Virus record (IMG/VR): IMGVR_UViG_3300011008_000023
Location: 1-64,000 of that record
Reading direction: 5' to 3' (one strand)
DNA: 64,000 nucleotides
Origin: a virus
Taxonomy: Duplodnaviria > Caudoviricetes
Under the pieces are notes generated by a model that saw nothing but the letters and a program-made list of their open reading frames with translations, was not told the origin of the DNA and did not search any database. The position numbers were made by a program, and so were the translations under genes. This document shows positions 1 through 64,000 of the stretch, in pieces (position 1 is the first letter of the stretch; each line of letters opens with the position of its first letter).

Positions 1-1
1 G

Positions 2-1459
2 AAGGGCCTGACTAAGGAGAATCACCTTGGGTCTATCTTTCAGTTAGCTCCTCAGAAAGCCTCCAATCTTATGGTGCAACTGCTTGCTTACTACAGAGGA
101 AAGACTCTTGATACCTTCCTGAGTCAGTTCCCCACTAAGGATTTTGACAATGACAGTGAGTACACATGGGAAGTAGTTGGTTCTTCTAGAAGAAATATTC
201 CTCTTGTTGAGGCTAGAGACCTTTCAGGTCAGACTATTTCATCTGGTATGGCAGGTGCTGGTACTGAGCCTTTCTATGTAGTTTTTGCTGAAGATTGGTT
301 TGCTGATGGTGAGGTAATTGTTGGTGAGAAGAATGAGGTTTATCCTCTTAGGATTCTTGCTGACCCTCGTATGGAAGGTACTAATGCTGTCTATAAGGTA
401 GAGCTTATGGGAGGTAACACTGCTGGTATGCCTGCTGATGAGCTTGCCGCTGGTAAGAGATTCTCAATGGACTATGCTCCTGTAGAGAAGGAACTCTCTA
501 GGAAGGCTGGTGATGTTAGGTTCTCTTCTCCTATCTCTATGAGAAATGAGTTCTCTACTATTAGAATTCAGCATAAGGTTCCTGGCTCTATGCTTAATAA
601 GAAACTTGCTGTTGGTATCCCCGTTACTGAGGCTACTGAAAGTGGTAAACTTGTTAAGAATGTCAAGAGCATGTGGATGCATGTTGTTGATTGGGAGGTT
701 GAGTGCCAATGGTCTGATTACAAGAACAACGTTCTCATGTATGGTAGAAGCAACAGAACTGCTAATGGTGAGTACCTGAACTTCGGTAAGTCTGGTAACG
801 TTATTAAGATGGGTGCTGGTCTTAGAGAGCAAATGGAAGTTGCCAATACTTTCTATTACAATGAATTCTCTCTTAAGCTTCTTGAGGATGCTCTTTATGA
901 GCTCTCAGCTGCTAAGCTTGACTTTGGTGATAGATACTTTGTCATTAAGACTGGTGAGAGAGGTGCTTCTCAGTTCCATAAGGCTGTCCTGAATGAAATC
1001 TCTGGTTGGACTCAATTTGAGATTGACAACAGCTCTGTTAAGGTTATTGATAAGACTTCTTCCCCTCTGCACAGCAATGCTCTTAAAGCTGGATTCCAGT
1101 TCACAGAGTTCATGGCTCCTAATGGTGTAAGAGTTAAGATTGATGTTGACCCCTTCTATGATGACCCTGTTAGAAACAAGATTATCCATCCTGATGGTGG
1201 TGTAGCTGAGTCTTACAGATATGATATCCTCTACATCGGTACTATGGACCAACCTAATATCTTCAAGTGCAAGGTAAGAGGTGATGAAGAGTACAGAGGC
1301 TATCAGTGGGGTCTTAGAAATCCTTTCACTGGACAAAAGAACAACCCTTATATGAGCTTTGATGAGGATTCTGCTGTTATCCACAGAATGGCTACTTTGG
1401 GTGTTTGTATTCTTGACCCTACAAGAACAATGTCTTTGATTCCTGCAGTTTTAGGATAA
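2..1459 (+). CDS. Major capsid protein (HK97 fold, crAss-like), 5'-truncated by the window edge
   Basis: Frame is open from nt 2 (KGLTKENHLGSIFQLAPQKASNLMVQLL...). Sequence strongly resembles crAss001-type MCP (SSRRNIPLVEAR, DWFADGE, VDPFYDDPVRNK, DEDSAVIHRMATLG). Strongly biased, high-expression codon usage. Confidence 0.95.
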   Translation, partial: KGLTKENHLGSIFQLAPQKASNLMVQLLAYYRGKTLDTFLSQFPTKDFDNDSEYTWEVVGSSRRNIPLVEARDLSGQTISSGMAGAGTEPFYVVFAEDWFADGEVIVGEKNEVYPLRILADPRMEGTNAVYKVELMGGNTAGMPADELAAGKRFSMDYAPVEKELSRKAGDVRFSSPISMRNEFSTIRIQHKVPGSMLNKKLAVGIPVTEATESGKLVKNVKSMWMHVVDWEVECQWSDYKNNVLMYGRSNRTANGEYLNFGKSGNVIKMGAGLREQMEVANTFYYNEFSLKLLEDALYELSAAKLDFGDRYFVIKTGERGASQFHKAVLNEISGWTQFEIDNSSVKVIDKTSSPLHSNALKAGFQFTEFMAPNGVRVKIDVDPFYDDPVRNKIIHPDGGVAESYRYDILYIGTMDQPNIFKCKVRGDEEYRGYQWGLRNPFTGQKNNPYMSFDEDSAVIHRMATLGVCILDPTRTMSLIPAVLG

Positions 1460-1470
1460 TAAATAATTAT

Positions 1471-1499
1471 GGGAGGAGAGAATAACCCTCCTCCCTTTT
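1471..1499 (+). terminator. Rho-independent terminator/attenuator after MCP
   Basis: GGGAGGAG (1471-1478) pairs with CTCCTCCC (1488-1495), followed by TTTT. Confidence 0.7.
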
Positions 1500-1516
1500 A
1501 ATAATAAAAGGAGAAA

Positions 1517-2512
1517 ATGAGTAAAAAAATGGAAGAGAAAGTAGATTATTCTACACCGGACTTTGAGATTGATGATAGTCCAATCGAGGTTGTTCCTGTC
1601 AATAAGGAGTCAACATCACTTAAGGCAGTTGCAAAACGGTCTTTTAGAGAAGAGCATGAGCCTACAGTAAACATTCTTAGGAATGAAAAAATTACCATAA
1701 GGTATATTCCTAAAGAGAGTGGAATGGTAACAAACCCTAGACACGTTCTCTATGGTGGAATGGCTGAAGGTGCTTCAAGAACATTTGTAGTACCTAGACT
1801 TAGGTCTGGAGCATTTGTGAATGTTCTTACCAAAGAAGAAAAAGCCTTCCTTGAAGATGCAATGGGTCTTGAGTACAACAGTTTAAGTGCAATTAGGACT
1901 GTAGATAATTATTGGAAAACAGTTAGTGTCAGACTTACTAAACAAGATAATTATTTGGATTTATCTAGTCCGACAGATTATATAAAATATAAAGTTCTGC
2001 TGGCTAATAAGGATTATATTGCTCCTTCACTGCAGGCTCTTCAAGACAATCCTAAAGCAACATATCAGTTTGTTATTATTGCTGAAGGTGAAGAGAATAA
2101 ACAGGCAAGGGATAATATGAGCACAATGATGAAGTGTTACAAAGAGTATGGTAAAGTTGATGAGGACACTTACACTCTTAGAGTAATCATTGAAACAATT
2201 GATGGTAGAAATACTGCTCCTAATTCTAAGCTGGAATTCTTACAGACTAAGATTAATAACCTTATTCAGGCAGATAGTAAATTGTTCCTTAGAGTCATCA
2301 CTGACCCGTATTTGAGTACTAAGGTTTTAATTAAGAAGGCTGTTGAAGCAGGAGTAATTTCTAATAGAGACAGTCATTATTTCTTAAGGGAAGGTAGTGT
2401 TCCTCTTTGTGAAGCTAATGAAGAGGCTACTTTAACAACCGCTGCTAAGTACTTAAATTCTCCTAAACATCAGGATGTACTCTTTGCTATTCAAGCAAAA
2501 GTAAAAGAGTAA
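1517..2512 (+). CDS. Conserved crassvirus protein downstream of MCP (morphogenesis module)
   Basis: 331-aa ORF at the position typical of the conserved post-MCP gene. No catalytic motif recognised. Confidence 0.7.
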   Translation: MSKKMEEKVDYSTPDFEIDDSPIEVVPVNKESTSLKAVAKRSFREEHEPTVNILRNEKITIRYIPKESGMVTNPRHVLYGGMAEGASRTFVVPRLRSGAFVNVLTKEEKAFLEDAMGLEYNSLSAIRTVDNYWKTVSVRLTKQDNYLDLSSPTDYIKYKVLLANKDYIAPSLQALQDNPKATYQFVIIAEGEENKQARDNMSTMMKCYKEYGKVDEDTYTLRVIIETIDGRNTAPNSKLEFLQTKINNLIQADSKLFLRVITDPYLSTKVLIKKAVEAGVISNRDSHYFLREGSVPLCEANEEATLTTAAKYLNSPKHQDVLFAIQAKVKE

Positions 2513-2513
2513 A

Positions 2514-3296
2514 ATGACAAGTTCAGAATTTAGTAATCAGTTTGATGTTCTCTATAATAATATAATGTCTAATCAGGCTCCCGGGCTTGATGATTATGAG
2601 AAAAGTGTTTTTCTCACAAAGGCTCAAAATGAGATAGTTTTAGCCTACTTTAATCCTAAGGGAAATAAGTTCTTGGAAGGTTTCGATGGTAATGAGAGAA
2701 GGCAAGTAGATTTCTCTATGATTACTAGAGTTTATACGGTTGATACTACTACTCTTCCTGGATTTCAACCTTCTATGTTTGACGGTAGAAGTGCTGGTGT
2801 AAAGGCGGTACTCTTTCCCAATGATGCTCTCATGATAGTAAATGAAAGACTTGTAGTGACCAGAGATGGCTCTACTGTGAATCTGATGGTTCTTCCCATT
2901 AGTTACACAGAGTATACAAGAGTGATGTCCAAGCCTTTTAAGAGACCTCCTCATTACCAAGCTTGGAGAATAATAAATACTGAGATTGAGGTTGGTACAT
3001 CTGCCACAAGCAGACAAGCAGATTTAATTGCTGGTCCTAGTGACACTTTTGTAGCTTATGTCGCAAGATATATTAAACGTCCTTGTCCTATTGTAGTTGG
3101 TACATTAGAAGGTGTCACCATTGATGGTTATAATGATGTTTCAGAGTGTGAGCTGGACCCTAGTATTCATGAAGACATTTTACAAAGAGCTGTTGAATTA
3201 GCTAAAGCTGCTTATACTGGAGATGTATCAACACAGGTTGCCTTGGGGTCAAATAGTGGAACTGAATTAGGAATTACTTCTACTCAAAGTAAATAA
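2514..3296 (+). CDS. Tail ring/adaptor protein
   Basis: MT.xEFSNxFDxLxN...YEKSxFLTxAQ start and HxxILxxAV end; paralog of the next ORF; crAss tail-ring position. Confidence 0.7.
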   Translation: MTSSEFSNQFDVLYNNIMSNQAPGLDDYEKSVFLTKAQNEIVLAYFNPKGNKFLEGFDGNERRQVDFSMITRVYTVDTTTLPGFQPSMFDGRSAGVKAVLFPNDALMIVNERLVVTRDGSTVNLMVLPISYTEYTRVMSKPFKRPPHYQAWRIINTEIEVGTSATSRQADLIAGPSDTFVAYVARYIKRPCPIVVGTLEGVTIDGYNDVSECELDPSIHEDILQRAVELAKAAYTGDVSTQVALGSNSGTELGITSTQSK

Positions 3297-3298
3297 TT

Positions 3299-4009
3299 AT
3301 GACAACTCAAGAATTTTCAAATAGTTTTGATACTTTACTAAATAGCTATGCTAGAAAAGCATCTTATGGAGATTCTTCATCCTACCAAGATATTAATTTG
3401 GATGAATACGAGAAGTCACTGTTTCTTACTGAAGCCCAAGAGCAATTGGTACTAACTTACTATAATGGCAAGAACAGTACATTAGACTCATTTGAAAAAA
3501 CTGAAGAGCTGAGAAGATACTTAAGTAACTTGGTTCACACTGCAGAAGTATCTCCTGAAGAGAATAGTGAGGAATCACTATTAACCTCAAACTCTCAAAT
3601 ATTTAGTCTCCCTGATGACCTTTGGTTTATTACATATGAGGCTGCTAAATTAGGAAGTTCTTCAGATAATTGCGTAAATGAGAAATTAATTCAAGTAGTA
3701 CCTGTTACTCAAGACGATTTACATAGAGTCTTAGAGAATCCATTTAAGAGCTTTGGGTTTAGAAGAGTATTAAGACTAGATATCACTGATAATAAGGTTG
3801 AACTTATTTCAAAATATAGTATCAGCAAATATATAGTTAGATACATAAGTAAGGTTAATCCTATAATTCTAGTTGACCTTCCTAATGGACTTAGTATTGA
3901 TGGAAGAATAAAAGCTAGAACTAGTGACCTCCATGAAGCTCTACATAAGGCTATTTTAGAATTAGCGGTTAGACTCGCTTTACAAAGTAAAGGAATACAA
4001 ATACAATAA
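3299..4009 (+). CDS. Tail ring/adaptor protein (paralog of 2514-3296)
   Basis: Shares MTTQEFSNSFD, YEKSLFLTEAQ, P..P.I and LH..IL..AV motifs with the upstream ORF. Confidence 0.7.
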   Translation: MTTQEFSNSFDTLLNSYARKASYGDSSSYQDINLDEYEKSLFLTEAQEQLVLTYYNGKNSTLDSFEKTEELRRYLSNLVHTAEVSPEENSEESLLTSNSQIFSLPDDLWFITYEAAKLGSSSDNCVNEKLIQVVPVTQDDLHRVLENPFKSFGFRRVLRLDITDNKVELISKYSISKYIVRYISKVNPIILVDLPNGLSIDGRIKARTSDLHEALHKAILELAVRLALQSKGIQIQ

Positions 4010-4037
4010 AACATTTTTAAAATTAATATTATAATTT

Positions 4038-5057
4038 ATGGCTACTTTTAGTACAAATCAAGTTAAGCATCTTTATGTTGCTAAAGCCGTAGATAGCAAT
4101 CTCGATACTCTTGGAGATATCAAGTTCATCGATGCTGGTGATGGTCAGATTGCTGCTAAGTATGTTGGTAATGATGGCATAGTCAGAACTGACCTTATTG
4201 ACCTCGCTACTCTTAAGGGTAAAGCTGTTAAGGCTTCTTCTATGTCTAGGTACCTTAAGAGTGCTTATATTGCCAGCTCCTCTGCTGTTGCTGGACAGGA
4301 CTATATTCTTAAGGTTACTCTCGACCACTTTGGTGGTATGACTGCTGAGGATAAGGGATTTATTTTTGCTGATTACAGAGCTACTAGTACAGATGCAGCT
4401 AAGAATGTAATTGCTAATCTTGCTATTAATCTGGCTAAGAATGCTTCTAAAGCTGCTTATAATGACATCATCAATGTCTATGTGACAACTGCTGCTACTG
4501 CCAGTACAGCTCTGACACTTAATACAAATCTTTGGGCTGTCTCTAAGAATTCTGATGCTGCTACAGTTGCTGGCTATGGCTCTCTGACTGCTATTGTCAT
4601 TGAGGCTGCTGAACAGCCTTGGCTGCTTGGTAGAGCACCCTATGACATGATTTATTTCTCAGTTGCTGCTGACCCTATTATGTCTAGTGGTCTTGAGACT
4701 GATTGGGCTACAATTACTTATGATACTGCCCACCCTACTCCTGCAATTGTCAACAGCAAACTTATTGCTGACCTTGAGTACTTCTGCATGGGTGAGAGAG
4801 GTGATATCTATAGAAATGTTGGCTGGCCTAACAGCTTTGAGTTCAAACCTCTTGTTGATGCTGATGCTCAGTATGGTTATCATGTTATTGAGCTCACTTG
4901 GGCTTATCAGGGTGATGCTGAGGACATTCAGAAATCCCCTAAGGAGCTTGTAATTGTTTCTCCTGCTGAGGGTGCTACCACTTACACAGTTATCAACGCT
5001 GTGGCTTCTGCTATCAACAGTGCTGCTGGAACTACTGTGGTTGCCACACTTTCCTAA
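4038..5057 (+). CDS. Abundant virion protein, likely auxiliary capsid protein
   Basis: Ala/Thr-rich, MCP-like codon bias, DLEYFCMGERGD motif, followed by its own terminator. Confidence 0.65.
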   Translation: MATFSTNQVKHLYVAKAVDSNLDTLGDIKFIDAGDGQIAAKYVGNDGIVRTDLIDLATLKGKAVKASSMSRYLKSAYIASSSAVAGQDYILKVTLDHFGGMTAEDKGFIFADYRATSTDAAKNVIANLAINLAKNASKAAYNDIINVYVTTAATASTALTLNTNLWAVSKNSDAATVAGYGSLTAIVIEAAEQPWLLGRAPYDMIYFSVAADPIMSSGLETDWATITYDTAHPTPAIVNSKLIADLEYFCMGERGDIYRNVGWPNSFEFKPLVDADAQYGYHVIELTWAYQGDAEDIQKSPKELVIVSPAEGATTYTVINAVASAINSAAGTTVVATLS

Positions 5058-5074
5058 GAATTAAACATTAACAT

Positions 5075-5105
5075 AAGGAGGAGGTAATCCTCCTCCTTTA
5101 TTTTT
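5075..5105 (+). terminator. Rho-independent terminator
   Basis: AAGGAGGAGG-TAAT-CCTCCTCCTT perfect 10-bp stem followed by TATTTTT. Confidence 0.8.
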
Positions 5106-5109
5106 CATT

Positions 5110-5664
5110 ATGATTAAATTTACAGACTTAAGAGTTAATAAGGGACACCTCATAATTACTGCTGAGGTCAGAGAGATTGAAGACTACTATGACAATGTTT
5201 ATATCTCCCAGATTAAAATTGATAGTCAAGATACCTTTAGCTCTTCTGGACCGTCTAGCAGTTTAATCTATGAAAGTGAGACTTTTACATCTGCAAAGAA
5301 AGTTACATTAGACCTTACTGTTAATGACTTTACAGAAGCCATAGATATGAATAGAACAATGTTCTTCGTCTATGCTGAAGCTTCTGGAACGCCATCTGCA
5401 AGTACCCCCTGTGGTTTTGATGAAACTCCTTCTGTGGGAGTAACTTTTTCATTATGCCCTATTTATAATGAAACGATGCAATATGTTAAAGAAATTGAAG
5501 AGAAGTGTGACTTACCTAAGAATTTCATTAACATGATTTTGCAGTTCAAGGCCATTCAATATTCTATTAATTCTGGTCACTTCACACAGGCAATTAAGTA
5601 CTACAATAAGTTTTATAAAAACCTCAGTGTGAGTACCTCTAATTCCTGTGGTTGTAATGGATAA
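5110..5664 (+). CDS. Tail hub/fibre-attachment protein A (putative)
   Basis: 184 aa ending in the CGCNG motif; structural module position. Confidence 0.55.
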   Translation: MIKFTDLRVNKGHLIITAEVREIEDYYDNVYISQIKIDSQDTFSSSGPSSSLIYESETFTSAKKVTLDLTVNDFTEAIDMNRTMFFVYAEASGTPSASTPCGFDETPSVGVTFSLCPIYNETMQYVKEIEEKCDLPKNFINMILQFKAIQYSINSGHFTQAIKYYNKFYKNLSVSTSNSCGCNG

Positions 5665-6052
5665 CTTATTATATAACTCCTGCTTAAGGTATTTTACCTC
5701 TCTATCATATTATGGTTTCAAGAGTGAATTGGATGTAAAAAAATTATTATTTTATGTATTTATTCAAGAACTTGTGAACACCACATCCATAGTAATCTCA
5801 GAAGAAGACTATAAACATTTAGAGAATGCTCTTTACAACTTATATGGAACAACTTGTTTAATACCTTATCCAGATTATTGTGAAAGACCTATGTATGCAC
5901 ATTTAGGAGATATTGCTGAATTATCTGCAAGAATGGCTAAAATTGAAGAAGTAAATGATACTCAAGATGCAAAGATAGAAGCCATTGAGGATACCAAGGT
6001 AGTTAAAGATGAACAATCTGATATTGCGGAAATTGCAGATATTGAGATTTAA
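5657..6052 (+). CDS. Tail hub protein B (putative); likely start is ATG 5657
   Basis: Overlaps the previous stop; LYGTTCLIPYP motif; structural module. Confidence 0.5.
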   Translation: MDNLLYNSCLRYFTSLSYYGFKSELDVKKLLFYVFIQELVNTTSIVISEEDYKHLENALYNLYGTTCLIPYPDYCERPMYAHLGDIAELSARMAKIEEVNDTQDAKIEAIEDTKVVKDEQSDIAEIADIEI

Positions 6053-6092
6053 TTAAATAACTTAGTTAAACAGTAAAAAAATAATAAAAACA

Positions 6093-6123
6093 TTGCAAAC
6101 ATGAATTATTTAATTTATATTTG
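6093..6123 (+). promoter_or_regulatory. Bacteroidota housekeeping-sigma-type promoter (TTG...TAnnTTTG) embedded in a palindrome
   Basis: TTGCA at 6093 and TATATTTG at 6116-6123; same spacing as the promoter at 12953-12983. Confidence 0.7.
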
Positions 6124-6146
6124 CAATGTTTTTTGATATATACAGC

Positions 6147-6836
6147 ATGAGTACTTACAGAGAAATTGTATATATGTGTCTTGATGAAATCAAACTCATT
6201 AGTGATGATGCATATTTTACACAAGACCATATCATATTTTTAGCAGATAAATATAGAGCATTCCTTCTTAAAAAGAACTATACTGACATTAAGAAAGCTG
6301 TTCCTGAAAGCAATTATCAAACACTTTGTTTAGACCTTGAGAAGGTGCGGGGCATAGAAGGAGATGATTGTAGCCAAACCTATTTAAGAAGCGTAGAAAA
6401 GATTCCAGACACTCTTCCAGTAGGGACCTCAAAGGTTAGTTCCCTAGATTTTCTTTCTGGAGAAATTACTTATGTGAATAGAGAAAGAATGAAATATGTA
6501 GGACATAATAAATTCTTAAGAAATATAATCTATTGTACTATTGGACCTGACAATAAATTATACCTTAAATCTCAGAATCCTCAGATGCAGTATCTTGAGA
6601 AAGTTCAGTATGCAGGAATCTTTGAGGACTCTGCAGAAGCATCTAAGATGGAATGTGATAATAATGGTACTGAATCCAATTGTGACCCTCTAGACAATAA
6701 GTACCCTCTTGAAGAAGCTTTAGTTCCAATGGTTATTGAGTTTATTGTGAAAGAACTTACTGGAGCTGCATATAAACCAGAGGATGAGAATAATAATGCT
6801 AAAGATGATTTATCTGGATTAGCAGTTAAACAATAA
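6147..6836 (+). CDS. Tail ring protein; likely start ATG 6147 (MSTYREIVY)
   Basis: Tail ring-like ORF. The upstream ATG 6126 lies only 2 nt after the promoter box, inside the palindrome, so 6147 is the more plausible start. Confidence 0.65.
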   Translation: MSTYREIVYMCLDEIKLISDDAYFTQDHIIFLADKYRAFLLKKNYTDIKKAVPESNYQTLCLDLEKVRGIEGDDCSQTYLRSVEKIPDTLPVGTSKVSSLDFLSGEITYVNRERMKYVGHNKFLRNIIYCTIGPDNKLYLKSQNPQMQYLEKVQYAGIFEDSAEASKMECDNNGTESNCDPLDNKYPLEEALVPMVIEFIVKELTGAAYKPEDENNNAKDDLSGLAVKQ

Positions 6837-6841
6837 TAAAA

Positions 6842-7381
6842 ATGGAAGAGCAGAAGTTCCGTTCTAGTATTAGAAGGGTAAATGAATCAAGAAAGCACAA
6901 AGTTACTGGCTCTTTAGGAGTTTATGATGCATATAAATGGTATAGAAAAAATAAACCTAAGGAGAAGAAATATATACTATCAGAGAGTCAGTACTTTACA
7001 ATAATAAGAAGAATAAATGAAGCCTTAAGAGAGGAGCTATTATTAACCGGGGACCTTATGTTTCCTTGTAGAATGGGAAGACTTGAAATTAGAAAACACC
7101 CAGCTATAATTACTAGTGATGGTAAAAAAATAAAAACTAATTTACCAATAGATTGGGATGCCACTTTAAAATTGTGGTTTGAAGATGAAGAGTGTCGCAG
7201 AGATAAGACATTAGTTAGGACTAATGTTTCTGAGATATTTAGAGTGTATTACAATAAGGGCAAAGCTAATTACAATAATAAATCATTCTATCAATTCTCT
7301 ACTAATAGAGAACTTAAGAGGCTTCTAAAGGATGCCATAAAGAACAATATTAATTTTGATGCATTTGTAAATTATATATGA
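6842..7381 (+). CDS. IHF/HU-like basic DNA-binding protein of the crAss structural module
   Basis: Very basic; helix-helix then L.FP.RMG.LEI.K strand pattern of the HU/IHF fold. Confidence 0.6.
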   Translation: MEEQKFRSSIRRVNESRKHKVTGSLGVYDAYKWYRKNKPKEKKYILSESQYFTIIRRINEALREELLLTGDLMFPCRMGRLEIRKHPAIITSDGKKIKTNLPIDWDATLKLWFEDEECRRDKTLVRTNVSEIFRVYYNKGKANYNNKSFYQFSTNRELKRLLKDAIKNNINFDAFVNYI

Positions 7382-7382
7382 T

Positions 7383-8045
7383 ATGGAATATATAAGTATT
7401 AGACAAATATTAGATGACCTCCTTGCAGATGATATGTTAAAAGATCTTTCATTAGAAAGAGCTGTTAATTATGCTGTAGAGTTTATCAAGGTGGTAGGTA
7501 TGCCTCCTATATTTGAATCTAAAGTTGCAACTATACCTATTAAGGATTATAGAGGAGAACTCCCTTGTGATTTCTATGAAGTTATTCAAGTAAGAAAACC
7601 CAATGGATTTGCATATCTCTCTGCAGAAGGAAGTTTCCTTGAAGGAGGGAAGCAAAATCTTTCAACTTATCATATTAAAGGAAGGATTATATTTACTTCC
7701 ACAAAAGATGACGATATAGAAGTTGCCTATAGAGCTATTAAAGTAGATGATGATGGATTTCCTTTAATACCAGATAATGGTACTTTTGCAAGAGCTTTGG
7801 AACTCTATATTCAAAAGAGATATTTTACTATTCAGTTTAATAATAGTAAGATTCCTTTAAATGTTCTTCAAAACACTCAGCAAGAATATGCCTTCTATGT
7901 TGGTCAGGCACAATCAGATTTGATTAGACCTAACATTGACCAAATGGAGTCTATTAAGAATATGTGGAATACTTTAATTCCTAAGATTCACAAACACACT
8001 GAGAGTTTTAAAACTATTAATTCACCAGAGATTTTATCATTTTAA
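7383..8045 (+). CDS. Tail tubular/ring protein
   Basis: ELPCDF, VAYRAI.VDDDGFPLIPD motifs typical of crAss tail tubular proteins; lies just upstream of the muzzle gene. Confidence 0.7.
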   Translation: MEYISIRQILDDLLADDMLKDLSLERAVNYAVEFIKVVGMPPIFESKVATIPIKDYRGELPCDFYEVIQVRKPNGFAYLSAEGSFLEGGKQNLSTYHIKGRIIFTSTKDDDIEVAYRAIKVDDDGFPLIPDNGTFARALELYIQKRYFTIQFNNSKIPLNVLQNTQQEYAFYVGQAQSDLIRPNIDQMESIKNMWNTLIPKIHKHTESFKTINSPEILSF

Positions 8046-8047
8046 TT

Positions 8048-11000
8048 ATGGCAATTAATAAGGCACCTTTTGCTATTAGTGGCATGACTAGAGACTTGGC
8101 TGCATCAAAGTTTAGTTCTGAATATGCCTATGAAAATAAGAATGTAAGAGTAGAGGCTACTGATGAAAATACTACTGGAGCACTTGTTAATGAGAGGGGC
8201 AACAAAAAAGTTGACACTGGAATATTCTATGAAGGTATTAGTGGTACACCTATAGGTCAGGCAGTACTAAATGATGAACTTGTATTATTTACAACAGGGG
8301 GTACTCCAGCTCCTATAATTCTGACAAGGTTTGTTACTGATATAGGTATTGCAAATAGATATAAGAGATACTACACCTATAATGATGCTATGAATGATAG
8401 TAATGGTGAGTATCTTGACCAAGAATATAGCGTAGGAGATTATAACTACTTTTTTGGTGATGAAGATTCGTATATTGGATTCACTGATACTGATGGTATT
8501 AGAAAAGTGTTATCCCCTATTAATGGAGGGTACCCAGTACTTGTAATGAGTGTTGATTTTAACTTTGACTGTCTCTACTATGTATCTTCTTGGGAAGAAG
8601 ATGATGAGGCTCCAGATTTTAATGGTCACACATTATCCTTTAGATTGTATACAATTGCTGATTTGACTACTGCAGATAATATTTATAAGATTAATCTCAG
8701 TGACACTACTGACTTGGGTGGTGAAGTATTATACAGTGGCAATTTAGGATTTACAACAGATAATCCAATTGAGTGTATTACTGTCTTTGAAAATAGTGAT
8801 TTAAAGAAAGTATATTGGACTGATGGTGAGAATCAGCCAAGAGTAATTAATATTGCTGCTAGTGCTGCTGCCAAAGCAAAGTGGGATGATAACTCCTTTG
8901 ATTTTGTAAAAAAACTTTCCCTTAAAGAAGAAGTTGAAGTTACAAGAAACCTTGTAACCAATGGCTCTTTTGCTCCTGGTGTTGTGCAGTATTGCATGAC
9001 TTATTATAATTTATATGGTCAGCAGAGTAACATATTCTACACATCTCCTCTTTTATATGTGTCTTACAATGATAGAGGTGCAGATGCTGCCGATAAAGTT
9101 GGAGTAAGTTTCTCTTTTAAAATTAATCAGTATGACTCTAAATATGAATACTTAAGAATCTATTGTATTCATAGAACCTCTTTAGATGCTACTCCATATG
9201 TTAGAAAAGTTGTAGATTTAGCAGTACCTACAGCTGGTTATATGTATTACACAGATTATGGTAATGCTGGGGAAACTATTGACCCCACAGAGTTGTTATT
9301 TATAGGTGGGCAAGTTGCTTCTTTTGGTACAATGGCTCAAAAGGATAATACTTTATTCTTGGGAGACATTCAAATTAAAAAGCCGACAGTTAGTAAAGCA
9401 ATTAAAAATTCTATAAGAAACCTTGTTCCTAGTGCTTATGCTACAAGAAGTGTAGGAGGATTATCTAGACCTAGTGGATTATATACTTATAATAACCTGC
9501 TTCAATATGACTCTTCAAAGATTACTACCTTTAAAGTAGGTGAAACCTACAGACTTGGAGTACAACTTCAAGACCAATATGGGGTTTGGTCCTCACCTAT
9601 TTGGGTGACTGACTATGAAGTAAACAATGGTTCTTTCCCTATACTTGATGACTCTGGTAATTTTTATAAGATTAATATCTCTACCAGTTTCTCTGCTATA
9701 TTTAGTAATGCTTTGTTAGACGTAGGATACTTAAGAATTAGACCTGTAATAGTTTATCCCTCTATTACAGATAGAACAATTGTTTGTCAAGGAGTCCTTT
9801 GCCCTACAGTATATAATGTAGGAGATAGGTATAATAATTCCCCTGCTGTACAGTCATCTTGGTTTTTTAGACCTAATGCTCCAGTAAGCAATATATACAA
9901 CAGTGATTTAATAAGTAGTGGTGGTACATATGATGCTACTTACACTCCTGTCATGTCTAATAGTAGAGATTTGTATAATGATAATGTCATTAATGCAGCA
10001 ACTGTTAACAATGGTAAATGGGCAGAATTCAGACATAATAAGAAAATCCCAGGCAACTCTAAGGAGAATGCTGAGATTCAGTGCATTACACATCCCCCCG
10101 AGCCATTCTTACAAGATGTTAATGAGAGTTATACAGAAAGTAGTGACCCTGCACAATGGGTATCTGAGAATAAAGAGTGCTTCTATGTAGACCAATCTAT
10201 TGTAACAATGCATTCTCCAGATATTGAGTTTGATAAGGAAGTAAGAAGTATTGACTTTTCTAATCTTAAGTTAAGGATTGTTGGGTATATACCTCTTACA
10301 TCTCATGTATCAGACATAGACATTTCTGTTTCTACTCCACCACTAAACTACTCTAAAGGAAGTGATAACGAATACACAGATACAACTCCGGGATTATATA
10401 AAGAGAAAGTTTCCTATATGTTCACTTCTAATGGCAGATATGGATGGAAAAGTGCTCTTTCTGGCCCATATTGGCTAGATGAATTATATGGCTCTGCTGT
10501 AGATAATAGTGAAAAAAAGAATGTTGGATTTATAGTTTATCCTTGGCACAGAAATGGTTCTTTAAATAATACTAGGTCTGTAGAATCGGGGCAAGCAAAA
10601 TCTGCCATGCTTCTTCAGAAGAAAATGTCTATTCTTAGACACTCATATTATACAGAATGGTTTAATACACCTTGGTATGCTTATGAGACAGGTAGTTCTA
10701 CAAAAACAGGAATTTCTGGAGTTATGGTATATGATTCCAATGAAGTTACAAATATTAAACTTCCTGAACCTGAAAACTCTAATATAGGAGAAATTAATTA
10801 TAGTGGCAATATTGATAAGATAATCACCTTCCACACCAATCCAAAACCTAGGAGTAATCAATATGCTCTTGATAGAGATACTGATAACTTTAGTGGTTTG
10901 GATTCAACCACAAGTTCATTCTACCCTATTATAGTAGCAAAAAGCTCAACAGATTTAACTATTTGGGAAGGGAAGACAAATCCTTCTAGTGTAGAACATT

Positions 11001-12895
11001 CCTTTACTGAAGCTGAAAATCATAACTTTAGAAGTTCTGACTCTCACTGGATATTTGGTAATCCTTACGCCAGACTTAGAAGGTTTGATAATAATATAGA
11101 TGATTATTGTGGTAGGGATGTTCAAACTTGCAGTAATGACCCTGTATATATGAGGTATAAGTCAACACCCCATGCGGTGATTGCTCTTAACTATACTACA
11201 GGAAGACAGCAAAGAATTTTACCCACTCATAATAATACCAATATGGTTGGAGATACAACAGCTAAATGCTGTCCTAGTTATTATACCAATGCATTATTTT
11301 GGGACCCCAATTACGATAATGCTTCTTCTAAAATAATGGGAGCAAGCCAAGATAGCATTGATAGCTTTACTCCAACTACAGGATATTTGTGGATGGGTGA
11401 GTTATATAATGATACAATTGATTCTACCAAAAGATTTGGAGGACAGACTGAAGAAGCTTTTGAAAATAATCAGTGGTTACCTGCGGGAGAATCTGTATAT
11501 ATTTCTCGTGATGCCGGTTGTTCAATAGTATGGTCTGAAGGTGATACTTACTATCAGAGATATGATTGCTTAAAAACATATCCCTTTACTATGGAGGACC
11601 AAAACTCTATAGTAGACATTCTCTCCTTTATGGTTGAAACAAGAGTAAACATTGATGGTAGATATGATAGAAATAGAGGACAAACTAATAACCTTTACAT
11701 GTCCCCCAGCAACTTTAATTTGCTTAATGATGTTTACTCTCAAAAAAATAACTTCTTTAATTACAGAGGAGAAAACGAAAATAAGCTCTTATTAAACAAT
11801 TTTCCTAATACAATTACTTGGACTAAAACTAAAACATTGGGTGAAGAAGTAGATACTTGGACTAATATAACATTAGCATCCACTCTTGACTTAGATGGTG
11901 ACTTAGGGTCTGTGAGAGCATTAAGGAGATTTAATGATAATATTTTAGCTTTTCAAGATAAAGGTATCTCACAAATTCTCTATAATGAAAGTGTGCAGAT
12001 AGCATCCACTACAGGAGTTCCTATTGAAATTGCTAACTCTGGTAAAGTCTCAGGTAAAAGATATATAAGCAATAAGATTGGTTGTACAAATAAATGGTCA
12101 ATTTGTTCTACTCCTAATGGCTTGTATTTCTTAGATACTCTAGGACGAGACCTCTATTTATTCAATGGGCAGTTTAATAATTTATCTGATAGATTAGGAT
12201 TTCACTCTTGGATAAGTAGTAATGTTAATAGTATTAATATTTGGAATCCCGTAAGCTTTGATAGTTGCATTACTTATTATGACAAAGTTAATGGTGAAGT
12301 ATTATTTATTACTAAGGATACTGCTTTAGCATTCTCAGAAACATCTAATCAATTCACATCTTTCTATGATTATGGTGGTACTTCTTACTTTGCTAATCTA
12401 GAAGATAGAGGCATTGCTATTCACAAAGATTATAATAATGATACTTATTATCCATTTATGCATAGAGAAGGTTTGTATAATCACTTTTATGGAGAATATA
12501 AACCATTCTGGACTACTGTCATAGTAAACCCTAATGCTACAATAGATAAGATATTTAATAACTTAGAATTTCATGCTGATACATTCGATAGCACTACAGG
12601 TGTTTATAAGCATGATGTGACATTTGATACTCTTAGAGTATGGAATGAATATCAAGAAGGCGTTTCAACATTAGCGAATACTGTAAATAGACCTTCTACT
12701 TTAAAGAAAAAGTTTAGGACTTGGAGAGCCAATATTCCAAGGTGGAATGTAGATAAAAATGGTCACACTGCAAATGGTAGAGACAGAATGAGAAACCCTT
12801 GGTTATATCTTAAGTTATCAACGGAATCTCAAGACAACTTAGATAAGAATTATAAAGTTGTTTTACATGATTTAGTAGTAGATTACTTTGAATAA
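8048..12895 (+). CDS. Tail stabilization/muzzle (nozzle) protein
   Basis: 1615 aa, beta-rich; GMTRD, YWTDGENQPR, GDTYYQRYDCLKT, KKKFRTWRANIPR, RMRNPW motifs typical of the crAss tail stabilization protein. Confidence 0.8.
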   Translation: MAINKAPFAISGMTRDLAASKFSSEYAYENKNVRVEATDENTTGALVNERGNKKVDTGIFYEGISGTPIGQAVLNDELVLFTTGGTPAPIILTRFVTDIGIANRYKRYYTYNDAMNDSNGEYLDQEYSVGDYNYFFGDEDSYIGFTDTDGIRKVLSPINGGYPVLVMSVDFNFDCLYYVSSWEEDDEAPDFNGHTLSFRLYTIADLTTADNIYKINLSDTTDLGGEVLYSGNLGFTTDNPIECITVFENSDLKKVYWTDGENQPRVINIAASAAAKAKWDDNSFDFVKKLSLKEEVEVTRNLVTNGSFAPGVVQYCMTYYNLYGQQSNIFYTSPLLYVSYNDRGADAADKVGVSFSFKINQYDSKYEYLRIYCIHRTSLDATPYVRKVVDLAVPTAGYMYYTDYGNAGETIDPTELLFIGGQVASFGTMAQKDNTLFLGDIQIKKPTVSKAIKNSIRNLVPSAYATRSVGGLSRPSGLYTYNNLLQYDSSKITTFKVGETYRLGVQLQDQYGVWSSPIWVTDYEVNNGSFPILDDSGNFYKINISTSFSAIFSNALLDVGYLRIRPVIVYPSITDRTIVCQGVLCPTVYNVGDRYNNSPAVQSSWFFRPNAPVSNIYNSDLISSGGTYDATYTPVMSNSRDLYNDNVINAATVNNGKWAEFRHNKKIPGNSKENAEIQCITHPPEPFLQDVNESYTESSDPAQWVSENKECFYVDQSIVTMHSPDIEFDKEVRSIDFSNLKLRIVGYIPLTSHVSDIDISVSTPPLNYSKGSDNEYTDTTPGLYKEKVSYMFTSNGRYGWKSALSGPYWLDELYGSAVDNSEKKNVGFIVYPWHRNGSLNNTRSVESGQAKSAMLLQKKMSILRHSYYTEWFNTPWYAYETGSSTKTGISGVMVYDSNEVTNIKLPEPENSNIGEINYSGNIDKIITFHTNPKPRSNQYALDRDTDNFSGLDSTTSSFYPIIVAKSSTDLTIWEGKTNPSSVEHSFTEAENHNFRSSDSHWIFGNPYARLRRFDNNIDDYCGRDVQTCSNDPVYMRYKSTPHAVIALNYTTGRQQRILPTHNNTNMVGDTTAKCCPSYYTNALFWDPNYDNASSKIMGASQDSIDSFTPTTGYLWMGELYNDTIDSTKRFGGQTEEAFENNQWLPAGESVYISRDAGCSIVWSEGDTYYQRYDCLKTYPFTMEDQNSIVDILSFMVETRVNIDGRYDRNRGQTNNLYMSPSNFNLLNDVYSQKNNFFNYRGENENKLLLNNFPNTITWTKTKTLGEEVDTWTNITLASTLDLDGDLGSVRALRRFNDNILAFQDKGISQILYNESVQIASTTGVPIEIANSGKVSGKRYISNKIGCTNKWSICSTPNGLYFLDTLGRDLYLFNGQFNNLSDRLGFHSWISSNVNSINIWNPVSFDSCITYYDKVNGEVLFITKDTALAFSETSNQFTSFYDYGGTSYFANLEDRGIAIHKDYNNDTYYPFMHREGLYNHFYGEYKPFWTTVIVNPNATIDKIFNNLEFHADTFDSTTGVYKHDVTFDTLRVWNEYQEGVSTLANTVNRPSTLKKKFRTWRANIPRWNVDKNGHTANGRDRMRNPWLYLKLSTESQDNLDKNYKVVLHDLVVDYFE

Positions 12896-12898
12896 AAA

Positions 12899-12943
12899 TA
12901 GTGGGGTAGTAAGTAAATAACTTATTGCCCCACTAATTTTTTT
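12899..12943 (+). terminator. Rho-independent terminator after the muzzle gene
   Basis: TAGTGGGGTAGTAAGT-AAATA-ACTTATTGCCCCACTA stem (two G.U pairs) followed by ATTTTTTT. Confidence 0.8.
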
Positions 12944-12952
12944 AATAATTAA

Positions 12953-12983
12953 TTGCACAAATAAAAAATATTATCTATATTTG
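12953..12983 (+). promoter_or_regulatory. Bacteroidota-type promoter for the cargo/ejection operon
   Basis: TTGCA at 12953 and TATATTTG at 12976-12983, 19 nt before ATG 13003. Confidence 0.7.
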
Positions 12984-13002
12984 AAGCATAAAATTATTTT
13001 AT

Positions 13003-15165
13003 ATGACTAAAAAGCTTAAGAATATAAGATTTCCGAAAACACATAAGTTCTTTGATGGAGGTCTTCCTGCTGTAGATAGTAGCAATCTAACTACTGGAGC
13101 AGTACAACAAAATCCCTCTGGACTTGTTCCAAGTTCTTCTGGCACTAATGGCAATCTTAATACTGGAAATAGTGGAGGCGGTAATTTTATGGCTACTACT
13201 TCTGCTATATCTGGTTTTGCTGGAATGTTTGACAGCATAGCTCAAGGTATAAGTGGGGGTATAGATGCTGGTAGAGCTGGTACATCAACACAGCCTCAAG
13301 CAGTTGTTGAGGGAGTATTGGGGAGTCAAACTGGTAGTCATCTAGGAAAGATGTGGACTACTAATGCTAAAACCAAAGAAGCAATAAACTATATTAATCA
13401 ACAAGGTAATGTAGCATATGACACTACTAATACTGGAAGCCTTCTCTCTCAGTATGATTCTATTGGTTTTATGAATAACTCAAACATAAATACTAATAGT
13501 AAAGAGCTTCAAGATTTTGTTTTTGACCCTGCAAGTTATTTGCTTACAACTATATTTGGTAAGAGAAAAACTGCTAGAGCAAGACAAAATGAAATAAATG
13601 CAGCAATAGATGCTTCTAATAGAAGAAGACTGAATACATTTAATACCGCTGTAGATAATTATAATCAAACTCAGTATGGTAATTTCCTTGCTAATTATCA
13701 TGCTTTTGGAGGACCATTGTTTAATAGTTATGATATAGACGGCGTAGCATCCTATGATATAGCAAAAGACAATGCATTTGCTAAACAGATGCAAGCACAG
13801 AGTAAGAGTAATACAGCTTTTAATCCTTCGTTTATGTTTGCTGATGGTGGAGGAATTCATATTGCCCCAAGTAAAAGAGGCACTTTCACAGCAGCTGCTA
13901 AAAAACATGGAAAGTCTGTACAAGAATTTGCATCTCAGGTATTGGCTAATCCAGATAACTATAGTCCTGCTATGAGAAAGAAAGCAAACTTTGCTAGAAA
14001 TGCTGCTAGATGGCATGCTGATGGTGGACTATTAATGTCTGATGAATTTACTAATGGAGTAACTATGATTGACCAAGGAGGTACTCATGAGAATAATCCA
14101 CATGAAGGTGTTCAAATGGGAATTGCTCCTGATGGACTTCCTAATTTAGTAGAAGAAGGAGAAGCAATATTCGATGACTTTGTATTTTCAAATAGATTAA
14201 GAGTTCCTAAAGAAGTGAGAAATAAATATAAACTTAGAGGTCCTAAAGACATGACTTTTGCTGAAGCTTTTAGAGAAGCACAGAAAGAATCTGAGGAAAG
14301 ACCTAATGACCCTATTAGTCAAGATGGATTAGAAAATATAGCAATGGTTCTTGCAAGAACTCAAGAAGCAGTAAAGAACTATAAGAGTGGACATAAGAAA
14401 GCTAAGGGAGGTCATTTATTTGCATATGGAAACTCTAGATTGAGTAATCTTAGATATGCTGACCCTGCTGTTGGAGCATTAGCTGTTGGACTTGATGCTT
14501 TTGGACTAACTAATAAGTTTAAGCCATTAAATTATATTCCAGAATATCAATCTGTTGGAGCTTCACCTCTTGGTGACATTGTCCCTATAACTCATTCAGA
14601 TACTAGGTATGCAGCAAACAGAGCTGCACAAGAAGCAGCTGCTACAAGAAATGCAATTATGCAAAGTACTTCTCCTAGTAGAGATGCTGCATTACTTGCT
14701 GCTGATTATAATGCTCAAGTTGCACAAGGTGAATTGCTTAGACAAGGTGCTCTTGAAGATTATGATAGACTTCTTAAAGCTGAAGAGTTCAATAGAGGTA
14801 CTCACCAATTTAATACTGAATTAGGTGTTAAACTTGGTGCAGAGAATGCAAGCAATCTTCTTAGCTATGCTCAAGCTAAGCTTCAGCAGGAGAAGACAAA
14901 TGATGATATGTCTAATGCAATGATGGGAGTTAAAGCTAAGAATCTTGGTAACTTTGCAGAATCTCTTGCTAATATAGGCAGAGAGCAAGATGCACTTGAT
15001 TGGAGAGACATGTTAATTAGAGCTGGAGTATTTGGTACTCTATCAGAGAAACCTACTGATTGGACTGACAAAGAGTGGTTAGCATATAGGAAAGCACTAA
15101 CCTCCTCTACAATGTCTGCAAATGGTGGCAAAATAAAGAGAAAAAAGAAAGGATTAACTTATTAA
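13003..15165 (+). CDS. Virion cargo/internal protein 1
   Basis: 720 aa, Gly/Ala-rich, repeated xAxGG motifs, GGTHENNP and VEEGE motifs seen in crAss cargo proteins. Confidence 0.65.
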   Translation: MTKKLKNIRFPKTHKFFDGGLPAVDSSNLTTGAVQQNPSGLVPSSSGTNGNLNTGNSGGGNFMATTSAISGFAGMFDSIAQGISGGIDAGRAGTSTQPQAVVEGVLGSQTGSHLGKMWTTNAKTKEAINYINQQGNVAYDTTNTGSLLSQYDSIGFMNNSNINTNSKELQDFVFDPASYLLTTIFGKRKTARARQNEINAAIDASNRRRLNTFNTAVDNYNQTQYGNFLANYHAFGGPLFNSYDIDGVASYDIAKDNAFAKQMQAQSKSNTAFNPSFMFADGGGIHIAPSKRGTFTAAAKKHGKSVQEFASQVLANPDNYSPAMRKKANFARNAARWHADGGLLMSDEFTNGVTMIDQGGTHENNPHEGVQMGIAPDGLPNLVEEGEAIFDDFVFSNRLRVPKEVRNKYKLRGPKDMTFAEAFREAQKESEERPNDPISQDGLENIAMVLARTQEAVKNYKSGHKKAKGGHLFAYGNSRLSNLRYADPAVGALAVGLDAFGLTNKFKPLNYIPEYQSVGASPLGDIVPITHSDTRYAANRAAQEAAATRNAIMQSTSPSRDAALLAADYNAQVAQGELLRQGALEDYDRLLKAEEFNRGTHQFNTELGVKLGAENASNLLSYAQAKLQQEKTNDDMSNAMMGVKAKNLGNFAESLANIGREQDALDWRDMLIRAGVFGTLSEKPTDWTDKEWLAYRKALTSSTMSANGGKIKRKKKGLTY

Positions 15166-15169
15166 TATT

Positions 15170-16606
15170 ATGGCGAATTATTTTGTAATCAATAATAAAT
15201 TTAGACCATATTCATTTGATGAGTTAATTAAACCTTATCAAATGTATGGTGAGGCCTATAAAGAGCAAGAGGCTGCCTTAGATGCTGCAGCAGCAAAGGA
15301 ATTCTCTCCTGATTATTTAGACCAAAATTTAGATAGTAAAGCATATAATATGTATAACAATGCTACTACTGGACTTAAAAATATTTCTGATGAATTAGCT
15401 GCTAGTGGACTATCTACTGGACTGAAGAGTAGACTTAAGAGTACTGCTAAAGATTATAGTAGAACTATGACAGCTCTTAATGATGCTCAAGATAGATTAA
15501 ATGCTGAGAGAGAAAGAAGAGCTAAACTGGGAGATGATTATGTGTATCAACAAGATGACCTTAGAATAGGAGACTTTTTGAATGGAGCAACTCCTAATCA
15601 GAAGAGTGCTAGTTTAAGTGGTATTACTAAAGATATAGCAACTGATTTTGCAACGAGAGCTAAATCTATTACTAGAGATACTTGGAATAAAGTATTAGAC
15701 CAAAATGGTAAAGTTGTAGGTGGGTATTATGATGTTACTACAGAAGCCGGTTTAACAGCAGCTCAGTTAGATTCAATATTAACTGATGATGATACTTGGA
15801 GTAGAATGATGAGAAATCCAGGCATTAGTAGAGAAGAGAAAGATAATCTCCAAAGATTTAGAGATTCCATTATATCAAAGAAAAATGCTATTGGATATGA
15901 CAACTATTCTAAAGAAGGACAGTCTAGTATTGATGATGCTATTCTTAGAGGGGCTAGTGCTGGTTTAGGCTCTGTTACTCATAAATATGAAGCAGACAGA
16001 GGTTACAATCCTCTTGGATGGGCACAGTATTATGACAGTAAAGCAGACCAATTATTGAAACTGCAATTACAGTATCCTCAATATCAATTTGATAGTGATG
16101 GAAGACCTAAGAGGGATAAAGATGGTAATATTGTACTTACAAAGGGTTGGACTCAAAACTCCACAGGTAAATGGATAGGACCAAATGGTGAAACTACAGG
16201 AACTCCATCTTCAGGAAGTTCTACTGATTACACTATAACCACACCCGAAGTTACAGTTCATACAAAGAAGGGTACAACAACTTATTCAGATTGGAATAAA
16301 GTTAGAGAGGCTGATATCTTTAAGAATGGGGATTTACAGACTGTAGCCATAAAGGATATTACAGATCCTGATATTCAAAGGGCTATTTTAAATAGAATAA
16401 ATGTTTCTAATGTAAATGTAGAAGATAAAGATTTATCACCGCTTATAATGGAGAATCTTCCACAACTTAATCAGCTTACTGTACAGATAGCAGGCAATAA
16501 GGGAGATAGAAATTATGAATGGGTAATTAGTGATAAGAAAGTTCAGAGACTTACTGAAACGGAAGCTCAGAACATTTATAATAATAAAAAGATAGGAATA
16601 GAATAA
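15170..16606 (+). CDS. Virion cargo/internal protein 2 (putative)
   Basis: 478-aa helical ORF with N-terminal F.PYSFDEL.KP; lies between cargo 1 and the giant proteins. Confidence 0.55.
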   Translation: MANYFVINNKFRPYSFDELIKPYQMYGEAYKEQEAALDAAAAKEFSPDYLDQNLDSKAYNMYNNATTGLKNISDELAASGLSTGLKSRLKSTAKDYSRTMTALNDAQDRLNAERERRAKLGDDYVYQQDDLRIGDFLNGATPNQKSASLSGITKDIATDFATRAKSITRDTWNKVLDQNGKVVGGYYDVTTEAGLTAAQLDSILTDDDTWSRMMRNPGISREEKDNLQRFRDSIISKKNAIGYDNYSKEGQSSIDDAILRGASAGLGSVTHKYEADRGYNPLGWAQYYDSKADQLLKLQLQYPQYQFDSDGRPKRDKDGNIVLTKGWTQNSTGKWIGPNGETTGTPSSGSSTDYTITTPEVTVHTKKGTTTYSDWNKVREADIFKNGDLQTVAIKDITDPDIQRAILNRINVSNVNVEDKDLSPLIMENLPQLNQLTVQIAGNKGDRNYEWVISDKKVQRLTETEAQNIYNNKKIGIE

Positions 16607-16616
16607 AAGTATAAGT

Positions 16617-19600
16617 ATGTCAACTCCTAATTATCAAGGAATAATAAAACCTAAAGGTTTAGAAGGATTAAAAGGTTTGCGCGGATGGAATGAGTTAAGC
16701 CAAGAGGAGCAGTCTTCTTGGCTTGAATCACATCCTAAAGCAAAGGGAGTAAGTCCTCTAGAGATGAGCATCGCTTTTAGAAACAATAATTATCTAGAGA
16801 CTTTAGGACCAGAGGTTTATAACACTTATGATATAGATACTTTAGGTGAATTATATAAAGACAAAGTTGTAAATGATGCATTTGGAGATTACTATAAGAA
16901 TGATAGTAACTTCCAAGTTTTAAATAGTCTTACTACAGATAGTAAACAAGAGCTCCTAGAATCTGGGTATTTAAATGAGGAGGAAAGCAAAAAGCAATCA
17001 GATATTCTGTATGAATCATATGCCAAAGGAATGCAAGAGGCTGCTAAATTTGCTCCTGCTGCTCCTGGTACTGGAGGCATTACTACATGGGACACTAAAG
17101 ATGTTTGGGAGAAAAAAGAAGCTACCCGTAGAGAAGAAGAGATTGAAGCCATTATTGCTAAAGATAATAAAAAGAAAGTAGCAGATTCTAAAGAAGATAT
17201 AGATGCTCTTTTTAACTTCTATACTAATGCACAAGAAGCTTGGGTTAAAGCTAGTAACATGCTTCAAGATGTTATGGATGGAAAAGAAACTCCTAGCAGC
17301 GTTGTTAGTTATATGGCTCTTAATGGAATAATTACTCCTGAGCAAGGTAAAACTCTACTTGGAAGAAATACAGAACAACAGCTCAATTTGATTGGAGAAA
17401 TTCTAGCTAAATCTGATTTTAATCCTAGTAGAATTGATACCATGTATGATAATATTGCTCGTCCTCAAACTGTTCAAGGAACATCAGAGTTTGGAGAAGT
17501 AGAAGACTATCAGATGCCTGGCTCAAGGACATATAATGCCCTTAAAGATACTAATAGATTTAAGAATTTCAGTGCTTCTGATAAACTCAGAGAATATGTT
17601 ACTTGGCAAGTTCTTGCAAATAAATATGGTGTAACAGATGCTATTTCGAATCTAGAAACTTCCATGATGGATTATGCTAATGAGCATGAAAACTTTGGAA
17701 ACTGGATAACCGATGTAGGACTTAATGTTACTTTGGGAGGTATTGCTAATATTATGAATAAGGTTAATGCTGTAGGGAATCTTATTACAGAGGCTTGGTA
17801 TGGTTCAGAAGCTTTAGCATATAAACTTAGTGGAAAGAATATTGATGGTACTGATAGAGAGCAACACGAAGATAATGGTGTATTTAGTATCTTTAATTGG
17901 TTTTCAGACAACTGGGACAATCCATATTATTGGTCAAAAGTAGATGAGTATAATACACTAGACCCCCTACAAATAGCAGAGTTTGATGCTAATGGTGGTA
18001 TCTCTCCAATGGTTACAGTTAGACCTCCTGATGAAGTAGTTCCATTCTTTAGTACAGAGACTCTTAAGGAGGCTCTTAAAATGAGTAAGTTTGTATGGTC
18101 TGATTATTTAACTGGAAGACTTCTTGGAGGTATGAGTTCAGCAGCCACTGCTGGAGCAACAAAGATTGGAGGCTTGGGTTTTGGTAAAGTTGTTAATACT
18201 GCTGGTGCAATAGGTACTGTAGCTGCTTCTGGTATGGGTATAGCTGAGTCCTATGGAGTAATGACTTATGAGCAAGCCTATCAACAAATGATGGAATCTC
18301 TTGATACTAAAAGGGATGCTGCAGCTAAATCTTATGTTGAAGAGCTTATGCAGTCTCCTAAGTCTCAAAAAGAAATAAACGATGTCATAGCTAAACTGAA
18401 GAAGCAAAATCCAGACATTTCTGAGGAAGAAATTAGGAAAAGTGTTGAAGCTGACTTTATTAATTACCACACACAGCAATTCCATAATAGTGATGATTCT
18501 ATAAAAGCTAGAGCAGAAGACGAAAAGGTAGCAAGAAAAGCTGCAGCAAATGCCTATATGGTAGATGCTACTATAGAGGAATTAAGAATGGCTTTAGCTA
18601 ACTTTACCTTTAGAAAGTACCTATTTGATAAAGGTACTAGAGCTGCTTTAGGAGATAATACAAATTATTCGAAGGTAGCTACTGGAGCAGATGGCTTATT
18701 ACAAGATAGTCCTGTTTTAAACAAAGTATGGTCAACCATTAAACCTGTGTGGGGAGGATTTACATCAAACTACTTTGATGATGTAACTGTAGGATTTGGC
18801 AAAGGGTTTGGACTTGAACAATACAACTCTTATCTTCAAAGTAAATATGATGCTACTAAAGCTGTAGCAAGCTCTGATTATACACTATCCTTCCTTGAAG
18901 GTTTGGGGGGTGGATATAGTGGAGCTATGGAAGCATTAGGAGATAGGCAGTCATTTTATGATGGATTTGTTGGAGCTTTAGGTGCCCCAATATCTGTAAT
19001 GCCTAGACTTAGTAGAGCAGAAAGGTCTGATGCTTTGAGGAAGATGAATAGAGAGGATGCAAATAATTTAACTGCTGGTGAATGGATTAATAAGTGGTTT
19101 ATGAATCCTCTCTTAGAGGCGTATTATGAAGAGATGGGCAAACAAGCAAGAACTGCAGAAAAGTTACCCATAGTAAATAAAGAAGTTGCAGACCATAAAG
19201 ATGCTTTAGAGAATATTAATCAATTAATTATAGGATTAAATAGTGTAGCTGATGCTGATATATCTGGAAGTCATATTCAAAGAGCAGATGCTAAAGCAAA
19301 TCAAGCATTTGAATTACTTTATACTATGAATGGACTAAGGTCTGCTCCTCTGATTGCAGAACATCCATTAATAGAACACGCAGCAGAAGAAATTGATAGG
19401 CTAGCAAGCGGCAAAATTACAGATGCAGAAATAACAGCATTTTTGTCTCAACCGGGGAATAAAACATTTGGTCAAGGTGAAGAAGCTCGTGCCGCTGCTG
19501 CTGAAAGAATTAAAAAGAATGCTAAGTCTCTTCAGGAGATGAATAAAAAAATTAGCAAAGTAAGACAATCTCTTGAAGACAGTGTCTTAGGAAAAGATAT

Positions 19601-22600
19601 TAACTCCGGATTAAAAGAGCAAATGGTTTATCAACTTGTTATGGATGAGGCTTGGCAAGAAAGACTTACATCTATTGAGAATACACTATCTGGTAAACCA
19701 GATGCAGCATCTGGGCAAAGAAGTTCAAACTTACTTAATAGAGGTCACAATGCTGTAGCTGCATATGGAAGTTCAGCAGAATTTGAAAGGCAATGGAATG
19801 CTCATCAAGAAGTAGTTAGAGACCTTGATAAGCAGATAGAAAACCAGAAGAGGTCTCTTGCAGCAGCTACTAAAGCATATCAAGATATTTTAAAAGACCC
19901 CAAAGCCACTTCTGAGGAGATTACGGCATTAAAGAATTTGGCCCTAATGTTTAATTTACAGCTTCAGTCTGTACTAGAAGCCAGAAGAGAGGCAGATGCC
20001 AAAGCTAAAGAACTAAAAAGAGATGCCTCTGTTTTTAAAGATGGGGAAGTTCCAGTATTATCTGCAGAACAAATACTTAGCCTAAACCCTGTTGATAGAA
20101 ATACTATATTAGACAAAAAGAATAGAAATAATTATTCTGCAGAGCAGCAAGTTGCTATTGATGAAGCTCTTACTATATTAAAAACTAGAACCCCAGATGC
20201 AGAGCAATTACTCTCTGATGCCGCTACACTTAGTACTAGAATTAAAGATAATAAAAAAGCATATAGAAGAATTCAAGAGAATCCTGATGCTGCCTCTGCT
20301 TACTATACTACTATAGTGACTGGTAGGGAAGAGCAACTAAAGAAGGTTTTTGCTCAAAGAAGACTTGAAGATGCCTATAGAAAATTTGATAGTGCTACCA
20401 CTGATGAAGAACTCTTATCTATAGCTAAACAATCTCTTAACTCAAAAGAGTTAGGTATGAAGAGTAAACATCTTGACAGTTACATTAAAAGAAATCCTAA
20501 GAAAAGTAATATTCTTTCTGGATTAAGAGATGTTGCTAAAATAAGAGAAGATGCATATGAAGCTGTAAAAACTGTTGTTTCTAATCCTACAGTCAGAGCT
20601 ATACTTGTTCAACAAGTAGTTGAAGCTACTAATGATGCCAATAATAGTACAGAAGCAATGGCTGCATTAGAAAGTTTGATGGATATTCAAACAGATGCTG
20701 TAGCTAAGCGTCAATATGATATGATTCTAGAGAATATGAAGTCTCTGGGTCATCAAAGAGATGCTACTAAAATTAGAGATAGAAAACTTGAAAGACAAAG
20801 AAAGCAAGAGGCAGAAGTTAAGAGACTTGAAGAAGAAGCAAAGAAAGATGGTAAGAATTATCATTGGGAAGGATTTAAAGTAGGTGATACTGTATATAAT
20901 AAGAAAACTGGTGGTAAAGCTACTGTAGTAGGATTTGAAAAAGAGGATATAATAGTTTTAGAGTTTAAATATAAAGATGGTACTACTGGTAGAGATAGGT
21001 TCTCTGCAGAAAAGTATAGAAACTCTTTAACTAAAGAAGAGCCTTCCCCAGAAAATAATAGACGGGGAGATAAACAAATTAAGAAAAGTCTTCGAGATTT
21101 GTCAGCTGCTACTACTTTAGAAGAGAAAGCTTCTGCTATAGCTTTTTACGACACAAATAAATATAGAGGAGCCGAAACAACAGCTGAAGAAGACACCCAA
21201 GTACAGAAAGCTAAGGATGAGCTAAAAGCTGCAGGGATAGAGTATATTGATATGCTCGGAAAACCTTATCATGATGGAATGATTGTTACTGCCAATTTTG
21301 TTGAAGATGATACTCTAGAACCAGGTAAACAGATTATCACTGCTGTTCGGAGACCCCAGCTTAATAAAGATGGTAAAATGATTCAATCGGCGAAGATAAC
21401 TGTTTCTCAAAATTCTAATTTAACTCCTAAAGGAGCAGTGCAACCAACGAAAGACTCTCCCATTAGTAATCCTTCTGGTGCTGAATTAACACAAATAGAA
21501 GATGTTAATTTATCAGTAGATAGTGATGGAAAAATTAATTCTCCGTCTGCTGAGCACCAAGCTGCTGCAGAAGAATCTAAAGTAATTAGTGTTCCTACTG
21601 TTGATGTTAGTGAGCAGGGTAATAAAATTGTAGAAGATACTAATTATACCATTTCTGGAAATAGATATGTAATATATTCTATTGATGGCTTAAAAGGTGG
21701 AAAAGTAGAAATAGAAGTACCTGAGAATCCTAATAGTATATTTGGAAAGTATAAGGAGTGGATTACAAACAATAATATTAAGATACAAGAAATTATTGAT
21801 GAAGAGTTTGGTAGAATCTTAGAAGATAACCCTGATATTAAGATTAGATTTATGAAATTCAATCCTCGTAAATCGGATATTGGTTATAAACTTCAGAACA
21901 ATTTTATCAATGTCATAGAATTAACTCCTGAGCTAAGAAATAAATATCATAAAGAGGAGAGAGGAGGAGTTATTCAAGTAGATGGGAAATCTTGGTTAGT
22001 TGTAGGAATAACTGGATTTGAGAATGGTAACATTGCTCAGAGGAAAGCCTATGATACAATGAAGGCTCCTATTAACAAAAGAAGAGATGCCTACTTTGCA
22101 AATAATAAAGATGCTGATTATTATGTAGACCCAGTAGCATATAGTCAAGTTCAAAATACTACATCAGGTAGAATAGTTAACCAAAGACTAGGGCAAGAGG
22201 CTCCTACTTTAAAGAAAGTTAGTGAGTTGTTAAAATCTGCTGGAATGTCTCTTAAACAAGCAATGTTTGGTATACAAACAGGAGAAGCTGGGCAAAAGAG
22301 CTTTGCAACTACTAAAAATGTTAAGTCAAATATTAAAGTTTTCCCTCCTAGAAATGTTGAAGATAATAGAGGTAGAACCTTCATTTTAATTGACACAGCT
22401 AATGGAAACAAAATCCCTGGAATGATAGAACCTGCTATGTACAGAGATTTAGCAGAAGACAGTCCTCTTAAAGAGATGATTAATAGTACCATTGCACAAT
22501 TATTTAGTACTAGTTATGAAACTAGGTTGGAAGCCATAAAACAATTATGTGGATTGTTAGTACTAAATGATTCTAAAAATATTCTTATTGGTAAAAAAGA

Positions 22601-24053
22601 TGCTAATGTACTTACTATTAGGAGGCAAGGGATGCCAGATATTGTCCAGAAGTTAGGTAATGAATTTGATAGTGTGCAGTTCTTTAAAGATTTGGAAAAT
22701 GCTAATTTCCAAATTAATATTCCTTTGGAATCTTTAAATGACCCTACAATGCTAAAAGTCTATGATGATTCTGGAGCACTAATGACCACTGTTGATAGTA
22801 TGAGAACTGCAGGAATGTCATATTCCATCTACATGACTGATGCCTCTGGTAAACCCATAATGATAACTCCTGCTGGAAATGCTGTTCCCGGTACTGGTAA
22901 GAGTGAATTTAGAAAGTACACAAGTGTTAGAGTTGAAAATACTACCTATAGACTTGAAAATGGTCAGTGGGTTAATAACAACACTGGAACTAAGGTAAAT
23001 CCAGGAACTGCTTTAGAGAGGTCTTGCTATTATAATCGAGATATCCAAGAAGGAAATTGGAGACCATTTAATGCTGAGAAAGGTAAAGAATATTATGACG
23101 TTATAACAAGAGATGGAAAACACATAGTAGTTACAAGAGATAGTTTCGGAAATATTGAGGAATTAGGAGTTGAAGAATCTAGTGCTATTTTTGCTGAGGT
23201 ACAGCGTAAAGTTGAAAATCAAATTAGAGCCAAGAATCTTGAAGATGTAGATTTAGGAGAGGATACTTCTGTGGTATCTCCTATGGAAATGAGCCTAGAA
23301 GATATTACTTTAGAACAGATTAATCAGCAAGCAGTAGGAAACTTTGAAGCTCCTCCAGTTAGTTCCACTAAGACACAGCAACAACCCATAACACAAAAAC
23401 AGTTGGATGAGTATTTAGATGAATTTAGACCTATTCAGGATAAGTCTTTAGATAAAGTAGGTTATGAAACTAGTGTTAGGATTAGAGGTGAGATTAAAAA
23501 TGGTAAATATTATAAAATACATGAATATGATTTAAAGAAGTCCACAGAAGAACTACTCTCAGAAATAGAACAAATGAGAGAGGCACTGAAGAAAGATAGA
23601 AAATTTTTAGAACAACGTAGGAAAGAGTCTGCAGGAGAAAAAAGCAGTGAAGCTTTGCGAGGACCATTAGCTCTTATAGAATTACATACAAAAAGAGCTA
23701 TAGCAGCACTAGAGGTACTATATCAAAGATTAAATGAGTCAGCTGCAGCTACTACAGAAGAAGTTGTTAAAGAAGTTAAAGAATCACAACCACAACAGTC
23801 TAAGGAAGTTATTATGGACTTAGGAAAAAAATCACTTTCTGAGTTGCAAAATACAAAAAATTTAACTACCTTTGATGCAATTGCTAAGAGTACTAAGTAT
23901 GGAGATGAACTGTATAAGGTATTAGAGAGTAAGGGCTGGGGTATAACTGGTGACTTTGCATCTGATGCTGAAATACTTAAGCAACATAATATTACCATTA
24001 CTGGAGTGAGCAATGTTGAGGATTGGATAAATTTTATTAGAGATTGTAGATAA
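16617..24053 (+). CDS. Giant ejected virion protein (2478 aa)
   Basis: Long helical/coiled-coil ORF with Gly-rich hydrophobic segments; first of three giant genes typical of crassviruses. Carries SH3/Tudor-like and GrpE-like segments. Confidence 0.75.
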   Translation: MSTPNYQGIIKPKGLEGLKGLRGWNELSQEEQSSWLESHPKAKGVSPLEMSIAFRNNNYLETLGPEVYNTYDIDTLGELYKDKVVNDAFGDYYKNDSNFQVLNSLTTDSKQELLESGYLNEEESKKQSDILYESYAKGMQEAAKFAPAAPGTGGITTWDTKDVWEKKEATRREEEIEAIIAKDNKKKVADSKEDIDALFNFYTNAQEAWVKASNMLQDVMDGKETPSSVVSYMALNGIITPEQGKTLLGRNTEQQLNLIGEILAKSDFNPSRIDTMYDNIARPQTVQGTSEFGEVEDYQMPGSRTYNALKDTNRFKNFSASDKLREYVTWQVLANKYGVTDAISNLETSMMDYANEHENFGNWITDVGLNVTLGGIANIMNKVNAVGNLITEAWYGSEALAYKLSGKNIDGTDREQHEDNGVFSIFNWFSDNWDNPYYWSKVDEYNTLDPLQIAEFDANGGISPMVTVRPPDEVVPFFSTETLKEALKMSKFVWSDYLTGRLLGGMSSAATAGATKIGGLGFGKVVNTAGAIGTVAASGMGIAESYGVMTYEQAYQQMMESLDTKRDAAAKSYVEELMQSPKSQKEINDVIAKLKKQNPDISEEEIRKSVEADFINYHTQQFHNSDDSIKARAEDEKVARKAAANAYMVDATIEELRMALANFTFRKYLFDKGTRAALGDNTNYSKVATGADGLLQDSPVLNKVWSTIKPVWGGFTSNYFDDVTVGFGKGFGLEQYNSYLQSKYDATKAVASSDYTLSFLEGLGGGYSGAMEALGDRQSFYDGFVGALGAPISVMPRLSRAERSDALRKMNREDANNLTAGEWINKWFMNPLLEAYYEEMGKQARTAEKLPIVNKEVADHKDALENINQLIIGLNSVADADISGSHIQRADAKANQAFELLYTMNGLRSAPLIAEHPLIEHAAEEIDRLASGKITDAEITAFLSQPGNKTFGQGEEARAAAAERIKKNAKSLQEMNKKISKVRQSLEDSVLGKDINSGLKEQMVYQLVMDEAWQERLTSIENTLSGKPDAASGQRSSNLLNRGHNAVAAYGSSAEFERQWNAHQEVVRDLDKQIENQKRSLAAATKAYQDILKDPKATSEEITALKNLALMFNLQLQSVLEARREADAKAKELKRDASVFKDGEVPVLSAEQILSLNPVDRNTILDKKNRNNYSAEQQVAIDEALTILKTRTPDAEQLLSDAATLSTRIKDNKKAYRRIQENPDAASAYYTTIVTGREEQLKKVFAQRRLEDAYRKFDSATTDEELLSIAKQSLNSKELGMKSKHLDSYIKRNPKKSNILSGLRDVAKIREDAYEAVKTVVSNPTVRAILVQQVVEATNDANNSTEAMAALESLMDIQTDAVAKRQYDMILENMKSLGHQRDATKIRDRKLERQRKQEAEVKRLEEEAKKDGKNYHWEGFKVGDTVYNKKTGGKATVVGFEKEDIIVLEFKYKDGTTGRDRFSAEKYRNSLTKEEPSPENNRRGDKQIKKSLRDLSAATTLEEKASAIAFYDTNKYRGAETTAEEDTQVQKAKDELKAAGIEYIDMLGKPYHDGMIVTANFVEDDTLEPGKQIITAVRRPQLNKDGKMIQSAKITVSQNSNLTPKGAVQPTKDSPISNPSGAELTQIEDVNLSVDSDGKINSPSAEHQAAAEESKVISVPTVDVSEQGNKIVEDTNYTISGNRYVIYSIDGLKGGKVEIEVPENPNSIFGKYKEWITNNNIKIQEIIDEEFGRILEDNPDIKIRFMKFNPRKSDIGYKLQNNFINVIELTPELRNKYHKEERGGVIQVDGKSWLVVGITGFENGNIAQRKAYDTMKAPINKRRDAYFANNKDADYYVDPVAYSQVQNTTSGRIVNQRLGQEAPTLKKVSELLKSAGMSLKQAMFGIQTGEAGQKSFATTKNVKSNIKVFPPRNVEDNRGRTFILIDTANGNKIPGMIEPAMYRDLAEDSPLKEMINSTIAQLFSTSYETRLEAIKQLCGLLVLNDSKNILIGKKDANVLTIRRQGMPDIVQKLGNEFDSVQFFKDLENANFQINIPLESLNDPTMLKVYDDSGALMTTVDSMRTAGMSYSIYMTDASGKPIMITPAGNAVPGTGKSEFRKYTSVRVENTTYRLENGQWVNNNTGTKVNPGTALERSCYYNRDIQEGNWRPFNAEKGKEYYDVITRDGKHIVVTRDSFGNIEELGVEESSAIFAEVQRKVENQIRAKNLEDVDLGEDTSVVSPMEMSLEDITLEQINQQAVGNFEAPPVSSTKTQQQPITQKQLDEYLDEFRPIQDKSLDKVGYETSVRIRGEIKNGKYYKIHEYDLKKSTEELLSEIEQMREALKKDRKFLEQRRKESAGEKSSEALRGPLALIELHTKRAIAALEVLYQRLNESAAATTEEVVKEVKESQPQQSKEVIMDLGKKSLSELQNTKNLTTFDAIAKSTKYGDELYKVLESKGWGITGDFASDAEILKQHNITITGVSNVEDWINFIRDCR

Positions 24054-24054
24054 T

Positions 24055-27000
24055 ATGAGTGTATGTGTAAATACTAATTCTAAAGAATTTAAGGATACTG
24101 CTAAGAGATTAGATATTAGTGAGTCCTCTTTAGAAAATATTGTACATGAGTATATGAATACCGAGGGGAATGTCAATTCATTCCCTTCGGATTCTTATAT
24201 TTTGTCTAAAGTTACTGGTGAACCCCTTACTGAGATTTCTGAGAAAGCTCAAAAATTAATTGATTTAAAATATAGTAGACCATTTGTTGTAGATACCTAT
24301 GAAGAGGCTAGAGCTATAGCAAATGAAATGTCTCAGTATTTTGACCCAAAGCATATAGGAATAAAAGAAAACCATAGTGGCAAATATGAGGTTTCACTTG
24401 CTGCAATGAAAACTCTTATAAAAGAACAATATAAGGGAAAACTAATCTTTGCCCAATCTGGCACTGGTAAAACTAGTATTGCGGACAATGTTAATTTAAT
24501 TGACTCTGATTACTTATTAGGACAAATACTTGGGGTGCCTACATCATTAGCTGGCGATGCCTTTAAGTTACTTGGGTTTAATGAGAAACGAGAAATTGGT
24601 GCTAAATATAGAGAGTTAATTAGACAGAAAATTGCAGAAGGTAAAACTGTAGTTACTGCTAATTTAAGTATGATGTCTGAAGCAGATGTTATAGTATATA
24701 ATGAATCTGCTGAATTATCTAATGCAAGAACATCTGCAGAGGATAGAGCTAATCAGTTTACTAATAACGAGTACCAAATAGAATCTCTTAATAGAATTAA
24801 TGAGTTTCTTGCTCAAAACCCTAATACTGAGGCACATAAGTTAGGAGCGGGACAGTTTCTAAGTAGTGTTATTCTTAATGACCCCAACTTTAATGTATTT
24901 ACAGATAGAGTTCAGAATAACACTCTTAATAATATGCTGAATGACTTTGTTCATAATTTTGGTATTAATATAGAAGAGTATCAGGGAGATATTCCTTTAT
25001 TTAATGCTGTAGACAGAGTCATTAAAGCTAGGAGTGCAGAAGACCTTCCAGATGCGGTTGGAGAAGCCGTTGCTTTTATGATGCAATATAATCCAGATGT
25101 TAAGAATTATATTGCAGAGAGAGTTGTTGAAGATGGTAAATTTACAAGAGAACAAATGTTTGACTCTAAGGGTAGGGTAAAACATATTTATAACACCACT
25201 CCATTTGCTCCAGTTAAAGCTGATTATTTTAAAGAGGTAGGAAAAGAAATAGCCAAGCAACTTAGAAGACTTTATGCAGAAGCAAATAATATACACACAG
25301 AAGAAATTAAAGACCCCTTTATTAAAAGAATTTGGAATATTATTTCAGAATTCTTTAATAAGATTTTACCTAGAAAAGAAATGGTGTCCTCTCTTAGTTT
25401 AGCTCAAGAGAGATTAACTAACTATGCTAAAAAAACAGCAAGAGGAATATTGTCTAATAATGAAGGCCTTATAATAGCTTCTTTAAGCAAACCTGGAGAA
25501 AAAGGAGAAGCAAAACTTGCTACTCCGGTAAATGTATATGAAGCATTCAAAAATAATCCCTATGAAAGGAGTATTATTGAGAAAATGACTTCTGAAGGTA
25601 TACAATTAGCTGGTTCAACTTCTATAGCTATTTATGGACGAGTGCTTCGCCCAGCAGAAAATCCTTTTCATGATTTGGATTTTGCTTCTCCAAATTGGAC
25701 AGCAGCCCAATTGGAAGATATGTTAAAACGCCAATTCACAAATTATCAATCAACTAATGTCATATCAGATGACTCTGGTGAAGTAACAACTAGAAGTTAT
25801 GTTATCTTAAATAGACCATTCAGTATAGAACCATCTAAGTTGGGTGAGAGTTTCTTTAGACTAGTGGATAATGAGACTGGAGAGGTTCTTGGCTCTCTTA
25901 ATGGGAAGAAAACAGAATTTGTTTCACTTTCTGAGGGTGTTGAAGGAAAGGTATTAGACTTTTTTGTCACTCCTGATAAATATGCCCCTCTTACATATAA
26001 TTACAATGGTGTAGATTATCTTATTTCAAATCCTAAAAATGCTTTAGATGCTAAGATATCTTGGATGAGATTAAAGGATATCTTTGACTTTAATAGAGCA
26101 ATAATGAATGATTTTACTCCTACAGAGTTACCATTAGCATTAAGAGAATATTCCTCAGAAATGCAGGAAATAAAGGATGCTGCAATTAGCAATGGTACCT
26201 TTATGAAAGCACCAAATGGAAAGTCAACCAATCTTACTGAGAGACAGTGGCTCCAAGTTAGGACTAAAGCATTTAAAGACTGGTTTGGTGATTGGGAGAG
26301 AGCCAGTGAGTTTAATACTTCTTCTAGTATTAATAAGTTTAACATCTCTGCAATAGACACTTCCAGAGTGGATATTAAAGAAGTGGATAAGGCTTGGAGA
26401 AGTGACCCAAATCGTAAAAACAAAACTCTAAGAATTTATATTAAAGACCAGCATAACAAAGGGTATTTTGAATTAGTAAAAGACGAAGAGTTTGGACAAT
26501 ATAGTGTTCATTTTAAAACTTCAAAAGAGGGAGCTAAATACAATGCTGAAAATACAGACTTTACTACTAAAGAAGAAAGAAAAATTCTCTTTGAAGAGCT
26601 TGTAAAAGCAATTCCAGAGGGTGCTATAGTATCTACTTGGGGCAGTCTTTCTGAGGATGGTGTAAGGGGGCTGAATAATGTTGGTAGAGACATGTTACAG
26701 ATTGGAACAAGAGAAGTAACTCTTAAATCCAATGGTGATTCCTTCAAAATTCCAATCTACAGAAAAGGCAGTGTAGTTTCTCAAGTGGTTGATAACAATG
26801 GTGAGCCTTTGGTTGTTTATCATGGTAGTAGTAAAAAGTTTAGAGAATTTGCGTCTAAATACACTATAGGAGAAGACAGTGGATTCTTTTTTAGCTCAGA
26901 TAGAAAATATGCAGAACAATTTGGGCAAGAGATGTATCCGGTATTTTTGAATATGAGAACTCCTATGGTGGCAGGTGACATACCATTACATAGAGACACA

Positions 27001-30000
27001 TTGTATTCTATTTTTGCAGAGAGTCAGGAGTCTGTAGACTATATGAATGCTGCTGACGGTATTATAGGAAATGACATCCCTGATGGGAAATTAACTCCGT
27101 CAACAGGCTTTGAATTCATGGTGTATAAACCAAACCAAATAAAATCTGCTACTGAAAACTCCGGTGAGTTTGATGCTCAAACTAATGATATATATTATAA
27201 TATTGAAGGAAAGTCTCTTAGAGAATTTTTAAGAGATAAAGGTCTTATTCATACATATGACCCCTCTTTAGGAAATACTGATGCTAAGGCAATGTATGTT
27301 ACTAAGGGAGATGGCACATATTCTATGAAGTCTATTATCAATGAAATCTATACAACTCTAAGGATGAATGGTATTTCTCCTACTGCTGTGAGTTTTGAAA
27401 GAACTAAGGAAGGAAATGCCATGAGGGTCATATTTAATAATAGAGAAGATGCTATTTTAAAAGAGAGAAATAAGAAGCTAGCAGATATAAAGAAAACTGT
27501 AGATTTCTTACAAGCTAGAATTCCCGCCCTTAAAGGAAGAGTACACTATGCAACAATAGAAGAAGCAGAGAATGCTTTAGGGAGAAAACTTAAAGCCAAT
27601 GAAAATAGCTTTGTAAAGAATGGTCAGGTATATCTTATAGGTAGAAGATTCACCCAAGACATTGCTATTGAAGAGTGTTTGCATCCATTTACAGCCACTC
27701 TTAAATATGAGAATCCTTTCTTGTATAATAGATTACTTGCTGAAGCTAGAGAAACTTTTCCTAAGCTTTGGGAAGACATTGTTTCTAATTACTCTAACAA
27801 GGATTTCTCTGTTGCAGACCGTGAGAATGAGTTAATTACTCAGGCTTTAGCTCGTAATTTTAGGGAAGTGTATAATACAACAGAAGAATCTCAGAGAAAA
27901 ACCTTTGTACAATATGCAAAGCAGTTTATCAATTGGTTTAGAAACTTATTCTATAGAGTTAATCCTATGACTGGTAATCAAATTATTGATTTGGATACCA
28001 TTAAGCCTGATATGACTTTTAGAGAATTAGCAGAGTTAATAAATACATCTGATACTGAGTTCTCTGTAGGATTTGAAGAGAAGACTAGATTCAATAAAGA
28101 AAGACTTCAAATTAGTGATTATGAGAAAGAATTCATCACTGAAAGCATTGTACTTCCTGGAGTATCTTCAGAAACTCTTAAGAAAGTAAGTGTATTGTGG
28201 GATGATACTTTTTCTTCAGAAAATTCACCATATGAAGAGGTAACTATACCACTGTCTACTTGGAGTTCTCTTGCTGTGGATTCTCCTGTCCATGTTGGTA
28301 AAGATGTTAGTGACGCAGCTAAAGCCTCAGATAAAATGGCCTCACAAACTTCAGTGCCTTCTTTAAATATTCTTTCTGAACTATATGAATCGGAATATGA
28401 AGAACCTTTTGAATTTAATAATAGAACAGTAACTCTTCCCAGGAGTGCTCTTAATGTTGCCAAAATTGCTAAAGAAATAAGTAATAATTCTGAGGAATAT
28501 GCCTCCTTTATGGATGCAGTATATGCTGCTCTAAGAAGTAGTAACCTTAATTTAGACGCCTCTATTATATCAGATGTAGAAGCTATACAATTCATTATGG
28601 ATGAAATGGAGAACTTTGGGGACTTCCTTTCTTTGGTTGGCGGAGAATTCTATTATTCTGATAGCAGACAGGGACTCTTATTTGATGAAGAGGGTAACCC
28701 TACAGAAGATGCTCGTGTTGATGAAGATGGACTATCAGTAGTTAAGCCTGTAGAGGTAAGACCTGAGTTATCTAAATTCCAAGATGCTACATCGAAAATG
28801 ATTACTCAATTAAATAATCTCCTTGATAGTGACTTAATGTCTAACACTGAGGTGAGACATGTTGCAGAGCAAGCTGTATATTTCTTAAGTGATAGTATTA
28901 CAGATTTTCTAGAAAATCCATCCAGAGTATTTGAGATATTTCCTGAGCTGGGAGTTAAAGAGGGTAAACCAATGACTGCAGAAGAGCAGCAGAAAGAGAT
29001 TGAGAGAATAAAGGGAATGAGTAGAGTAGAATTAGCTAAATATCTTACCCCAGAAAGGCTAATTGAATTTACTAAAGCAAGGTTGTTTTCCCCAGAGGGA
29101 AATCCAAATATTAATAATAGAAAACTTATTAAGAAAGCACAGCTTATTAGAGACAACTTTGATGCTATTATTAGATTTGCTAATGATGCATTTGCTATTG
29201 TAGAAGACTTTGCTATTACCTCTGTAGACAATAAACTTTCTATAGTAGAGGACATGGTACCTACTACTGAGGACTATAATAATACAAATGATGCAGCTAC
29301 TATTTTAGAGAATGAAGGCAGCTTACAGGAGCATTGGCAAATTGAGTCAAGAACTCTTGATATAATGTCATTAATGTCTCAGCTAGTTAAGCAAGCTTTA
29401 AATAAATGTTTCCAAATAAGAATTAATCCAGAAACTGGTGTTGAAGAGTATGTTCTTAGTGAATTTGGAATAGCAGAGAGAATGAATGCTAAGGATGCTA
29501 CAGCTTCTATTCTTAGGTGGACAAGAGGTGCAGAGAGCCTAAGTCACATGCTTCAAATACTTGATAGTAAGAGTGCAGAGAATCCTTGGGTCAAGCAAAT
29601 TACTGATAGACTTAAAGATAATAGTGGAAATGAAGCTGATTTTCAGAGCCAATTCTACGGAGTCTTTGCAAAAGCCTTCCAGCCATATTCTATAATTCTA
29701 AGAGAAAAGAATAGCAAAACAAATGAGTATGAATATAAAAGCATCCAAGTTAATCAACACCCAGCTTTAACAGATGCTGTTCAAGCTATAGAAGTGGCCT
29801 TCAAGACTAATAACCATCCTTTATTTGACAATATGAAAATAAGGAAGGATTCACTTGATACTCTTACTGCAATTACTGATACACTGTTTGAGAAGGCTAA
29901 AAATAAACTTGAAGAAAATGACAGAGCCGAAATAGTTGACCTAATACTTAAGGCTGCAACTGCTTTGGGACACACAACTGACGCTAATCTTGTTAATTTA

Positions 30001-33000
30001 GCACTTGATAGTAACGCCACATTTAATACCTTAGTTAATAAATTAAAAGCTATTTCAGCTAATTTAAATGCAGCATTAACTAAGGAAAATTATGACCCAT
30101 TCAAATTTAAAGGAGAAAACAGTATTGGTGGATACCTTAGAGATTTCTTAAAGCCTCTTACTGAGAAATTAGAGGAAACTGCAGTGTCATCATTCTATGA
30201 CAGTGGTAAGATGTATCAATCTTATGTTACTCCATCATATCTCACAGTAATGATGAACCATTTTACTAGTGAAGATGCTAGATTTCAAGAGTGGTTAGAT
30301 ACAGAGTATGGTCAATATGCATGGTTTAAGAATTCTGATGGTAGCTGGAGAAATGTATGGCTAGAAACTCTTGATGGAATGCCTTTGGAGAGTACTCCTT
30401 CACAGACAGGAAGAAAAGATTTATTTAAGCATAAAGTGCAGCTGAATTTCAACAAGCACAACTACATGAAAAATATGTCTGATGTAGAGTATGCACTATC
30501 CATTATTTCAGAATATTTCTCAGAATTTAATAATGCTAAAGGTAATACAGTTCCTGTATGGTATAGAGTACCTATGATGTCTAATAAACCATCTTCTGAG
30601 TTCTTAAGGATGTATGCTTATACTGGAGCCTTTATGAAACCCAAATTAGTGGATGGTTTTAGTAGAATATTCCAACAAGAGCTTAGTAGAATTCAAACAG
30701 TTGATATTAGAGACTATGATAAGAAGAATCCTAATTTCATCAAGAACTTTGATAAGAATGGTAAGAAGTTCATGATGCTTGATTTCTTTAATAAATATTT
30801 AGAGAATGGAAGTAGTAGAAATACAGAATTAGGAAACCTGATTAATAAGGCAATTAAAGAAGGAACTGCAAGCTTAACTTCAGAAGAAAACTCTAAGATG
30901 AGTCAACTTGTTGCAAAAGAAATTCAGACAAGTATGGATGCTAAAGCTGATGCTATTATCACAAGTTGGAAGTCTAATGGAATATTTGAAGGTGCAAAAC
31001 AAATTGCTAATGTTGGAAAAGAGGATGCTGCTGTAGAGACTAAACTTAGAGAGTTTGTGTGGAACGACACCTTCGCTGCTATGAATATTCTAGAGCTTAC
31101 TATCACAGACCCTGCATTTTATAAAGATGCTGAGGATTTACAGAAAAGGTTAGCACAAATTCATGCTCCAGGTATTAGAGCTAATGTAGAAGCTACTGAC
31201 TATAGTGGTAAGAGAGTTACTGATGGTAAATTTAGAACTATTCTTCTTAAGGACTTTGATGACTTTGTCTCTAATATTAAAGATAATTTAAGAATTGTTT
31301 TTGATAGAAAGCTTAAGGAGCTTGAGAATAGTGGTGTCTCTAAAGAAGATGGTAAATATAGAGCTGCAGCTGCTACTTATGAGAATATTATAGAGCAATT
31401 CAACTACATTAATGTTGCAGATGCTCAAGGATATTCTTCTCCAACTTCTTATAGAAAGAAGGCTTTTATATTTGGTAAATGGAGTAGAAAATCTGAGGAA
31501 ATATACAATAAACTTAAGGAGGGCAAATATACATATAATGATTTGCAAACTGCTTTTCAGCCACTTAAGCCTTTTGTATATGGTCAGATATCTAAACCTG
31601 GAATTGATGTTGCTAGAAGAGATATTGCCACTCCTTTAACTAATTTAAAAGTTCCTGTTCAGTTTAAAAACTCTGAGTATCTTCTTATAATGGCTGATGC
31701 TATCCTTCAGGGAGAAGACACTGGAAAACCTAATCTTCTTAGAGCAATCTATGAAGTGATGGAGGAAAGTGCTGAGAAAGATAGTACTAAGGGTATTGAT
31801 ACTATTCAGTTTGAATCTACCTGTAAATCTGGTTTAATGGCTGCTATCGACATTAAGCAGTTTTATAATGTGAAGGGGGGCGAGACTATGGCTAAATTAG
31901 CCTTAACTCAAGCCATTTATAATGAAGATGGAAGCTACAACACAGATACTTATGTTTATGAAGTGCCTTTTGAAAACTATGCAATTCAGCAGGAAGTTCC
32001 TGAACACTTTAAAGACCATTATCAAGCACATGGCTCTCAGATAAGATATATCATTCCTTCAGACTTAGAATCTGTAAATAGTGAGGGTGAAGTAGTAACT
32101 TATAACTACTTTGACAGAGGTGAAGAAAAAAGACTTACAGCTGAAGAGTTTAAGGCAGAATATGAAGAGAACATTGCTCTGAATATTAATGCAAGTATTG
32201 AAGACCTTGCAGCACAATTAGGAATTGGAAATGACTTTATAAGTAAGAAAGATAGAAACATTGCACTGTCAAATATACTTCTTAAAGAAGTTCTTTCTTC
32301 CCCTAGATATGGTGCTGAGTTAGCTGCTGCCTGTACAGTTAATAGTGAAACTGGAGAATTTAATATTCCTCTTGGTGACCCTATTCAAGCAAAGAGAATT
32401 GAACAGCTCATTAACTCTATTATAAAAAATAGAATTAATAAACAAGAAATTGCTGGAGGTCCAGTTGTTCAGGTTACTAATTTTGGTACTTCCAGAGAAC
32501 TTAATATTAGATTTAAGGACAAAGATGGAAATTTACTTAAAACTAGAGCTGAGTGGGATAAAGAGAGACAAAAACCAACTGGAGTTAATTCTACATTTGC
32601 TACTGTAGCACCCTATTATAACACCAGAATTACCAATGAAAATAAAGAGGATATAACTAGAGCTGTAGAAAGAGATTTTAAAGAACAGGCTAATAGAATT
32701 GCTAAATCTCTCGGATTATCAATTAAAGGCATCTTTACTAATACTGGTGGTTTTCAATTTCAAGAAGGAAAAACAGCAGGACAACAAGTTAGAGAACTTT
32801 CTTATACCTTTGAGTTTAATACTCTTGATACTGAGAAGGTAGACATGTTTGCTTCTTTACTTGGTGACCTTGGGCATGAAAGACAAGAATCAGTTATATC
32901 TTATAATGCCGTTGATACTGCTGAAGAAGCAGATGCTCTTGCTTTTAAGATATCAGTAAATGATATTAAGGGTGTGGCTGATTTAATAGAACAATCTGGT

Positions 33001-36000
33001 TTTACTGACTACACACTTAATGAGTCATCTAAAGAAATAACAATACTGGCATTTTCTAAAGATGCACAAGAATTTGGAGATAAGTTTGATGTATTAATTA
33101 ATAATTTAGGAAATAATTACAATGGAACAGAAAGAGAATATATCCAATCAAGGTACTTGGATTCAACAGCTAGAAGAGAGGCTTATGAAACATGGAGTAA
33201 AACCAGGGAAGTTTCTGCACGGGAAAACCAATCTTTATATTCCGAAGAACAAGGAACAGAAGAAATAGCAAATACAGTACTCTCTAATATAGATGTGCTT
33301 AATGACGAAGATTATAAGCGTTATATAAAGGAAAATCAAGCAGGAATTGCATACTATGAAGTATTTGCTCCTATCTTTAGCAATGAACTCTTTGAGAAAT
33401 TTGCTGATAAAAATGGTAACATTGATATAGAGGTTATTGAGAAAATCAATCCAGACCTTCTTAAGATGATTGGTTATAGAATTCCTACTGAGGATAAGTA
33501 TTCTATGGCACCTCTTAAGATTGTAGGCTTCTTACCCAGAGAAGCTGGTGATGGTATTATGCTACCTAATGATATTACTCTATTAACTGGTTCTGACTTT
33601 GATGTTGATAAATTCTACTTAATGAGAAAAGAAAGTAGTATTATAATGCGTCAGTTGGGTCCTGAGAGTACAAATGTTGAAAACTTTGACCAAGCAGCTA
33701 GGGAATACACTAAGAATCACAGAGAAATTCTTGAAAAGCACTTAAAGAATTATATCTATCAAAATTCTTCTAAGGCACCTTTTAATCAAGCAATTTTTCT
33801 TACTGAAGAAGAGGAAAGTGAAGCTACTGAGAGAGCCACAAAAAGAACTGATTATAGAAGATATGCTGAAAATAAGAGACATGAGTCAGTAATAGCTAAT
33901 ATTAATAGAGGTAGAGAACATGCTGACAAGAATGCAGAAAGAAGGGCTCAAGAGAATAAGTTCTCTGAGAGTCAAGAAGCAAGAGTATATGACCAATTTG
34001 ATAAAGCAATTGAGAGAGAAAATGCATATCACCAAAGAAAACTTAATTCTATAGAAGCAGATGCTGCTGATAGTGTTAGTGAAGGCTTAAAGAAAGCACA
34101 AGAAAGAAAGATTAATAACATTATTCGTGACTTCTTAGAGAGTCCTCTCAGTAAACAATCTGACCCAATGCTTAAAGCTCTTAGAGATGAGTATATTAAG
34201 TATATGTTTGATTATGTTGAACCTACTGAGGGAACAACTTATAGAAACAATAAAATAGTTGATATGTCTTGGGCAGTACTTACCAATGAAACTACTGCAT
34301 CTAAGATGCTTAATCCAGGTGGATTTGAGCCTCAAAAGAGAATGGGTTACTTAATTAGTGCTTACCAAAATCCTAGTGTACATATGACTTGGGAGCAACT
34401 CAATGATGTTACTAGTATTGATGAATTGAAGGATTTATGTTATACTGATAAGAATCTGTGCTTTATTGATACTCATTTACAATTCTACAAACAGAACAGT
34501 GCTGCTGCAACTGCGCTTGGAATGGCAGCAGTTCAGAAAGTAGCGCATGCTGTCTTAGAAAGTAATGGCTTTAGAATCAATGTTAGTGATGCTCTAGGAT
34601 TTGAAGAAGATGAATTCTTCTCTATTGCTGGTAAAGATTTTATGGGAGAAATGGAGATTGATAGTAAATATGATGATGAGGGCAATTTAATTGGTAGGAC
34701 TTTAGGAGAATTTGTGGCAATGTTTGCAGATGCTGTAAAAGACCCTGTAGCTAATCTAATGAATATAAACAATACCACTATGCCAATTGTAACCACATTG
34801 ATTAGATTAGGAATGCCCTTTGAGAAAGTTGCACTGTTTATTTCACAACCTATAATAAAAACAGTTTTATCATTGTATAATTCAGAAAATGTTACTAACT
34901 TTGTTAGGTTATCAGATGTAATTAATAAGGTACTCACAAGTATAGAAAAAGATTATCATATTGAAAAAGATTCTGTTTTAAAAGAACTTAATTCTCTTTC
35001 TGAAGAAGAAATGACTAAGAACTTAAGACGTGTAGAAGGAGAAACCAATATGCAGGAGGCAGTGGTAACGGATTATAAAGTATTAAGGTTTTTCCGTTAC
35101 ATCACATCTATATCTGAAGCACTTAAAGGCCCCACACTTGCTACTAGATTTAACTCAATTAGTAATGCCGTTGGACCTCTGATAATAGATAACCTAATCA
35201 TGGAGTATCAAGTAAAGTCTAGAGATTTTGAGAATCTTTATGATAAAGATGGTAACCGTGCTGACTTTGATACTATACTTGAGAAGCATCCCATATTAAA
35301 GAGCTTTTATGCAACTCTTAATATAGGTAGGGAGTTATTTGAGGATATGCCTGCTAATAGTACGAACTTTAGAGATATGCTAGACAGAACTAATGATGAT
35401 TTAAAGAAAGTGTTATATGGTGATAGAAAACTCCTAGGAGAGTTAAGTGACTTTTATCAATCTTATTTACTTGTTGCTTCAGGAGTTGTTCCTGCAGAGG
35501 CTACTCAAGACCACCCTCATCAAGGACTTAAGTATTATATTGAGAAATTCCCCTCAGATTTTATAAGAGGTAGAGCAAAGGAGGTCTTCAAAGGAAATCC
35601 CCTTATAGATGCAATTAAGTTAGATATCCAAAAGGGAAGAGCAGTTCTTAAAATTGATACTACGGGACTCACAACTCAAGATAAAGAGAGACTTGGTGAT
35701 GGATGGACAGATTTATATCGAAGTGGAGAAAGAGGTAGAAAATTAGCAGAACATTTATTCTACTATAATTTCTGGAGAACTGGTATAGGGTTTAGTCCAA
35801 AATCATTTATGGGGCTTTTCCCTACAAGACTAAAAAGTAAGATTCCTGGATACAATGAAGCATTTACTGTACATAATACATCATTTGCAAGGAATGTAGT
35901 TGGCAACCAAGTATTAAGTCAATTTGTTAGAAATAATGCAGATAATAATAAACTTGTTCCAAAAGTTGCTATAGGAAATAAGGGTACAAATCCTACTATA

Positions 36001-36558
36001 GAAAATGGATTATACACATTTAAAGGAGAAGATTATGGAGCTGTAAATGATAAATTCTACATTAAAATAAAATCTGGTAATAGAACTATTTTATTGGAGA
36101 GAGTTTCAAAAGATACTAAGGGACGAAGTGTATCCTTTAAAGAACTTAGTCTTTTGGGCAACAATGGTGAGTACTTTGAAGCATCAACGGACGTTATGTA
36201 TCAACCTCTTAGTGAGACTACAGAAACTAAAGAACAAATTAATGATGGGCAAATGCAAGAAGTTTCTCCTGCAGAAGTACAGTCAGGTGATACTCCTGTA
36301 AAGAGTCAAGAACCTACAGAGGAAGAACAATTCAAGAGAGCTACTAAGATTAAAAATATGCTCTTAAAAATGTTTATGATGTCAGGAAGAAATGAAGTAG
36401 AAGCTCAAAGAAAATTAGATGAGTTTAAAGCTAAGAGTGAAGATGAAAAAGCAAAGCTTAAAGGTCCAATGAAGAAATTTATTGCTAATAAATTTGAGCA
36501 ACTTGGCATAAAATATAATGAGAAGCTTCTTGATGAGATGTATGAAAATTTATGTTAA
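24055..36558 (+). CDS. Virion-packaged RNA polymerase polyprotein (4167 aa) with accessory domains
   Basis: RIPTEDKYSM...LTGSDFDVDK catalytic DxDxD motif (DFDVD at 33595-33609); NVADAQGY and ADAVKDP motifs of crassvirus vRNAP. N-terminal third contains P-loop, NTase-like, ART-like and zincin-like segments. Confidence 0.9.
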   Translation: MSVCVNTNSKEFKDTAKRLDISESSLENIVHEYMNTEGNVNSFPSDSYILSKVTGEPLTEISEKAQKLIDLKYSRPFVVDTYEEARAIANEMSQYFDPKHIGIKENHSGKYEVSLAAMKTLIKEQYKGKLIFAQSGTGKTSIADNVNLIDSDYLLGQILGVPTSLAGDAFKLLGFNEKREIGAKYRELIRQKIAEGKTVVTANLSMMSEADVIVYNESAELSNARTSAEDRANQFTNNEYQIESLNRINEFLAQNPNTEAHKLGAGQFLSSVILNDPNFNVFTDRVQNNTLNNMLNDFVHNFGINIEEYQGDIPLFNAVDRVIKARSAEDLPDAVGEAVAFMMQYNPDVKNYIAERVVEDGKFTREQMFDSKGRVKHIYNTTPFAPVKADYFKEVGKEIAKQLRRLYAEANNIHTEEIKDPFIKRIWNIISEFFNKILPRKEMVSSLSLAQERLTNYAKKTARGILSNNEGLIIASLSKPGEKGEAKLATPVNVYEAFKNNPYERSIIEKMTSEGIQLAGSTSIAIYGRVLRPAENPFHDLDFASPNWTAAQLEDMLKRQFTNYQSTNVISDDSGEVTTRSYVILNRPFSIEPSKLGESFFRLVDNETGEVLGSLNGKKTEFVSLSEGVEGKVLDFFVTPDKYAPLTYNYNGVDYLISNPKNALDAKISWMRLKDIFDFNRAIMNDFTPTELPLALREYSSEMQEIKDAAISNGTFMKAPNGKSTNLTERQWLQVRTKAFKDWFGDWERASEFNTSSSINKFNISAIDTSRVDIKEVDKAWRSDPNRKNKTLRIYIKDQHNKGYFELVKDEEFGQYSVHFKTSKEGAKYNAENTDFTTKEERKILFEELVKAIPEGAIVSTWGSLSEDGVRGLNNVGRDMLQIGTREVTLKSNGDSFKIPIYRKGSVVSQVVDNNGEPLVVYHGSSKKFREFASKYTIGEDSGFFFSSDRKYAEQFGQEMYPVFLNMRTPMVAGDIPLHRDTLYSIFAESQESVDYMNAADGIIGNDIPDGKLTPSTGFEFMVYKPNQIKSATENSGEFDAQTNDIYYNIEGKSLREFLRDKGLIHTYDPSLGNTDAKAMYVTKGDGTYSMKSIINEIYTTLRMNGISPTAVSFERTKEGNAMRVIFNNREDAILKERNKKLADIKKTVDFLQARIPALKGRVHYATIEEAENALGRKLKANENSFVKNGQVYLIGRRFTQDIAIEECLHPFTATLKYENPFLYNRLLAEARETFPKLWEDIVSNYSNKDFSVADRENELITQALARNFREVYNTTEESQRKTFVQYAKQFINWFRNLFYRVNPMTGNQIIDLDTIKPDMTFRELAELINTSDTEFSVGFEEKTRFNKERLQISDYEKEFITESIVLPGVSSETLKKVSVLWDDTFSSENSPYEEVTIPLSTWSSLAVDSPVHVGKDVSDAAKASDKMASQTSVPSLNILSELYESEYEEPFEFNNRTVTLPRSALNVAKIAKEISNNSEEYASFMDAVYAALRSSNLNLDASIISDVEAIQFIMDEMENFGDFLSLVGGEFYYSDSRQGLLFDEEGNPTEDARVDEDGLSVVKPVEVRPELSKFQDATSKMITQLNNLLDSDLMSNTEVRHVAEQAVYFLSDSITDFLENPSRVFEIFPELGVKEGKPMTAEEQQKEIERIKGMSRVELAKYLTPERLIEFTKARLFSPEGNPNINNRKLIKKAQLIRDNFDAIIRFANDAFAIVEDFAITSVDNKLSIVEDMVPTTEDYNNTNDAATILENEGSLQEHWQIESRTLDIMSLMSQLVKQALNKCFQIRINPETGVEEYVLSEFGIAERMNAKDATASILRWTRGAESLSHMLQILDSKSAENPWVKQITDRLKDNSGNEADFQSQFYGVFAKAFQPYSIILREKNSKTNEYEYKSIQVNQHPALTDAVQAIEVAFKTNNHPLFDNMKIRKDSLDTLTAITDTLFEKAKNKLEENDRAEIVDLILKAATALGHTTDANLVNLALDSNATFNTLVNKLKAISANLNAALTKENYDPFKFKGENSIGGYLRDFLKPLTEKLEETAVSSFYDSGKMYQSYVTPSYLTVMMNHFTSEDARFQEWLDTEYGQYAWFKNSDGSWRNVWLETLDGMPLESTPSQTGRKDLFKHKVQLNFNKHNYMKNMSDVEYALSIISEYFSEFNNAKGNTVPVWYRVPMMSNKPSSEFLRMYAYTGAFMKPKLVDGFSRIFQQELSRIQTVDIRDYDKKNPNFIKNFDKNGKKFMMLDFFNKYLENGSSRNTELGNLINKAIKEGTASLTSEENSKMSQLVAKEIQTSMDAKADAIITSWKSNGIFEGAKQIANVGKEDAAVETKLREFVWNDTFAAMNILELTITDPAFYKDAEDLQKRLAQIHAPGIRANVEATDYSGKRVTDGKFRTILLKDFDDFVSNIKDNLRIVFDRKLKELENSGVSKEDGKYRAAAATYENIIEQFNYINVADAQGYSSPTSYRKKAFIFGKWSRKSEEIYNKLKEGKYTYNDLQTAFQPLKPFVYGQISKPGIDVARRDIATPLTNLKVPVQFKNSEYLLIMADAILQGEDTGKPNLLRAIYEVMEESAEKDSTKGIDTIQFESTCKSGLMAAIDIKQFYNVKGGETMAKLALTQAIYNEDGSYNTDTYVYEVPFENYAIQQEVPEHFKDHYQAHGSQIRYIIPSDLESVNSEGEVVTYNYFDRGEEKRLTAEEFKAEYEENIALNINASIEDLAAQLGIGNDFISKKDRNIALSNILLKEVLSSPRYGAELAAACTVNSETGEFNIPLGDPIQAKRIEQLINSIIKNRINKQEIAGGPVVQVTNFGTSRELNIRFKDKDGNLLKTRAEWDKERQKPTGVNSTFATVAPYYNTRITNENKEDITRAVERDFKEQANRIAKSLGLSIKGIFTNTGGFQFQEGKTAGQQVRELSYTFEFNTLDTEKVDMFASLLGDLGHERQESVISYNAVDTAEEADALAFKISVNDIKGVADLIEQSGFTDYTLNESSKEITILAFSKDAQEFGDKFDVLINNLGNNYNGTEREYIQSRYLDSTARREAYETWSKTREVSARENQSLYSEEQGTEEIANTVLSNIDVLNDEDYKRYIKENQAGIAYYEVFAPIFSNELFEKFADKNGNIDIEVIEKINPDLLKMIGYRIPTEDKYSMAPLKIVGFLPREAGDGIMLPNDITLLTGSDFDVDKFYLMRKESSIIMRQLGPESTNVENFDQAAREYTKNHREILEKHLKNYIYQNSSKAPFNQAIFLTEEEESEATERATKRTDYRRYAENKRHESVIANINRGREHADKNAERRAQENKFSESQEARVYDQFDKAIERENAYHQRKLNSIEADAADSVSEGLKKAQERKINNIIRDFLESPLSKQSDPMLKALRDEYIKYMFDYVEPTEGTTYRNNKIVDMSWAVLTNETTASKMLNPGGFEPQKRMGYLISAYQNPSVHMTWEQLNDVTSIDELKDLCYTDKNLCFIDTHLQFYKQNSAAATALGMAAVQKVAHAVLESNGFRINVSDALGFEEDEFFSIAGKDFMGEMEIDSKYDDEGNLIGRTLGEFVAMFADAVKDPVANLMNINNTTMPIVTTLIRLGMPFEKVALFISQPIIKTVLSLYNSENVTNFVRLSDVINKVLTSIEKDYHIEKDSVLKELNSLSEEEMTKNLRRVEGETNMQEAVVTDYKVLRFFRYITSISEALKGPTLATRFNSISNAVGPLIIDNLIMEYQVKSRDFENLYDKDGNRADFDTILEKHPILKSFYATLNIGRELFEDMPANSTNFRDMLDRTNDDLKKVLYGDRKLLGELSDFYQSYLLVASGVVPAEATQDHPHQGLKYYIEKFPSDFIRGRAKEVFKGNPLIDAIKLDIQKGRAVLKIDTTGLTTQDKERLGDGWTDLYRSGERGRKLAEHLFYYNFWRTGIGFSPKSFMGLFPTRLKSKIPGYNEAFTVHNTSFARNVVGNQVLSQFVRNNADNNKLVPKVAIGNKGTNPTIENGLYTFKGEDYGAVNDKFYIKIKSGNRTILLERVSKDTKGRSVSFKELSLLGNNGEYFEASTDVMYQPLSETTETKEQINDGQMQEVSPAEVQSGDTPVKSQEPTEEEQFKRATKIKNMLLKMFMMSGRNEVEAQRKLDEFKAKSEDEKAKLKGPMKKFIANKFEQLGIKYNEKLLDEMYENLC
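33122..33268 (+). CDS. Possible nested 48-aa ORF in the +1 frame inside the vRNAP gene
   Basis: ATG...TAG ORF MEQKENISNQGTWIQQLEERLMKHGVKPGKFLHGKTNLYIPKNKEQKK, preceded by an AT-rich leader and TAAGTTTG (33081-33088). Confidence 0.3.
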   Translation: MEQKENISNQGTWIQQLEERLMKHGVKPGKFLHGKTNLYIPKNKEQKK

Positions 36559-36561
36559 TAT

Positions 36562-39500
36562 ATGGCAAGACGTAGAAAAGCAAGTTGTAGAATGGTTCCT
36601 GAAGTACCGGGGACTAATGAAGATAGTAAAATGTACTTAAAGCTTAGTGAGCTAGTAAAAAATAGACCACTCACAAATTTCATCTATGCCAGCTACCTCC
36701 AAGCGGGGGTAGCTGACCAGATGGATGCTTTGGGTTATAGAAGAAATCCACAGAATCAACATTCTGCAAAAGATGTTTATAGTTTCTTTGAGGTGGGAAG
36801 TATGAAGAATCTATTAAGCATTAAGGCCCAATCTAAATCTATAGGATTCATGAATTCTTCTGGTGCTTTAGTAGACTTTACTGCTGAGGAGGCATATAAT
36901 AAAGCTCAAATGTTTAATGAGTCTAACAAAGGTAGGGTTGCATATGTTGTACAGCATGGAGACATGTTTAACATCTTAATTGATGATAAAGACTCTAGAA
37001 CTCAATCAAAACAAGCTGAAGTTGGAGAAGCTTTGTCTTTATGGAGTACCCTATCTTCAGAATTAACTACTAGAGGTATAGACCTTAAAGAGCTTAATAA
37101 AATTAATCCTAAGATAGTTAATCCTGGCTCTGTTGCAGATTTTATTAGGAATTTGAGTACATATAAATTTGTTCCTAATGATGGATTCTCTGTTAAAGAT
37201 ATTGAGATGTTACTAGCTTTAAATCCTAGACTCCCTATTGTTAATAATGTATTAGCAAGAGGCTGGGGAGATAGAGCAGAAACAGCACAGAGAATGTATG
37301 ATATATTACACACTTCTGGAGCCACTAGTTCAAATATAAATTTAGTTAATAATGTTTTAGATGCAGTTAAAGCATTACCTGGGTTTAATGTAACTGACTT
37401 AAGGAATAACTTGACCACTTCTAAAATAGAATTTAGAAAGACTGATTTGTCTACGCAAATAAAGTATAAATTATCAGAACTAGATAGAAAATACGGTATT
37501 GAGAGAGATGTCTTTATCAGAAATTCTAGTTCTATTACAAAGTATTCAGAGGCAATTGCTGATGCTATACTGTCTTTGCATAGACAAATTAGAACAATAG
37601 AAGCTAAGAAAGGAAGAACAGATAGAAGTAATAGACTAAGAGTCCTTAAAGATAAGTTAGCAGAGGAACTAAAAACTAAACAATACGCTGCAGGATTAGT
37701 TGATTTCCTAAGTACTGCAAACAATGATTTGCAGCAAGTTAATAATATTGTTAACAATGTACCTACAACTGGAACTGGACTTGAATATGCGAGTGTCCTT
37801 TCTGAAGCAATTACTAAAGCTGTAAATATAAAGCACGCTTACTATGATGTTATATCTGCTATTGCCAATTCTGATTTAATTAATGACTTTGTGTTAAATG
37901 ATACTGAGAAAGAAACTCTTAGAAATTTATCTCTTAGTTTAAAAGAGACTTTTGACTCTATGGATAAGAAAGTCATTGATTTAGAAAGAGAGGCAATGTA
38001 TAACATAGGGAGAGAGTTCATTGGGGAGCACAATGCTTTATATGGTAAAGACCTTGTAGATATAATAAATATGAATGAAGCTGACACATCAATGCTAGAT
38101 TACTTATATAGTATTGGTAGGTCTTCTAGTGCTGTTATATCTATGTTAGGTGCCATTATTAGAGATGCACAAAATAACAGAGACAAAGAACTTGCAAAGA
38201 TTAGCTTACAGATAAGAAGAGAGGATTACCTTCTTGCTAAAGATGGAAAAGACTCTTCATTTATGTATGATGACAAAGGAAGAATTGTTAGTCAGTATGA
38301 TTGGGATGGATATTTTAAAGAGAGGAGTAAATATGCTAAAGATTTAACGAGAGCTGGATTTAAGAGAAATAGTGTTGAATTTAATGCTGAGATGCAGCTG
38401 TGGGAGGACAATAATACTGTAGAAGTGATTGTTGACCAGCAAAGTGGCAGAACAGAGAAGATGCCAAGATTTTATTTAAGCTATGACTTTAGGACAGGAT
38501 GGAGTGCAGCTCAGAGAAGGTACTATGAGAATATGATGAAAATAAAGGGGCAACTTGGAACACTTCTTCCTAATTATGCTCAGCATCATTACATTGCTCC
38601 TCAGAAAAGAACTACTTGGGACCAAGTATTAAAAGAGGGTTTGAAGAAAGAAAGGTCTTTTAAGGATGTTTTTGATTGGTTTCTTGAAAATACAAAGTTA
38701 GCAAAGATAAAGGAGGGTGACACTAGATTTAGACGAAATGGTATATATGTTGAGGGAGAAGAGTCTATTGCTTCAATTAGTGACTATGACAATACTGTAT
38801 TGAGACAGATACCGCTATTTTATGTGAATAAACTTGAGGAAAAAAACCTATCACATGATTTCTCTTCTGCTCTACAATCTCTTGCCAGCACTACTTTTAA
38901 TTATGATGCTATGAACAGTATTAGAAGTATAGCAGAGATGATGACAGACTATGCTGCAAGGATAACTCCTGTAGATAAAGATGTTACTGATAGACCTTTA
39001 GTAGATATTTCTTACAACAACGGTCTTAGTGTAGTAGTGAATCTTCGTAAATCTGCAGAAAGCAGTAACACTTCTAGTATAATAGACTCCTTTGTTCTTA
39101 AACATATATTTGGGGTTGAAAATAAATCTGAGGGTAAATTAGCTGTTATAGGAGCAAACTTAATTGGGTATACTTCATTAAAGGGATTGGCTATTAATGT
39201 GAAGGGAGCTTTAACTAATAAGTATGTAGGTGTTATTCAAACTATGATTAAAGCTCTAGGAGGACAATACTATGACATGAAAGATTGGTTAAAAGCAGAG
39301 GCTATTTTATTAGGAGAGCAAGGAGCTTCTACTACAGGACTTGTTATTGGTGGAGCTATAGGAGGATTACCGGGTGCTGCAGTAGGATTAACTACAGGTA
39401 CTATTGCTGGTGCTAAAGGAATGTATGGCAAGTTTATGGATATTCTTACAAACAACAAAAATAGCAAAGATAGCTTAATTGCAGAGTTTTTTGACCAATC

Positions 39501-40746
39501 TCAAGAGGTCTTCTCTGATTTAAGTGATACGAGATATCATAGAACTGTGTTTGGTAAGTTATTTGGGGCCTTTAGTCCAATGGCAATGTATCAACGTGGT
39601 GAATATTGGATACATATGCTTAATGTATATGCTACACTACTCCATGAAAAAGTGGTTCAATATGACCCAACTACTGGTAAAAGAAAAACCATTTCTGTAT
39701 ATGAAGCTCTAGAAAAGGGAGAAAAAATTGAAGGAAATAGTGAATTAAAAATAAAGGATAACATTTATAAATTGGATGGCACTAAAATAGAAAATTTATC
39801 TGATAGTTATTTTGATGCTCTAAAAAGAAGAATTCGCTATATAAATCAAAACTGCCACGGTTCTATGAATAAAGAAGATAAGGGCCTTTTGCATCAGTGG
39901 ATGCTTGGCAAGATGGCTATGAATTTCCGTCAATGGATGGTAGAGCACTACTCTAGAAGATTTAGAGAATTACACTGGGATGAGTCTATCAGAGATGTAG
40001 ACTTAAGCAATTTCTATCATAATACTGAAGTTCGAGTTAATGACAAGAAAACTAAATTAATAGATGCCTTAGAAATGGTAGACAATGGCTTAGGAGATGG
40101 GAGTTTTCATTATGAGATTAAAGCTGGAACCACCACATTAGAGGGAAAAGCTTTAACAGATGAAATCTTGGATACTATGCTAAAACAGTATGCAGAGGAT
40201 TCTGGTTGGAGACGAGGATTTAAAACTGATGCATTAGTGACTTTTATTAATTTTGTAAAGGAAAGACAGGAATACGGCACTAAAGCAAATGCTTATTGGA
40301 ATAGTTTATCTGAAACTCAAAAAGCAGATGTCAAACAAGTTATGGGAGAAAGCCTTATGCTTCTCTCTTTAATGGGTTTGGCTGGAGTAATGGGTGACCC
40401 AGATGACCATAAGGGAGAATTCTTTTATAGGCTGTGGATGTATGTAGTTAGAAGATGTCTCTTTGATGAAAAAGCAACTACTATTCCTGGAGCTATTGTA
40501 GAAGCAAAAACTATTATTAATAACCCCATTGCTTCTACACAAACAGTTGCTGGTTTATTATATCCAATATTGGGAATTACTGATATAACAGAGACTATTA
40601 AGTCAGGCAGATACAAGGGGTGGAATAAATATGGAAGAAATGTCCTGAAGTATACAATTCCATTTTATGCACAAATTGACCAATTATTGAATATTGGAGA
40701 AGAATCCTCCGTATTTAGTACCTTTGAAAATCAAATTACAAGATAA
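36562..40746 (+). CDS. Giant ejected virion protein (1394 aa), probable membrane-channel component
   Basis: Third giant gene; Gly-rich hydrophobic stretches (GLVIGGAIGGLPGAAVGLTTG; LMLLSLMGLAGVMG). Confidence 0.7.
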   Translation: MARRRKASCRMVPEVPGTNEDSKMYLKLSELVKNRPLTNFIYASYLQAGVADQMDALGYRRNPQNQHSAKDVYSFFEVGSMKNLLSIKAQSKSIGFMNSSGALVDFTAEEAYNKAQMFNESNKGRVAYVVQHGDMFNILIDDKDSRTQSKQAEVGEALSLWSTLSSELTTRGIDLKELNKINPKIVNPGSVADFIRNLSTYKFVPNDGFSVKDIEMLLALNPRLPIVNNVLARGWGDRAETAQRMYDILHTSGATSSNINLVNNVLDAVKALPGFNVTDLRNNLTTSKIEFRKTDLSTQIKYKLSELDRKYGIERDVFIRNSSSITKYSEAIADAILSLHRQIRTIEAKKGRTDRSNRLRVLKDKLAEELKTKQYAAGLVDFLSTANNDLQQVNNIVNNVPTTGTGLEYASVLSEAITKAVNIKHAYYDVISAIANSDLINDFVLNDTEKETLRNLSLSLKETFDSMDKKVIDLEREAMYNIGREFIGEHNALYGKDLVDIINMNEADTSMLDYLYSIGRSSSAVISMLGAIIRDAQNNRDKELAKISLQIRREDYLLAKDGKDSSFMYDDKGRIVSQYDWDGYFKERSKYAKDLTRAGFKRNSVEFNAEMQLWEDNNTVEVIVDQQSGRTEKMPRFYLSYDFRTGWSAAQRRYYENMMKIKGQLGTLLPNYAQHHYIAPQKRTTWDQVLKEGLKKERSFKDVFDWFLENTKLAKIKEGDTRFRRNGIYVEGEESIASISDYDNTVLRQIPLFYVNKLEEKNLSHDFSSALQSLASTTFNYDAMNSIRSIAEMMTDYAARITPVDKDVTDRPLVDISYNNGLSVVVNLRKSAESSNTSSIIDSFVLKHIFGVENKSEGKLAVIGANLIGYTSLKGLAINVKGALTNKYVGVIQTMIKALGGQYYDMKDWLKAEAILLGEQGASTTGLVIGGAIGGLPGAAVGLTTGTIAGAKGMYGKFMDILTNNKNSKDSLIAEFFDQSQEVFSDLSDTRYHRTVFGKLFGAFSPMAMYQRGEYWIHMLNVYATLLHEKVVQYDPTTGKRKTISVYEALEKGEKIEGNSELKIKDNIYKLDGTKIENLSDSYFDALKRRIRYINQNCHGSMNKEDKGLLHQWMLGKMAMNFRQWMVEHYSRRFRELHWDESIRDVDLSNFYHNTEVRVNDKKTKLIDALEMVDNGLGDGSFHYEIKAGTTTLEGKALTDEILDTMLKQYAEDSGWRRGFKTDALVTFINFVKERQEYGTKANAYWNSLSETQKADVKQVMGESLMLLSLMGLAGVMGDPDDHKGEFFYRLWMYVVRRCLFDEKATTIPGAIVEAKTIINNPIASTQTVAGLLYPILGITDITETIKSGRYKGWNKYGRNVLKYTIPFYAQIDQLLNIGEESSVFSTFENQITR

Positions 40747-40762
40747 TTTTACAAAGTGTTTG

Positions 40763-40806
40763 AAAAAAAAGAAAGCTAGTAAGTAAAAACTTACTAGCTT
40801 TTTTGT
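40763..40806. terminator. Bidirectional terminator between the convergent structural and replication blocks
   Basis: AAAGCTAGTAAGT-AAAA-ACTTACTAGCTTT perfect 13-bp stem (40772-40801), with an A-run on the left and a T-run on the right. Confidence 0.9.
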
Positions 40807-41637
40807 TTACACACTTTTTAATTGTTTTTCTAATTTCTTTGCAAGATACTGCATATCAGGATGAGCGTTGGGAGCAGTTCTTAATTCTAAGAATTTCTTC
40901 CAGTCACTCATATAGCCTGTCATAACCACTTCTGTTTTAAGGGTGTTTGGTAATATAGCTCTTGCTGTTTGAGGAGTTACGCCCCCCTTCATAGCATGCA
41001 TATATATTCTCTCAATTTCATCAAGACAATTGAGCATTTCATAATATGCATCACTACCTTTCCAGCCCTCTTTATCTGGCATTATAAAAGTAAGTTCATT
41101 GCCAAATTTATCCTTACTATAATTACAATACCTAGTTGATTCTTGGGCAAATGAGAATACTCTATGCCTTACAAGCTCGTGGCTCACACCTCTATCACAA
41201 GTAAATCTTACAGTAACTCTTTTATCATGAAACTCTGTTGGTTTACACAAATACTTAAGTAAATGTAACCAATTATTCTCATAAAGGACTCTGTAGTTAG
41301 TTGTAATATATGCTCCATAAGTACCTATGTCGTCTTTAGAGAAGTCATGGTTGGAATAAAACTTTGAATACTTATTAATTACTACATCATACATTTTAGG
41401 AGCAGTCTCTTCTTCAAAGTAGTTTATCCAAGGTACAAATAGATATACTGAGCCATGTTCTAACATAGCAGTATGCCCATTGTCAATCATTCTTTGAACA
41501 AATTCTTTACTAGAAGTTTCTGTTATTTTATTCTCTGATTTGTAACATGTTCTTCCAGCTATTTCAATTTGTTTAAAGATTCCATCAATGCCCTCTCCCT
41601 GAGGTATTATTTCTACTTTGGGTGTAATTAGATTCAT
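40807..41637 (-). CDS. thyX: Flavin-dependent thymidylate synthase
   Basis: ThyX signature RGVSHELVRHRVFSFAQESTRY; GHTAMLEH; ARAILP; LR...AHPD. Confidence 0.95.
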   Translation of the reverse strand: MNLITPKVEIIPQGEGIDGIFKQIEIAGRTCYKSENKITETSSKEFVQRMIDNGHTAMLEHGSVYLFVPWINYFEEETAPKMYDVVINKYSKFYSNHDFSKDDIGTYGAYITTNYRVLYENNWLHLLKYLCKPTEFHDKRVTVRFTCDRGVSHELVRHRVFSFAQESTRYCNYSKDKFGNELTFIMPDKEGWKGSDAYYEMLNCLDEIERIYMHAMKGGVTPQTARAILPNTLKTEVVMTGYMSDWKKFLELRTAPNAHPDMQYLAKKLEKQLKSV

Positions 41638-41795
41638 TTTTCTGGCTGTATTGAAATAATTTCCTTAATATCCCAGTACTCTTCTTCAACAAGTTCTTTT
41701 GCTTGGTTGTGGTTGTCTGCCATAACCCAAACATGAGATAAATCATTAGTATCATCTATATAAGATATATAGAATCTTTTCTTATGATTTTTCAT
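41634..41795 (-). CDS. Small hypothetical protein (53 aa), missing from the ORF track
   Basis: MKNHKKRFYISYIDDTNDLSHVWVMADNHNQAKELVEEEYWDIKEIISIQPEK; fills the gap exactly, with an ATGA overlap with thyX. Confidence 0.75.
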   Translation of the reverse strand: MKNHKKRFYISYIDDTNDLSHVWVMADNHNQAKELVEEEYWDIKEIISIQPEK

Positions 41796-42174
41796 CTTTA
41801 AGATAGTCTTCAATTAGTTTAAATGTAACATACTCAGTAAGATATGCTGCAGATTCACATCCTTCAATACCTGTGGTATCAATAATTTTATCTGCAGCAT
41901 GTCTACCTTCATGAATTAACGTTGATACTAAAGTTGGTATATCTTTATGAGGAAAGATAACTATTATAGATATGAGTTTACCAAGATTGTAATGACACAC
42001 TGCACCACCATAGGCCTCATCATCTATCATAGTGCTTATGTTTTCAATATCTTCTTCTCTCATTCTTAAATTATGCATCTTCTTGATTACTACAGATTTA
42101 TCCTCATAATTTTCAACCAATATAGTAATAACTCTCCACTTGTAATAAGGAACTTTAATTTGTTTTACTTTCAT
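41782..42174 (-). CDS. Hypothetical protein with HExxH (zincin-like) motif
   Basis: LIHEGRHAA followed by E..AY, typical of small phage metallopeptidase-like proteins. Confidence 0.55.
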   Translation of the reverse strand: MKVKQIKVPYYKWRVITILVENYEDKSVVIKKMHNLRMREEDIENISTMIDDEAYGGAVCHYNLGKLISIIVIFPHKDIPTLVSTLIHEGRHAADKIIDTTGIEGCESAAYLTEYVTFKLIEDYLKDEKS

Positions 42175-43123
42175 CTTTTAGTGTTAAAACATAACCCATG
42201 TTACTTTCTTCGATAGCTTCAATTTTCTTATTAAAGCCTATAAGGGAATCTCCCTCCCTAAGGAAAGGGCCTCCCTCAGGGTCTACAGAGAAAATGTGGT
42301 TATCGAGAAAACTAACCCCAATATAATTAAGAGCCATATCATCACCCTTCAGTACCCATTTATCTTCATTGAAATGCTCAAGATAAACATTTGAGCCATA
42401 TCTGTTCTTTAAACCAATTATGGGTTTATCCACATATTTAGCTTCAATATTACCTTTATCAATTACGAGGTACTGATAGGGCATATTATCACATAACCAA
42501 ATATCAGTCTCTTCTTCAAACTCTTTTGTGGAGGTTATCCTTGCAACTGGTGTGTGTCCAACTACCTGAGTATAACCTTGTAAGGCATCCTTCATTAATG
42601 CCTCAGGTCTTATCCAAACGCAAGATTGTGTAATAGAGTTCCCATTATAGTCAAAGGGACTATCTGGTATAAAACCAAATTTCTCACAAGGAGCTATTAA
42701 GTTAATATCATTTAAATCCTTACTTTCAAGATTTAGACTATTAAGCCAAGTTTTTGATATACCAGCATGGGAGAATATGATATTATCATATACATATACC
42801 CACTGAGTATTATCAAGGAACCTCTGTTTATTAGCTTTCTTAGATAACCAATCTTGAACTTTATGGAAGAGCCCACTGCATTCTGCCCAATCGTAACCAA
42901 GATGTTGTAAGTCGTGATTACCCCTAAGTAGTATTACAGTATCGGGGTTTTCTTCTTTATAATCAAGAATATCCTTTAAGTTATCTATTTGCTCTTGCTC
43001 AGTAAACTTTTTGTGTGTAGAGACATAGTCTCCTAAGAAAATGAGCAAATCATACTCTTCTTTTTCAACTACTTTCTTCCATGAAGGGTTTCCATGAATA
43101 TCTGCTATTGCTACAATTTTCAT
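42155..43123 (-). CDS. Calcineurin-like metallophosphoesterase
   Basis: DIHG, GDYV, GNHD, HAG and GHT motifs. Confidence 0.9.
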   Translation of the reverse strand: MKIVAIADIHGNPSWKKVVEKEEYDLLIFLGDYVSTHKKFTEQEQIDNLKDILDYKEENPDTVILLRGNHDLQHLGYDWAECSGLFHKVQDWLSKKANKQRFLDNTQWVYVYDNIIFSHAGISKTWLNSLNLESKDLNDINLIAPCEKFGFIPDSPFDYNGNSITQSCVWIRPEALMKDALQGYTQVVGHTPVARITSTKEFEEETDIWLCDNMPYQYLVIDKGNIEAKYVDKPIIGLKNRYGSNVYLEHFNEDKWVLKGDDMALNYIGVSFLDNHIFSVDPEGGPFLREGDSLIGFNKKIEAIEESNMGYVLTLKDESKTN

Positions 43124-43881
43124 AATACTACTTCTTCTTTTTTACGTTTAATATCAGATACTGCTGCATAATATTCTTCTTTATACTCTTTTTTAATATA
43201 TTCAGGTCTTAAAGCAAAATATTTAATATCTTTACCATCTTGATTCCACATTTGCCAGATACCAGTAAGTTCTATGGTTTCCCTTAACTTTCCTGATTTA
43301 TTCTTATAAGCATGGTTAAGAATAGATTCCCAATAGTGGTTATCACAGCTCATAGTATCGTGATAAGGACTATGAAGAGTTAAAGATAATGATAATCCAA
43401 AAGCACTGATAGTAAACTGAGGAGGAAATTCATATCTTACATCATCCCACTTAATCTTCCAACCAAGGTCAAAATTACCGAGATAGAACCTTGTCCATAG
43501 AGGAAGTTGAATAATTGGTGGTATCCAACTAAGATGCCATCTTTTAAGCTTCTTCCTAATGTTCCTATTCCATACATATTGACCTGCTTTTAACTTACCT
43601 GGAAGTTTATGTTTAGGTACCCAAGAGTAACATTTAGTTGAATACTCTTTATCACCACATTTATAGGTAGAAGTACCACTTTGTATCATCACAGCATCTT
43701 TTAGTAGATGACAATACTTACTAAGATGTTTACGTCTACAAACATATATTAAGGCACCCATTCTCCATGCAGGTAGGTTTGGGTCATTACGCCATTTACC
43801 AAAGTAAACCTTGAGAGAAGGCTTAACAAATACTTGTTTAGCCTTCTCCCAAGTGTTATACAGTTTAATTATTTTTCCCAT
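43120..43881 (-). CDS. Hypothetical protein (basic, Trp-rich)
   Basis: 253-aa ORF overlapping both neighbours. Confidence 0.6.
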   Translation of the reverse strand: MGKIIKLYNTWEKAKQVFVKPSLKVYFGKWRNDPNLPAWRMGALIYVCRRKHLSKYCHLLKDAVMIQSGTSTYKCGDKEYSTKCYSWVPKHKLPGKLKAGQYVWNRNIRKKLKRWHLSWIPPIIQLPLWTRFYLGNFDLGWKIKWDDVRYEFPPQFTISAFGLSLSLTLHSPYHDTMSCDNHYWESILNHAYKNKSGKLRETIELTGIWQMWNQDGKDIKYFALRPEYIKKEYKEEYYAAVSDIKRKKEEVVL

Positions 43882-44183
43882 CTTTCAGCAAATCCATAAT
43901 TCAAAGAAAACCAAGGGAAATAATGCTTCTCTACATATTTTTTGGAGTGGTACTTAGGCTGCCAATGATAAAAGTGTTCGAGATAATAGGCTTTCCACTG
44001 GTTATACTGGTCTTTATCAGCAAATTCATACTGTGAAAACCAGTCTCTATTCTCAGGGAGTTGTGACCATGCAGAAAGTTCTTCAAAGGTATCCCAATGA
44101 AGGGAACTTCCTATAATCTCAAACTCTTTATTTATACAATCTAGTACAAATTGTTTGTCACTTATTTTAATTACTCTAGCCAT
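43869..44183 (-). CDS. Hypothetical protein
   Basis: 104-aa ORF in a tightly packed operon. Confidence 0.6.
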   Translation of the reverse strand: MARVIKISDKQFVLDCINKEFEIIGSSLHWDTFEELSAWSQLPENRDWFSQYEFADKDQYNQWKAYYLEHFYHWQPKYHSKKYVEKHYFPWFSLNYGFAERWEK

Positions 44184-44185
44184 AG

Positions 44186-44596
44186 TTAGTAAGAATCATA
44201 GAAGAATGCAGAATCTTCTGGATGCTTTTTGAGATAGTTTTCAAGCCACATCAGATTTAATAGTATCTGAAGTTCACTGTCAGCTCTTTCATCATAGGTC
44301 CAGATAGAATCAGACTCTTCTTCATAAGTCTTTGGATTGAGAAGCTTCCATATACCTCTACGTATAGCTGGTAAATCTTCAGCCTCAACAGGATATCTTC
44401 CACCATCTTGTCCAGCATGAAGAACACCTAAGATAATACCTCTGATATCCCAGCATTTGCGCCAATAAGCTACTTGGAACTCACCATTCTCATCAACATC
44501 TTCCTGAGAATCAATCCACCAAGCATCCTGCTCAGGGAAATTCTCAGGAACTTTCTTATTACTCAATTTGAGTATTATTCCATTATCTAGACCCAT
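44186..44596 (-). CDS. Hypothetical phage protein (MGLD...YWRK...YDSY family)
   Basis: The MGLD start, YWRK and terminal Y.S pattern are common in small phage proteins. Confidence 0.65.
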   Translation of the reverse strand: MGLDNGIILKLSNKKVPENFPEQDAWWIDSQEDVDENGEFQVAYWRKCWDIRGIILGVLHAGQDGGRYPVEAEDLPAIRRGIWKLLNPKTYEEESDSIWTYDERADSELQILLNLMWLENYLKKHPEDSAFFYDSY

Positions 44597-44963
44597 TTTG
44601 TTCTTTCTCCTTATCTTTTAAAGTCTTGTTTAACTTCAGAACTAATGCAACTATCTTAGAGGTAAGTTGTGCAAAAGAGTATGAACCACTATCCATTATT
44701 TCACTAAACTCAGGACTATTCATTACATACTCAGTGTAAGAGTGCATACTACAAAGCATAGGAATATCCACCATATCAGGTGCATCTCCTACCTTATACA
44801 GACCTTGAAGATAATGGTCTACATTAGTGTATCCATAAGAATGGTCAGTATGTCTTACATACCAAATACCATCAGGTAGATAATCTTCGTCATATCTTAG
44901 ACCAAATGGTTTATACCTATTACCATCCTTATAATAAACATTATTGTCTTTCATTCCTCTCAC
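44583..44963 (-). CDS. Hypothetical protein
   Basis: 126-aa ORF, coupled to neighbours. Confidence 0.6.
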   Translation of the reverse strand: MRGMKDNNVYYKDGNRYKPFGLRYDEDYLPDGIWYVRHTDHSYGYTNVDHYLQGLYKVGDAPDMVDIPMLCSMHSYTEYVMNSPEFSEIMDSGSYSFAQLTSKIVALVLKLNKTLKDKEKEQNGSR

Positions 44964-44966
44964 AAC

Positions 44967-45314
44967 CTATTCTTTTATACACTCAATTTCATCAACATGC
45001 CAGCCAGACAGGTCGTCTGCTGCTTTAAGATTAGCTCCAATGTCTACATAAAGAGAAGCATCTTGTGGTAAAATAACCTGCTCTTCCACTGCTGCAAGAA
45101 GATTAGTATCTGAGAAATCTATATCACGAAAACACAAACCGTCTTCATCTACACCTTCATCAGCAACCTCATAGTCTTTCACTTTTACTGTGACTGTTTT
45201 ACTAAGAGTAATACTGACAGTGACATCAATCTCTACCTCAGGATTTTCTATCATATTCCAAGGAGCTTTTGGGTCTTCTCTTGCACCTAGAGGGTAATCA
45301 CCTAAACTAGTCAT
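44967..45314 (-). CDS. Hypothetical acidic protein (YPLGA..DP.APWN motif)
   Basis: 115-aa ORF overlapping the upstream gene. Confidence 0.6.
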   Translation of the reverse strand: MTSLGDYPLGAREDPKAPWNMIENPEVEIDVTVSITLSKTVTVKVKDYEVADEGVDEDGLCFRDIDFSDTNLLAAVEEQVILPQDASLYVDIGANLKAADDLSGWHVDEIECIKE

Positions 45315-45528
45315 TGTTAATTATTTCTTTAAATTTATTAAGATACCAAATTGCTTTTTCAATATCTTCAACGCATTTGCCTTTATGACAACATCTCCAG
45401 ATATATTTGAAAGCATTCAATTTACAAAATGATGCAACTTCAGCAGTTCCATATGCACCTATCATTGCATCAATACATTCCATTCCATTACTCTTATAAT
45501 GAGAAGGATGATTTACAGAATCATTCAT
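45307..45528 (-). CDS. DUF3310 family (T7 gp1.7-like) protein
   Basis: VNHPSHY...ECID...NAFKYIWR...K...EDIEKAIWYL signature. Confidence 0.85.
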   Translation of the reverse strand: MNDSVNHPSHYKSNGMECIDAMIGAYGTAEVASFCKLNAFKYIWRCCHKGKCVEDIEKAIWYLNKFKEIINND

Positions 45529-45851
45529 AATTTAATAAATTTTAAACCATAATCCTTTTCTAAAACTTTCTTAACAGGAATCCAGTAGGTACGAGAATCT
45601 ACTCCCCACCAATGCCCTTCATTAGGATGTAGATATTCATGTACTTTACTCCTAACTCTCCAGTTATAGCGGTCATAGAATGCTTTAACAGCCTGCTCCC
45701 TAGTTTTAAAAAACATCTTACCTCCTATAGTAAGAATTTTACCAGAGATAGTAATAGCCCAACCCTTCTCTTGCCCATTAATTGTACTATTTTGAAATAA
45801 GTCACGCACGAAGGAGGGTGTTATAAATCTTTCAATATTGTCTACAGACAT
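45525..45851 (-). CDS. Hypothetical protein
   Basis: 108-aa ORF, ATGA overlap with the next gene. Confidence 0.6.
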   Translation of the reverse strand: MSVDNIERFITPSFVRDLFQNSTINGQEKGWAITISGKILTIGGKMFFKTREQAVKAFYDRYNWRVRSKVHEYLHPNEGHWWGVDSRTYWIPVKKVLEKDYGLKFIKL

Positions 45852-45853
45852 AA

Positions 45854-46000
45854 TTATTTAGACTTTATTGCTTTAATAATTTGAATAAATGGAGTTGTTA
45901 ATGCTAATATAATAAATGCAAAGCAACTTAGCAACAGCTCTAGCAATTTCAGTGGTATTAGTATTAACAACTCCAATAAATCTTCACACCAAGATTTCAT
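45854..46000 (-). CDS. Small hydrophobic (membrane) peptide, 48 aa, missing from the ORF track
   Basis: MKSWCEDLLELLILIPLKLLELLLSCFAFIILALTTPFIQIIKAIKSK; ATGA overlap with the polA stop; fills the gap. Confidence 0.6.
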   Translation of the reverse strand: MKSWCEDLLELLILIPLKLLELLLSCFAFIILALTTPFIQIIKAIKSK

Positions 46001-46242
46001 TTATGTACCCAATAATGTTCTACTGTTGGTTTAGCAGGAATTGGTAGTGATTTACAATACTTTGCAGCAGATGCACTCATTAATGATGCTAGTATTTTAG
46101 GAAATTCTTTTAGCTCTTCTGGATATTCACAATTAATTTCATCATGGACTACTGCACAAAGCTTAACTTTTCCAAACATATTATTATCAACTATCCAATT
46201 AAATAACTGGGTCATAGCGTCTTTCATAATGATAGCTCCGGT
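45997..46242 (-). CDS. polA: DNA polymerase family A, exon 2 (contains motif C)
   Basis: TGAIIMK...VVHDEINCE continues NSPTQG of exon 1 in frame; spliced product is 687 aa. Confidence 0.92.
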   Translation of the reverse strand, partial: TGAIIMKDAMTQLFNWIVDNNMFGKVKLCAVVHDEINCEYPEELKEFPKILASLMSASAAKYCKSLPIPAKPTVEHYWVHK

Positions 46243-46507
46243 CAATAATGTTACCTCTGAGGCTCTTTATCCTCAGACTCAATAGATTCCTTTTCTCTAC
46301 TGTTCAGACTATATCTTAACACATTTTTACAAAAGGCTTGGAGCTCTTTGTAGTTAGCACAATGTGTTCTCCCTTTTCTTGGTACTTTACTATCCTATAA
46401 GGATTCCATGTACTAGTCGTTACACCTTCTTAATATTACTATTAAGCTTGGCTCGGTATTAGCATCTCAGCCTTCACCGAATTTAAGGAGTTTAATCAGG
46501 GCCACCG
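46243..46507 (-). ncRNA. Group I self-splicing intron (265 nt, no homing endonuclease ORF) in polA
   Basis: 5' exon ends in U (CAGGGT) and pairs with the IGS GCCCTG (U.G wobble). Intron ends in G. P (AAATTCGGTGAA), Q (AATACCGAGC), R (ACGACTA) and S (AAGATATAGTC) elements present. Removal restores the PolA frame. Confidence 0.92.
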
Positions 46508-48325
46508 ACCCTGAGTAGGAGAATTAAGGGCATACCTATCATATTTACTTGCAGCCTGAAAATGATTTCTTACCATTACAGCAATTTCATCTCCAGTGCC
46601 TTTATGATTCTGCCTATAATCTTCCCAAAACTTTTCATTAAAAGATGATTGCCTTTCTTTCCATTCTTCCCAATCCCACCAGTAGACTTTATGTCCAGTA
46701 ATAGGTGATATTACTACATACCCATTTTTTCTGACAAATGCACTACCTTTTTTAACAAAGGCAGTTCTACCTGAGAAGAATTTATTTAGGTCATCTATGT
46801 ATTTCTGAGCTTGTTCTTCACTACAACCTGCTGATTTTGCTATTGTAGGTGCAGCAGCACCAAACAAATATGCAAATTCAACTCCTTTAACTTTATTTCT
46901 CCATTGAGGAGCTTTCTTATCTACTTCTAGCGCAGAGGTACAACCACACTCTTCACATTCTTTTCTAAATACTGCCCACGCAAACATTGCATGTGTATCT
47001 CCAGTTCTCTCTGTGAATTCTTTCTTCATTTCGGTGTCATTGTATATATCTGCACCTAATCTAGATTCTTCTGCAGAGAAATCACAAGACACAAACATAT
47101 TACCCTCCTCAGATACAAAGCATGCTCTAGTTTCAGCATCATGGGGAAGTTGCTGTAAATTTACATACTTAATATCTTTGAGGTGTTTGTATTTTGCCAA
47201 ATCTTTATTTGAGCCCCCTCCAGAAGACATCCTTCCAGTAGCTGCACCTATTTGCTTAAATGTAGTATGTAATCTACCAGTCTTTGGATTAATCAAGTCC
47301 AAATGACCTTGCCCATAAGTTCCTACTACTTTAGAAGCCTCTTTATAATTAAAATATAATTTAAGAAACTCATCATTAATACCTTTCTGATTAGATAACT
47401 CTTTTTCAAGAACAGTATCTTTATCTTCACCTGTTTTTTTGTCTTGAGTAGAAGTATTAAATCCTAATTTCTTAGCTATTTTGATTACCTGTTGAGAAGA
47501 GTCCCAATTAACAGAACATTTAGGAGTTAAATCAAATCCTGTAAATAAATATCCTTGAGTATCAACATATGTGTATTCTTCAAATTGTCCAGAATCAATA
47601 ATAAATTGGTCAAGAAGGGCCTTTCTTTCAGCAAGATTCTTTTGGTCTTTCTCCATTTTGGCTTTCCATTTCTTCTCATCTAATTTGATTCCACACCATT
47701 CAAGATATGCCATTGCTGGTACTGCTGCACATTCTAATTGAGCACCTACTATGCAACCTTTACGTTTACATTCGAGAAATTGTTTATCTGCTATATCTTC
47801 TAGATAGACAACATCTCCTGCAGCATATTTAATAACGCTACTATCTAAACCTCTCCAAATAATTTCACCTCTAACAGTTTTGTCTATATCAATATTTAAA
47901 TATCTCATAGCTATTTCTTTGAGAGAGAAGCTTACTCCTCCATAATTTCCATAAGAAGGATATCCTAGATACAATAATTGTTCAACAATCATAGTATCAT
48001 ATATCTTTCTAGGCTTTATATTATAATTGTAAAGGAATTGTAAATCAAACTTTGCATTTTGAAGAATAAGCTGTTTAGTTTCAAGTACTTCTTTATACTC
48101 TTTTATACTAATATCAGCACAATCAACGACAATTTGATTACCGGCAGCTCTATTTCCAAATTGTGCACAAAGTAAATCACATAAATGAGGGTCTCTACCA
48201 GAGGTTTCAGTATCGAATTGAATAACATTCCAATCTTTCATCATATTTAAAGACTCTTCTACAGTGATGATTTTATAATCAGAATGTTCAAACAACTCTC
48301 TATTTAAAGAGACTAAATAAATCAT
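46508..48325 (-). CDS. polA: DNA polymerase family A, exon 1 (3'-5' exonuclease plus polymerase motifs A and B)
   Basis: Exo DTET, NAKFD, YAAGD; ATGRMSS, NLQQLP, motif A DFSAEESR, motif B RNKVKGVEFAYLFG; ends at NSPTQG. Confidence 0.95.
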
Positions 48326-48825
48326 TATCTATATGCTATTAATTCTTTGAAATCAAGAATATATTTATATTTCTCAAAGAAGCGATTACCTATAATACCA
48401 TGTAACTTTATACCACTTTCTTTCTCTATTGCACCAAATGCAGAAGAGAGATTAACTGCACCAAATTCTTCCTTAAACTTTTGGTCTTTATAGCCAATCT
48501 CAATCATATAATGGTGAGTTTCTATACCACTTCCTTCTACACCAAAGGTATTTGAAGATGCATTTAAATCTTCTGCTTCAATGTCCTTTAGTACATCTTC
48601 GTTAATATAAGATATATTACTTCCAGTATCTAATAGAAAATGTAATTTCTTATTATCTTGATAAAAAGTTACAATTGGTAACTCAGTCAAATCCAAACCT
48701 TCTTTAAAAGATATTTTAGTTTGTTCTTTACTCTTATTCCTGTTATAGTAACTCCAATTAATATAGAGTATAATTGTCCACATAACTACAAGGGAAAGAG
48801 TAATAATTAAATCTAATCCTTTCAT
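48325..48825 (-). CDS. Membrane-anchored retropepsin-like aspartyl protease
   Basis: N-terminal TM helix; FLLDTGSNISYI catalytic motif; GIIG motif. Confidence 0.85.
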   Translation of the reverse strand: MKGLDLIITLSLVVMWTIILYINWSYYNRNKSKEQTKISFKEGLDLTELPIVTFYQDNKKLHFLLDTGSNISYINEDVLKDIEAEDLNASSNTFGVEGSGIETHHYMIEIGYKDQKFKEEFGAVNLSSAFGAIEKESGIKLHGIIGNRFFEKYKYILDFKELIAYR

Positions 48826-49274
48826 TTTCCTGTACTACCAAATCCACCACTCCCTCTCTCAGTATCAGATAACTCTTCTACAGACTCAAAGCTAAGTGCT
48901 TCTGCGTCTCCAAGTTTAATTTGAATAATTCTATCTCCTACTTTGTATCTTGGCATATTAGGCATAACATGATAAAATATAGCACATACTTCACCACGAT
49001 AGCCCTCATCAATAGTGCCTTCACAATTTGATAGAATCATTCCTGTCTTCCATACAGAACTTCTAGGTCTAATATCAATACTGAGATTGAGGTCTTTCAC
49101 ATCATAAATAGCGTTTGTCCTATCAATCTCAATAGCAAAACCTAATCCATACTTCCATACATTAGGAGCAATCTCCTCAGCACTCGTTGCTATACAATCA
49201 TAACAAAAATCCGAATTATGTCCTTTACTAGGAATAACAGCATCTGGATGTAGTTTCTTAATTTTAATTCTCAT
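48822..49274 (-). CDS. dut: dUTPase (trimeric)
   Basis: RPRSS, GTIDEGYRGE, GDRIIQ and RGSGGFGSTG motifs. Confidence 0.95.
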   Translation of the reverse strand: MRIKIKKLHPDAVIPSKGHNSDFCYDCIATSAEEIAPNVWKYGLGFAIEIDRTNAIYDVKDLNLSIDIRPRSSVWKTGMILSNCEGTIDEGYRGEVCAIFYHVMPNMPRYKVGDRIIQIKLGDAEALSFESVEELSDTERGSGGFGSTGK

Positions 49275-49743
49275 TATTGTTTGTCCAAAATTTATAAGTT
49301 ATATCATGAAATACCAAACCTTCTTTAGCATAAAACCTTTGATTTGTAGTATTTGATGTAAGAGGTCCTAAAGATTTAATATAAGGACCACTCTTTACAA
49401 AATCAAATGTTATATATGTCGGTCTATCTATAGAAGATGGTATCCAGTTTAAACCCGTGTACCAAGCTACCTTTAGCCTATGATTATTCTTTATGTGTTC
49501 TGCAAGAGTACATAGAGAAGGAATGTCATTATCTCCTCCTAAAAAACAAACACAAGTAATACCACTATTAGATTCAATCATTTTATCTAGTAGTTGAGTG
49601 GTTAGTACTGTGCCTATATCTTCTTGTAAATAAGATGAGTGGCAACCCTCACACTTATGGGGGCAGCCACTCAAGTTTATACATAAAGATATTTCATCAG
49701 GGACTTCCTGAAAGGTAACTTTAAAATCTACAAACTTTAACAT
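49264..49743 (-). CDS. nrdG: Anaerobic RNR activating enzyme (radical SAM)
   Basis: CPHKCEGCH (CxxxCxxC), GGD, WYTG and TTNQR motifs; adjacent to nrdD. Confidence 0.93.
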   Translation of the reverse strand: MLKFVDFKVTFQEVPDEISLCINLSGCPHKCEGCHSSYLQEDIGTVLTTQLLDKMIESNSGITCVCFLGGDNDIPSLCTLAEHIKNNHRLKVAWYTGLNWIPSSIDRPTYITFDFVKSGPYIKSLGPLTSNTTNQRFYAKEGLVFHDITYKFWTNNNEN

Positions 49744-51929
49744 ACAGTTTCTTTCTTAGAATACACCCTAGTTAAAGCTTCTTTATACCTTTCTTTATCA
49801 AAGAACTTAATAGGTCTAAGGAATCCAATAACTCTAGTCCACCAAGTGATATGAGTACTTCCACATTTAGGGCAAACCTTTATAGGAGCTTTACTAATAT
49901 AGTGACAATCATCACATTCACTGTTAGGAATATTAAAGGTGAAATATGAAGTACCATTAGCAATAGCAAAATCTATAAGTTTAAGATATTGCTTTTTGCT
50001 AAGATGTTCTTCTAAGTTACAGTGGAGACCCACTCCTCCATCAAGTAGTTCTGTGAACTCTCTTCCGTGAAGTTTAAATTTGTCAAGCACAGAACAATTT
50101 TCATCACTGGCGATGTAGAAGTAAGAATTGTAGAGATTTCTATCTTCTGGCACCCAGTATCCATCAGATTTATCCCAATTGTAATTTTTACTTGATAATC
50201 CTTCCGCAGGCACAAGCTCGGTATTGAATTGGAAATCTTTTGTGGAGTGGATTTTGTTTTGTTCTGAAATTGTTCCTGTGATGAGTCTACAAAACTCTTT
50301 GTATTCTTCATTATAATTACATTTAATTCCCACAAACTCAGCTGCCTCATTAAGTCCATTTATACCAATAGTACTAAATAATTTGTGCATATTGATATAT
50401 CCAGCAGTAGAAGCATTTAACATACCAGCATCTTCGACCTCATAGAGAAGTGTCTTATAGGCAATGTGATACTTATAAACTCTTTCAAGGATACTGATGA
50501 GATACTCCCTCAAACCAGTAAGTCCAGGCATATTTACAGTAGAGTCAATAACTCCATTATTTTCTTCAGGAGATTTAGCTTTCTGTCTAGCCCAATCTTG
50601 AATAATCCTGTTAAGATTAAGGGTAATTACATTAGCACTGCCAGTCTGAACTCCAGTAAGACCATTAGTGAAAGAGAAGACATTCTCTGCAATTTCATTC
50701 CTAAGTCTACAGCAAGAAGCCAGGGCATTAGGATTATCAGAAATATAGGTGAAGAATGAATGTCCCTTAGAATACATTTCTGCAGTGAAGTTCTTCCATT
50801 CTTTATCTTTTATATCACCATCTTCACTAAGCAACGCAACTGTTTCGACGGGGAAGGTTAACAAAGTTTTAGTTCTCTCATTATTAAACCATTCCATAAA
50901 ATCTTTCTGTAACCAATTAACTCTCTCCCACATAGGCTTTGTGCCATCAGGGAAACAAAATTCATCAAACAGAGCGTGCCAATAATATTTATCATAATAA
51001 GATATATTGGTGAAGGGTGACTGATATGACCTATTGCCTGCTGGCTGATTCCATCCGTACACAATTTGCTGATATGCTTGATGAATTGCATCAACAATCT
51101 TCCTACTAGGAAGAATTGAAGCTTCAATTCTATAAGCTTTCTCATGATAATTAGGTCCAAAGTCTTTTATGCAGAAATAATCAAGGAAATTAAAGAATTC
51201 TCCAAATGCAACTGCTCCTTTACATTGTGCTGAGAGTAGAAATGTAAGATTGACAAGTTGCCCACAAAAGCTGCTAAGATTCTTTGGAGCAACAGTGCCA
51301 AGGCCATCCATTCCTTTTGTTCCCTCAACAAGCAGAGGATATAAAGATACTGCCTCACAGTAATTTTTAACTGCTGGTGAAGACGCTTCATCATGGGCAT
51401 AGATAATATGAGTTTCCAAATCTTTGGCATATTGCTTAGCAACTTCAGGGAATTGCTTTTCAAGTTGCTTAGTCATTCTGTATCTTTGGATTTGCCTATT
51501 AATTGATTTATACACTTCTCCATCAATATTTGCCACATTCTTAATAGACACATTGGCATTTGCGTCTGTTTCTGATGAGGTGGCAGCATTCTCTTTGGAT
51601 TCCATATAATTGTCAATCCAATCAACTCTTTCTTTAATAAATCTAAGCTCTTTATGCTTTTCTCTATAAGAAGCATATGCTAAAGCAACATCCCATTCTC
51701 CTGAAGCAATAATGCTTTTAACAACATCATCTTGAATATCCTCAATATCAATAATTTCTTTATTATTATGCTTAACTTGTATAGTGTTATGCACAATATC
51801 TTTTGTTAATTGAGGAACATCTTTTCCATCTGCTTCAAATGCTTTCTTTACAACAGCATCAATTTTCTCCCACTCGAAATCTTCAAGTGAACCATTTCTT
51901 TTCTTTACTTTTACAGTAAACATAGCCAA
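49737..51929 (-). CDS. nrdD: Anaerobic (class III) ribonucleoside-triphosphate reductase
   Basis: N-terminal ATP cone (VKKRNG), SCCRL, PAEG, C-terminal CxxC...CPxCG zinc site and RVIGFL glycyl-radical motif. Confidence 0.95.
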   Translation of the reverse strand: MAMFTVKVKKRNGSLEDFEWEKIDAVVKKAFEADGKDVPQLTKDIVHNTIQVKHNNKEIIDIEDIQDDVVKSIIASGEWDVALAYASYREKHKELRFIKERVDWIDNYMESKENAATSSETDANANVSIKNVANIDGEVYKSINRQIQRYRMTKQLEKQFPEVAKQYAKDLETHIIYAHDEASSPAVKNYCEAVSLYPLLVEGTKGMDGLGTVAPKNLSSFCGQLVNLTFLLSAQCKGAVAFGEFFNFLDYFCIKDFGPNYHEKAYRIEASILPSRKIVDAIHQAYQQIVYGWNQPAGNRSYQSPFTNISYYDKYYWHALFDEFCFPDGTKPMWERVNWLQKDFMEWFNNERTKTLLTFPVETVALLSEDGDIKDKEWKNFTAEMYSKGHSFFTYISDNPNALASCCRLRNEIAENVFSFTNGLTGVQTGSANVITLNLNRIIQDWARQKAKSPEENNGVIDSTVNMPGLTGLREYLISILERVYKYHIAYKTLLYEVEDAGMLNASTAGYINMHKLFSTIGINGLNEAAEFVGIKCNYNEEYKEFCRLITGTISEQNKIHSTKDFQFNTELVPAEGLSSKNYNWDKSDGYWVPEDRNLYNSYFYIASDENCSVLDKFKLHGREFTELLDGGVGLHCNLEEHLSKKQYLKLIDFAIANGTSYFTFNIPNSECDDCHYISKAPIKVCPKCGSTHITWWTRVIGFLRPIKFFDKERYKEALTRVYSKKETVC

Positions 51930-52966
51930 TCAGATAAATTATTAGTACCACCAATCATAATACCAAAAGGAACTTTGGGTCTTTCAGCAAGGTAAGTCCT
52001 TAGTTCATTACCTATATCCTCGGGGTCTCTCAGTTCAATGGGGTGGGTAGATTTTCCCACAATAATTGTACCACGAGTAGTAGTGTCAGAGAACTCCCAA
52101 ACCAGTGGCATTAAAGATGTTTTATTGACAACTATAAACCTATAATCTGCCAAAGTAAATTCTTTGAAATACGGGTCTCTGTCAAGATTATTACGAATAA
52201 TTCTCCAATAAAGCCTTGCTTGAATCTGATAATTCCACTCAACAAAAGACTTATAAAAATCCCACTCATAGTGAGAAGAGGTCTTTAAATCTATTGGATA
52301 AATTATCTTATTGGCATAATCTACAACAAGTAAATCTGCCATACAACGATATTGTGTATCTCCTAGAGTTGCTTTAAACTTTAACTGATAAAGTCTCTCA
52401 ATAGAATCATCAAATGGGTTGTCATGTCTAAAGTAGAATTCAGTAGATGGAGATTCTTTTAATACTCTAACTGATGCAAGAACCTCATTGTAAATTTCAC
52501 TGTTTAAAATGGTCTTACCTTCAGCTAAGAAGAGAAGGTTATAATATTCTTCTCCTTTCTCCTTAATGACTTTAGCACGAGTTTCTGGTTTCCAATTGTT
52601 TTGATAGTTATAATTAGCTGCTTTTTCAATTACTTTAACATCAGGAATATCTTTAATGCTTCTATAAGTAATATGGAATTCAGCAAAACAATCTTTAACA
52701 ATCTTAACAATAGTATCAGAGGTATCTGGGAAATTTGCTACAATAAATTTTGAGTTAAATTCTTCCTCTCCACCAGTAATAATTGCATCCACTGCACTAC
52801 CAAATGTAAGAGAAGCAGTTTCTTTTTTATCATACAAAGATTCTAGGCAATTGAATCCTCCACGCTCATATGTAGATAATGTAGAGTAACTTAGTGCAGA
52901 ATCTCCTCTATATGTTTCCTCAGAAACATTCCAACTAATATCTTTTAATGATTTTTCCTTCATCAT
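51911..52966 (-). CDS. PD-(D/E)XK exonuclease (RecE/Cas4-like, DUF3799-like)
   Basis: LSYS.L, FGSAVD, CMADLL...IDLKT, YQIQARLY motifs. Confidence 0.8.
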   Translation of the reverse strand: MMKEKSLKDISWNVSEETYRGDSALSYSTLSTYERGGFNCLESLYDKKETASLTFGSAVDAIITGGEEEFNSKFIVANFPDTSDTIVKIVKDCFAEFHITYRSIKDIPDVKVIEKAANYNYQNNWKPETRAKVIKEKGEEYYNLLFLAEGKTILNSEIYNEVLASVRVLKESPSTEFYFRHDNPFDDSIERLYQLKFKATLGDTQYRCMADLLVVDYANKIIYPIDLKTSSHYEWDFYKSFVEWNYQIQARLYWRIIRNNLDRDPYFKEFTLADYRFIVVNKTSLMPLVWEFSDTTTRGTIIVGKSTHPIELRDPEDIGNELRTYLAERPKVPFGIMIGGTNNLSDWLCLL

Positions 52967-53262
52967 AATTCCTCTTCATCGTCTTCATAATCATTAGGGA
53001 TTTCCCTTTCTTCTGGATATATAAGATAATAGTACTCATTACAAATAAGTGCTAACTCTCTTATTTTACCTAAATCAGTATTACCGTATTTAACTGCGAA
53101 ATTTCCTTTTTCTAAAGCAATTTCCATTAATTGCAAAGACGACCACGTTAAATCTTTAAGAGATTCCCAATTTCGATTTTCAACAAATTTCTTTGCATGC
53201 TTAATGTCTTTACTGGGCAAATAAGGTATTAACTCATTTATTTTCTGTAATGGACTCGGCAT
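52963..53262 (-). CDS. Hypothetical protein
   Basis: 99-aa ORF with an acidic tail, coupled to neighbours. Confidence 0.6.
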   Translation of the reverse strand: MPSPLQKINELIPYLPSKDIKHAKKFVENRNWESLKDLTWSSLQLMEIALEKGNFAVKYGNTDLGKIRELALICNEYYYLIYPEEREIPNDYEDDEEEL

Positions 53263-53752
53263 AATTATTAATAATTTCTAAAGCTTGAAGCAGCTGTCTC
53301 TTAGTATATACTTCAAAAAACATAGACCTTACTCCATCTTTCTCAAATTTATCATCTAAGAATTTTCTAAATAACTTTTTCTTGATATAAAAGACATCAT
53401 TTTCAATACCTTTTACTTCAATCCAGACATCTATGTCATTTTTTCTAAAATAAAAGTCTGGTGTATATCTTATACCAATAACTTTATCAGTTTTTGGTAT
53501 AAGTATCTTAGGTATTTTCTTTGTAATGCCTTCTGCTAACATTCTGCTCTCTAGTTGTTTATTTGTTTCTTGGTCATAAAATGGGGTGATGGGTTTAAAT
53601 CCCTCCCACAAAAGAAATGTATGTTTCTCATATTCAGGTGTAATACCTTTATCTACAAGAGTTCTATATATCACCTTTTCTGTTTGAGATTTAAAAGTAA
53701 TGCCTTTAACCTTAGCTGAAGTAGCATTTCTAATTTTTTTGTTTGGTGCCAT
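53234..53752 (-). CDS. PD-(D/E)XK endonuclease (T7 endonuclease I/DUF1064-like, possible resolvase)
   Basis: F.S..E...YE...YTPDF...IEVKG motif. Confidence 0.8.
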   Translation of the reverse strand: MAPNKKIRNATSAKVKGITFKSQTEKVIYRTLVDKGITPEYEKHTFLLWEGFKPITPFYDQETNKQLESRMLAEGITKKIPKILIPKTDKVIGIRYTPDFYFRKNDIDVWIEVKGIENDVFYIKKKLFRKFLDDKFEKDGVRSMFFEVYTKRQLLQALEIINNYAESITENK

Positions 53753-54429
53753 TAAACTACTTCTTCATTAAATTCATTATACCACACAATGGTTTCCTTA
53801 TACTCTTGTTTAAGATACTTATTTATTTCATAAAAAATATCAGATGGCATTCTTTTATTACTTCTTGCATAAAAGGCGGGGTGATTTTCTTTAAGTATAT
53901 GATTAGATTTATTAATATAAGGTTCAAAAGTTTGTGCCTGTTGTCCAAAAAGTACAAAAAGATAGTTACCATATGTTGATAAATTTTTAATAAGCTGTGA
54001 AATAAAGGGTCTCCACAATTGAGTGTGAGACCCTATTTTATTTACTTCAACAGTTAGTGCAGAGTTGAGCATGAGGATGCCCTGCTTTGCCCAACTCTCT
54101 AAAGTATTATCAAATATAATAGGATAATTGTGCGGTCTGGTATAATCTATAGCAGCCTCTTTGATAATCTGTAAAGATGGAGATAAGCTTTCTTCTGCAA
54201 CACTGCTAGAATTGCCAAATAATATACCTGTAGCTACACCTTTTTGTGGATATGGGTCTTGTCCTAGAAATATAACTTTGCAGTTACTTAGAGGGCATAG
54301 TTGAAATGCTTTAAAGACATTCTCTTTAGCAGGACAGATACTATTCATAGGAATACTATTTAAGGTCTTTACTAAAGTAGGAATATTAATCACCTTTACC
54401 CAATCACCAAAGAAACTTTCTATAGACAT
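53752..54429 (-). CDS. ung: Uracil-DNA glycosylase (family 1)
   Basis: LGQDPY, WAKQGILMLNSALTV, GSH...W and HPA motifs. Confidence 0.92.
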   Translation of the reverse strand: MSIESFFGDWVKVINIPTLVKTLNSIPMNSICPAKENVFKAFQLCPLSNCKVIFLGQDPYPQKGVATGILFGNSSSVAEESLSPSLQIIKEAAIDYTRPHNYPIIFDNTLESWAKQGILMLNSALTVEVNKIGSHTQLWRPFISQLIKNLSTYGNYLFVLFGQQAQTFEPYINKSNHILKENHPAFYARSNKRMPSDIFYEINKYLKQEYKETIVWYNEFNEEVV

Positions 54430-54432
54430 AAC

Positions 54433-55146
54433 TTAATTAAAATCATCAGCAACTTGTCTAAGTACCTCACCAATATGTTCCTTAAGGAAATTATTAACTT
54501 GGTCGCTTGAAAAGTTATTGAAATCTGGTTTACTAGGTTTTACATAAAAGTCAGAAGAGTCATCTATTACAATTCTGCAGGGAATAGCGGAGTTCCCCCA
54601 ATTTGAGATAACGTATGACAAATAGTATGGAATTCCCTTTCTTGCGATAGCTTTATTTACAGTAGTCTCTTCTGTAAATACAGAGGGATGTACATGTATT
54701 ACATACTCTTGAACTGAAATTATGGAGTTCTCTTCCTTCAAGTGCGCAGTAGACAGTAGTAAAGGAGTATAATTTTTATCTAAAAGAATTCCCCTATTTC
54801 CATAATAGGTGTCATCTTTTACTTTGAAACTGCCTAGTCTTGCATCACACCATCTACAGATATATTTAAATAATGCATCTGCTCCAGAGCAAACCTTTAC
54901 GAATGGTTCTCTGTATAATGGAGCTACAATATCTTCAGGTTCTGTAAGATTCTCTAAATTTGATGTTTCATCAATATATATCAATTGGGATGGAATTATA
55001 CACTCGTGTGGAGTGATGGTAGCCTTCACTATACCTCTATAAGCATCAATAGTTCTAGCATCATAAACATGATTAGTGAGTGATTGAAGACTTCCTCCCA
55101 TTACAAAGTTGTTCATTGTACTTCGATATGATGCACTAAATTCCAT
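54433..55146 (-). CDS. Hypothetical protein, last gene of the Ubl/E2/JAB/E1 cluster
   Basis: 237 aa; start overlaps the E1 stop by 1 nt (TAATG). Confidence 0.6.
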   Translation of the reverse strand: MEFSASYRSTMNNFVMGGSLQSLTNHVYDARTIDAYRGIVKATITPHECIIPSQLIYIDETSNLENLTEPEDIVAPLYREPFVKVCSGADALFKYICRWCDARLGSFKVKDDTYYGNRGILLDKNYTPLLLSTAHLKEENSIISVQEYVIHVHPSVFTEETTVNKAIARKGIPYYLSYVISNWGNSAIPCRIVIDDSSDFYVKPSKPDFNNFSSDQVNNFLKEHIGEVLRQVADDFN

Positions 55147-56051
55147 TATGTAATAACTTTAAAGAACATTGTTTCTGCAGTGTATTCAGTATAAAAAGGC
55201 AGGTCTCTTGGAACAAGAGGGTCACATTCATTAGCACAGAAATTAACAAATAAATTAACCATAACTGAAGCAATCATATTTGCCATGAAACTGGTTTGCT
55301 TATAACTACAAATAGTTTTATCAGCTTCTGCATCAGTAAATAGAAACTTATCAGCATATCTCTGCATACTAAATTCATCATCTCCTCTTATACAAAGAAT
55401 CTGAAAACTTTCAGCAGCCAATCTACCATCTATGAAGAGATATTTTTTACGAAGGTCTGCTGGTGCTTCTTGAACTTGTCTTTTCCAAGCATTATAGAAT
55501 GTTCTTCTTGCCTCCATATTATCAAAACCACAAATAGCTATTTCGGTACATAGCTCTGTACTATTTGTGAATCTCTCATTAGCAGTTGAAGCATAATAGT
55601 CAGAGTAGGTACGCATGTGCTCTGCTGTTGCACTTACTTTAAGTTGTCCTACATCATCAGTTTCATATAGCTGACCTGATATATTTGCAGATTCTACATA
55701 ATCATCATCATATAAGATAATGGTATCTGGATGCATCCTTGCCAGTAAGAATGCTACATAACTTCCAATTCCTCCTAATCCAGCCAAAGTAATTCTCTTA
55801 GTTCTAATATTATAATACCACGTAGCACCACTAAATCTGCTTGTAGTTTCTTCAACCAATATACTACCAGAATTTTGAGGAATTACTTCAGGGACTTCTT
55901 CTTCTGGAGGTGATGATGTATTTGTAGTTTCTGTACTGGTGTCCCATACATCTACACCCTTTGCTGCAGAATACTCTGCCATTGCTCTTGCAATGATAGA
56001 GTCTATTTCATCTGCTATTCTTGTACTACTGTAATCTTGTGACATAATCAT
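55146..56051 (-). CDS. ThiF/MoeB/E1-like adenylyltransferase (Ubl-activating enzyme)
   Basis: GLGGIG (91-96), YDDDYVE..N...Q, K138, GFDNMEAR, IDGR; candidate catalytic Cys248 (TICS); no CxxC zinc pairs. Confidence 0.88.
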   Translation of the reverse strand: MIMSQDYSSTRIADEIDSIIARAMAEYSAAKGVDVWDTSTETTNTSSPPEEEVPEVIPQNSGSILVEETTSRFSGATWYYNIRTKRITLAGLGGIGSYVAFLLARMHPDTIILYDDDYVESANISGQLYETDDVGQLKVSATAEHMRTYSDYYASTANERFTNSTELCTEIAICGFDNMEARRTFYNAWKRQVQEAPADLRKKYLFIDGRLAAESFQILCIRGDDEFSMQRYADKFLFTDAEADKTICSYKQTSFMANMIASVMVNLFVNFCANECDPLVPRDLPFYTEYTAETMFFKVIT

Positions 56052-57210
56052 TAAGTATATCTATATACTCATCAATATATTCATTCTTAGGAAGCTTCTT
56101 AAGAGCTGTAATTGTTTTGCTTGCAAGCATTGCTGCAACATCATACTCATCTTCCTTAGGGTCTGTTACTGTATACCAAATTAGGAATTCAATGAAATCA
56201 GTTGCCCAGAAGTAAAATAACTGCATTCCAATATCACCCTTACCAAACCTCTTGTCAAATCTCTTAGAGATGCTGTCTATAACTTTCTTTTTGGTTTCTG
56301 CATCCATCTTAGTTATAGTAACACTTCCGGTAAGGAGCTGATTTACAACTTCCTCAACTGCTGCATCTGTTAGTTTCTGATGTTGTACATCTTCAACTTC
56401 ACTAGGAGTAGAGGCTGATGAGCTTGATTTAGTATCTTCCCACTCTAAATCGTCAAATAATGTAGGTTCTTTATAGTGCTTATTGTAATAACTAGGTAGA
56501 GTATTTTTACTATTTACAGTATCATTATAAATATTTGGGTAGGTATACTGAGGAGTACTTGTTTTTGGTGCAGTCTTCTTCTTACTATCCCTAATCTCAT
56601 TAAGTCTACTATCTATAGTATAGAATGGATTCTCAGATTCTTCTTCTTTTATGACATCTAAATAGAAGTACTCAAGTTCTTCTCCTTCAATAACTTCTTT
56701 TTCTGGAATATCTACTGTTCCATTAAATCCTTCATAAGATAAATTTCTAATAGATTTATACTTAATTTTCCTTGTAATGGCTGCAGTATATGTTCCTGCA
56801 TTATTAACAATGAGAGACACAAAATGATTTCTGTCTTTACCTTCTGATTTAAGAGTATTAAGGTCAGTACCGCTAAAGAAACTCTGCATATTATTATGAG
56901 AGTGTATTAGACCCATCTTACAGTCAAGTAGCTCTGGATTCTCTGCCATATAGCTAATAACATCTGGAGACATATCAAATTCTGTATAGGTAGTACTTCC
57001 TATATCCATAGGCAGAATATCTACACAATTAATTTGCAATGAGTTATCTTCAAATTCTCCAGTAGGAGTATAAAATAGTATACCTGACCATTCTGTACTC
57101 CAAACTCTTTCGCAAAGGAATCTTATGATACGTTCAACCTTTGCAGGAATGATAATTTTATATGTATTTGACCTTTTTATGAGGCTCATCTCCTGTGGAT
57201 TTGCTTCCAT
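56026..57210 (-). CDS. JAB/JAMM (MPN+) metalloprotease
   Basis: E40 (EWSG) plus H103-S-H105-x7-S113-x2-D116, a complete JAMM motif; long C-terminal extension. Confidence 0.88.
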   Translation of the reverse strand: MEANPQEMSLIKRSNTYKIIIPAKVERIIRFLCERVWSTEWSGILFYTPTGEFEDNSLQINCVDILPMDIGSTTYTEFDMSPDVISYMAENPELLDCKMGLIHSHNNMQSFFSGTDLNTLKSEGKDRNHFVSLIVNNAGTYTAAITRKIKYKSIRNLSYEGFNGTVDIPEKEVIEGEELEYFYLDVIKEEESENPFYTIDSRLNEIRDSKKKTAPKTSTPQYTYPNIYNDTVNSKNTLPSYYNKHYKEPTLFDDLEWEDTKSSSSASTPSEVEDVQHQKLTDAAVEEVVNQLLTGSVTITKMDAETKKKVIDSISKRFDKRFGKGDIGMQLFYFWATDFIEFLIWYTVTDPKEDEYDVAAMLASKTITALKKLPKNEYIDEYIDILNDYVTRLQ

Positions 57211-58300
57211 ATCTAAAATTAATTACATTAAATATTTTTGTAAATATATAATTTCCAATCTCTGGACGGATAACTAAAACAAAATTGGGCTCAGATTCAT
57301 TTTCAGCATCTGGTATAGTAACATTAAAATCTGTTCCCTTAAAGGTACATACTTTCTTTCCAATATAAGAACTATAGTCTATTCCATTATTTGATTCTGC
57401 TACAATATGTCCATTAATGAATTTATATTTTGTAATAATACCTGAATGTAACAACTCATTTAATGAGAAATTTAATATTCCTTCATGGTGCTTTTTGTTG
57501 TACCACTTTATAAATAAGTTGCTAATTCTTATAAAGTACTCCGTAGAGGACATAGCTAGAATATAGCAGTTATTTTGATATGTAAACTTAAGTTCATTAC
57601 TATCAATGATGAATTTAATAAAGTCTGCTAAATTAGCTGCTGTTATAATAGGTGAGAGATGCCTTAAACTTATGTGTCCATCTAGATTAACATTATTAAA
57701 TTTAATCATTTGACGTGAATATCCTCCTGCTACAAGACTCTCCAATCTATGATACGGTGTACCCGCAATAGATTCTACTTGTACAAATTTAGATAATTCA
57801 AGACAGAATAAACCCCATAAATCAGCATCAAATTCTTTAATTAAAGAACAGATAGTACTATTAATAGGTCCTCTTCCTGTACATGGATTTTGAAATACTT
57901 CAAAATTGGTTAAAGGAATACAACTTATATGACTATGCATATATCCATTTACAAAATGTAATAAACTATACTCAGACCTATTTAGCCCAAATTTTCCACG
58001 TAGTTGTCCTGATGTATTAATAACAACCTTTGCAAATAAATGATTTATATCAGTAAACTTATCATACTCATTAGTGACTCTCACATGAGGAAAGTGAACT
58101 AATATAAATATCTCACAAGAATCAATATAGTGTTTAACGGCTGCAACACTTGCTGTTCCAGGGAGTGCAGCCTCCACATCAGTAAGACTAGGAACTCCTT
58201 GCATATCCACTTTATCTTCTCCAAAGAAATCATTGAAGATTTCTAAGACTTGCAAGGGTTTCTCCATTGCCGTATTATAGGCTTGTTCTAATACTCCCAT
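57158..58300 (-). CDS. Putative E2-like (UBC-fold) conjugating enzyme
   Basis: YMHSHI...NPCTG.GPI...W..F...L...ES..G.PY resembles the prokaryotic E2 HPH/HPN...C(L)G...PY pattern; candidate Cys140; lies between Ubl and JAB genes. Confidence 0.55.
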   Translation of the reverse strand: MGVLEQAYNTAMEKPLQVLEIFNDFFGEDKVDMQGVPSLTDVEAALPGTASVAAVKHYIDSCEIFILVHFPHVRVTNEYDKFTDINHLFAKVVINTSGQLRGKFGLNRSEYSLLHFVNGYMHSHISCIPLTNFEVFQNPCTGRGPINSTICSLIKEFDADLWGLFCLELSKFVQVESIAGTPYHRLESLVAGGYSRQMIKFNNVNLDGHISLRHLSPIITAANLADFIKFIIDSNELKFTYQNNCYILAMSSTEYFIRISNLFIKWYNKKHHEGILNFSLNELLHSGIITKYKFINGHIVAESNNGIDYSSYIGKKVCTFKGTDFNVTIPDAENESEPNFVLVIRPEIGNYIFTKIFNVINFRYGSKSTGDEPHKKVKYI

Positions 58301-58350
58301 ATAAAATAAAAAAATAAGTGGTGGTAGATAAATATTTCTACCACCACTTA
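58301..58350 (-). terminator. Rho-independent terminator/attenuator right after the Ubl gene
   Basis: Perfect 14-bp stem TAAGTGGTGGTAGA (58315-58328) / TCTACCACCACTTA (58337-58350), followed on the - strand by TTTTTTTATTTT. Confidence 0.85.
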
Positions 58351-58356
58351 AGATTT

Positions 58357-58968
58357 TTACTGATTCAGAAAATCAAACATTTCGTCAATGTCATCATCAG
58401 AGTAAGGAGAGTTATCCCTTACAGTAGTCTTTCCTGCGAGGGTATCACGAATCCAATCTCCCTCATAAGAAAGAATAACCTCATTATCCTCAAGTATTTC
58501 AACCAACTTGAGAATAGCCTCCACAATAACATTGTCACTGCTGTTGTTGGCAGCAGCCTCCTGAGCCTGCTCAATAAGATTCATGAGCTCAGAGTTCTTG
58601 CACTGTGTAAAATTCTTCCCATAGGTAGAAATACATGCATCCTTCAGACCAAGCTCATCAATTGCATCATAGAGAGCCTGACGAGCTTCGGGGAGGGAAG
58701 CACCACTCTTAATCTTCTTATTAGGGTTAGTGAGCATAAATACAAGCTCATTAGTGATATTTCCCTTATAGGAGATATCATGAGGAAGAATAGACTCATC
58801 AGTGAGGAGCTCAGTGTGTGAGAGTCCCTCATAGAAAGTCATTCCCTCATAAGGGATATTCTGGGCACGAAGAGCAGCTTTGAGTTCTGCAAGAGTAGTG
58901 GCATCAGTGTTAACGACATACTTGCTCTGATTGCTAGTGGATACGATGGTAATGTTTCTTGCTTCCAT
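58357..58968 (-). CDS. Putative ubiquitin-like (beta-grasp) protein precursor with C-terminal extension
   Basis: Residues 1-89 follow the beta-beta-alpha-beta-beta-beta pattern (RNITIVS, KYVVNT, TTLAELKAAL, MTFYE, DESILP, ELVFML) and end KKIKSG89; high-expression codon bias. Confidence 0.6.
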   Translation of the reverse strand: MEARNITIVSTSNQSKYVVNTDATTLAELKAALRAQNIPYEGMTFYEGLSHTELLTDESILPHDISYKGNITNELVFMLTNPNKKIKSGASLPEARQALYDAIDELGLKDACISTYGKNFTQCKNSELMNLIEQAQEAAANNSSDNVIVEAILKLVEILEDNEVILSYEGDWIRDTLAGKTTVRDNSPYSDDDIDEMFDFLNQ

Positions 58969-58973
58969 AATTG

Positions 58974-59972
58974 TTAAAAATTGTTAAATAATGATAAAAT
59001 AATTTCTTTAAATTTTTGTTTATCTTTTAAGGAGTGATATAAATCAGATATATCTTTACCTCCATTGAATTTTGGTAATACTATATTAGTGAACCCTGTT
59101 TGTTTGCTTAATTTCTCTCCATCAATTAGCCCTGCTTCATCGCAATCAAACAGAATATAAATGTGCTTAAACCTCTTCTTTAATTCACTAACTGCAGTAT
59201 TACTCATTGTATAGCCTTCACCCTGGGTGGCTAAACAAGGAATGCCAGTATTAGACCATAAGCACAGTGCGTCTTTTAATGAGGAGCATATACAAATTCT
59301 TTCTCCCTCTTTTGGAACTTTGGTCCACAGACTTATTACAGAACTGTCTGTACTAGTGCACCACTTAAAACCTCTCTTATTAAAAGGTTGATAAATTTTA
59401 ATACTGATATTTCCTTCTTTCTTTTCTACATATGCGTAGGCATACTTATCTGCCCCAAAAACATATCTTTTATTTCCCTTAGTAATAATTTTGTGAGATA
59501 TTGGATATACATCTGCATATTTCAACCACTCTAATGACACTCCAAAAGAGTCCCAATATTGTATATCGTGTTTTCTCCAATCTCGTACTTTGATTTCTAT
59601 TTTGGATTTCTCTTTTTCTTTAAGAATAGTTCTTGTACTTCCACCAACTTCTTTAGTAGTGATTTCTTTATTGTCTTTGTGAGATAGAAAATCCTCAGCT
59701 ACTTTATCAAGTACTTCATTGTAAGGGATTTGCCACATTTGAGAAAGGAGGTCAAATAAACCTCCTCTCTCTCCCGTAGCAAAATCATTATAGCGGACTT
59801 TACCATCAAATGTATATATTCCAAACGATGGTTTATTATCAGTTCTCAATGGAGAATGAATTACACAAGGTATTTCAATTATATTTAAATACCTAGCCGC
59901 TATATTGACTTCAGTTGTTCGTTCTAATATGTCTTCGAGGCTTACAGATTTCTTACCAGAACTGAAAGCCAT
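58974..59972 (-). CDS. dnaG: DnaG-like primase
   Basis: N-terminal SPLR.D..PSF...DF..G domain; Toprim with DCDEAG and KDISD. Confidence 0.88.
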   Translation of the reverse strand: MAFSSGKKSVSLEDILERTTEVNIAARYLNIIEIPCVIHSPLRTDNKPSFGIYTFDGKVRYNDFATGERGGLFDLLSQMWQIPYNEVLDKVAEDFLSHKDNKEITTKEVGGSTRTILKEKEKSKIEIKVRDWRKHDIQYWDSFGVSLEWLKYADVYPISHKIITKGNKRYVFGADKYAYAYVEKKEGNISIKIYQPFNKRGFKWCTSTDSSVISLWTKVPKEGERICICSSLKDALCLWSNTGIPCLATQGEGYTMSNTAVSELKKRFKHIYILFDCDEAGLIDGEKLSKQTGFTNIVLPKFNGGKDISDLYHSLKDKQKFKEIILSLFNNF

Positions 59973-59983
59973 ATTATTTATTT

Positions 59984-60877
59984 TTAATTAAACCAACCTG
60001 TAGGGGTTGCAGTTTCTGCAGGTAAATCATCTGCAGAAGTAGCATCTACATTATATTCGTGAAGAGGCACTGCCTCAAATTCAGTTGTAGAATAAGCTCC
60101 TGCTGACTTACGGTCCTGAAGGTCCTTATCAAGCTTACTGAAATCTGTCACACCATTACGCAGGACCATCTGAGTATATGCAGTTTGATACTGCTTACCA
60201 TCATCAGATGTACGTATACCAAACATAATCTTTACTTTGTTGTTTGGCTGATAAGACATAATTTCCTTAAGCTCCTTGAAGTCACCAGCGAAGAATTTAT
60301 CAATACCGTCCAGCCTAGCTTCGCACTCTGCAGGATTGTCAACAAGAATCCACTTGCCATCAACATACTTCTGAACATTAGGAATATTCAAATATGTCTT
60401 AATGAAGTTGGTGAGGTCCTCCTCTCCAACAAAGCAAGGGCGATAATCTTTATCAAGATTAGCAGGTCCATTAGCATACTGAGGAATTTCATGATTATTA
60501 GCCTGTTCCTTAGTTACCCAAGCAGTACGGCCATACTTATCAATAACCTGTACTTTGGACTTATCCCTATTGAAACGATACTCCTTTCTAATGAAGTAGC
60601 TAACCCTAGAGGTCATCTCAATACCATTTGCCCTCTCAGCATCTGTTTTGACAATGAAATCTATACGAGCATAGGGAACCTGAGTACCATTGACTTCCTG
60701 AGTACCTATATACTCAGGGTCTTTATCCATTGTATTATTATAGATAGCCTCAAGTTCTCCTTTAGTAGGATTAGTACTTACTACAAATACAGGAGCAACC
60801 CCAATATAACGTTTAAATTCACCACTCTCTGTGGTAACCTTACCTGCTGAAAATGCCATAAAAGAATAATTACCCAT
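59984..60877 (-). CDS. Single-stranded DNA-binding protein (putative)
   Basis: Between primase and AAA ATPase; high-expression codons; acidic C-tail (ADDLP...WF). Confidence 0.6.
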   Translation of the reverse strand: MGNYSFMAFSAGKVTTESGEFKRYIGVAPVFVVSTNPTKGELEAIYNNTMDKDPEYIGTQEVNGTQVPYARIDFIVKTDAERANGIEMTSRVSYFIRKEYRFNRDKSKVQVIDKYGRTAWVTKEQANNHEIPQYANGPANLDKDYRPCFVGEEDLTNFIKTYLNIPNVQKYVDGKWILVDNPAECEARLDGIDKFFAGDFKELKEIMSYQPNNKVKIMFGIRTSDDGKQYQTAYTQMVLRNGVTDFSKLDKDLQDRKSAGAYSTTEFEAVPLHEYNVDATSADDLPAETATPTGWFN

Positions 60878-60886
60878 GATTAAATT

Positions 60887-61156
60887 TTATAAAGTTTCTA
60901 CCACCTCTACAGATTCACTTGTTGTAACTTCTGTTTCAGGAAGATTTCCTCCAAAAGTAATGCACTGCTCAGAAGTATATCCACCAGTCATAACCTTAAT
61001 AGGAGTTTCCCAAGCATCAATCTGCTCATTGATGCTAATCAACTCGGCTGCGAGTTCACGCATACGAGCATTAACTTTCTCACGCTGCGTAACCAATTTC
61101 TTGGTGTTCTGTGCTGTACGCTTTACCGCAGCCATCTGAAATCTGTTTAATACCAT
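60887..61156 (-). CDS. Small coiled-coil hypothetical protein
   Basis: 89 aa, heptad pattern, biased codon usage. Confidence 0.6.
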   Translation of the reverse strand: MVLNRFQMAAVKRTAQNTKKLVTQREKVNARMRELAAELISINEQIDAWETPIKVMTGGYTSEQCITFGGNLPETEVTTSESVEVVETL

Positions 61157-61162
61157 AATTGT

Positions 61163-61426
61163 TTAAAAAACTGTAATAAGAATATTGTTTTTATCAGTAA
61201 TTCTATTTATCTTATATTCCTGTTCAAGTAGTACTAAGGTAGGGTTAATAATAGAGCTTAGTAGGATGGGATTGCTACTAATTAATTCTATTACACTTGC
61301 TCTATCCCTAAGTTCTCTAAGGTCACATAAATGATTAAATAGAATCATGAAGTCATTAACTTTTTTACTTTGAATGAATTTATTTATATCATTTATAATG
61401 GTTTCTTTCTCAGCCATAATATTCAT
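61163..61426 (-). CDS. Hypothetical protein
   Basis: 87-aa ORF overlapping the upstream AAA gene. Confidence 0.5.
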   Translation of the reverse strand: MNIMAEKETIINDINKFIQSKKVNDFMILFNHLCDLRELRDRASVIELISSNPILLSSIINPTLVLLEQEYKINRITDKNNILITVF

Positions 61427-62087
61427 TCATTGCTTTTACTACTGCACCTAAGTCATTAGGAATGAAATCTTCAGAAAACATCTCATCAGGAGTTTTTGCA
61501 GGAATCTGCACTGCTCCTTCCATAGCTGCATGAGTATAGAATCCATATGAAGGCTTACCCTTGTCATCAAATTTAATGGCTGAATAAAGTACCATAGGTA
61601 CAACCTCAATAGGATTATACTGATTATCAAGCAATTGACCGATTGTACTTACTTTATAACCAACAGTAGTTTTGTCACTCTGAACATCTTCACTATGAAG
61701 AATCAAGAATACATTAATATCTTCACGCATCTGTTCACAAGTAGAAATTATCTGCTGGAAATGTTGGGCAAGTTCTGTATATTTACCATAACCAGTTTCT
61801 TTAGCCCTCTTGAAATACTCCTTCCTCATAATATAGATACAATCATCTAGAATGATGTTCTTTATATGAGGTTGACCATTACAAGCCTGCAAAAGATTAA
61901 TCATCTGCTGATAATCTTCGATTCTGAAAAGATTCTTTTTCTCTGTGTTATAGATAGTGCTACTTCCTTTAAATGGAAGTTTCTTACCTAACACATTAAT
62001 AATAATAGTCTCTTCAGGATTGAGAGTTTTGATACTAGTAGATTTACCAGTACCACTTTTGCCTAAAAGCATTACAACATTTGCCAT
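61410..62087 (-). CDS. AAA_24/Sak4-like P-loop ATPase
   Basis: Walker A GKSGTGKS, Walker B IILDD, H.E and AKTP motifs. Confidence 0.85.
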   Translation of the reverse strand: MANVVMLLGKSGTGKSTSIKTLNPEETIIINVLGKKLPFKGSSTIYNTEKKNLFRIEDYQQMINLLQACNGQPHIKNIILDDCIYIMRKEYFKRAKETGYGKYTELAQHFQQIISTCEQMREDINVFLILHSEDVQSDKTTVGYKVSTIGQLLDNQYNPIEVVPMVLYSAIKFDDKGKPSYGFYTHAAMEGAVQIPAKTPDEMFSEDFIPNDLGAVVKAMNEYYG

Positions 62088-63211
62088 AAACGTTTAAATT
62101 TAATCATATATCTAAAGAAAATCTTATTTGCTTTAGGACGGATAGAATCCATATACTTATATATCTCTGCCAGTCCCTCTTTATCTTCTGGTGGTGGAAG
62201 TTCTTTAAAAGTACAAGTAGCACCATCAAAGTATAACGCCACTATTCCTCCCATTTCTCCATCTCTGTTAACACACATTTCTAGGAATCTAATATTATCT
62301 TTAAACTTTGTAATATCATATCCCATATATTCTTTTAATCCAAACTTAAATGGACTAAATAGACCCATTAATATATTAACATCTCTCTGAACATACTTAC
62401 TATCACTTAATCCTGCGCCAGAAGGTCTAATCCTATTCAACTTAAAACTGTCATTACTTTCATTTTCAGTTGATTGCTGTTGAATAACTATAGGAATAAA
62501 TGTATATCTATTTCTCAAATTAGTTCCAAGGTACTCACTTAGTTTATCTATAGATTCTTTCTTAGACATTCCTCTCTCTTGGCTAATAAGACTAATGTGG
62601 TCTATTACTACTACTCTATATTCAAATGGGTCATTGGGTTCGTATCTATCAAAGACTTCCTCTTGATTAAATGGGACTGTCTTCTTATAGGTAGTTCCAT
62701 TAGCCTCTGCATATCTTTTACATTCATAGAAGATTCCTGTAGGATTAGATGTTGGGCTAAATATTATAGTATTTTCAAAGAATTCAATGTACTTTACATA
62801 ATTTTCAGACTCTAGTTTGTCAAGAATTTCTTGAGGAACTGGAGAATCATTTCTACTACTTCTTAGATTTGAAGGAGATATTCTTATTCTATCCAATCTA
62901 TAAAGAAGCCAACTTTGAAATCTATTTAGTATCTTTTCATCAGTCTCTTCTAGATTGAAATAAAAAATCCTTAATCTCATTATATCCTGATGCTCATATG
63001 CAAATATCAAAGCTTCAAAAAGGAGATTTAATACAAATTGAGTCTTTCCGCCTTTAGTATAAGAAGTAATGCCATAATATGTACTTTGCTCTAGCCCTAT
63101 AAAATCTGTCATAAACCTTTTGAAAGGAGACGGAATACTATTAATGTTACCATCAAGTAGATTCTGTCTCCTTTTCTTCAAGGTTTCCATTACTCTTTCT
63201 CTTAAAGTCAT
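62072..63211 (-). CDS. dnaB: DnaB-like replicative helicase
   Basis: Degenerate Walker A (TKGGKT), FNLEE, VVIDHISL, IQQQ, DS...RD and NRDG motifs. Confidence 0.8.
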   Translation of the reverse strand: MTLRERVMETLKKRRQNLLDGNINSIPSPFKRFMTDFIGLEQSTYYGITSYTKGGKTQFVLNLLFEALIFAYEHQDIMRLRIFYFNLEETDEKILNRFQSWLLYRLDRIRISPSNLRSSRNDSPVPQEILDKLESENYVKYIEFFENTIIFSPTSNPTGIFYECKRYAEANGTTYKKTVPFNQEEVFDRYEPNDPFEYRVVVIDHISLISQERGMSKKESIDKLSEYLGTNLRNRYTFIPIVIQQQSTENESNDSFKLNRIRPSGAGLSDSKYVQRDVNILMGLFSPFKFGLKEYMGYDITKFKDNIRFLEMCVNRDGEMGGIVALYFDGATCTFKELPPPEDKEGLAEIYKYMDSIRPKANKIFFRYMIKFKRLWQML

Positions 63212-63792
63212 CGCAATTCAGTTAACCAATTTTCATTTAGAGAATCAGATTCTTCAGGATTTTGTATTAGAGAAAGAAAATCGGAGCGTACATCTCCTGT
63301 AGTTTTATCTGTTTTAAGAATAAAATACTTTAGTAGCTGCATATATCTGAAGTCCCCATTAAATGAATCCACATACTTCCTAGTTGCCTCAAGAGCCTCT
63401 TCTTCTGTAAACTTTACTCCAAACTTAGCTACTAAAGTCTTTAGTTTTCTAGCAATAATAGGGATACTGTCTCTCCAATAATATGTTGTACCTTCCTTTC
63501 TACCTTCAGGAAAGAGCTCCCTCATTTTCTTTGCAAGGTCATTAAATTCTCTTTCTTTGTTAATAGTAGTTTTGTCTGAATCAATAATTATTGAAGCTAT
63601 TAACTCCTTGGTATTATTACTTACTACTGCACTTACTTTATTATGTAAATCTCTATCAACAATGCCTACTTCTATAAGATGTTTTATAGTAGCTTCTATA
63701 TCAACCTCTTTAGAACATAAATATAATACTAGAAATTCATCTAAAGTAAGATTATGCTTTTCTAAAACAGCATCATTAATTGTTATATTCAT
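63208..63792 (-). CDS. Hypothetical replication protein (possible winged-helix initiator/helicase loader)
   Basis: Directly upstream of DnaB; N-terminal wHTH-like pattern (L...GIV). Confidence 0.45.
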   Translation of the reverse strand: MNITINDAVLEKHNLTLDEFLVLYLCSKEVDIEATIKHLIEVGIVDRDLHNKVSAVVSNNTKELIASIIIDSDKTTINKEREFNDLAKKMRELFPEGRKEGTTYYWRDSIPIIARKLKTLVAKFGVKFTEEEALEATRKYVDSFNGDFRYMQLLKYFILKTDKTTGDVRSDFLSLIQNPEESDSLNENWLTELR

Positions 63793-63998
63793 AGCAGTAT
63801 TTCTGTTATATATTTATCATCAATATTTTCTATTGCTGTTTTTAAATACTCTTCATCTCTTGTACCTTTATAATATATAATATATTGTACAGGAGATTCT
63901 GCTCTAAGGGCTCTACCAAACTTTTGAATGAATGCTCTTTCTTCTCCATCAAGTTGTATAATAATACCAACTTGAATATCATTAAGATTCATTCCTTC
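63789..63998 (-). CDS. Superfamily 2 helicase C-terminus (truncated by the window edge)
   Basis: EGMNL (motif V) and QKFGRALR (motif VI); frame open to the window end. Confidence 0.8.
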   Translation of the reverse strand, partial: EGMNLNDIQVGIIIQLDGEERAFIQKFGRALRAESPVQYIIYYKGTRDEEYLKTAIENIDDKYITEILL

Positions 63999-64000
63999 TT

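Follow-up and report, generated by a model that had tools for sequence, protein, structure and literature searches.

We found that a complete 98.6-kb crAss-like gut phage carries, on the minus strand among its DNA-replication genes, a cassette of five genes (g1 to g5) for a ubiquitin-like (Ubl) precursor, an E2-like protein, a JAMM peptidase, an E1-like enzyme, and a conserved protein, g5. We lean, with somewhat more than even confidence, towards reading the cassette as a phage-run Ubl activation and conjugation pathway, whose gene anatomy we observed and whose steps we infer. Work on kits of Ubl, E1, E2, and JAB proteins has to date dealt only with anti-phage defences of bacteria; this one is carried by a phage. 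The earlier note on this DNA had proposed a phage ubiquitin-like pathway. Folds, invariant cysteines, and synteny speak for that proposal, while the E2 scores are weak and the cassette falls outside Bil, CBASS, and PRTRC.

Gene order and conservation of the cassette

The following features were found in the window (the whole 64,000-nucleotide stretch analysed).

58974..59972, minus strand: DNA primase (Toprim), flank; Pfam Toprim_2 3.9e-4; orthologue of crAss001 gp80 (annotated primase)
58968-58357, minus strand: g1 (203 aa), ORF confirmed
58702..58968, minus strand: g1 residues 1-89, beta-grasp ending KKIKSG89, predicted mature Ubl (AF2 model, fold searches, conservation)
58357..58701, minus strand: g1 residues 90-203, post-Gly helical part (AF2 model, conservation)
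58305..58350, minus strand: terminator-like hairpin and T-run between g1 stop and g2 start; 14-bp stem, 6 GC pairs
58300-57158, minus strand: g2 (380 aa), ORF confirmed
57731..58300, minus strand: g2 residues 1-190, UBC(E2)-like domain with invariant Y120-x-H122-S123-H124 and C140-x-G-x-G-P (model and alignments)
57158..57730, minus strand: g2 residues 191-380, linker and alpha/beta C-terminal domain (model pLDDT mostly 70-95 over 220-365)
57210-56026, minus strand: g3 (394 aa), ORF confirmed
56761..57210, minus strand: g3 residues 1-150, JAB/JAMM metallopeptidase domain (E40, H103-x-H105-x7-S113-x2-D116)
56026..56760, minus strand: g3 residues 151-394, variable linker and conserved helical C-terminal domain (R321, F322, L370 invariant)
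55146..56051, minus strand: g4 (301 aa), minimal E1-like enzyme, ThiF fold (Pfam ThiF 1.1e-16)
54433..55146, minus strand: g5 (237 aa), conserved; start overlaps g4 stop by 1 nt
53752..54429, minus strand: uracil-DNA glycosylase (UDG), flank; Pfam UDG 3.9e-12; orthologue of crAss001 gp74

The primase, whose Toprim matches are weak (at or under the Pfam cut-off), and the UDG flank the cassette. All five ORFs lie at the coordinates given in the earlier note, and the overlaps among the last four agree with its description (g2/g3 53 nt, g3/g4 26 nt, g4/g5 1 nt), while a 56-nt gap separates g1 from g2. The order primase-g1-g2-g3-g4-g5-UDG is kept in approximately 75 of 80 related IMG/VR loci, and the same primase-to-UDG order is found in crAss001 (gp80-gp74) and DAC15. 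Since this order recurs in approximately 75 of 80 loci and in crAss001, g1 to g5 are real genes and not chance ORFs. Genes g1 to g4 are inherited as a set in approximately 80 crAss-like loci, and also in Dulem virus 41 and Flavobacterium phage Fpv3, the latter likewise having this four-gene core; the synteny on which the earlier proposal depended is therefore present in relatives. The position of the cassette in the replication module is fixed across genera, with Bacteroides and Flavobacterium as hosts, and its constant location, flanked by primase and UDG, suggests an early, replication-linked role.

A strong hairpin stem lies at 58350-58315, with the g2 ATG approximately 15 nt beyond it, and a hairpin plus T-run occupies the matching position in 68 of 74 related loci, with differing stem sequences. 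This recurring terminator-like hairpin downstream of g1 is new. Because it separates g1 from g2, g1 to g5 probably do not form one simple operon; of the five-gene operon proposed earlier, the gene set and order stand, but a single simple transcription unit is unlikely.

The last gene, g5, gave no match in Pfam, NCBIfam, PHROGs, PADLOC, a PDB profile search, or the Atlas. Its 102 homologues are all without Pfam domains, and the long contigs bearing them are approximately 100 kb, a crAss-like size. P52, Y114, G116, and L221 are invariant. No g5 homologue was found by BLAST in six related loci or by the g5 profile in Fpv3.

Folds and invariant residues of the four core proteins

The AF2 model of g1 has a mean pLDDT of 81 for the whole protein, with 10-residue block means of 87-95 over residues 1-80. 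Residues 1-85 are modelled as a ubiquitin-type beta-grasp (order b-b-a-b-b-b-b), followed by a floppy tail at 84-91. All of the best 50 VIA matches are beta-grasp proteins (DIX, TINCR, ubiquitin, UBX, MoaD, FAT10), with Z scores of 7.1-9.4 and, for nearly all, an rmsd of 2-3 Å across approximately 70-77 residues. Foldseek matched the model to ubiquitin, SUMO1, and NEDD8 (probability 1.0, TMt 0.6-0.7). The beta-grasp assignment made earlier is thus borne out for the N-terminal domain. Ser88-Gly89 is invariant in relatives, and the KSG motif is retained in Fpv3. [quoted passage not shown]

Our analysis also revealed that in four relatives (L007, L015, L020, L091) g1 is interrupted two residues past the invariant Gly by a free-standing HNH/NUMOD homing endonuclease, a split not described before. 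Each half of g1 is retained as an intact ORF, also in loci whose endonuclease is decayed, and no group I intron was found at the split site. The post-Gly part is then a gene of its own and the Ubl a stand-alone protein of 91 aa. Such stand-alone Ubls form at least 14 clusters, and all seven with the sequence read end in SG followed by KF, IY, IC, or KC. Judged from these sequences, g1 breaks naturally at the Gly89 junction, and g1 is predicted to be a precursor from which residues 90-203 are released by cleavage.

The g2 N-terminal domain was modelled with pLDDT 87-98 for residues 1-170 and 72-80 for residues 171-190. Its order of elements (a1, a four-strand meander, a loop bearing HSH and the Cys, two helices) is the UBC topology. 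The best 50 VIA matches are mostly E2, UEV, or RWD domains, including Cap2 (7to3) and BubCD-BubB (9eav), at Z 3.9-5.7, all below the tool's own caution line of Z 8; a second structural search gave E2-25K, Tsg101 UEV, and Atg3. Foldseek against the PDB returned nothing at E <= 0.001, no E2 model in Pfam, NCBIfam, or PADLOC matched g2 or 20 relatives, and hhalign found no E2 match between g2 and a Bub E2-E1 protein. The UBC fold claimed for this protein is therefore backed by the topology and match list of the N-terminal domain, but scores are weak (Z <= 5.7) and no E2 family is linked to it by sequence. H122, S123, H124, and C140 do not vary in the alignments in which we judged the invariance of all named motifs, built from relatives clustered at 75% identity; every residue singled out earlier lies where it had been placed and is invariant there. 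In a wider set (151 clusters, <=50% identity) each of these four g2 residues is present in 150 or 151 clusters: Cys140 is again invariant, as the earlier proposal needed, and His122 is present in 150 of 151. Weak structural scores, topology, the invariant Cys, and gene context together suggest that g2 is probably an E2-like transfer enzyme; its H-S-H, Cys, and Glu residues could alternatively form a metal site or another type of active site. For the C-terminal domain the matches are all weak (Z 3-3.5) and fall on short segments resembling winged helices in poxvirus D5/E5, TnsB, and ScpB; F320, K321, and G322 are conserved in it.

The complete JAMM motif reported for g3 is the exact H-x-H-x7-S-x2-D pattern and is invariant in 20 diverse sequences. 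Family matches are Pfam Prok-JAB (4.1e-4, under cut-off) and PADLOC JAB (1.5e-3), and the best PDB profile match is P. furiosus JAMM1 (5lda; E 0.04) with the motif aligned. Residues 151-394 have no family match in Pfam, NCBIfam, PHROGs, or the PDB profile search.

On sequence grounds, g4 is a minimal UBA5/ThiF-like E1. The PDB profile search ranked UBA5 first (4.6e-11), then MccB (2e-9), UBA6, PaaA (2e-8), and ThiF, while the best NCBIfam matches are ThiF models, under cut-off. The Rossmann region matches Cap2 and BilD models at approximately 1e-9 (BilD 2.5e-9), and hhalign matched the E1 part of a Bub E2-E1 protein (96.6%). Behind a variable, acidic N-terminal extension (approximately residues 1-60), the invariant residues are G91-x-G93-G94-I95-G96-S (92 varies), D115, D117, N123, Q127, K138, D177-N178, and A181-R182. 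C248-S-Y250-K-Q-T is also invariant; the ThiF/E1 assignment made earlier thus holds, and its candidate Cys248 is conserved. Zn-binding CxxC pairs are present in ThiF, MoeB, and UBA5; g4 contains none, nor a rhodanese domain in Pfam.

A proposed pathway and its alternatives

We propose that g1 would be translated as a precursor and cut past Gly89 by the g3 JAMM peptidase, so that the beta-grasp Ubl of 89 residues and the helical C-terminal part come apart. JAB processing that exposes the Gly of a Ubl precursor has been shown for Bil (PMC10557695) and BubAB (PMC11601596). The small, probably homodimeric g4 would adenylate Gly89 using ATP and then load the Ubl on its crossover-loop Cys248, or possibly Tyr250; in UBA5, too, the catalytic residue, Cys250, is close to where the crossover loop ends on its C-terminal side (PMC11601596). 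The Ubl would pass to Cys140 of the UBC-like g2 N-terminal domain, with His122/His124 nearby, and g2 would place it on lysines of target proteins, whose choice may depend on g5 and on the additional C-terminal domains that g2 and g3 carry. g3 could additionally reverse the tag, and the conserved hairpin past g1 would yield Ubl precursor in excess over the enzymes. Counting against this pathway are the weak E2 scores of g2 and the other active sites that its residues could form, the lack of Zn-binding CxxC pairs in g4, and the failure to find g5 in Fpv3 and in six related loci.

We consider it unlikely that g1, g3, and g4 instead form a sulfur-carrier or acyl-adenylate module (CysO/Mec+/MoeZ, QbsE/QbsD/QbsC, or TtuB/TtuC type) with no E2 tagging, in which host sulfur donors would supply a Ubl thiocarboxylate that modifies nucleotide, DNA, or tRNA and g2 and g5 would have other roles. 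Sulfur carriers usually end in Gly-Gly, whereas the g1 Ubl ends in Ser-Gly, and the UBC-like g2 with its invariant Cys is always linked to g1, g3, and g4. Rhodanese, PP-loop ATPase, cysteine desulfurase, and ThiS family genes are absent from the complete 98.6-kb genome, g4 lacks a rhodanese domain, and the absence of thiamine and molybdopterin genes, noted earlier for the neighbourhood, extends to the whole genome. Such a module would nevertheless fit the surrounding nucleotide/DNA metabolism genes, the ThiF models among NCBIfam matches of g4, the MoaD match of g1, and known triads of JAMM, C-terminally extended Ubl, and E1 that serve sulfur transfer (Iyer et al. 2006, PMC1779556). Counter-defence, an idea already raised in the earlier note, appears rather improbable even with its two variants taken jointly: that the phage JAB strips Ubl or cGAS-type conjugates of host Bil, Bub, or CBASS systems, or that the phage's own Ubl, E1, and E2-like proteins rival the host machinery or cause it to be mis-charged, the phage tagging no targets of its own in either case. 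Bacterial Ubl systems do act against phages (PMC10557695, PMC11601596), and models of Cap2 and BilD match g4 in its Rossmann region. However, one would expect a simple anti-defence gene to have a patchy distribution rather than a fixed place in the replication module across genera, a full kit with its own precursor Ubl exceeds what a deconjugase needs, and g1, g2, and g3 have no sequence-level tie to Bil, Bub, or CBASS proteins.

It is also quite doubtful that g1 serves permanently as an adaptor with a Ubl domain (of the Rad23, BAG1, or DIX-type polymerising kind), neither cleaved nor conjugated, with g2 a non-catalytic UEV/RWD-like partner and g3 and g4 acting elsewhere. The best g1 matches include DIX/SOSEKI polymerising domains, PB1, and the Ubl-plus-helical BAG1 and hHR23a, and non-catalytic UEV or RWD domains account for several of the highest-scoring g2 matches, three of the first four included. 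Such domains lack the Cys (Iyer et al. 2006, PMC1779556) that is invariant in g2; moreover, g1 has an invariant Ser-Gly at its domain end with a disordered stretch next, stand-alone Ubls stop two residues past the Gly, and g1 is always linked with an intact JAMM and E1. Very improbable, in our view, is that g4 is an MccB/PaaA-like modifier of a peptide or protein C-terminus (e.g., by nucleotidylation or cyclisation) with no onward transfer. MccB and PaaA are among its best PDB matches, but these are confined to the shared Rossmann region and are outscored by UBA5, and what g4 would act on here is a Gly-terminated beta-grasp protein rather than a short peptide.

Comparison with known systems

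The cassette resembles Bil and Bub and is a member of neither, nor of PRTRC or CBASS; model searches and gene content thus place it outside the systems cited earlier (Bil, CBASS Cap2/Cap3, PRTRC). The PRTRC cassette (ParB-related, ThiF-related) is a mobile-element set of ThiF, JAB, E2-like, and small Ubl proteins. The PRTRC_ThiF model (NCBIfam TIGR03736) has a cut-off of 144.75 bits and g4 reaches 43, none of the NCBIfam PRTRC A-F models matches g1, g2, g3, or g5, and ParB is absent. UBA5, the top solved-structure match of g4, is the minimal homodimeric eukaryotic E1 whose Ubl is UFM1, and its catalytic Cys, like the candidate Cys248 of g4, lies near the crossover-loop end. The UFM1 precursor runs two residues past its single C-terminal Gly, just as the 91-aa stand-alone forms do here. 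UBA5 has a Zn site and a C-terminal E2-binding tail that g4 lacks, and any relation of g1 to UFM1 or g2 to UFC1 is undetectable beyond fold.

Type I Bub operons encode BubAB, BubCD, and BubE, and were formerly called 6E.1 (Ye et al. 2024, PMC11601596). As in Bub, the Ubl is the N-terminal part of a longer precursor, which the Bub JAB cuts directly past the conserved Gly (PMC11601596); the E1 is a minimal UBA5/ThiF-like adenylation domain with no inactive adenylation domain; the probable E2 shows a diverged form of the UBC fold, with 9eav among the g2 matches; and an invariant Tyr in the E1 crossover-loop region (Y250 here) and a Ser-His pair in the E2-like protein (S123-H124 here) are shared. 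In contrast to Bub, the released precursor part is a helical domain and not an E2, JAB and E1 are separate genes, g2 has no hhalign similarity to a Bub E2-E1 protein, and g4 and g2 carry invariant cysteines (C248, C140), whereas Bub uses Tyr and Ser oxyesters (PMC11601596). hhalign found no DUF6527/BubE counterpart, and the carriers are lytic-type phages with the genes in the replication module, not bacterial defence loci.

Bil consists of BilA (Ubl), BilB (E2), BilC (JAB), and BilD (E1) (PMC10557695) and corresponds to operon class 6d of Iyer et al. 2006. The cassette shares with it four separate genes, predicted JAB pre-processing of the Ubl to expose Gly, predicted cysteine-based chemistry, and the lack of an E3, target choice being thought to rest with the E2. 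However, only the Rossmann part of g4 matches a Bil model (BilD), g2 and g3 have large extra C-terminal domains, and the carrier is a phage, not a bacterium. Type II CBASS likewise has E1, E2, and JAB domains, and Cap2 (7to3) is in the g2 match list; Cap2, however, is an E1-E2 fusion that conjugates the CD-NTase by its own C-terminus, whereas the cassette has a dedicated Ubl and no CD-NTase, effector, or fusion. Finally, TAPI-TAPK of lambda/T1 offers a phage Ubl with a conserved C-terminal Gly, a linker, and a C-terminal domain, together with a JAB peptidase whose predicted cleavage site is the Ubl Gly (Iyer et al. 2006, PMC1779556); that pair lies in a tail module without E1 or E2, whereas the cassette described here adds E1 and E2-like genes and lies in the replication module.

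Gene order and range of the cassette

The record that contains the window is a complete virus of 98,593 bp with direct terminal repeats. The earlier note described five co-oriented ORFs between a primase gene and a uracil-DNA glycosylase (UDG) gene, the last four overlapping one another. We found all five on the minus strand, with overlaps of 53 nt (g2/g3), 26 nt (g3/g4) and 1 nt (g4/g5) and a 56-nt gap between g1 and g2, and each of the residues named for the cassette is encoded at its given codon.

Features of the cassette and its flanks
59972-58974, minus strand, primase (Toprim) flank
58968-58357, minus strand, g1, 203 aa ORF
58305-58350, minus strand, terminator-like hairpin and T-run
58300-57158, minus strand, g2, 380 aa ORF
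57210-56026, minus strand, g3, 394 aa ORF
56051-55146, minus strand, g4, 301 aa ORF
55146-54433, minus strand, g5, 237 aa ORF
54429-53752, minus strand, UDG flank

The neighbors of the cassette are genes for primase, UDG, nucleases and RNR. Synteny was examined in 80 IMG/VR loci retrieved with g4 as the query. About 75 of them preserve the order primase-g1-g2-g3-g4-g5-UDG, the departures being mostly contig ends. The order is identical in the annotation of the Bacteroides phage crAss001 (gp80 to gp74), where two of the five genes are named, gp77 as "metalloprotease domain" and gp76 as "thiamine biosynthesis protein, ThiF". Those relatives that have been classified are all Steigviridae of the subfamily Asinivirinae (Kehishuvirus, Mahlunavirus, Lahndsivirus and Wulfhauvirus), and the unclassified Dulem virus 41 retains the layout. 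Beyond these, homologues of g1, g2, g3 and g4 come after primase-UDG in unchanged order in the Flavobacterium phage Fpv3 (Fipvunavirus), with HMM E-values of 8.5e-12, 1.4e-20, 8e-47 and 2.5e-54, respectively. They retain the KSG, YMHSH and Cys motifs, while a profile search recognized no g5 homologue there. A megablast of the cassette region against phages found no near-identical record.

Two observations concern other parts of the window. Upstream of the primase, a 297-aa gene (59984-60877, minus strand; a homologue of crAss001 gp81) has no family match. Its product has an acidic C-terminus tipped with aromatic residues (...DDLPAETATPTGWFN), reminiscent of the tails that phage single-strand DNA-binding proteins carry. 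Around 46243-46507 the polA reading frame is broken, giving ORFs at 46496-48325 and 45525-45851. A minimal group I intron has been proposed at 46243-46507; Rfam at the gathering threshold and ARAGORN returned no RNA families or tRNAs anywhere in positions 1-64000, this interval included.

The putative Ubl precursor and its predicted break point

The 203-aa g1 protein had been called beta-grasp-like, and for its N-terminal domain the structural comparisons agree. The AlphaFold2 model (pLDDT 81) places a beta-grasp fold across residues 1-80 and the KKIKSG89 motif within a disordered stretch (84-91) that leads into a helical part. The best 50 matches in the VIA structure search are all of the ubiquitin superfold and all fall on residues 1-85, with Z scores of 7.1-9.4 and, for nearly all, an rmsd of 2-3 Å over about 70-77 residues. 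Foldseek returned ubiquitin, SUMO1, NEDD8 and TINCR, each with probability 1.0, while the g1 sequence profile gave chance-level matches only against the PDB. Among 21 diverse sequences S88 and G89 are invariant, and the linker beyond them varies in length and composition. As modeled, g1 has the attributes of a Ubl modifier, namely a beta-grasp domain and a flexible tail that ends in a Gly predicted to be exposed.

Natural variants of g1 mark the same position. In three related viral loci (L007, L015 and L020) the g1 homologue is an ORF of 91-92 aa ending in ...KKIKSG-KF, followed by an HNH_3/NUMOD homing endonuclease gene and then by an ORF for the post-Gly part, which starts shortly ahead of a conserved MTR.EAY. 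The insertion point lies two residues past the invariant Gly, and in L007 the endonuclease has decayed while both g1 halves are still open.

Endonuclease insertions that split g1 in related loci
L007:2386-3315
L015:2162-3375
L020:1770-2973
L091:4001-5296

In a large protein collection, 91-aa proteins matching the Ubl domain form at least 14 further clusters, some on contigs of 99-101 kb; in the seven clusters read, the proteins end in SG followed by KF, IY, IC or KC, dipeptide extensions that resemble those of classical Ubl precursors. One such contig has the order primase, 91-aa Ubl, endonuclease, 158-aa post-Gly protein and g2. A group I intron was considered as the origin of the split and set aside (no Rfam match at E ≤ 1). 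Since this search was blank and only 1-16 nt of DNA flank the endonuclease ORF, we take it to be a free-standing homing endonuclease. Judged from these sequences, the split halves work as separate proteins, as would be expected if g1 normally yields Ubl(1-89) and releases its C-terminal part as a fragment.

The predicted fragment may itself differ between lineages. In the related locus L060 (2456-3394) a 312-aa g1 homologue carries a ribosomal L7/L12 C-terminal domain after the Gly (Pfam PF00542, 1.6e-12); homologues of 312 aa are also found in L062, L065, L066, L070 and L072, the Pfam result being that of L060 alone. Because the post-Gly part in L060 carries an L7/L12 domain, the fragment predicted to be released seems to be exchangeable. 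A HeH/SAP-like motif in the post-Gly part was dropped as unsupported (one member, Pfam HeH E of 0.25).

Between g1 and g2 the coding strand contains a 14-bp GC-rich hairpin followed by TTTTTTTATT (58350-58315), and the g2 ATG lies about 15 nt downstream of the hairpin. A hairpin with a T-run occupies the equivalent place in 68 of 74 related loci, and since the stem sequences are unrelated it is the structure, not the sequence, that is conserved. The hairpin is probably an attenuator that would hold the enzymes under the level of the Ubl precursor.

Candidate maturation, activation and conjugation enzymes

The complete JAMM motif attributed to g3 proved exact (H-x-H-x7-S-x2-D), and E40, H103, H105, S113 and D116 are invariant. 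The Pfam Prok-JAB score of 20.7 bits is under the cut-off of 25 and the PADLOC JAB model matches at 1.5e-3, while the g3 profile against the PDB finds P. furiosus JAMM1 as its best match with the motif aligned. By motif and profile, g3 is assigned to the JAB/JAMM (MPN+) family. Its C-terminal 240 residues are conserved and had no match anywhere searched.

Two further observations concern this gene. PHROGs lists the N- and C-terminal parts of g3 as separate families (phrog_21448 and phrog_16107). In the related locus L091 the JAB gene (6608-8276) is interrupted within H-x-H...S-x2-D, its first part ending in ...GLIHSHNNMS and its second beginning with ...MTFFSDTD, by an intron of group I (Rfam RF00028, 77.3 bits, L091:7744-7998) with a LAGLIDADG ORF.

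The ThiF/E1 identity proposed for g4 holds at the level of the superfamily, to which the sequence assigns it with a Pfam ThiF (PF00899) match of 1.1e-16 and 61.2 bits, above the curated cut-off of 28.1. The G91-x-G93-G94-I95-G96 motif and D177 are invariant, as are all adenylation residues, and the best profile match is UBA5 (4.6e-11), followed by MccB, UBA6, PaaA and ThiF. An invariant block, C248-S-Y250-K-Q-T, lies 71 residues past the catalytic D177, and a helix-like hydrophobic stretch follows C248. Since the catalytic Cys250 of UBA5 is placed close to where the crossover loop ends on its C-terminal side (PMC11601596), Cys248 is plausibly its counterpart. Bub E1s employ a crossover-loop Tyr instead of Cys (PMC11601596), and because both C248 and Y250 are invariant g4 may use either Cys or Tyr adduct chemistry.

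Searching plasmids with g4 (tblastn) gave only MoeB/ThiF Rossmann-level matches and no PRTRC-like relative. Xanthomonas and Erwinia jumbo phages share a related ThiF gene only, and the g1-g3 profiles matched nothing beside it. In Xanthomonas phage PhiXhv-15 (L083:3253-6806) an 892-aa protein without a Pfam match precedes ThiF and an overlapping 70-aa ORF comes after it; this neighborhood may represent a further Ubl-type module in phages.

The E2-like identity claimed for the 380-aa g2 protein found support in topology and in an invariant Cys140, but not in E2-family sequence matches or in Foldseek, and its structural scores are weak. Neither E2 nor any other named family was found for g2 in Pfam, NCBIfam or PADLOC; 20 of its relatives had no Pfam match, its only PHROGs match is phrog_15310 (function unassigned), and its profile gave chance-level matches against the PDB. 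The g2 model (pLDDT 82; 87-98 across residues 1-170) follows the UBC order: it starts with a long helix, continues with a meander of four strands, the first of which is followed by a helical insert, and then has a loop and two helices. The loop between the meander and the helices contains H122-S-H124 and, 16-18 residues downstream of it, C140. Cys140 is invariant in all 151 clusters and His122 in 150 of them. Foldseek against the PDB returned nothing at E ≤ 0.001. The VIA top 50 consists mainly of UBC-superfamily structures (BRISC and Tsg101 UEV, RWD domains and many E2s) and includes Cap2 (7to3) and the BubCD-BubB complex (9eav), at Z scores of 3.9-5.7 that lie under the tool's caution line and an rmsd of about 4 Å over 107-147 residues; a second VIA look was consistent with the first. 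Given the make-up of the match list, the topology, the gene context and the invariant key residues together, a predicted E2-like role is the best reading of g2, and it would then represent a new sequence family within the UBC fold. The C-terminal domain has faint winged-helix-like matches (Z 3-3.5). The g2 family comprises 2,841 clusters at 50% identity (E ≤ 1e-3), 915 of which score ≤ 1e-30.

The last gene, g5, is less constant than g1-g4 across relatives. Its 102 homologues all lack a Pfam domain, and the long contigs among them are crAss-like in genome size. We found no family for g5 in Pfam, NCBIfam, PHROGs or PADLOC, its profile gave chance-level matches only against the PDB, and the ESM Atlas model is poor (pLDDT 0.33) and gave no usable lead.

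A candidate phage Ubl cascade among known systems

Steigviridae-type crAss-like phages are among the most abundant human-gut viruses. We tentatively propose, as a possibility that we hold at somewhat less than an even chance, that they and the Flavobacterium Fipvunavirus phages run their own full Ubl protein-tagging cascade during infection. Its components would be a precursor Ubl, a JAB maturase, a minimal E1 and an E2 of a new UBC-like family, and its targets would be replication or host proteins. The part cut off from the precursor would act as a second, exchangeable effector, which carries an L7/L12 C-terminal domain in some lineages.

The main rival is that the cassette serves as a sulfur carrier, and this reading is weakened. 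The earlier note saw no thiamine or molybdopterin biosynthesis genes nearby, and the absence extends genome-wide, with no ThiS, rhodanese, PP-loop ATPase or cysteine desulfurase gene in the complete genome. The host may supply such partners. Also against a sulfur-carrier role, g4 is without a rhodanese domain and the Cys-bearing, UBC-like g2 is always linked to g1, g3 and g4. The constant position in the replication module across Bacteroides and Flavobacterium phages does not sit well with a pure counter-defence role. Similarly, were the Ubl a permanent, uncleaved adaptor, the invariant Gly, the stand-alone Ubl forms and the linked JAMM and E1 genes would be hard to accommodate.

To our knowledge, bacterial Ubl conjugation has been demonstrated only in anti-phage defence systems (CBASS, Bil and Bub). 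If our proposal of a tagging cascade is true, this would be the first complete virus-encoded Ubl conjugation system in the prokaryotic world, and a strictly conserved complete kit on the phage side, within the replication module, would reverse the defence-only picture. Five genes publicly labelled "hypothetical protein", "metalloprotease domain" or "thiamine biosynthesis protein" would thereby gain a function. The cassette is directly testable since crAss001, DAC15 (a related phage) and FpV phages are cultured, and given the K-S-G tail of the Ubl, trypsin digestion would be expected to leave Ser-Gly on modified target lysines as a remnant.

A search of openly available full-text papers found none describing the cassette in crAss-like phages. 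Among known systems, Bil (PMC10557695; class 6d in the operon scheme of Iyer et al., PMC1779556) is similar in gene complement and in the cysteine chemistry predicted here. However, the defining Bil E1 is IAD-AAD-CYS, whereas the 301-aa g4 has one adenylation domain, which places the cassette outside Bil; the PADLOC BilD model covers g4 residues 85-188 only, and the Bil models in PADLOC do not match g1, g2 or g3. Type I Bub (PMC11601596) shares a precursor Ubl cut after Gly (predicted here) and a minimal UBA5-like E1, but has Ubl-E2 and JAB-E1 fusions where the cassette genes are separate, and thus does not include the cassette. Its precursor continues into E2, whereas the post-Gly part of g1 is modeled as helical and not UBC-like. 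Using hhalign against the Bub operon of a Bradyrhizobium plasmid, neither g2 nor g5 matched DUF6527/BubE, the serine protease that also defines Type I Bub, and the E2 part of the E2-E1 protein was blank for g2. The g4 score of 43.3 bits is short of the PRTRC_ThiF cut-off of 144.75, which sets the cassette apart from PRTRC, a system that also comprises proteins A-F and ParB, and none of the other PRTRC models matched it. CBASS type II (Cap2/Cap3) combines an E1-E2 fusion with a CD-NTase and an effector, whereas the cassette has no such fusion and lies among primase, UDG, nuclease and RNR genes; E1-E2 models match the Rossmann part of g4 only. Assignment to the ThiS/MoaD sulfur-carrier pathways fails on the phage genome, which lacks both the ThiS carrier and its partner genes, though the host may supply partners. 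We have filed the cassette as a phage-carried variant of the Ubl-E1-E2-JAB cascade that lies outside the definitions of Bil, Bub, PRTRC and CBASS.

Follow-up and report, generated by a model that had tools for sequence, protein, structure and literature searches.

A predicted ubiquitin-like precursor with a conserved C-terminal passenger domain encoded by crAss-like phages

A 64,000-nucleotide stretch of DNA (positions 1 to 64,000 of IMG/VR record IMGVR_UViG_3300011008_000023; here called the window), belonging to a crAss-like phage in the Steigviridae group, encodes on its minus strand a 203-aa protein (58357-58968) that is predicted to be the precursor of a ubiquitin-like protein (Ubl). The neighbouring JAB/JAMM protease (56026-57210) would cleave the peptide bond past Gly89, releasing two products: an 89-aa Ubl that ends in Ser-Gly, and a helical polypeptide of 114 aa whose tail is acidic and aromatic. 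A minimal E1 (55146-56051) would adenylate the exposed Gly89 carboxylate, with a probable thioester on Cys248, after which the Ubl would probably be handed to an E2-like protein (57158-58300; Cys140) and attached to targets in the replication phase. Cleavage at Gly89 is well supported by comparison, since the Ser-Gly is invariant, the junction behind it is variable and predicted to be disordered, the JAMM site is retained, the gene is naturally split at this point, and the Bil and Bub systems provide precedents. The original prediction, in which the JAB matures the Ubl at Gly89 and releases a second polypeptide, is thus supported by comparative evidence, and a cut by the JAB after Gly89 is considered likely. 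What the analysis shows directly is the fold, the conservation of Ser-Gly, the character of the junction, the intact catalytic motifs and the existence of phages that make the halves as separate proteins; that the precursor is cut, by which protease, that the Ubl is adenylated and conjugated, and that the freed C-terminal fragment has any function are inferred.

Results

Gene organization

The features discussed below are as follows (residue numbers refer to the 203-aa protein unless another protein is named).

58974-59972, minus strand: primase
58357-58968, minus strand: 203-aa ORF, predicted Ubl precursor (crAss001 gp79 homologue)
58702-58968, minus strand: Ubl moiety (residues 1-89), with a beta-grasp (1-85) and a basic flexible tail ending in Ser88-Gly89; AlphaFold model, conservation 0.69
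58699-58704, minus strand: predicted scissile junction (Gly89 codon 58702-58704, Ala90 codon 58699-58701); conservation, low pLDDT and natural gene splits
58570-58683, minus strand: first conserved segment in the extension, residues 96-133, with a pair of helices flanking a G-K-N-F-T motif and with invariant Arg96
58411-58569, minus strand: variable linker and helical segment (residues 134-186) within the extension, conservation 0.19-0.29
58360-58410, minus strand: acidic, aromatic C-terminal tail (residues 187-203), conservation 0.57, modelled as a helix with high confidence
58315-58350, minus strand: terminator-like hairpin (14-bp stem with a T run behind it) in the gap separating the Ubl gene from the 380-aa gene
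57158-58300, minus strand: probable E2-like protein, 380 aa (crAss001 gp78 homologue), with invariant Y-M-H-S-H and P-C140-x-G-x-G-P-I
56026-57210, minus strand: JAB/JAMM metalloprotease, 394 aa (gp77 homologue), the candidate processing enzyme; Prok-JAB match, JAMM residues
55146-56051, minus strand: minimal E1/ThiF-like adenylating enzyme, 301 aa (gp76 homologue); Pfam ThiF, invariant Cys248
54433-55146, minus strand: 237-aa protein travelling with the cassette (gp75 homologue), present in 71/90 related loci

The sequence was re-read, and the coordinates and residue strings originally given for the 203-aa ORF were found to be correct. Ser88 is encoded at 58705-58707, and 114 residues lie downstream of Gly89. 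The order on the minus strand is primase, 203-aa ORF, 380-aa protein, JAB, ThiF/E1, 237-aa protein and uracil-DNA glycosylase (UDG); the Ubl gene sits in the replication module, between the primase gene and the genes for the E2-like protein, JAB, E1 and UDG. Homologues of the 203-aa protein with 36-50% identity are found at a constant locus position in crAss001, DAC17, cr128_1, cr85_1, cr111_1 and others, and the cultured crAss-like phages that carry the Ubl gene are crAss001 and DAC15/17. In public records, the E1 is labelled 'thiamine biosynthesis protein' and the Ubl 'hypothetical'.

When 90 related loci were searched with tblastn, the gp78-like 380-aa gene was detected in 87, the JAB gene in 85 and the E1 gene in 83; several of the unmatched loci are short or cut at a contig end. 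The hairpin at 58315-58350 could act as a terminator or as an attenuator that lets the Ubl outnumber its enzymes. In three loci (L021, L031 and L066, at about 7710-8350), the Ubl gene and the 380-aa gene are separated by ~550 nt, as against ~50-70 nt elsewhere, a gap that may represent another inserted gene.

Structure of the predicted precursor

An AlphaFold model of the 203-aa protein, built from an alignment of 82 homologues, had a mean pLDDT of 90.9. Its first 85 residues form strands 4-10, 15-21, 44-47, 52-54, 65-72 and 75-80 surrounding helix 26-35, and its extension contains six helices (93-106, 109-116, 125-142, 145-161, 167-177 and 191-202). Values below 50 were restricted to residues 86-90, the proposed cleavage site.

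In a Foldseek search against the PDB, residues 1-85 of the model aligned with ubiquitin, SUMO, UBX, DIX, Dsk2-UBL and MoaD, with probabilities of ~1.0 and E-values of only ~3e-3. VIA-align placed the domain in the same fold family, with middling Z values of 6-7.8, an rmsd of 2.2-2.6 Å across 70-76 residues and a beta-grasp fold in every top row. The putative Ubl domain originally proposed to end at Gly89 is confirmed by the model and by both searches, with residues 1-85 as its modelled ubiquitin-like beta-grasp. Like conjugatable Ubls, the protein combines this fold with a conserved Gly that closes a flexible tail beyond the last strand; in the window protein, Gly89 is internal, and an E1 is encoded in the same operon. 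The model helices and the sequence also bear out the 114-residue helical extension with its acidic, aromatic tail. The likeness of this tail to SSB tails is a resemblance only. Fold-search matches for the whole 203-aa model were dominated by its beta-grasp part.

Conservation of the junction and the extension

The family of the 203-aa protein is large, falling into 3773 clusters when grouped at 90% identity and into 788 at 50%. Conservation was scored in an alignment of 148 of the 150 listed representatives of the 50%-identity clusters, all with E <= ~1e-30, to which the values in this paragraph refer. Gly89 is conserved in 100% and Ser88 in 99% of these sequences, preceded by Lys84 (94%), Lys85 (85%) and Ile86 (93%). 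At the variable position 87, the residue may be K, R, S, E, T or A, position 90 is Ala in just 53% (alternatives being S, M, V, N, I, L and G), and positions 91-94 consist largely of gaps, forming an indel zone of 0-4 residues that is followed by Arg96, conserved in 100%. The mean top-residue fraction was 0.69 for the Ubl (1-89), 0.20 for the junction (90-95), 0.53 for the first part of the extension (96-133), 0.19 for the linker (134-150), 0.29 for the helical part (151-186) and 0.57 for the tail (187-200), in which Y189, S190, E193, I194, M197 and F198 are the conserved positions. The length of the extension beyond the Gly ranges from 90 to 172 residues.

Conservation of Gly89 among homologues had been named as a check on the cleavage model, and the residue proved invariant, the Flavobacterium phage Fpv3 included. 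Of the cleavage motif that was to be checked for invariance (K.SG|A), the Ser-Gly pair is invariant and Ala90 is preferred. As for the extension, the variation asked about is confined to the junction and the linker, while residues 96-133 and the tail stay conserved.

The module recurs in Fpv3, where proteins of 289 and 420 aa are encoded together with a JAB and a ThiF protein beside a UDG. The 289-aa protein matched the crAss profile with an hhalign probability of 97.9 over residues 3-135. It is ~20% identical, with a beta-grasp that ends in K-S-G-G at the equivalent position; its remaining ~150 residues are an unrelated acidic, lysine-rich stretch. The 420-aa protein retains the Y-M-H-S-H and Cys-x-Gly motifs. 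The first ~40 residues of the extension are conserved even in Flavobacterium phages, and they have remained joined to the Ubl from a time before the lineages of crAss and Flavobacterium phages diverged. A fusion kept for so long could mean that the intact 203-aa protein has a role of its own. The cr126_1 homologue (L093:2365-3291) has 308 aa, with an extra segment within the extension linker; the name of its BFVD entry includes a C-terminal domain of ribosomal protein bL12.

Natural split genes

Short homologues of 91 aa form 15 clusters at 90% identity (45 sequences) and terminate in Ser-Gly followed by KF, IY or IC. A separate C-domain ORF with its own ATG was found in five loci (L008, L010, L092, L096 and L095). 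On the 101-kb contig L008, the Ubl ORF stops directly after Ser-Gly-Lys-Phe, an HNH/NUMOD4 homing endonuclease ORF (7278-7796) begins 1 nt past it, and a 127-aa C-domain ORF with its own ATG follows 13 nt past the endonuclease stop. The published phage cr106_1 (Mahstovirus faecalis; L092) has the same layout, with the HNH gene at L092:2047-2562. The endonuclease gene is frameshifted in L010 (L010:7291-7804) and reduced to its C-terminal half in L096 (L096:840-1139). It is absent from L095, where the Ubl ORF ends in KF and is followed by a 58-nt spacer (L095:3277-3334) and a C-domain ORF that begins with M-S-R, two residues ahead of the invariant Arg. The endonuclease genes thus form a decay series (intact, frameshifted, truncated, lost), and the host gene consists of two cistrons in all cases.

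We read this pattern as the insertion of a free-standing endonuclease gene at the most conserved DNA of the Ubl gene, which it would have split, and as a split state that appears to have outlived the endonuclease. Because the halves stay separate whether the HNH gene is intact, frameshifted, truncated or absent, the series shows that they work as separate polypeptides, with the Ser-Gly junction as their functional boundary. The 91-aa forms further show that, when the Ubl stands alone, its Gly is still followed by a short tail, which would have to be trimmed as it is in BilA. In a tree of the 89-aa domains, split alleles are found in lineages with Ubl domains only 57% identical, each of which has unsplit relatives at 82-84%; this tree is too short and weak for counting independent split events. 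Split alleles may have spread selfishly by homing, so their abundance alone is no proof of neutrality.

The 91-aa forms might instead be an artefact of a group I intron that carries the HNH gene and whose splicing restores the fusion. crAss-like phages do carry introns, and in L008 a splice from the end of the Gly codon to a downstream Ala codon would recreate a consensus-like junction. However, the HNH ORF fills the insert apart from 1 nt and 13 nt, leaving no space for an intron core, and the usual U and terminal G are missing from the exon boundary. An Rfam scan of L008 7100-8000 found no intron, and L095, with its spacer, its stop after KF and its new ATG, contains no insert and hence nothing to splice. 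The Rfam result, the filled insert and the insert-free locus led to the rejection of this reading, which is regarded as highly improbable; two separately translated halves remain the preferred interpretation.

The split genes also bear on the possibility that the 203-aa protein is never cut and serves as an adaptor with a built-in Ubl domain, like the UBLs of Rad23, Dsk2 and BAG1. Its beta-grasp would then dock on the E1, the E2-like protein or the JAB, its helical part and tail would bind another partner, and the invariant Ser-Gly would serve binding instead of cleavage. The fusion of the Ubl to the first part of the extension across a long evolutionary distance would fit such a role, as would the presence of the two-domain proteins AtBAG1 and hHR23a among the weak whole-length Foldseek rows. 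Yet natural variants make the halves separately, even once the endonuclease gene has been lost, which argues that the covalent link is not required; moreover, the junction is disordered and variable in length, and an active-looking JAB and an E1 always adjoin. An uncut adaptor is therefore considered improbable, and the protein is treated below as a precursor that would be processed at Gly89.

The neighbouring enzymes

The 394-aa JAB carries the complete JAMM signature (Glu ... His-x-His-x7-Ser-x2-Asp). H103, H105, S113 and D116 are invariant in 16/16 aligned homologues, Fpv3 included, and E40 is retained in at least 90% of the 16. Its Prok-JAB score of 20.7 bits lies under the Pfam cut-off of 25. 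The JAB next to the Ubl gene thus looks active, with the full JAMM site retained and with E40 and D116 among its residues. In L095 (5021-6231), the called JAB product has only 103 aa and is followed by a LAGLIDADG-type gene on the opposite strand, which suggests a second mobile endonuclease insertion inside the cassette.

The E1 scored 61.2 bits against Pfam ThiF (cut-off 28.1), with the ThiF domain at residues 75-274. Its G-x-G-G-I-G-S loop, D115/D117 and D177-N motif are invariant, as are Cys248, the probable thioester site, and an N-terminal Ser-Arg-Phe motif ahead of the Rossmann fold. The nearest solved sequences are PaaA, UBA5, MccB and ThiF. In the N-x-x-R-Q motif of PaaA and UBA5, Gly replaces the Arg in 18/18 phage homologues (N-[ML]-S-G-Q), for which reason activity of the E1 is not to be assumed. 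Some E1 homologues (L001, L023, L053 and L059), crAss001 gp76 among them, have ~80 N-terminal residues more than the window E1. ThiF homologues of Xanthomonas and Erwinia jumbo phages were considered as relatives and rejected; the small ORF beside the Xanthomonas phage ThiF gene lacks a terminal Gly.

No sequence family was found for the 380-aa protein, and neither it nor the 237-aa protein had a Pfam match at E up to 1; the 237-aa protein was without a PHROG family as well. The model of the 380-aa protein had a pLDDT of 81. Foldseek gave nothing significant for it, and most of the top 50 VIA rows for residues ~4-190 were UBC, UEV or RWD folds, the Cap2 E2 domain among them, with Z values of only 4-5.2. 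Since these fold matches coincide with invariant His-Ser-His and Cys140 motifs in the alignment, the protein is called probably E2-like.

These assignments leave room for a scheme in which the precursor is cut as proposed and the Ubl is not conjugated, the 380-aa neighbour being no E2 and the E1 adenylating the Ubl for other chemistry, either a thiocarboxylate of the ThiS/MoaD type or a C-terminal modification of the MccB/PaaA type. Such chemistry would be in keeping with a single-domain, ThiF-type E1 whose nearest solved sequences include PaaA, MccB and ThiF, and with the weakness of the E2 fold matches. On the other hand, no sulfur-transfer gene was seen among the scanned cassette genes, both the E1 (C248) and the His-Ser-His...Cys motif of the 380-aa protein contain an invariant Cys, and the folds matched by residues ~4-190 of the latter are mostly those of E2-related domains, including that of Cap2. 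A role outside conjugation is accordingly thought unlikely, and conjugation of the freed Ubl through the E1 and the E2-like protein is the favoured proposal.

The C-terminal domain

The C-terminal domain of the window protein belongs to no Pfam family; among 82 members, sub-threshold Pfam matches to HeH (3/82) and SAP (2/82) were obtained. A profile search of solved structures with this domain gave nothing below E 0.019, the ESM Atlas returned noise-level scores (0.81), and tblastn detected the domain in Steigviridae phages at the Ubl locus only.

One conceivable function of the fusion is that of a timing device. The Ubl would keep a factor of the replication module inactive, or matched in amount, until the JAB is made; a single cut would then free the tag along with the factor, now active in replication or anti-defence, and the phage E1 and E2-like enzymes would conjugate this tag to proteins of the host or the phage, for instance against ubiquitin-like host defences of the Bil or CBASS type. 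The factor would be the helical domain, one part of which is possibly DNA-binding and of the HeH type, while its acidic tail would serve for docking. This proposal as a whole is speculative and is put forward as doubtful.

Discussion

Comparison with known systems

The closest precedents for the proposed processing come from bacterial defence. BilC, a JAB protein, cleaves BilA between Gly97 and Ala98 and can cleave a fusion of BilA to GFP as well; in type II BilA proteins, the Gly is followed by as many as nine residues (10.1101/2023.09.26.559546). The phage cassette would share with BilABCD the four-part set of Ubl, E2, JAB and E1, the phage E2 being a probable one, and BilC resembles the proposed phage JAB in cutting at Gly|Ala to expose a reactive Gly and in stripping even a large C-terminal fusion (GFP). 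When the window is compared with a Bil-type operon, the Ubl, JAB and E1 are clear, and the E2 is represented by weak fold matches (Z 4-5.2) and a His...Cys motif. The two systems differ in several respects. Whereas BilA carries at most about nine extra residues, the phage Ubl is followed by a conserved domain of 90-172 residues. The Bil E1 is large, with an inactive and an active adenylation domain and a mobile Cys domain, in contrast to the 301-aa phage E1 with its one ThiF domain, of which the PADLOC BilD model covers just residues 85-188. Finally, Bil is an anti-phage defence, but the present cassette is carried by a phage.

In type I Bub systems, BubAB is a Ubl-E2 pre-protein that the JAB domain of BubCD cleaves directly behind Gly229, yielding two functional proteins (PMC11601596). 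As is proposed for the phage, a Ubl is fused to a second functional polypeptide and an operon-encoded JAB cuts behind a conserved Gly; the Ubl can then present its free Gly to a small homodimeric E1 that resembles UBA5. The fusion partner in type I Bub is the E2, whereas that of the phage Ubl is a helical domain without E2 features; likewise, the Bub JAB and E1 are fused (BubCD), while the phage E2-like protein, JAB and E1 are separate ORFs. The Bub E1 and E2 are without the invariant cysteines that the phage E1 and E2-like protein keep, and Bub is located in a bacterial defence island, the phage system on a virulent phage. Searches for DUF6527/BubE gave no Pfam match at E up to 1 in the 380-aa or 237-aa proteins, although a distant relative is possible.

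A phage-encoded parallel is provided by lambda TAPI, which is composed of a Ubl, a Gly-rich linker and a C-terminal domain, and from which the JAB of TAPK is predicted to release the Ubl after the last Gly (Iyer, Burroughs and Aravind 2006, PMC1779556). The TAPI and TAPK proteins of lambda and T1 resemble the present system in that a phage-encoded Ubl closes with a conserved Gly, behind which come a linker and a small C-terminal domain, and a JAB is encoded next to it; they differ in their tail-assembly context without an E1 or E2 and in their Gly-rich linker, and the families are unrelated in sequence. The Ubl gene described here is not part of a lambda TAPI-like cluster (TAPK, TAPJ), its place being in the replication module.

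In eukaryotes, ubiquitin-ribosomal protein fusions consist of an N-terminal Ubl and a functional C-terminal partner that is freed by a deubiquitinase, and the enzymes that process ubiquitin fusions are mostly cysteine proteases. The Ubl is at the N-terminus in these fusions as in the phage protein, but the partner proteins are unrelated to that of the phage.

The phage system would work like Bil, Bub and lambda TAPI, yet it is a member of none of them, because its E1 is not of the Bil type, its genes are unfused, its cysteines are kept and it is located in a replication module. New in this system are its carriers, which are virulent phages of the crAss-like and Flavobacterium groups, a passenger domain that is conserved, and the evidence from split genes. 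No paper describing such a ubiquitin-like system for crAss-like phages turned up in the literature searched; papers of this kind may exist outside it.

Implications

The predicted Ser-Gly end offers a direct handle on the targets, since with most homologues a Ser-Gly remnant should stay on modified lysines after digestion with trypsin. Prokaryotic ubiquitin-like conjugation has so far been studied as a bacterial anti-phage defence (Bil, Bub and type II CBASS), and crAss-like phages rank among the most abundant human gut viruses. Conjugation run by such phages, with a tag that is made as a precursor together with a conserved passenger protein, would, if true, be a new use of this machinery.
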